From Bdellovibrionia bacterium (GTDB lineage Bacteria > Bdellovibrionota > UBA1018), in the NCBI GenBank assembly GCA_045805065.1, contig JBJMMA010000095.1, positions 1 to 21,186 on the forward strand: a stretch of 21,186 nt of DNA, given 5' to 3'. The notes below the pieces were generated by a model that was not told the DNA's origin, searched no databases, and was given only the letters and a program-made list of their open reading frames with translations. Shown in pieces: positions 1-21,186 of the stretch (position 1 is its first letter; the number at the start of each line of letters is the position of its first letter). The position numbers were made by a program, and so were the translations under genes.

Positions 1-126
1 CGCGACGGCACCAAGTTCGAGAGAATGTTCGAGCTGAGCGATGTCCTCTGGAAAATCCGAGAACGCGTCGAGAAGGACATTGAATTGCCGGGCCATCCTC
101 GCGAAAAAATCATGGCGACGCTGTGA
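1..126 (+). pseudogene. Truncated bacterial type IB DNA topoisomerase fragment (5' part outside window)
   Basis: Frame 1 reads RDGTKFERMFELSDVLWKIRERVEKDIELPGHPREKIMATL then TGA (124-126). This resembles the bacterial TopIB segment RDxxK(F/Y)xRM...LPxIRxxVxxDL..PGLPREKVLA(T/A)V that normally precedes the catalytic IRVGN motif. Not in the supplied ORF track. Confidence 0.7.
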
Positions 127-283
127 TCAAGAAGAGGAGTGCCGGCATCGTTCAGGAGCTGTCCCTGGTAGGTATACGTCTGTGCGTTCTCTCCAGCAGC
201 GAAAGCGAGAGAAGGAAAGAGTGTCAGGGCAAGGGCGGTAGTTGAGGCAATCTTCAACAGTGATGTCTTCATGGGAATCAGCC

Positions 284-2911
<2,628 letters not shown>

Positions 2912-2989
2912 GGATCGCCTCACCTCAAAGTTAAAGTTGAGTGAAGAAGATCGTGATGCTCGCGCTATTCAACTTGGGTCTTGCTATTA

Positions 2990-3016
2990 TTATCGTCTAA
3001 TTCCAATAATAATTGA
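2990..3016 (-). promoter_or_regulatory. Putative sigma28 (FliA) promoter of the adhesin gene
   Basis: Minus strand TCAA-N15-GACGATAA versus consensus TAAA-N15-GCCGATAA, in an AT-rich intergenic region about 80 nt upstream of the ATG. Confidence 0.55.
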
Positions 3017-3208
3017 CCAAAAATGTCCTATATAATAACGTTGAGATTTCAGCTGGTTAGTAATATTTGTTAAGATAAATTTAATTAGTGACGAATTTTC
3101 CCTGGTTTAGCTGGCGCCTTTTCATAGGATACACAAGGGACACACAAGCCCCTGCACTCCAGCAAGTGGAGCTCAAGGCAAAACCTTCAGAGAGAGAAAG
3201 TAAGCAGA

Positions 3209-3448
3209 TTAATTGGAGAGAGGCAGAAGATCGTCGAGATCGTTGTCGCTGCCGGCAGCTTTTGGCTGTTCAGCAAGGACTTTTCCTGCTGCGATTTCGC
3301 GCAAGGAAGTGACGATCACGCGGTTCTTGCTCTTCACGAGGGGTTCAGAACCCTTGTAAAGCTGGCGAGCACGCTTGGTAGCAAGGTGAACCAGTTCGTA
3401 CATGTTATCAACGTAATCCAAACAATCTTCAATTGTAACGCGTGCCAT
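3209..3448 (-). CDS. rpoZ: RNA polymerase omega subunit
   Basis: [10 protein letters not shown]...[16 protein letters not shown]...SLREIAAGK, typical RpoZ. Confidence 0.97.
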
Positions 3449-3455
3449 ACTAGCG

Positions 3456-3484
3456 AATTAACCTAAACGAGGGGGCCACGTCAA
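3456..3484 (-). promoter_or_regulatory. Putative sigma70 promoter of rpoZ (possibly leaderless transcript)
   Basis: TTGACG-N17-TTAATT, then 7 nt to the ATG; no Shine-Dalgarno visible. The -10 is imperfect. Confidence 0.4.
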
Positions 3485-3513
3485 GGACTGCCTCAAAATG
3501 TAACGCTACGCGT

Positions 3514-5361
3514 CTAACTGTAGAGACTCTCCAGCTCTTTGTTGTAGCGCTCGTAGATGACTTTTCTTCGGACTTTCAGGGAATGAGTGAGCTCGCCACC
3601 TTCGACCGAAAAGTCGTGGGGAAGGATGATGAATTTCCGGATCCGCTCATAGGTTGCCAGGTGGCGATTGACCTCATCGAGAGTCTTCTCCACCCAGGAG
3701 AGGATCTTAGGATTTTTGATCAAGCCCGGGATGTCGCTGAACAGGATATGGTGGGAGTTGGCGTAATCGATCAAAGTTTCCTTATCGAGCGTCACCAGAG
3801 CGGTCAGATAACTTTTGCGATCCCCATAAACCACGATCTCATGGATCGGTTTGGTGGTCTTGGCAATGGACTCGACCTTTTGTGGCGCAATCTTTTTGCC
3901 GGTGCTTGTGACGATGAGGTCTTTCTTTCGCTCGGTGATGTGCAGATAGCCATCCCGATCGAGATGGCCAACATCACCGGTGTGAAACCAGCCTCCTTTG
4001 CCACCTTCAAACGAGCGAGCGGTTTCTTCCGGGTCCTTGTAATAGCCGCTGAAGAGCTTTCGAGACTGAAGAAGGATCTCACCATCTTCAGCGATTTTTA
4101 CGGACACATCTTTCAAAGGCTTTCCAACCGTCCCAAAGCGCGGGTGATCGGGATCGTTCAAGGTCACTGGAGCGCAAGTTTCCGTAAGACCGTAGCCCTC
4201 TAAAATGCGAATGCCTGCGATTTCGAAAAATTCACCCAGCTCTTGGGGAAGAGGTGCGCCCCCGCAAATGGCGTAGCGTAGTTTTCCGCCAAAACGATCG
4301 GTGATGTGCTTGAAGACCATCGTCTTTGCAAAAAAATACTTTCCAGTGACCTTCAGAGAAGGCGATTTTCTGTTCCAATACGCTTCATGATACTGACGGC
4401 CCGTGCTCAAGGCCTCGTCGAATAGTTTTCTGCTGACATAGTTTTCAGCAACGACTGCCGCCATGATCTGGGCGTAGGCTTTTTCAAAAATTCTAGGCAC
4501 CGCAAAAAGAAGCGTGGGCTTGATCTCCAGTAAGTCTTGCGGCAGTCGATCGGGATTCTCAGAGAAAGCCATTTTTCCGCCGATCGAATACAGAATCATG
4601 CTCTGAAGGCGGCCCAGGACATGGGAGAAAGGCAGAAACGCAAGCATCACTTCGCGATCCGAGCGAATGCGGCTTCTCATGCGATCCAGGCAATCCTCAA
4701 TCACGCTCATGAGATTGTCATGAGTCAGCGGAACGCCTTTGGACTCGCCCGTGGTTCCGGTCGTGTAAGCGAGAGTGAAAAGGTCCTCAGGCTTTGCAGC
4801 AGAGAGATTCTCATCAAAGCGCAGAGGGTTTTTGCCTTCTTCGCGTCGACCGAGTTCCTGGAGCGCCCCAATCGTCATGACATCGCGGATGTTCTGCTGA
4901 GGATTCACGGCCAGTCGCATTGCTTGAGGATCAAGCACGATGATCCGCTCAAGGCCTGGAAGAAGATTTGGGTTTTCCGCGCGCGCATTCAAAAGCTTCT
5001 CAAGCTGAGTAGAGTCCTCTAAAAAAGCAACGCGTGCTTCGGAGTGAGCAAGAACTCTTCCCGCCTCTTTTTCCGTGCAAGACGGATAGAGCGGAACGGT
5101 GACGCCGCGTGCGCCTAAGATCGCCATATCAAGCACGGACCATTCAAGCCGCGTGTGCGAGATCAAGGCGACGCGATCGCCTGGGCGAAGTCCCAGGCTC
5201 ATCAGGCCATAAGAGATGATTCTCACCTGATTATAGAACTCGCGATAGGTGATCTCTCTCCACTCGCCAGCTTGTCGGTATTGGAATCCGATTTGATCCG
5301 ATGAGCTTTTTACTCGTGCCAGGAAAATTTCAGTGATGGTCTTGCGCTGGATGAATGGCAT
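3514..5361 (-). CDS. fadD: Long-chain fatty acid-CoA ligase (AMP-dependent synthetase)
   Basis: YTTGTTGESKG AMP-binding loop, GGAPL, EGYGLTET, WFHTGDVG, RKKDLIVTSTGKKIAP, GELTHSLKVRR. Confidence 0.9.
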   Translation of the reverse strand: MPFIQRKTITEIFLARVKSSSDQIGFQYRQAGEWREITYREFYNQVRIISYGLMSLGLRPGDRVALISHTRLEWSVLDMAILGARGVTVPLYPSCTEKEAGRVLAHSEARVAFLEDSTQLEKLLNARAENPNLLPGLERIIVLDPQAMRLAVNPQQNIRDVMTIGALQELGRREEGKNPLRFDENLSAAKPEDLFTLAYTTGTTGESKGVPLTHDNLMSVIEDCLDRMRSRIRSDREVMLAFLPFSHVLGRLQSMILYSIGGKMAFSENPDRLPQDLLEIKPTLLFAVPRIFEKAYAQIMAAVVAENYVSRKLFDEALSTGRQYHEAYWNRKSPSLKVTGKYFFAKTMVFKHITDRFGGKLRYAICGGAPLPQELGEFFEIAGIRILEGYGLTETCAPVTLNDPDHPRFGTVGKPLKDVSVKIAEDGEILLQSRKLFSGYYKDPEETARSFEGGKGGWFHTGDVGHLDRDGYLHITERKKDLIVTSTGKKIAPQKVESIAKTTKPIHEIVVYGDRKSYLTALVTLDKETLIDYANSHHILFSDIPGLIKNPKILSWVEKTLDEVNRHLATYERIRKFIILPHDFSVEGGELTHSLKVRRKVIYERYNKELESLYS

Positions 5362-5369
5362 GAGGTCTT

Positions 5370-5873
5370 TTAATCTTCGTCGTACCGACTTGCTTTGCGG
5401 GCGTGGGCCATTTCGCGCTCGGCAGACTTTTTCTTCAGATCCTCGCGCTTGTCATATTTCTTTTTGCCTCGACCCAGTCCCAGCTCGAGTTTGACCTTGC
5501 CTTGCTTGAAGTAAATCCGCGTCGGAATCACGGTCAGGCCTTTTTGCGTGATGGAGCCAAAGATTTTCTCAATCTGATGGCCGTGCAAAAGGAGTTTCCG
5601 CTTTCTCACCGGGTCATGGTTCCAGATATTGCCGTAGGCGTAGGGCGCGATGTGAGCGTTCAGGAGCCAAGCCTCGAGGCTTCCTCCGCTTCTTCTGACT
5701 TCAACAAAAGAGTCGCGAAGATTGGGCGATTGAACGCGCAGGCTTTTGACTTCTGTTCCCGTGAGCACCACGCCGGCCTCAACGACTTCGTCGATGAAGT
5801 AATTGGCGTGAGCCAGAGGATTCGTGGCGATGAGCTTTTCGCCTTGGGCTTTAGTTGCAGCGGCTGCGGCCAT
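5370..5873 (-). CDS. smpB: SsrA-binding protein
   Basis: EAGVVLTGTEVKSLR, RKRKLLLH, GRGKKKYDKRE. Confidence 0.97.
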   Translation of the reverse strand: MAAAAATKAQGEKLIATNPLAHANYFIDEVVEAGVVLTGTEVKSLRVQSPNLRDSFVEVRRSGGSLEAWLLNAHIAPYAYGNIWNHDPVRKRKLLLHGHQIEKIFGSITQKGLTVIPTRIYFKQGKVKLELGLGRGKKKYDKREDLKKKSAEREMAHARKASRYDED

Positions 5874-5881
5874 GATGGGGC

Positions 5882-6571
5882 TTAGACCCTTTCCCCCGTA
5901 TCACTTGCCACTGGAGCAGGTGTAGGCTCGCTTTGCGCAATTCCCAGCGAGAGAATGTTTTTAAAGGCTTCCTCGACCGTCATGTAAGATTCGCGGACTT
6001 CGCTCTCAGGCACGATCAGGAAAAAACCTGAGGTCGGATTCGGGGTTGTCGGAACATAAACGTTAAGGTGGCGCTCGGTTGCAGAAAAAGCACGCGCAGG
6101 ACCGGTGACAAACGCAAGCGTCCACATGCCACGGCGAGGGTACTCGACATAAACCACGCGGCTGAATTGCTGTCCGCCGTCTGCGGCGATCGTGCGCAAA
6201 AGCTGATCCAGGGCGCTGTACACGCTGCGGATCACTGGAATGTGATTGATGATGTCGCCGAAGAACTCGATGATCTTGCGACCAAAGAAATGCTTTGAGG
6301 CCCAGCCAAGCGTTGAGATGCCAAAAGCTGCGGCAGCAAGTACGCCCAGGGTAAAAGCAACATTGATCAGCATGAACAAGGCTTGATCATCTGCCACATC
6401 AGGCGGCATCAAGCCCCGAGGCAAAAGTCCATGCAGGCGCCAGATGGCCTCAAAAAGGGAGAGCAAGATCCAACCAATGACTCCAAAAGGAATCAGAACA
6501 AGCATTCCGGCAAGGAAGTAGCTCTTGAGGAGTCGGATTGGATTAGGAAGGGGCCTGCGAATAGGGGTCAT
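5882..6571 (-). CDS. DUF502 family membrane protein
   Basis: YFLAGMLVLIP and two hydrophobic segments, IPVIRSVY, VEYPRRG, VYVPTTPNPTSGF. Start placed at ATG 6571, which forms an ATGA overlap with the rsmA stop. Confidence 0.88.
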   Translation of the reverse strand: MTPIRRPLPNPIRLLKSYFLAGMLVLIPFGVIGWILLSLFEAIWRLHGLLPRGLMPPDVADDQALFMLINVAFTLGVLAAAAFGISTLGWASKHFFGRKIIEFFGDIINHIPVIRSVYSALDQLLRTIAADGGQQFSRVVYVEYPRRGMWTLAFVTGPARAFSATERHLNVYVPTTPNPTSGFFLIVPESEVRESYMTVEEAFKNILSLGIAQSEPTPAPVASDTGERV

Positions 6572-7395
6572 GAAGTCACACTGAGAAGCGCTTGGTAAAA
6601 ACGGGACCATTCATCCCAATTGAGCGCTTCAGCTCTTTTTGTACCATCTAGGCCGGATCGCTCCAAGGCGTTTCTGAAAGGCTCAGGCAGGCTCGAGCGA
6701 AGCATCTTGCGGCGATGCGCGAAAGAGGTCTTGAGAAGTGAGTCCCAGAGCTTTCGCTCTCTTTCGCCTTTTCCGACCGCGACATAAGGATTGGCTCGTG
6801 GCGTAAGAACCACCACTTCCGAATCCACATCGGGCGGCGGAGCAAACGCGCCAGGCGGAACGGCGCAGAGCTTTCTGACTTCCCACTGGTTTTGAATCCA
6901 GATGGAGAGGCTTCCCCAGGATTTGGTACCGGGCTCGGCTCTCAGGCGTTGCGCCACTTCGGCCTGAAACATGAGAACCATGATGGTAATCTTGTCAGGA
7001 TGTTCGGCTAAACGAACGACAATCGCAGTGCCTGCGGAGTAAGGCAGGTTGGATGCGACAGCCAGCGGCGTGCGTGCAAGCCAGGTGCTCTCGGGAAGCT
7101 CCAGAAAATCGCCTTCTGCGACTTCCAGATCTTTCTCCATATGAGCGCGCACGCGCCATTGAGCGGCAAGCTCACGGTCACGCTCGCTGAGAAGCATGGG
7201 AAGATGAGGTGACTTGGCTTTGAGCTCATCCAGTAAAAGATCGGTAATCGCGCCTTTACCCGGTCCGATTTCAAGAAGTGCGACAGAGCCGCGTTCATGT
7301 GCGCCTTGAACTGCCGTTTGCGCAATCAGCGTGGCGATGGATTTGTCTCTGAGGAAGTGCTGTCCCAGTGCGCGGCGTTTGCCGAAGGCAGGCAT
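6568..7395 (-). CDS. rsmA: 16S rRNA m6,2A1518/1519 dimethyltransferase (KsgA)
   Basis: LGQHFL, LEIGPGKG, SNLPY, MFQAEVAQRL, FAPPPDVDS, FAHRRKML. Confidence 0.96.
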   Translation of the reverse strand: MPAFGKRRALGQHFLRDKSIATLIAQTAVQGAHERGSVALLEIGPGKGAITDLLLDELKAKSPHLPMLLSERDRELAAQWRVRAHMEKDLEVAEGDFLELPESTWLARTPLAVASNLPYSAGTAIVVRLAEHPDKITIMVLMFQAEVAQRLRAEPGTKSWGSLSIWIQNQWEVRKLCAVPPGAFAPPPDVDSEVVVLTPRANPYVAVGKGERERKLWDSLLKTSFAHRRKMLRSSLPEPFRNALERSGLDGTKRAEALNWDEWSRFYQALLSVTS

Positions 7396-7426
7396 TGTCT
7401 TTTGCTTCCTTTCAGTAAGGGGTTGG

Positions 7427-8521
7427 TCAGGAAAGTGGGTTTGCGACTGCGTTCAGCATCAAGGCTTCATGCGCATTCAGGGCGCGGCCTTGTTTGAGTC
7501 GATAATATCCGGCTGCCGCAATCATCGCGGCGTTGTCCGTGCAATAGCTCATTTTCGGGAAAAGCGGTGGAACGGCAAAGCCATTCTTCTTCCATTCCTC
7601 ATCCAGTCTTCCGCGGAGCCGGCTGTTGGCGGCCACGCCGCCTACGATCGCAAGCGATTTGCAGCGATTCTCACGAGCGGCGAGGAAGATCTTGGTCAAG
7701 AGCGCATCGACGATCGCTTCTTGCAGAGAGGCGCAAAGGTCAGGTAGGCTTTGCTCAAGCGTGCCTGCTTTTCGAAGCTTTTCAGCTTGAACAGCCACTG
7801 CCGTTTTCAAGCCACTGAACGAGAAATCAAAGGTCGCCTTTTGGGGAAGCGCGCGCGGAAAATCAAAAGCATCACGCTTACCATTCTTTCCAATCTTATC
7901 GATCCAGACGCCACCCGGATAAGGGAAGCCCAAGACCTTGGCCGTTTTATCAAAGGCCTCGCCCGCAGCATCATCACGTGAGCGACCCACCAGGGAGGAC
8001 GCCAGAAAGTCCGTCGGCCAATCCGAGGGATGAGAGCGCATGACGTATAAATTGGTATGGCCGCCGGAGACAATCGCAAGAAGCATTGGGAGCGGAAGCT
8101 CTTCGTTTGCATCTCGGTCCAGAAAAACACTGGCCGCATGACCTTCCAGGTGATGGACAGCAGCAAGCGGTTTCTTCCAGGCGTAAGCCAGAGATTTTGC
8201 GGCGCTTACTCCAACAAGCAGGGCGCCTACAAGTCCTGGGCGGTTGGTCACTGCGATTCCATCGATCTGATCGCGTGCATCGGCTGGCGAAATGCCCGCG
8301 TCCCTGAGCGCCTGATCGATCATGGGATTGACGGACTCCAGATGGTTTCGCGATGCGATCTCTGGGACCACGCCTCCGTACGGGCGATGGATTTCGATTT
8401 GTGAGAAAGTCGCTACGCTCAGAACGCGCGGAGTTCCGCCTTCCGCACGGATCACGGCGGCGCTGCATTCGTCACAAGATGTCTCTATGCCTAAAATGGT
8501 CTTCCCTAAAATCGTATTCAA
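7427..8521 (-). CDS. tsaD: tRNA N6-adenosine threonylcarbamoyltransferase
   Basis: LGIETSCDE, YGGVVPEIASRNH, HHLEGH, SGGHT, DDAAGEAFDK, GGVAAN, CTDNAAMIA; TTG start. Confidence 0.97.
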   Translation of the reverse strand: MNTILGKTILGIETSCDECSAAVIRAEGGTPRVLSVATFSQIEIHRPYGGVVPEIASRNHLESVNPMIDQALRDAGISPADARDQIDGIAVTNRPGLVGALLVGVSAAKSLAYAWKKPLAAVHHLEGHAASVFLDRDANEELPLPMLLAIVSGGHTNLYVMRSHPSDWPTDFLASSLVGRSRDDAAGEAFDKTAKVLGFPYPGGVWIDKIGKNGKRDAFDFPRALPQKATFDFSFSGLKTAVAVQAEKLRKAGTLEQSLPDLCASLQEAIVDALLTKIFLAARENRCKSLAIVGGVAANSRLRGRLDEEWKKNGFAVPPLFPKMSYCTDNAAMIAAAGYYRLKQGRALNAHEALMLNAVANPLS

Positions 8522-8528
8522 AGTGTCG

Positions 8529-10100
8529 TTACTCGGTGGTGAGCTCGCCGGCTGGGCAAGTCATCTTAGCACGTTTTGCCTCGATGGTCTTCCAATCCGG
8601 ATCGTTGCCCTTATACCACTCTGGAGCCCGTTCGGGGGTATGACATTTCAAGCAAGTCTGCGAAGTATCCACTTGTTTGGAATAAGTGCCGGTAAAAGGG
8701 TGACCTTGACCCGGCTGATGGCAGTTTTCGCACTGAACCGGCGCAAACGAGCGGGAAAGGCTGTTGAGGCTCTGCCTGAGTGGCTGCGCCTGGCCGTTGG
8801 ATCCCAGTTTTACTTGCGTATCGAGCGAGGAGGCCTCGGTCATGGACTTCAAATAAGCATGAAGTTCATCCACAGGCATTGGAGTCGTTTCATCGCCGTG
8901 GCGGATTTCAGCCAGGCGGGTGACAAACTCAAAACCCTTTGGATCACCCAAGCCCACGGTATGGCAGCTTAGGCACTCTTTGTTCTGAGCCTGTTTAGCG
9001 GCAATCAAAGGTTCCATCGCGCGGGCGTGCGGTGTTTTCCGCCAAAACTCAAATTGCTTGAGATGGCACTCAGCACAGCGGGGAAAGGTATGAAACTTCG
9101 TGCTGTTGCCGGAATTGCTGCTGATGAGGCGCGCGCTTTCTTCGGCTTCTTCGCGAGTATTAAGCTCAGCGACGGCGGTTTTGAATTCTTTCACCAGGTC
9201 ATCCATGGCGGATGGCGCTTGAGCAGGGGAGTCGTAACTTGGGTCAAGTCCCACCAGCTTGTAGTTCTCTACATTTAGGGGATGAGTGAGCGGGACCAGG
9301 CCGACGTATTGGTTTCTGAAAGAAGATTGAACGATGAGCGTTTTGCCCACGGTCGGGGGGGCTTGAAGAAAGCTTTGGGTATGCGCGCCCACAATCAAGT
9401 CAATGCCAGGTACTGCTTTTGCCAATGCTTCATCCTGCTCAAGACCCTGATGGGTCAATGCGACGATGTAGTCTGCCTTGGATTTCAGCGCGCTCACTTC
9501 AGCCTTTGCCGCAGCGATTGCGGGGCTTGCCTTAAGATCCTTTGGCCAGTTGAGTTTTTCGCCGACAAGTCCGATCACGGCGACCGTGACAGTTTTCCCG
9601 TTGGTATCTTTACGTTTGAGCAGAAGATGAGGCTCAAAAAGCTTTTTCCCGCTCTTGGCCTTGAGATTGGCTGCAATGAATTTGACCTTGGTCTCTTTCG
9701 TGAGTTTTTGAAAAGTCGAAAGTCCCAGTGCAAAATCTTTCTCGCCCGGCACGGCCGCATCGTGATGCGTTTGATCCATGGCTTTGAGCAGATACTTGGC
9801 CTGAAGCAGGGACTGCTTTTTCAGGGCGTCCGGGAGCTGATCGGTTGAGAAAAGAAGGTCACCGCCATCGAGCTGGATGATTTCTTTGTCATCGGTGCGT
9901 TTGAGAAGGTTTGCCTTGCGAGCCATTCCTCCGAGAGGATTTGTGCGGCAGCCGCAGGGCTCAAGCTCGCCTAAAAGATCATTGGTATGAACGATGGTGA
10001 TCGCGCTTGCAGTCTGTGCTGCAAATGCGCTTCCCATCGCCCATAGAGCGCCACTGAGAGCAAACGATACGAGATGACGAGACTTTAAAAGGCCGATCAC
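8529..10100 (-). CDS. Exported UshA/5'-nucleotidase-like (CxC) domain fused to a tetraheme c554-like cytochrome
   Basis: Signal peptide (AFA); HTNDLLGELEPCGC, GGMAR, DGGD, PGEKD, LTH, GAHTQ; four CxxCH at 9063-9077, 8961-8975, 8718-8732 and 8640-8654. GTG start overlaps the cpoB stop. Confidence 0.85.
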   Translation of the reverse strand: MIGLLKSRHLVSFALSGALWAMGSAFAAQTASAITIVHTNDLLGELEPCGCRTNPLGGMARKANLLKRTDDKEIIQLDGGDLLFSTDQLPDALKKQSLLQAKYLLKAMDQTHHDAAVPGEKDFALGLSTFQKLTKETKVKFIAANLKAKSGKKLFEPHLLLKRKDTNGKTVTVAVIGLVGEKLNWPKDLKASPAIAAAKAEVSALKSKADYIVALTHQGLEQDEALAKAVPGIDLIVGAHTQSFLQAPPTVGKTLIVQSSFRNQYVGLVPLTHPLNVENYKLVGLDPSYDSPAQAPSAMDDLVKEFKTAVAELNTREEAEESARLISSNSGNSTKFHTFPRCAECHLKQFEFWRKTPHARAMEPLIAAKQAQNKECLSCHTVGLGDPKGFEFVTRLAEIRHGDETTPMPVDELHAYLKSMTEASSLDTQVKLGSNGQAQPLRQSLNSLSRSFAPVQCENCHQPGQGHPFTGTYSKQVDTSQTCLKCHTPERAPEWYKGNDPDWKTIEAKRAKMTCPAGELTTE

Positions 10101-10834
10101 CGGATTTTTGCCCGAGCTTTCTTGGCTTCAGGGGACTTTGGAAACTTTTCAACCAGCTCCTGGTAGAAGCCTGAGGCGTCTTCCTTCATTCCCAAAGCTT
10201 CAAAGCTCTGGCCGATTCTGAAAAGAGCCTGAGGCATCACTTTGGAATGCGTATATTGCTCAGGGAATTTGGAGAAGTCGACAATCGCTTTCTTGAATTG
10301 CTTGAGTTGAAAGTAGGACTCGCCGCGAAGGTAAGTCGCTTCTTCCGAGTGCTTGCCTTTCGGCGCCTTGAGGTAAGCGCTCAATTGGTCAATGGCAGCA
10401 TCATAATTTTTGCTGTTGAAGCTTTTCTTTCCGGCTTCGAGCGCGTCCATTGGATCAGCGCTTGGGGCAGGGGCTTCCTGCATCTTCTTGATTGCCTCAA
10501 GCATGTTGGCCTGAGCTTGCTCAAGCTCCGTGATGCGAGTTTCGAGTTTCTTGAGGTCTTCTTTGGTAGGCTGTCCGTTTTGTGACTGAGAACCACGCTC
10601 GAGATCTTCGACGCGTCCATTGAGGCGGGTGATTTCGCCTTTGATCTCATCAATTGCGTAGGCGCCGCGATCTTCGACGTCTTTGATTTGAGCAGGGGTG
10701 CCAGCACCGGATTTGTTCTGGGTTTCAGTGCTTGGCGTGTTGCCTTCTTCTTCCCTGACTTGTGCGCGAGTTTTCAAGCAACTCGTGGCGGAGACCGAGC
10801 AAAGAACCAATAAGACGAGAGCAGTTTTTCTCAT
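10097..10834 (-). CDS. cpoB: Tol-Pal associated coiled-coil/TPR protein CpoB (YbgF), likely lipoprotein
   Basis: Lipobox-like SATSC, N-terminal coiled coil, TPRs (ATYLRGESYF, ALFRIGQSF, LVEKFPKSPEA); downstream of pal. Confidence 0.85.
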   Translation of the reverse strand: MRKTALVLLVLCSVSATSCLKTRAQVREEEGNTPSTETQNKSGAGTPAQIKDVEDRGAYAIDEIKGEITRLNGRVEDLERGSQSQNGQPTKEDLKKLETRITELEQAQANMLEAIKKMQEAPAPSADPMDALEAGKKSFNSKNYDAAIDQLSAYLKAPKGKHSEEATYLRGESYFQLKQFKKAIVDFSKFPEQYTHSKVMPQALFRIGQSFEALGMKEDASGFYQELVEKFPKSPEAKKARAKIR

Positions 10835-10898
10835 AGGTTATTTAAATATGTCACTCTCACGCCGCGAGGGCAATAAGGGACCTATTTATGAACTGCTC

Positions 10899-11468
10899 TT
10901 ATGGAGTGCCAGGAGATGGGACCTGGATATGCGTCGGATTATTGCCGCCGCTTCCGCTCCCACCACTACCACCGCCTGTATTGTCGCCGCCGCCACCGGA
11001 TGGATTTTGGACAGCGCGCTCGTAAGGAGTGCCAGTTGGAGTGGGATAAGCGTAAGGGGATTCGGTTGGAGCGGGTTCAGGATTCGCAGGTGCACCGGAG
11101 TCTATTGCTGACTCGGCGCGTTGTCCTGGGTTTTTGAGAACTTCAAACTCAGCTTGTTCAGCAAGTTTGCGTGCTTTCTTAGCGTAGGATTCCGCTTCTT
11201 CGAAATTCTTATATTTGTACTCAGCCTTTGCCTTCTGCCACCATTCGTTGGCTTCACGGTAGAGGACCGGAGCAATGATATCGGCTTGAGCTTCTTTGGC
11301 TGCCTTCATGGCGGCAGCGGTATCAGACATTTCCTGAACGGGCCGAGTCTTAAAAAGGCTGCAGGAAACGAGAACGGTAAGAGTAGAAAGGACAGCAAGC
11401 GGCTTTGAAAAAGCAAAACGGGAGCCCGTGCTCTTTTGAGGAACTCGGATCTCCCGTTTCTTAAGCAT
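10899..11468 (-). CDS. DUF4398-like helical lipoprotein with Pro/Gly-rich tail
   Basis: Lipobox LVSC, then PVQEMSDTAAAMKAAKEAQA..AP..Y..A...A...ARKLAEQAE. Start uncertain (ATG 11468 or TTG 11495). Confidence 0.7.
   Translation of the reverse strand: MLKKREIRVPQKSTGSRFAFSKPLAVLSTLTVLVSCSLFKTRPVQEMSDTAAAMKAAKEAQADIIAPVLYREANEWWQKAKAEYKYKNFEEAESYAKKARKLAEQAEFEVLKNPGQRAESAIDSGAPANPEPAPTESPYAYPTPTGTPYERAVQNPSGGGGDNTGGGSGGSGSGGNNPTHIQVPSPGTP
11408..11459 (-). terminator. Intrinsic terminator/attenuator-like hairpin downstream of pal
   Basis: Minus strand AAACGGGAG-(ATCCGAGTTCCTC AAAA GAGCACGGG)-CTCCCGTTT, followed by TGCTTTTT. 9-bp perfect outer stem with further inner pairing. Confidence 0.6.
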
Positions 11469-11503
11469 TTTCAAACTCGAAATATCCCTAAGCAATACAA
11501 AGA

Positions 11504-11998
11504 TTAGCGTGAGGTAATGACGAAGTTTGCGCGGCGGTTCTTTGCGTACGCAGCTTCAGAGCTACCCGAGTCCATCGGATGTTCTTTGCCGAAGCTGACG
11601 GTCGAAACGCGATCGCCGTTGATACCCATGTCGGTGAGGTAGCCACGAACAGCGTTCGCGCGCTTTTCGCCGAGAGCGATGTTGTATTGAACGCCACCGC
11701 GAGCATCGGTGTGGCCTTCGATCTGGATCTTAAGGCCTGGGTTGTTCTTCATGATGCTGGCGTTGTTCTTGAGAACTTCCTTCGATGGAGTGTCCAAAGC
11801 GAAAGAGTCGAAAGCGAAATGAACCGTTTGCAGGCCCATTGCCTTACCTTCGTCAGAAGAACCGAGCTCATTGGTGAGAGCGGTCTCGGTGGCAGGAACG
11901 TTGGATTCTTCAGTCTTGTTTTTCTTCGAGCAGCCCGTTGCGAAGATCATGAGAGATGCAACGAGCGCGATTGCGACACTGTAACGGCGAGACATCAT
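11504..11998 (-). CDS. pal: Peptidoglycan-associated lipoprotein (OmpA-C domain)
   Basis: Lipobox ATGC-SKK; VHFAFDS, IEGHTDARG, YNIALGEKRANAV, SFGKEHP, KNRRA. AGGAGG lies 6 nt upstream of ATG 11998. Confidence 0.95.
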   Translation of the reverse strand: MMSRRYSVAIALVASLMIFATGCSKKNKTEESNVPATETALTNELGSSDEGKAMGLQTVHFAFDSFALDTPSKEVLKNNASIMKNNPGLKIQIEGHTDARGGVQYNIALGEKRANAVRGYLTDMGINGDRVSTVSFGKEHPMDSGSSEAAYAKNRRANFVITSR

Positions 11999-12025
11999 TA
12001 AAGTCCTCCTAAAATTGGTCATTAC

Positions 12026-12054
12026 AACATAAAGCTACTGCTGAATGATTTCAA
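12026..12054 (-). promoter_or_regulatory. Putative sigma70 promoter of pal
   Basis: TTGAAA-N17-TATGTT upstream of the AGGAGG RBS. Confidence 0.55.
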
Positions 12055-12063
12055 AGGTTTTAA

Positions 12064-13176
12064 TCAGTTTGGTGCAGGAGTTTGGAAGTTCAGATTCCAA
12101 GACGTTCTGAGCCCGTTGACATCGATCCCGGCTTTTTCAAGCCGGAGCATGGCTTCTGAAGCAGAGCCCACTCGAGATCCCTTCATGGCATTCCATAGGC
12201 GAGCAAAACTCTCGTTCATCGTTTCGCCGTCCTGATGGAGGTCAACCAAGTCCCAAAAGTAGCCCGTGACGCGCCACTCATTGGTTTCGCCCTGACAGAC
12301 ATCGGCGGGAATGCTTTCAAAGCGAATCGGAGCGCGGCGAGGGACCATGTATTCGAACTTGGCATCCGGGTCGTTGGGATTGAGGCTCACCCAAGCCGAA
12401 AAGAACGATGCCCAGCCCTCGGACAGGGCAAGTGCGTTGGAGTAGCACTCGTCGATCTTATGCTGTCCGCCGCCAAAGCGTCCCAAAGCACCTAAATCGT
12501 AAATCGCGTGACCCATTTCGTGACCCACAACGTCCCAGTAGTCGCCGCGGGTCAGGTTCACGGTTCCCATCGAGTAGTAATCGCCATCGCCTGGCCAGGC
12601 AAACGTGATTCTTGAGCGCCAGAAGGTCAGGCCAATAGAGGCGTTCAGAGCAGCGCGAGCGCGGGTTGCGATCTGCCAGATGCCCAGGGCCTGTCCGGCG
12701 TCAGAGTCTGATTTGAAGAGCAACTGGGCAGTACCGGTGCAAGGCAAGTCCGTGGAGATTGTATAGGTGTGAGAGTTTCGCGTGCTCTGCACGTCAAAGT
12801 GCTCGTTCGCAAGTTCTGCCACCGCGTGCAACTTTCCAGTGGAACACTGGTAGCGAGCCGGAAGGCCAGCAACGCCACGCGCATCGGTGAGAACGCGAAG
12901 CTTTGCGCTTCCGCTGGTGAGCGTGATCGGAAGCTCGCTCACAGGAGTCATTCTTCCATGATCCATTCGTCCTACGGCAATCACGAGTGGAGCGGTTCCT
13001 GGCGTCACCTGAACAGAATCAGGAGCAAGCTCACTGGCAGGAGGCGGAGTGAGTCTCAGACCTGAGCGAGTAAGGTCAGAATCATCTGTTCTGTATCCAT
13101 ACGGCTGAGTAGCAGTAGCGACCTGAGTGAAAGAGACGAGAGCGAAAGCAGCGACCATCAGCTTTGATCGGATCAT
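12064..13176 (-). CDS. Secreted zinc metallopeptidase-like protein (gluzincin pattern)
   Basis: Signal peptide MIRSKLMVAAFALVSFTQVATA; VVGHEMGHAIY (HExxH) and downstream ALSEGWASFF. GAGGAA lies 8 nt upstream of ATG 13176. Confidence 0.72.
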   Translation of the reverse strand: MIRSKLMVAAFALVSFTQVATATQPYGYRTDDSDLTRSGLRLTPPPASELAPDSVQVTPGTAPLVIAVGRMDHGRMTPVSELPITLTSGSAKLRVLTDARGVAGLPARYQCSTGKLHAVAELANEHFDVQSTRNSHTYTISTDLPCTGTAQLLFKSDSDAGQALGIWQIATRARAALNASIGLTFWRSRITFAWPGDGDYYSMGTVNLTRGDYWDVVGHEMGHAIYDLGALGRFGGGQHKIDECYSNALALSEGWASFFSAWVSLNPNDPDAKFEYMVPRRAPIRFESIPADVCQGETNEWRVTGYFWDLVDLHQDGETMNESFARLWNAMKGSRVGSASEAMLRLEKAGIDVNGLRTSWNLNFQTPAPN

Positions 13177-13360
13177 TAGGGATATTCCTCTTCCTATGCG
13201 TAGCGGGCGAAGCCCGCCTCGACGATTCGCCATCAACGTATCGGTAAAGGGAGCGAGCGGCAAGGACGTTCAGTAACGAGTTTCTGCAACGAGCTTGGGT
13301 CCGAAAACTGGTTCTTGTGTCGCCATTTGAATAGTCTTTGTGCGTCTAATCGCTCCTTTT

Positions 13361-13377
13361 CAGGCACACCCGTCGCA
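13361..13377 (+). promoter_or_regulatory. Possible sigma54 promoter of ssb
   Basis: CAGGCACACCCGTCGCA has exact GG-N10-GC spacing and the GGCAC core, but deviates from TGGCAC/TTGC. Confidence 0.35.
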
Positions 13378-13418
13378 GAGAAGCGCCAAGTCAAATACGT
13401 CAATCAAAGGAGACGAAT

Positions 13419-13835
13419 ATGAAAGATCTGAACAAAGTGCTTCTCATTGGACGATTGGGAAATGATCCCATTCGCCGCGAAACCAAAACCGGAAAAGCGG
13501 TTGCGAACTTTTCACTGGCGACATCACGACTGGTTCCCGATGGGGAAGTGGTTGAAGAAGGTGAAGAGCCAGGAAAGCGTGAAGAAACAGATTGGCACAG
13601 CGTCGTCGTCTGGGGACGTCAGGCTGAAGTCTGCTATCAATTTTTGCGCAAAGGTCGCATGGTTTACGTCGAAGGATCGCTTCGTCGCCGGAGCTATACC
13701 AATAAGGAAGGTCAGCAACGGATTTCCTTTGAAGTGCATGCGGATAGCGTGGGCTTTCTCAATGGGTTTGGCGGTTCAAGCTTGAATCGCGAAACTGAGG
13801 CGGAAGCGGCAGTGAGTGAAGCCGCAGCAAGCTGA
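13419..13835 (+). CDS. ssb: Single-stranded DNA-binding protein (short paralogue without DDIPF tip)
   Basis: LNKVLLIGRLGNDP, ANFSLAT, TDWHSVVVWG, KGRMVYVEGSL; AGGAG RBS. Confidence 0.93.
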   Translation: MKDLNKVLLIGRLGNDPIRRETKTGKAVANFSLATSRLVPDGEVVEEGEEPGKREETDWHSVVVWGRQAEVCYQFLRKGRMVYVEGSLRRRSYTNKEGQQRISFEVHADSVGFLNGFGGSSLNRETEAEAAVSEAAAS

Positions 13836-13878
13836 GGAATACCCGGATTCAAGGTCAGGGTAGGATCGTTTTTCGGAC

Positions 13879-14310
13879 CTACTCTGACTTTGAGTTCGTG
13901 ATCTGAACCATATCGCCTACCATGACGGCGCGATTGGCAATGGCCGGAGTCTTATCGGCTGGCAAGATCTGCTCCAGGCGGGCCACTGCGGCATTCTGCT
14001 CGACGTGAATCACCTTCAGGCGCGCGATCGGAAAAGAGATATCTTTATAGAGCTTCTCGCTCAAGAGATCATAGGTTGCTACTTTGCGGATCACTTCGAG
14101 AGTGGTTCCGCTGTGCAGGCCGTTGGCACTTCCCATGTTCACATAAAAATCTTTTTGAGGAACTTCTCCAGGGTTTCCAAGGTCGATTGCCTTGTAAACG
14201 CTGTAGACCACAAAGTCCGCTGATCCTGCTGTAAAGGGCAGGGTGATTGCGGCGGTGAGCGCCGCGCATCTTAAGAACTTTAGATATGACCTTGAATTGA
14301 GGTTCTTCAT
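13879..14310 (-). CDS. Exported hypothetical protein, FlgT C-terminal-like beta domain
   Basis: Signal peptide; FYVNMGSANGLHSGTTLEVIR...IARLKVIHVEQNAAVARL...VMVGDMV resembles the FlgT_C pattern. The CDS is likely real; the family is tentative. Confidence 0.6.
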   Translation of the reverse strand: MKNLNSRSYLKFLRCAALTAAITLPFTAGSADFVVYSVYKAIDLGNPGEVPQKDFYVNMGSANGLHSGTTLEVIRKVATYDLLSEKLYKDISFPIARLKVIHVEQNAAVARLEQILPADKTPAIANRAVMVGDMVQITNSKSE

Positions 14311-14319
14311 CTAAAGACC

Positions 14320-14347
14320 AGATCGGCAAAAAGGGATGTGTCCATTA
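14320..14347 (-). promoter_or_regulatory. Putative sigma28 promoter of the 143-aa gene
   Basis: TAAT-N16-GCCGATCT, ending 9 nt before the ATG. Confidence 0.45.
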
Positions 14348-14395
14348 GGACTTTTCTTTCATCACCAGCGCCAGGAATCTGACGCTTATTTTTAG

Positions 14396-14423
14396 TCAAA
14401 TAATCAATCGATCCGGCCGACAA
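14396..14423 (+). promoter_or_regulatory. Putative sigma28 promoter of the HD-GYP gene
   Basis: TCAAA-N15-GCCGACAA, followed by GAAGGAG RBS and TTG start. Confidence 0.55.
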
Positions 14424-14444
14424 GAAACATGAAGGAGTCGTGTT

Positions 14445-15428
14445 TTGACCGTATCAACCCAAACGCTCGTGGCAGTACCGATTGATTCTTTTCGGCGAGT
14501 CACGCGCGATATCAGCTTTGATGTATTCCTGAAGCTTTCTGAGGACAATGTGGTGCACGTGTTTTCGCGCGCCACCGGTCTGGATTACAAGCGTCTTGCG
14601 AACTACATTCAAAAAGGCGTCGCGTTTCTTTATATCCGCAAAGAGGATGAAGAAGCTTACAAGGCCTTTGTCTCGAAATCACTCGATGGGATCATCAACA
14701 ATCCGGACACGACTCAGGAAAAGAAAATTGCAGCGCTCCTCAATATGACGGAGCAGAACATGTCAGAGATTTTCGCGCAGGCCAATGTGCGCGAGGAAAC
14801 CGTTGAGGACACTCAGCGCCTGGTCGGAAGCTACGTGGATCTCATGACAAAGAGTCCGCAAAGCCTGGCTGTGATCCTCAAGCTTGTGGCTCATGGTGAG
14901 TATCTTTACTACCATTCGGTTGCGGTTTCGATCTTCACTCTTTTTATCGCGAAGGCATCGGGTCACTTCAACCGCGAGACGCTTGAGGTCATGGGTATGG
15001 GCGCGTTCCTTCATGACATCGGGCAAACGCAGCTTCCGCGAGAGATTTTTGATACGCCAGCAAAGCTTACGCCTGCTGAGCGCGAGCAGATGAACCAGCA
15101 TCCAAAGCTTGGGCTGGAAATGCTCCAAGGACTTCCAAATATTCCGGAGGAAGTTCGTTACATCATTTACCAGCATCACGAAGAGCCCAAGGGAACCGGA
15201 TATCCAAACGGTCTTTGTGGCCAGGCGATTTACTATCCGGCACGCGTCGTAGCGCTTGCCGATACTTTCAGCGCACTGGTCAGTAAACGCCCGTTCCGCC
15301 CGGCTTACTCGGTTGAGGAAGCCATTGCGATCTTGCGTGAGAACAAAGAGAAGTTCGATCCTGATCTGGTCGAGCTCCTGGCTGCAGTAATCCTAAGACC
15401 TGCAGGAAGTTCTCAGAAAGCCGCTTAA
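14445..15428 (+). CDS. HD-GYP cyclic dinucleotide phosphodiesterase
   Basis: YYHSVAV, FLHDIG, QHP, QHHEEPKGTGYPNGL, ALADTFSAL, KRPFR; RBS 7 nt upstream. Confidence 0.9.
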   Translation: MTVSTQTLVAVPIDSFRRVTRDISFDVFLKLSEDNVVHVFSRATGLDYKRLANYIQKGVAFLYIRKEDEEAYKAFVSKSLDGIINNPDTTQEKKIAALLNMTEQNMSEIFAQANVREETVEDTQRLVGSYVDLMTKSPQSLAVILKLVAHGEYLYYHSVAVSIFTLFIAKASGHFNRETLEVMGMGAFLHDIGQTQLPREIFDTPAKLTPAEREQMNQHPKLGLEMLQGLPNIPEEVRYIIYQHHEEPKGTGYPNGLCGQAIYYPARVVALADTFSALVSKRPFRPAYSVEEAIAILRENKEKFDPDLVELLAAVILRPAGSSQKAA

Positions 15429-15443
15429 GCTTTTCTCTCGAGT

Positions 15444-17261
15444 CTAGCGTTGGCTTTGGTAGCGCTTCTTGGCTTCTTTATCGAGGTGGAAGTACTTGAA
15501 GCGATTTTGAACAATGTCGCCGCTGCGATAGTTGAGCAGCCAGGGCTGCGAAAGATCATAGCGTGCGTAGTAGTATCCCATCGCCCAAGGGCAATCCTCT
15601 TGGATGATATCGTCAGCTTTTTTCACAAGAGCTGCGCGCTTGGGTCCTGACTCCATTCCTGCGATCTGCTCGTAGAGCTTGTCGTACTCAGGATTCTTGT
15701 AGTTGGCGTCGTTAGGACCAGGAGACTCGTTCTTGCTGTAGAGAAGCTGATAGACGTTCTCGGCATCCGGATAATCCATGTTCCAGCCGCCGTAGAAGAT
15801 CTGAAGATTCTTCTTCTTGGCTTTTTCAAGGAACGTCGGGAAAGTGTTCTGGTTCACGTCAACTTGAACGCCGATCTTGCCCCATTGGCTTTTGAAGAAT
15901 TCACCGACCTGGCGATCCACGGTTCCTGCACCGCGAAGGTCAAACTTGAGAACCGGAAGACCTTTTCCGTCTGGATAGCCTGCTTTTTTAAGAAGCTCTT
16001 TGGCGCGTGCAAGATCGTAATCGTACTTGATCTTGGCGTCTGTCGGACGATCAGGAATCCCAGGCGGAAGCGCAGTCACTTGCTTCTGGCCGGTTCCGTA
16101 CGTGAAGACGTCAATCCATTCGTCGCGATTGATCGCAGAGGACAAGGCCTGGCGCAGGTACTTGTTTGAGCCCAGGATCTTGTCTTCCATGTTGAATTCA
16201 ATCTGATAGAAGGCAACGCCCGTTTCAATCGTCAGGCGCATGCCCTTGGCCGCAAACTCGGGCGTGAGGTTCGTGCGATTGACGATCGTTTGCTTGAAGT
16301 AATCTTTCTGAAGCTGGAAGGCGTCTTGTGAGCCTTTCAGGAAATTGAGCCATGAAGGCTGCTGCTCTTCAGAGACTGAGTAAACGATCTTGTCCGCAAA
16401 CGGCATGGACTTGCCTGCGTCTGCAAGCATTCCTTTTTGCTGCCAATCGTTTGCTGCCTTGGTTGGATAAAAATCCGGATGGTAGTTTGGATTACGAACC
16501 AGAATCACTTGGCGGTTGCGATCCCATTTCTTGAACATGAACGGGCCGCTTCCTACAGCGTTATCTGTGAGGTTTCCTTTTTCATCGCCATACATTTCGA
16601 CTGCTTCATGAGGCACAGCAGCCGTTGCACCCATGGTCAGAACATATTTCAGCTGCGGGTAAGGCTTGGTGAGCTTGACTTGAAGCGTGTACGGATCAAG
16701 AGCTTTCAAACCTTCGATGGGCTCGGCAAAGATCTTTTCGGCTTCTTCCTTGTTTTTTGCAGCAACGAGCTTGTCATGGAATGCGTTGATTCCAACGACA
16801 CGGCCATCGACCGCCCACCAGAGCTGGGAGTCAAGCTGTGGAATCGCCAGGCGCTTGATCTGATAGATGAAGTCTTCGGCAGTGACTTCACGGCCTTTGC
16901 CATGGGTTGCCTTGAAGCAATCATTGTCCTGAAACTTGATGCCATGTTTGATTGGAATCGTGACCGTCAGGCGATCTTTGGAGTACTTCGGCATGTCAGC
17001 CGCAAGCAGAGGCTCTACTTCAACGCCATCTGTGAGATACGAATATTGGTAAAGCGATTCGTAGATGTTTGGGCCCACATCATTGCTGACCGAGTCGTAG
17101 GCGTTTGCAGGATCAAGGGTCTTCACGTCAGAGCGAAGTCCAACTGTGATGACGCTGAGTTTTTCGTCTTCAGCGTTTTTATGAGTGCAGCTCGAAAAGG
17201 AGAGCGCAACCGCCGTGATCACAAGAGAAGTGAAACCGAACCGATTCATCGCCATTTTCAT
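15444..17261 (-). CDS. ABC transporter substrate-binding lipoprotein, family 5 (OppA/DppA-like)
   Basis: Lipobox FSSC; TLDPA, IYESLYQY, PLLAADMP, VTAEDFIY, VGSGPF, LRQALSSAINR, GWNMDYPDAEN. AGGTGG lies 8 nt upstream of ATG 17261. Confidence 0.9.
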   Translation of the reverse strand: MKMAMNRFGFTSLVITAVALSFSSCTHKNAEDEKLSVITVGLRSDVKTLDPANAYDSVSNDVGPNIYESLYQYSYLTDGVEVEPLLAADMPKYSKDRLTVTIPIKHGIKFQDNDCFKATHGKGREVTAEDFIYQIKRLAIPQLDSQLWWAVDGRVVGINAFHDKLVAAKNKEEAEKIFAEPIEGLKALDPYTLQVKLTKPYPQLKYVLTMGATAAVPHEAVEMYGDEKGNLTDNAVGSGPFMFKKWDRNRQVILVRNPNYHPDFYPTKAANDWQQKGMLADAGKSMPFADKIVYSVSEEQQPSWLNFLKGSQDAFQLQKDYFKQTIVNRTNLTPEFAAKGMRLTIETGVAFYQIEFNMEDKILGSNKYLRQALSSAINRDEWIDVFTYGTGQKQVTALPPGIPDRPTDAKIKYDYDLARAKELLKKAGYPDGKGLPVLKFDLRGAGTVDRQVGEFFKSQWGKIGVQVDVNQNTFPTFLEKAKKKNLQIFYGGWNMDYPDAENVYQLLYSKNESPGPNDANYKNPEYDKLYEQIAGMESGPKRAALVKKADDIIQEDCPWAMGYYYARYDLSQPWLLNYRSGDIVQNRFKYFHLDKEAKKRYQSQR

Positions 17262-17284
17262 AAGTAGAACCACCTACTTGCACA

Positions 17285-17310
17285 TTAACCCTCAAGCTGA
17301 CGCGGAACAA
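17285..17310 (-). repeat. Displaced copy of the alaS 3' end (att-like direct repeat, left copy)
   Basis: CAAGCTGACGCGGAACAA (17293-17310) matches CAAGCTTACGCGGAACAA (18441-18458) at 17/18. The minus strand reads VPRQLEG-TAA versus alaS VPRKLGQ-TAA. Confidence 0.75.
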
Positions 17311-17312
17311 CG

Positions 17313-17416
17313 GCAAAAGGTGCAAAAGGTGGTCGCCGACTTTTGGTAGTGCAGGTGCGTTATTTACGCAAAGGTAGCAAAGGTATGCCATACCTTTTTG
17401 TGGCGCAGGTGCGTTA
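17313..17416. repeat. Two degenerate ~50-nt palindromic repeat units (REP-like)
   Basis: Unit 1: GCAAAAGGT x2, GTCG-C-CGAC, TTTTG, GCAGGTGCGTTA (17351-17362). Unit 2: GCAAAGGTA x2, AAAGGTATG-C-CATACCTTT, TTG, GCAGGTGCGTTA (17405-17416). Confidence 0.75.
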
Positions 17417-17451
17417 GTTTTTGGGTCGATGTTCTGGCTCTTTTCGCGATT

Positions 17452-17478
17452 TTAGAAGAGTTCAACTTTTTCCGATAA
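17452..17478 (+). promoter_or_regulatory. Putative sigma28 promoter of the islet gene
   Basis: TTAG-N15-TCCGATAA, ending 9 nt before ATG 17488; the -35 is weak. Confidence 0.4.
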
Positions 17479-17487
17479 GCACTCTGG

Positions 17488-18432
17488 ATGCTCACCCGTT
17501 TCACAAAGCCAATCATCCTATTTTGTGTCCTGCTTCAGGCAATTGAAGCACCTCGGGCCTTTGCTGAGCAGTCCCCAAAGCCAAAGAATGTCGAGACGGT
17601 TACAATCAATGGCCACGAGATAACCACGGGAGATCTGGTTCTCGGTGGGACAGTGGCGCATATTGTTGTCGGCCGTACTTTGAATGGATTGCAGCGTGGA
17701 TATTTTGAGATTCGAGACTCGGAGTTTGACAAAGCAGCGGCAAAACTTATGTCAAAGCGAGCGGAGAAAGTGCTTTTTATCAGTTCGTTCAGCAAGGACG
17801 ATGTCTTCCGTTCCACTTCCGAAATGCGTTTCCAGAAGCTCTATGGAAATCATCCGAACGCACTATACCTTGAAGTTTCCAGCCCAAAGGAATTGATTTC
17901 AAAGCTGAAGGCTCTACCGCAGGATTCGAGCTTCGATCGGATAGAGATTGATATGCATGGAAACAAGGGCGTTCTGGGATTTTCAGACAAAACGTTGCTG
18001 ATGAGGCACGATCATCCTTGGTTTTCAAAGGATCAAAGTGATTTTGATGTGGAGGAGTTTAAGAGGGCGAATCTTCAAATTGCTAAGCCGGGTGCGGATC
18101 TGCGGATCTCTGCTTGTCGGATCGCCGATGAAGGGAAGTCAGGGAAACCGCTGGGAACAGACTTTCTGAATGATTTTGGAAAAAGCCTGATGCCTGAAGG
18201 CGGCCGAGTTTTCTCTACGGAGAAAATAGTTCTGCCTACCAAGTTTAATGTAGTAACGAAGATCCCTATTTTTGGCGTTCTCCTACATGCAGCGGAGCTG
18301 ACAGGAGACATCATCAAATATAAAATGCCAAAGGGCTTTCGCTTCCGAAAAGACGTGGTTCAGATCGATATTCCGCCAAAAGCGCCAAGCTGTGCGCCCG
18401 AAATCATTCAGGCACTACAGAAGGCTCTCTGA
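17488..18432 (+). CDS. Secreted hypothetical protein with DUF4347/clan CD-like His-Cys motifs
   Basis: Signal peptide ending RAFA; RIEIDMHGNKG and GADLRISACRIA..G...GTDFLNDFG pattern. Its stop codon directly abuts the alaS stop. Confidence 0.65.
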   Translation: MLTRFTKPIILFCVLLQAIEAPRAFAEQSPKPKNVETVTINGHEITTGDLVLGGTVAHIVVGRTLNGLQRGYFEIRDSEFDKAAAKLMSKRAEKVLFISSFSKDDVFRSTSEMRFQKLYGNHPNALYLEVSSPKELISKLKALPQDSSFDRIEIDMHGNKGVLGFSDKTLLMRHDHPWFSKDQSDFDVEEFKRANLQIAKPGADLRISACRIADEGKSGKPLGTDFLNDFGKSLMPEGGRVFSTEKIVLPTKFNVVTKIPIFGVLLHAAELTGDIIKYKMPKGFRFRKDVVQIDIPPKAPSCAPEIIQALQKAL

Positions 18433-21150
18433 TTACTGTCCAAGCTTACGCGGAACAAGCGCAAGGGCTTCTTTGATCATCTCTTGAAGACCTGCTGGCT
18501 TGGTTCCACCTGCTTGAGCAAAATCAGGCTTACCACCGCCCTTGGCGTCAATCTTTGGCGCAAGTTCCTTGAGAAGATCAGCAGCGCTGAGTCCTTTTGG
18601 AGCTTGAGGGCCGATTGCCACGACAAGCGATGCTTTCTCGGCTTCAGGATCCTTCATTCCAAGAATGACGACTGAGTCTGGAGCCTTCTGCTTGATGCGA
18701 TCGCAGAGATCGCGAAGCTTCTTCATGCCAGTTGCGTCGGGAGCAGAAAGTCCTGCAACAACACGTCCGCCGCCATTGAGCGCCACAGCTTTGGAGAGAA
18801 GCTCATCGACTTCGTTTCCTGCAGCCTTGGCCTGGAATTGATCGACTTGCTTCTTAAGATCGCGCTCGCTGGCCATCATCTTGTCGATCTTGCCCAGGAT
18901 CTCATCCGTGGACGAGACCTTGAGCTGATCGCGGACGTTCAGAAGATCCGTATAGCGAGCGCTCAGGAAATCAAACGCACCTCTGGAGGTGTAAGCGATG
19001 ATGCGACGGACGCCCGCGGCGATGCCGCTCTCGTTTCCGATCTTGAAAAGATGAATCTCAGCTGAGTTGTCAACGTGGGTACCGCCGCAAAGCTCGGTGG
19101 AGAAATTGCCAACCGAGACAACGCGAACTTGATCGCCGTACTTTTCGCCGAAGAAAGCGATGGCGCCTGCGGCAACCGCTGCATCCTTGGACATCTCGCG
19201 CTTTTGAACAGGTTCAGCGCGCCAGATCTTCTCATTGATCATGGTTTCAACGCGCTTGAGCTCCTCGTCCGTCATGGGCTGAAAGTGCGAAAAGTCAAAG
19301 CGGAGCATGTCAGGCGCAACCACAGAGCCGGCTTGCTTGACGTGCTTTCCAAGGACTTCGCGAAGTGCCCAGTGGAGAAGGTGAGTTGCCGTGTGATTTC
19401 GAGCGGTGAGCGCGCGCACTTCGGTGTCTGTTTGCTGCGTATAAGTCCCACCCACACGGAGCGAGCCCTTCTTCGGGCGAACGTGCGCAATGATGAGATC
19501 TGCCACTGGCTTTTGAACGTCAATGACTTCGCCTTCGAAATCGCTGCCAACCACACGACCATGGTCACCGACCTGACCGCCGCTCTCACCGTAGAAAGGC
19601 GTCACATCGAAAACAACTTCGATGATCGGAGTGTCTTCAACCGCGCCGCCGGTCGCAGCAATCGGTGGAGTAGTGTAGAAATCAGCTTGTTGGAATCCTT
19701 TTTGTTGCGGGACCAGGATAGCCAGGCACTTGCCAGTGGCTTCGATGGCGTCATAGCCCACAAACTTTGGAAGCGCGTTTTTGGCCTTCAGATCATTTGC
19801 GACCTGCATATAGATCGCATTGATGGCTTCTTCGCCCGAGCCCTTCCAGGCTTTACGAGCGGTCTCGCGCTGACGGTCCATGGCTTTCTCAAAGCCATCT
19901 TCATCAACGGTAAGTCCCTTCTCGTTCAAAATCACGCGAGTGAGATCGAGCGGGAAGCCGAAAGTATCGTAAAGTTTGAAAGCAACGTCGCCTGGGAGAG
20001 TCTTGCTCTTTCCAAGTTTTGCGGTTTCCTCGTCCAGAAGTGCCAAGCCCTTCTCGAGAGTACGGAAGAATTGCTCTTCTTCGGCTTGAACGGCTTTTTC
20101 GATGAAAGCGCGCTTTTCAACAAGATCTGGATAAGCGTCCTTCATTTGATCGATGACGTATCCAGCGGTCTTGTGAAGGAATGGACCACTGAAGCCGAGC
20201 TTCTTACCGTAACGGATCGCACGGCGCATGATACGGCGAAGGACGTAGCCACGGCCTTCGTTGGATGGCATGACGCCATCACCGATCAGGAAAGCAGTTG
20301 CGCGAGAGTGGTCAGCGATCACGCGGAACGCAAAAGCGTTCTCGGATTTTGGATCGTATGGAGTTTTTGCGAGCTCTGCCGTCTTTCCAATGATCATCTG
20401 GAAAGCGTCGGTGTCGTAGTTCGTATCGACTTCCTGAAGAATGGAAGCGAGACGCTCAAGTCCTGCGCCGGTATCGACCGATGGCTTTGGAAGCGGGGTG
20501 AGTTTTCCAGAAGCGTCGCGATCAAATTGCATGAACACGAGGTTCCAGAACTCCATGTAGCGATCGCAATCGCAGCCCATGCCGCAAGTCGGCTTTCCGC
20601 AGCTGTATTTCTCACCGCGATCAATGAAGATTTCGCTGCAAGGACCGCAGGGGCCGGTATCGCCCATGGACCAGAAGTTATCTTTTTCGCCAAAGCGATA
20701 GATGCGATCGCGTGGGACACCTTCCTGGTTGTGCCAGATGTCAGCAGCCTCATCGTCTTTTTCAAAGACGGTGACATAGAGGCGATCCAAAGGAAGTTTG
20801 AGCTCTTTCGTCACAAACTCCCATGCAAAGTGAATTGCCTCTTTCTTGAAGTAATCGCCAAAGGAGAAGTTTCCAAGCATTTCGAAAAACGTGTGATGGC
20901 GCGCAGTGTAGCCAACGTTTTCCAAGTCGTTATGTTTGCCGCCTGCGCGAACGCATTTCTGAGAAGTGGTTGCTCGGGTGTATGGACGCTTGTCCTTACC
21001 CAAGAAGACGTCTTTGAATTGGTTCATGCCCGCATTCGTGAAAAGAAGCGTTGGGTCATTCTGTGGAACCAGCGACGAGCTATCCACGACCGTGTGACCG
21101 TTTTTTTCGAAGTATTTCAGGAATTTCGAGCGAATTTCGGCGGCTTTCAT
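18433..21150 (-). CDS. alaS: Alanine-tRNA ligase
   Basis: DPTLLFTNAGM, RHHTFFEMLGNFSFGDYFK, VDTGAGLER, GYVLRRIMRRA, FKLYDTFGFP, editing motifs NHTATH and ELCGGTH, GGGKPDFAQAGG. Confidence 0.99.
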   Translation of the reverse strand: MKAAEIRSKFLKYFEKNGHTVVDSSSLVPQNDPTLLFTNAGMNQFKDVFLGKDKRPYTRATTSQKCVRAGGKHNDLENVGYTARHHTFFEMLGNFSFGDYFKKEAIHFAWEFVTKELKLPLDRLYVTVFEKDDEAADIWHNQEGVPRDRIYRFGEKDNFWSMGDTGPCGPCSEIFIDRGEKYSCGKPTCGMGCDCDRYMEFWNLVFMQFDRDASGKLTPLPKPSVDTGAGLERLASILQEVDTNYDTDAFQMIIGKTAELAKTPYDPKSENAFAFRVIADHSRATAFLIGDGVMPSNEGRGYVLRRIMRRAIRYGKKLGFSGPFLHKTAGYVIDQMKDAYPDLVEKRAFIEKAVQAEEEQFFRTLEKGLALLDEETAKLGKSKTLPGDVAFKLYDTFGFPLDLTRVILNEKGLTVDEDGFEKAMDRQRETARKAWKGSGEEAINAIYMQVANDLKAKNALPKFVGYDAIEATGKCLAILVPQQKGFQQADFYTTPPIAATGGAVEDTPIIEVVFDVTPFYGESGGQVGDHGRVVGSDFEGEVIDVQKPVADLIIAHVRPKKGSLRVGGTYTQQTDTEVRALTARNHTATHLLHWALREVLGKHVKQAGSVVAPDMLRFDFSHFQPMTDEELKRVETMINEKIWRAEPVQKREMSKDAAVAAGAIAFFGEKYGDQVRVVSVGNFSTELCGGTHVDNSAEIHLFKIGNESGIAAGVRRIIAYTSRGAFDFLSARYTDLLNVRDQLKVSSTDEILGKIDKMMASERDLKKQVDQFQAKAAGNEVDELLSKAVALNGGGRVVAGLSAPDATGMKKLRDLCDRIKQKAPDSVVILGMKDPEAEKASLVVAIGPQAPKGLSAADLLKELAPKIDAKGGGKPDFAQAGGTKPAGLQEMIKEALALVPRKLGQ

Positions 21151-21186
21151 AGCTTACTTAATCGCAAATTGGAGAGGCGAAGGCAA

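Follow-up and report, generated by a model that had tools for sequence, protein, structure and literature searches.

The window, that is, the whole stretch of 21,186 nucleotides that was analysed, comes from a Bdellovibrio-like soil bacterium whose genome is 94% complete. The alanyl-tRNA synthetase gene alaS (18433..21150, minus strand; Pfam tRNA-synt_2c with E 2.1e-215, tRNA_SAD and DHHA1) encodes 905 amino acids, and its product is 93.5% identical to the orthologue in G001, a member of the same genus. The working tail of the gene (18433..18465, minus strand) reads LALVPRKLGQ* (CTT GCG CTT GTT CCG CGT AAG CTT GGA CAG TAA), the stop being the reverse complement of 18433-18435, and two further alanyl-tRNA synthetases, P0006 (96% identical) and P0007 (94% identical), end in the same tail. 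Facing alaS is a gene of 314 codons (17488..18432, plus strand), here called the cargo gene, and its TGA (18430-18432) meets the alaS stop with a gap of zero. At a distance of 1148 nt downstream of the working tail a second copy of the alaS end is found in frame (17285..17317, minus strand), reading FAVVPRQLEG* (TTT GCC GTT GTT CCG CGT CAG CTT GAG GGT TAA). These left (working) and right (relic) direct-repeat copies have identical stop register and agree at 24 of 33 positions and at 17 of 18 in the core; repeat finding aligned 17293-17316 with 18441-18464 at 21/24 identity. The first-pass annotation had described the duplicated tails, their spacing, register and core, and the zero gap, and all of these read as it claimed. 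Beyond the relic, with 23 nt between the relic and its ATG, lies the gene of a family-5 solute-binding protein (SBP) lipoprotein (15444..17261, minus strand; Pfam SBP_bac_5, E 1.1e-70), 89% identical at the amino acid level to its G001 orthologue.

Comparison with relatives clarifies how this arrangement arose. In G001 the site is empty: alaS ends in ...VPRKLSG* and is followed by a 24-nt spacer and then by the SBP gene, so that the true alaS end lies at nearly the distance at which the relic lies here, and synteny with G001 is broken exactly at the repeat. Of 29 relatives, 21 have an SBP orthologue no more than 160 nt from alaS, and the SBP gene is taken as the ancestral downstream neighbour of alaS. 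Chance resemblance can be excluded as the origin of the repeat, since sliding the alaS 33-mer across 8,426,598 genome positions gave a single non-self match of at least 23/33, which is the relic itself, since none of five shuffled-pair controls (5273 ORF tails, each compared with the 8 kb downstream) attained 24/33 with the stop in register, and since the best local scores in the alaS-downstream gaps of nine relatives were 7-9, compared with 18 at this locus. AlaRS tails vary from genus to genus without conservation, and the relic shares residues with congeners (F with the P0008 tail, VPR with the tails of G000 and G001, and G before the stop with that of G001); together with its uniqueness in the genome, this sequence comparison identifies the relic as a genuine alaS tail of this genus. 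We conclude that, in the lineage of this species, foreign DNA of lower GC content, 1148 bp long and carrying one gene, was inserted within the final 33 bases of alaS, and that the relic is the surviving, non-functional alaS end. An insertion at this very place, leaving a relic, had been proposed at the outset, and the empty site in G001 bears it out.

The cargo gene is present in a single copy in the genome, and it is the only sizeable ORF of the insert apart from those inside or antisense to it. Its GC content is 0.475 against 0.517 for the genome (2.4th percentile among 2106 long ORFs), in agreement with its earlier description as AT-richer. The protein begins with a signal-peptide-like helix and has no Pfam match; it does not reach the cut-off of DUF4347 (PF14252). 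A 30%-identical homologue, P0004, passes that profile (E 3.6e-7, 30.5 bits with a cut-off of 24.6), which suggests a distant link between the cargo and DUF4347. The AlphaFold2 model (pLDDT 88.4) was used for a Foldseek search against the PDB, where caspases lead the matches (E 4e-5, probability 1.0) and the TcdB protease domain, a SAVED-CHAT filament and the type VI secretion (T6SS) protein Tce1 also appear; global TM-scores are low (0.25-0.35). His157 in an HG motif and, after it, Cys210 in an AC motif are invariant across 30 sequences, and a caspase-like α/β fold with a His-then-Cys dyad is in keeping with clan CD, the dyad being judged here by fold and conservation rather than by residue-by-residue comparison of aligned active-site positions. 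The cargo is read as a putative secreted, clan-CD-like cysteine peptidase with a caspase fold. Compared with the known clan CD caspase/CHAT-like peptidases and with DUF4347, it would represent a stand-alone secreted form of about 310 amino acids with predicted activity; the label of effector, which the first-pass annotation attached to it, is unproven. No donor of the cargo was found, the family has no match in plasmid or phage collections, and the nearest relatives with a known genomic place (37-38% identical, in G011 and G107) are located away from alaS.

The region between the relic and the cargo gene contains two kinds of feature. A candidate sigma28-like promoter, TAGA-N15-CCGATAA (17453..17478, plus strand), lies 9 nt before the cargo ATG, and no sigma70-type site was found upstream of the cargo. 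The pattern is present as had been pointed out, but it is a pattern match, and in its relaxed form it occurs 13 times in the genome compared with 14-22 times in three shuffled versions, which is no enrichment. Closer to the relic, palindromic units derived from REP/MITE sequences occupy 17321..17420 and start 4-6 nt from its inner end. They comprise a terminal-repeat unit of a palindromic MITE of about 240 bp (17321-17360), the 19-nt palindrome AAAGGTATGCCATACCTTT (17379-17397) and a second, diverged unit (17393-17420). The MITE family has at least 14 full copies in the genome, and these are palindromes of about 240 bp without genes; the segment 17321/17323-17360 is matched by other metagenome contigs with unlike flanks, and on contig C34 the same 19-nt palindrome stands in tandem beside a Y1-transposase-like gene.

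Such neighbours raise the question of whether the palindromes are the ends of an element that carried the cargo and was moved by a Y1 (RAYT-like) transposase. The closeness of the units to the relic, the six Y1_Tnp matches in the genome, one of them flanked by that 19-nt palindrome, and the size of the MITE family are in keeping with such mobilization. However, only one flank of the cargo has such units, and they are in direct orientation; the zero-gap junction between the cargo stop and alaS has no unit at all, and the REP_A and REP_B units are absent (allowing up to 4 mismatches) from the other seven loci examined; moreover, a target duplication of 33 nt is not known from Y1 transposition. 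We consider this origin highly improbable. A REPIN, MITE or IS200-IS605-type element was rejected likewise, because inverted hairpin ends on both sides are missing. The palindromes do adjoin the relic as first noticed, but their inclusion in a cassette does not hold, and these pieces are better regarded as later or incidental passengers belonging to a genome-wide repeat family.

The insert was first described as lacking an integrase, and this description stands: neither within the insert nor elsewhere in the 21-kb window did Pfam scans of the large ORFs detect an integrase or transposase, and none of the four Phage_integrase (PF00589) and six Y1_Tnp (PF01797) matches of the genome falls on this contig. 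There is no tRNA gene. Excision joints were not seen in four sequencing runs, which were available as contigs at word depth 2-4 and are therefore shallow. DprA is present in the genome and ComEC (PF03772) was not found in it, so that natural transformation is unsupported. An integron cassette was rejected on its layout, as attC has no room in a gap of zero after the ORF stop, the repeats are upstream of the ORF, and there is a single insert between housekeeping genes with no integrase nearby.

The same arrangement can be read as the product of site-specific integration, in which the repeats are attL and attR, the alaS end has been restored, and the integrase acted in trans or was lost as an island decayed. 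The repeats do hold the 3' end of the target and a relative has the empty site; the direct-repeat topology, with a 17/18 core and diverged arms, is att-like, four tyrosine-recombinase genes exist elsewhere in the genome, and islands integrating at the 3' ends of protein genes are known, PAISt at bacA being an example. Against it, neither a recombinase nor a remnant of one is inside or adjacent to the insert, there is no tRNA gene, and the cargo family has no match in the plasmid and phage collections. Further evidence comes from other loci of the same genome.

The scan of ORF tails against their downstream 8 kb, with the stop in register, revealed 16 orphan tail copies of at least 24/33, compared with 0 in each of the five controls. 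Two of these loci, C163 and C5, share the layout of alaS: a housekeeping gene, a single convergent gene of low GC content, separated at its stop from the working tail by 0-13 nt, and a relic tail. The earlier suggestion that other duplicated gene ends would be found was thus correct, but the same palindromic repeats were not found at the seven other loci examined. The direct repeats at alaS, C163 and C5 show no sequence relationship and have unequal lengths (24-33, 49 and 87-104 nt), which makes a trans-acting site-specific recombinase unlikely; as each locus holds one gene, this reading would also require three independent islands, all of them reduced to one convergent gene. Integration by such an enzyme is thus very doubtful, and of the two agents first proposed, a trans-acting recombinase or microhomology, it is capture through (micro)homology that agrees with the data.

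The C5 locus bears on the source of the tail. Its working tail and relic differ at 17 sites, and the sister matches the relic at 11 of them, the working copy at 1 and neither at 5; among the 16 differing codons 13 are synonymous and 3 non-synonymous. In two windows just upstream of the repeat the identity to G001 is 0.73 and 0.81, and inside the repeat the working tail falls to 0.61. By these comparisons the working gene end at C5 is clearly a foreign allele and the relic the native one. C163 has its empty site in G001 (none is established for C5), and its 49-nt repeat, 92% identical, spans the overlap of two convergent gene ends; because the repeat coincides with overlapping gene ends, selection acting on any duplication explains C163 equally well.

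The common layout with unrelated repeats, together with the foreign end at C5, favours host homologous recombination over a site-specific recombinase, and the insertion in alaS looks like an old scar of ordinary recombination rather than a new kind of mobile element. The incoming DNA would have brought its own short copy of an alaS tail and would have been joined to the chromosome through this short homology by ordinary host recombination, by a Campbell-type route or by homology-facilitated illegitimate recombination (HFIR), neither of which needs a site-specific enzyme. The new alaS end would then be complete and abut the cargo stop, and the old end would be pushed to its place before the SBP gene; the insertion has probably passed by descent to two or three sister species, with the cargo diverging quickly. 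It fits this course of events that resident sequence is duplicated at the borders of the insert, one copy being contiguous with the foreign DNA. On the other hand, neither a donor nor support for natural transformation was found, and 33 bases, with a core of 17/18 today, are short for a RecA-dependent crossover. Altogether, we give about an even chance to the reading in which an alaS tail was captured long ago by host recombination with a caspase-fold cargo and incidental REP/MITE pieces.

At alaS itself the informative sites point to neither tail as the foreign one: the sister agrees with the working tail at 5 of them and with the relic at 3, and differs from both at 1. Moreover, the KLGQ* tail also occurs in 70%-identical AlaRS, so that both copies could be native, and the sliding identity of alaS to G001 revealed no foreign tract at the 3' end. 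These observations bring in a second explanation, according to which illegitimate recombination or repair, for example staggered-break fill-in or template switching, copied the recipient's own 33-nt alaS end and the two native copies diverged later. The balance of 5 to 3, a working tail that looks native for the wider family, the missing foreign tract and the selectable C163 duplication all speak for it. At C5, however, the working copy holds 11 of the 12 polarisable differences, mostly synonymous, which is the opposite of neutral decay of a relic, and the 9 differences at alaS are spread too unevenly for decay, with 5 in the last two sense codons and one in the central 18 nt. We also know of no bacterial mechanism that routinely makes target duplications of 33-100 nt. 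In-situ duplication is rather unlikely, and clearly less probable than homology capture.

The event at alaS does not appear to be recent. Identity to the relic is 73% for the working tail and 61% for the G001 tail, and alaS four-fold sites of G000 and G001 are 52% identical; judged from these values, the divergence of the relic is near the neutral divergence within the genus. P0002 and P0003, homologues with 52-54% identity to the cargo, have longest contigs of 75723 and 42187, and the SBP orthologues P0126 (93%) and P0128 (90%) have the same longest contigs and sources; from this equality of contig sizes only, the two homologues seem to adjoin alaS and the SBP gene in two congeners, where they are probably orthologous to the cargo. 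The relic divergence and the diverged cargo homologues on the contigs of the SBP orthologues thus make the event look old, about the age of the genus radiation, which speaks against the active cassette swapping initially envisaged. Other cargo in the slot between alaS and SBP, also envisaged, was indeed found, but between genera only: G016 has an alpha/beta hydrolase there and G012 an unknown protein of 322 aa, and in G010, again of another genus, an arginase-family gene follows alaS and the SBP gene is absent within 1.5 kb. Within the genus there are only the 52-54% identical homologues, their place near alaS and SBP being that deduced from the contigs.

A wider possibility, which we regard as unlikely, is that single accessory genes travel as tail-addressed cassettes at several loci (alaS, C163, C5, perhaps C152 and C161). 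If so, each cassette would bear a brief copy of one given housekeeping gene's 3' terminus; recombination between the two tail copies on its flanks could release it as a circle, and host recombination, with no other help, could return it to that gene in a related genome. In the slot between alaS and SBP, highly diverged cargo alleles (52-54% identical, compared with 89-93% for the neighbouring SBP) would then be exchangeable for one another.

Among known systems, integrase-borne islands resemble this locus in that their repeats include the 3' end of the target gene, which is made whole again, and in that the site is empty in relatives. The present insert differs in lacking an integrase and in its small size of 1.1 kb with one gene, and the repeats at analogous loci are unrelated. 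The minimal mobile element is a concept developed in Neisseria. Like those elements and other integrase-free hotspots, this locus is a core-gene slot with lineage-varying genes and no mobility genes, and different cassettes occur between the same flanking genes, here across genera. According to PMC5635113, integrases are missing from many hotspots of horizontal gene transfer, where exchange is attributed to recombination at the core genes on either side. At alaS the relic marks a one-sided or single-crossover event, whereas a double crossover in the flanks leaves no duplicated end. Campbell-type insertion-duplication and HFIR are similar to this locus, as entry takes place through one short homology by host recombination only, no mobility gene is present, and the insert ends up next to a duplicated or displaced piece of resident sequence. 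The anchors known from HFIR experiments are longer than those here (33 nt today, and 87-104 nt at C5), and the target here is a housekeeping gene with a single unrelated gene as cargo. HFIR has been proposed in PMC5361080 to explain displaced 3' ends in T6SS and Rhs arrays, and in the Rhs/CDI/T6SS arrays treated there a new end arrives with a neighbour gene while the old end remains downstream, as at alaS. Those systems swap variable toxin tips of one family and build arrays; at alaS there is a single relic, and the gene end is an ordinary copy of a synthetase tail, with equivalent function.

The alaS gene (18433-21150, minus strand, 905 aa) ends in a working tail that occupies 18433-18465 and reads, in reverse complement, CTT GCG CTT GTT CCG CGT AAG CTT GGA CAG TAA. 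A second version of that tail, the relic TTT GCC GTT GTT CCG CGT CAG CTT GAG GGT TAA, lies on the same strand at 17285-17317, 1148 nt downstream, with its stop codon in register; the two agree at 21 of 24 positions in the repeat search and at 24 of 33 over the full 33 nt. Between them a cargo ORF encoding 314 aa runs on the plus strand (17488-18432), with zero gap between its TGA and the alaS stop, and beyond the relic lies the gene for a family-5 solute-binding protein (SBP; 15444-17261, minus strand). The first-pass annotation had described an alaS end duplicated downstream in register and a cargo stop touching the alaS stop, and the sequence bears out both.

According to three checks, the duplicated alaS tail is more than a chance resemblance. 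First, when the alaS 33-mer was slid across all 8,426,598 positions of the genome, the relic was the one non-self match of at least 23, and two positions reached 22. Second, for 5273 ORFs (150 aa or longer) the tail was compared with the 8 kb downstream; counting only targets with the stop in register and an open frame under 80 aa, 16 matches reached at least 24/33, against 0 in each of five shuffled-pair controls (control maximum 23). Third, when the alaS tail was aligned locally to the gap downstream of alaS, the top score was 7-9 in nine relatives and 18 in the window. A relic scan at the protein level returned eight matches against 0 in five controls, and its additions were only known loci or paralogue-like cases.

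The empty site predicted by the first-pass annotation exists in G001, the sole other species-level genome in the genus, where 24 nt separate the alaS stop (L032, 2537-2539) from the SBP start. In blastn, the interruption of synteny between the two genomes falls precisely in the interval from the alaS end to the SBP start, and the unaligned stretch between the blocks is 34 nt in G001 and 1193 nt in our genome. The relic, 23 nt before the SBP ATG (17261), stands in the place taken by the real alaS end in G001. Across the loci of 29 relatives, the aligned SBP start lies within 160 nt of the alaS end in 21 (including L004 and L023, placed by tblastn coordinates), a gap of about 330-1120 nt precedes the SBP in four, an HD-domain gene directly follows alaS in two, and the remaining two have no SBP or HD gene within 1.5 kb. 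This adjacency and the empty site in G001 identify the empty state as ancestral. The C-terminal tails of AlaRS vary from genus to genus, and the relic is recognisable as the alaS tail of a member of this genus by its VPR, its F, in common with the AlaRS P0008, and its G-stop, in common with G001. Four soil-metagenome runs contain the stretch, and no RNA data set was listed as containing it. In these four runs contigs span the two junctions in the arrangement of the window, and no joints indicating excision or an empty site were seen, at a word depth of 2-4 that is too shallow to be informative.

The insert consists of one gene and 170 nt of upstream DNA (17318-17487) between the relic and the cargo ATG. 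This upstream DNA holds a terminal-repeat unit of a palindromic MITE of about 240 bp (17321-17360), a second, diverged repeat unit (17393-17420) and a 19-nt palindrome (17379-17397). Full copies of the MITE number at least 14 genome-wide, its hairpin occurs at 39 sites with up to three mismatches, and further metagenome contigs match 17321/17323-17360 but are unlike the window on either side of it. The palindromic repeats do adjoin the relic, as the first-pass annotation had it, but they were not found at the other loci with duplicated tails. Mobilisation of the cargo by a REP/RAYT system, which would give such repeats a role, is highly improbable: the units flank the cargo on one side only and none was found at the analogous loci examined, and they are therefore taken as incidental. 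A sigma28-like promoter had also been proposed for the cargo; the pattern is present at 17453-17478, but the motif has no genome-wide enrichment to support it. A sigma70 promoter scan for the SBP gene in and near the relic found none, and the intergenic part contains no tRNA gene and no Rfam family, the one match falling far under threshold (19 vs 50 bits).

The Pfam scan detected no integrase or transposase in the window, and the search for unlinked recombinases located four Phage_integrase and six Y1_Tnp hits in the genome, all on other contigs. Several further observations concern mobile or phage-like sequences. The MITE-like elements of about 240 bp are fully palindromic (C10:13783-14079, C148:7090-7387, C103:22477-22773 and at least 11 more), with a conserved interior and terminal units that hold the hairpin CAAAAGGTGGTCGCCTACTTTTGG, and many copies begin directly after a TAA. 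Contig C34 encodes a Y1-transposase-like (RAYT-like) protein of 218 aa (C34:40679-41400; L049:1100-1818), and just past the 3' end of its gene the 19-nt palindrome AAAGGTATGCCATACCTTT, the one found in the window, occurs twice in tandem, the first copy beginning where the adjacent gene has its stop codon. At 284-2923 (minus strand) the window encodes, among housekeeping genes, a protein of 879 aa that combines collagen triple-helix repeats with Peptidase_S74 (endosialidase chaperone) at the C-terminus; phage tail fibres typically have this domain arrangement.

The cargo protein begins with MLTRFTKPIILFCVLLQAIEAPRAFA/EQ, which by eye reads as a likely Sec signal peptide, and it has no Pfam match; its homologue P0004 (30% identity) passes DUF4347. 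Two residues are invariant in an alignment of 30 sequences, the His of an HG motif (H157) and the Cys of an AC motif (C210). The AlphaFold2 model has a mean pLDDT of 88.4, and Foldseek against the PDB places caspases on top (E 4e-5, probability 1.0), with further matches to a T6SS Tce1 entry, a SAVED-CHAT filament and the TcdB protease domain. The cargo is accordingly read as a putative secreted clan-CD-like cysteine peptidase, and as such it would extend a small, little-known family of secreted caspase-fold proteins from Bdellovibrio-like bacteria. At E ≤0.001 homologues number five proteins in an index of 5.8 billion and 48 representatives among 1.84 billion proteins. Within the order, 9 of 116 genomes have matches, this one included, with strong scores only in G011 and G107 (37-38% identity); in G011 the homologue sits after an Nramp gene and alaS is on a different contig. 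The same query found no homologue in G001. A metagenome scan with the single protein gave no match, a scan with the cargo alignment gave only relatives at 36-37%, and a scan of genome contigs gave four distant relatives. An origin from a plasmid or phage was rejected, as the cargo matched nothing in either collection. Its GC content of 0.475 lies at the 2.4th percentile of long ORFs.

Two congeners bear on the age of the insertion. The SBP orthologue P0126 (93% identity) and the cargo homologue P0002 both have a longest contig of 75,723 nt (source jgi), and the SBP orthologue P0128 (90%) and the cargo homologue P0003 both have one of 42,187 nt (source lgn), from which we infer that the cargo homologues adjoin alaS and the SBP gene in these congeners. 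Identity among the three cargo proteins is 52-54%, and among the SBPs 89-93%. The relic has 73% identity with the working tail and 61% with that of G001, and the four-fold degenerate sites of alaS are 52% identical between the two genomes (422 sites). Both lines are consistent with an insertion dating from about the time when the genus radiated, which would have been inherited by one subclade and be absent from G001. In a comparison with the SBP orthologues P0126-P0130, the SBP start (17249-17261) reads MK(K/M)AMNR here and in three congeners, and MKRIG or MNRIG in G001 and in the orthologue P0130; the longer start may mark the insertion-carrying clade, because its four carriers include both congeners whose contigs hold a cargo homologue.

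Other duplicated gene 3' ends, which the first-pass annotation had suggested looking for, do occur in the genome. Eight loci behind the 16 scan matches were inspected; C152:37245, C48 and C182 (minus) are repeat- or paralogue-like, and C182 (plus), C68, C247, C190 and C188 were set aside as such cases on periodic or multiple matches alone. Two clean analogues of alaS were found, on contigs C163 and C5. At C163:17620-18620 (L059:2020-3020) one gene is inserted at the gene of an RluA-type pseudouridine synthase (PF00849). It is a convergent LRR-like orphan encoding 277 aa (GC 0.426; relatives in one other of 115 genomes of the order, at 28% identity), and it lies between the copies of a 49-nt repeat, which agree at 92%. 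In G001 the site is empty and the repeat occurs once. The repeat is the stretch in which two convergent genes, those for the synthase and for a SAM-methyltransferase, overlap at their 3' ends, so that each copy serves one gene. At C5:1018-1865 (L060) the target is a DEAD/DUF3516 helicase gene, followed by a convergent DUF4136 lipoprotein gene with stops 8 nt apart (best relative 30% identical) and then a relic of 87-104 nt. Of the 17 sites that distinguish the working end from the relic, G001 matches the relic at 11, the working end at one and neither at five, and 13 of the 16 differing codons are synonymous. The relic is therefore the native end, and the working end a foreign allele whose evolution as a coding sequence took place elsewhere. 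Identity to G001 is 0.73 and 0.81 in two windows just upstream of the repeat and 0.61 for the working tail inside it. Weaker candidates lie at C152:19789-20369 (tail copy 24/33, convergent ORF of 167 aa) and C161:5726-7870 (27/33, 427 aa). The search for empty sites of C5, C152 and C161 in G001 met contig breaks or downstream DNA that could not be aligned.

At alaS, C163 and C5 alike, one convergent low-GC gene is packed on the working tail and no recombinase is present, and the repeats of the three loci are unrelated and differ in length. This argues against a site-specific enzyme, and with it against the trans-acting recombinase invoked by the first-pass annotation; site-specific integration is a doubtful explanation for the alaS insert. 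A common motif was also sought among the three repeats and rejected, as by eye they have only AAGCT/AAGCC-like pentamers in common, not above chance. We favour entry through short homology to a gene tail by means of host recombination, as the layout of the loci suggests. A small circle bearing a copy of the tail could have entered by a single crossover, or a linear fragment could have joined by homologous exchange at one end and an illegitimate join at the other.

Several observations at alaS weigh against entry through tail homology. The informative sites are balanced, 5 vs 3, and the working tail, KLGQ*, looks native to the family; a foreign tract within alaS was rejected, as none stands out in a sliding comparison with G001. 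In the assembly, which is 94% complete, DprA is present (C171:5751-6326), but a search for ComEC (PF03772) found none. Moreover, 33 nt is short for such a crossover. In view of the sites, the native-looking tail, the lack of a foreign tract, the missing ComEC and the short repeat, duplication of the native alaS tail in situ is a serious rival, still on the unlikely side but ahead of both site-specific integration and REP/RAYT mobilisation. Entry through tail homology remains the favoured reading; a bolder version, in which tail-addressed cassettes move by host recombination, seems rather improbable.

The alaS locus is a clean, datable footprint of the gain of one gene, in a compact genome, between tightly packed core genes, neither of which was broken and with no enzyme from a mobile element; the join is recognisable by the displaced gene end. 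The synonymous differences at C5 show that the working gene end arrived together with its cargo. Should such relics prove common (several are present in this genome), they would offer a simple sequence signature by which integrase-free gene gain could be counted and dated, and which would separate one-sided capture from a double crossover in flanking genes. A limited search of the open-access literature found no description of the alaS case or of this exact pattern.

We file the alaS locus as a recombination scar of gene gain, a known type of event. Its topology is that of integrative islands, but it lacks their defining feature, a recombinase. The first-pass annotation had suggested that other strains may carry different cargo at alaS, and other genera do have other genes there: in G016 a convergent alpha/beta hydrolase gene (L014, 540-1468) whose stop overlaps that of alaS by 4 nt and whose ATG is 13 nt from the SBP start, in G012 a gene for a 322-aa protein with no Pfam family (L012, 2250-3372), and in G010 an arginase-family gene (L005, 385-1495) with no SBP gene within 1.5 kb; no alaS tail relic is found at these three loci. 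The alaS-SBP slot behaves like the integrase-free hotspots, and sections of one study of horizontal gene transfer describe many hotspots without integrases and evidence that recombination at flanking core genes contributes (PMC5635113). The layout at alaS matches Campbell-type scars and those of homology-facilitated illegitimate recombination, and it follows the logic of the displaced ends at Rhs/T6SS loci; passages of a paper on T6SS/Rhs arrays ascribe displaced 3' ends to homology-facilitated illegitimate recombination, the same explanation as the one favoured here (PMC5361080).
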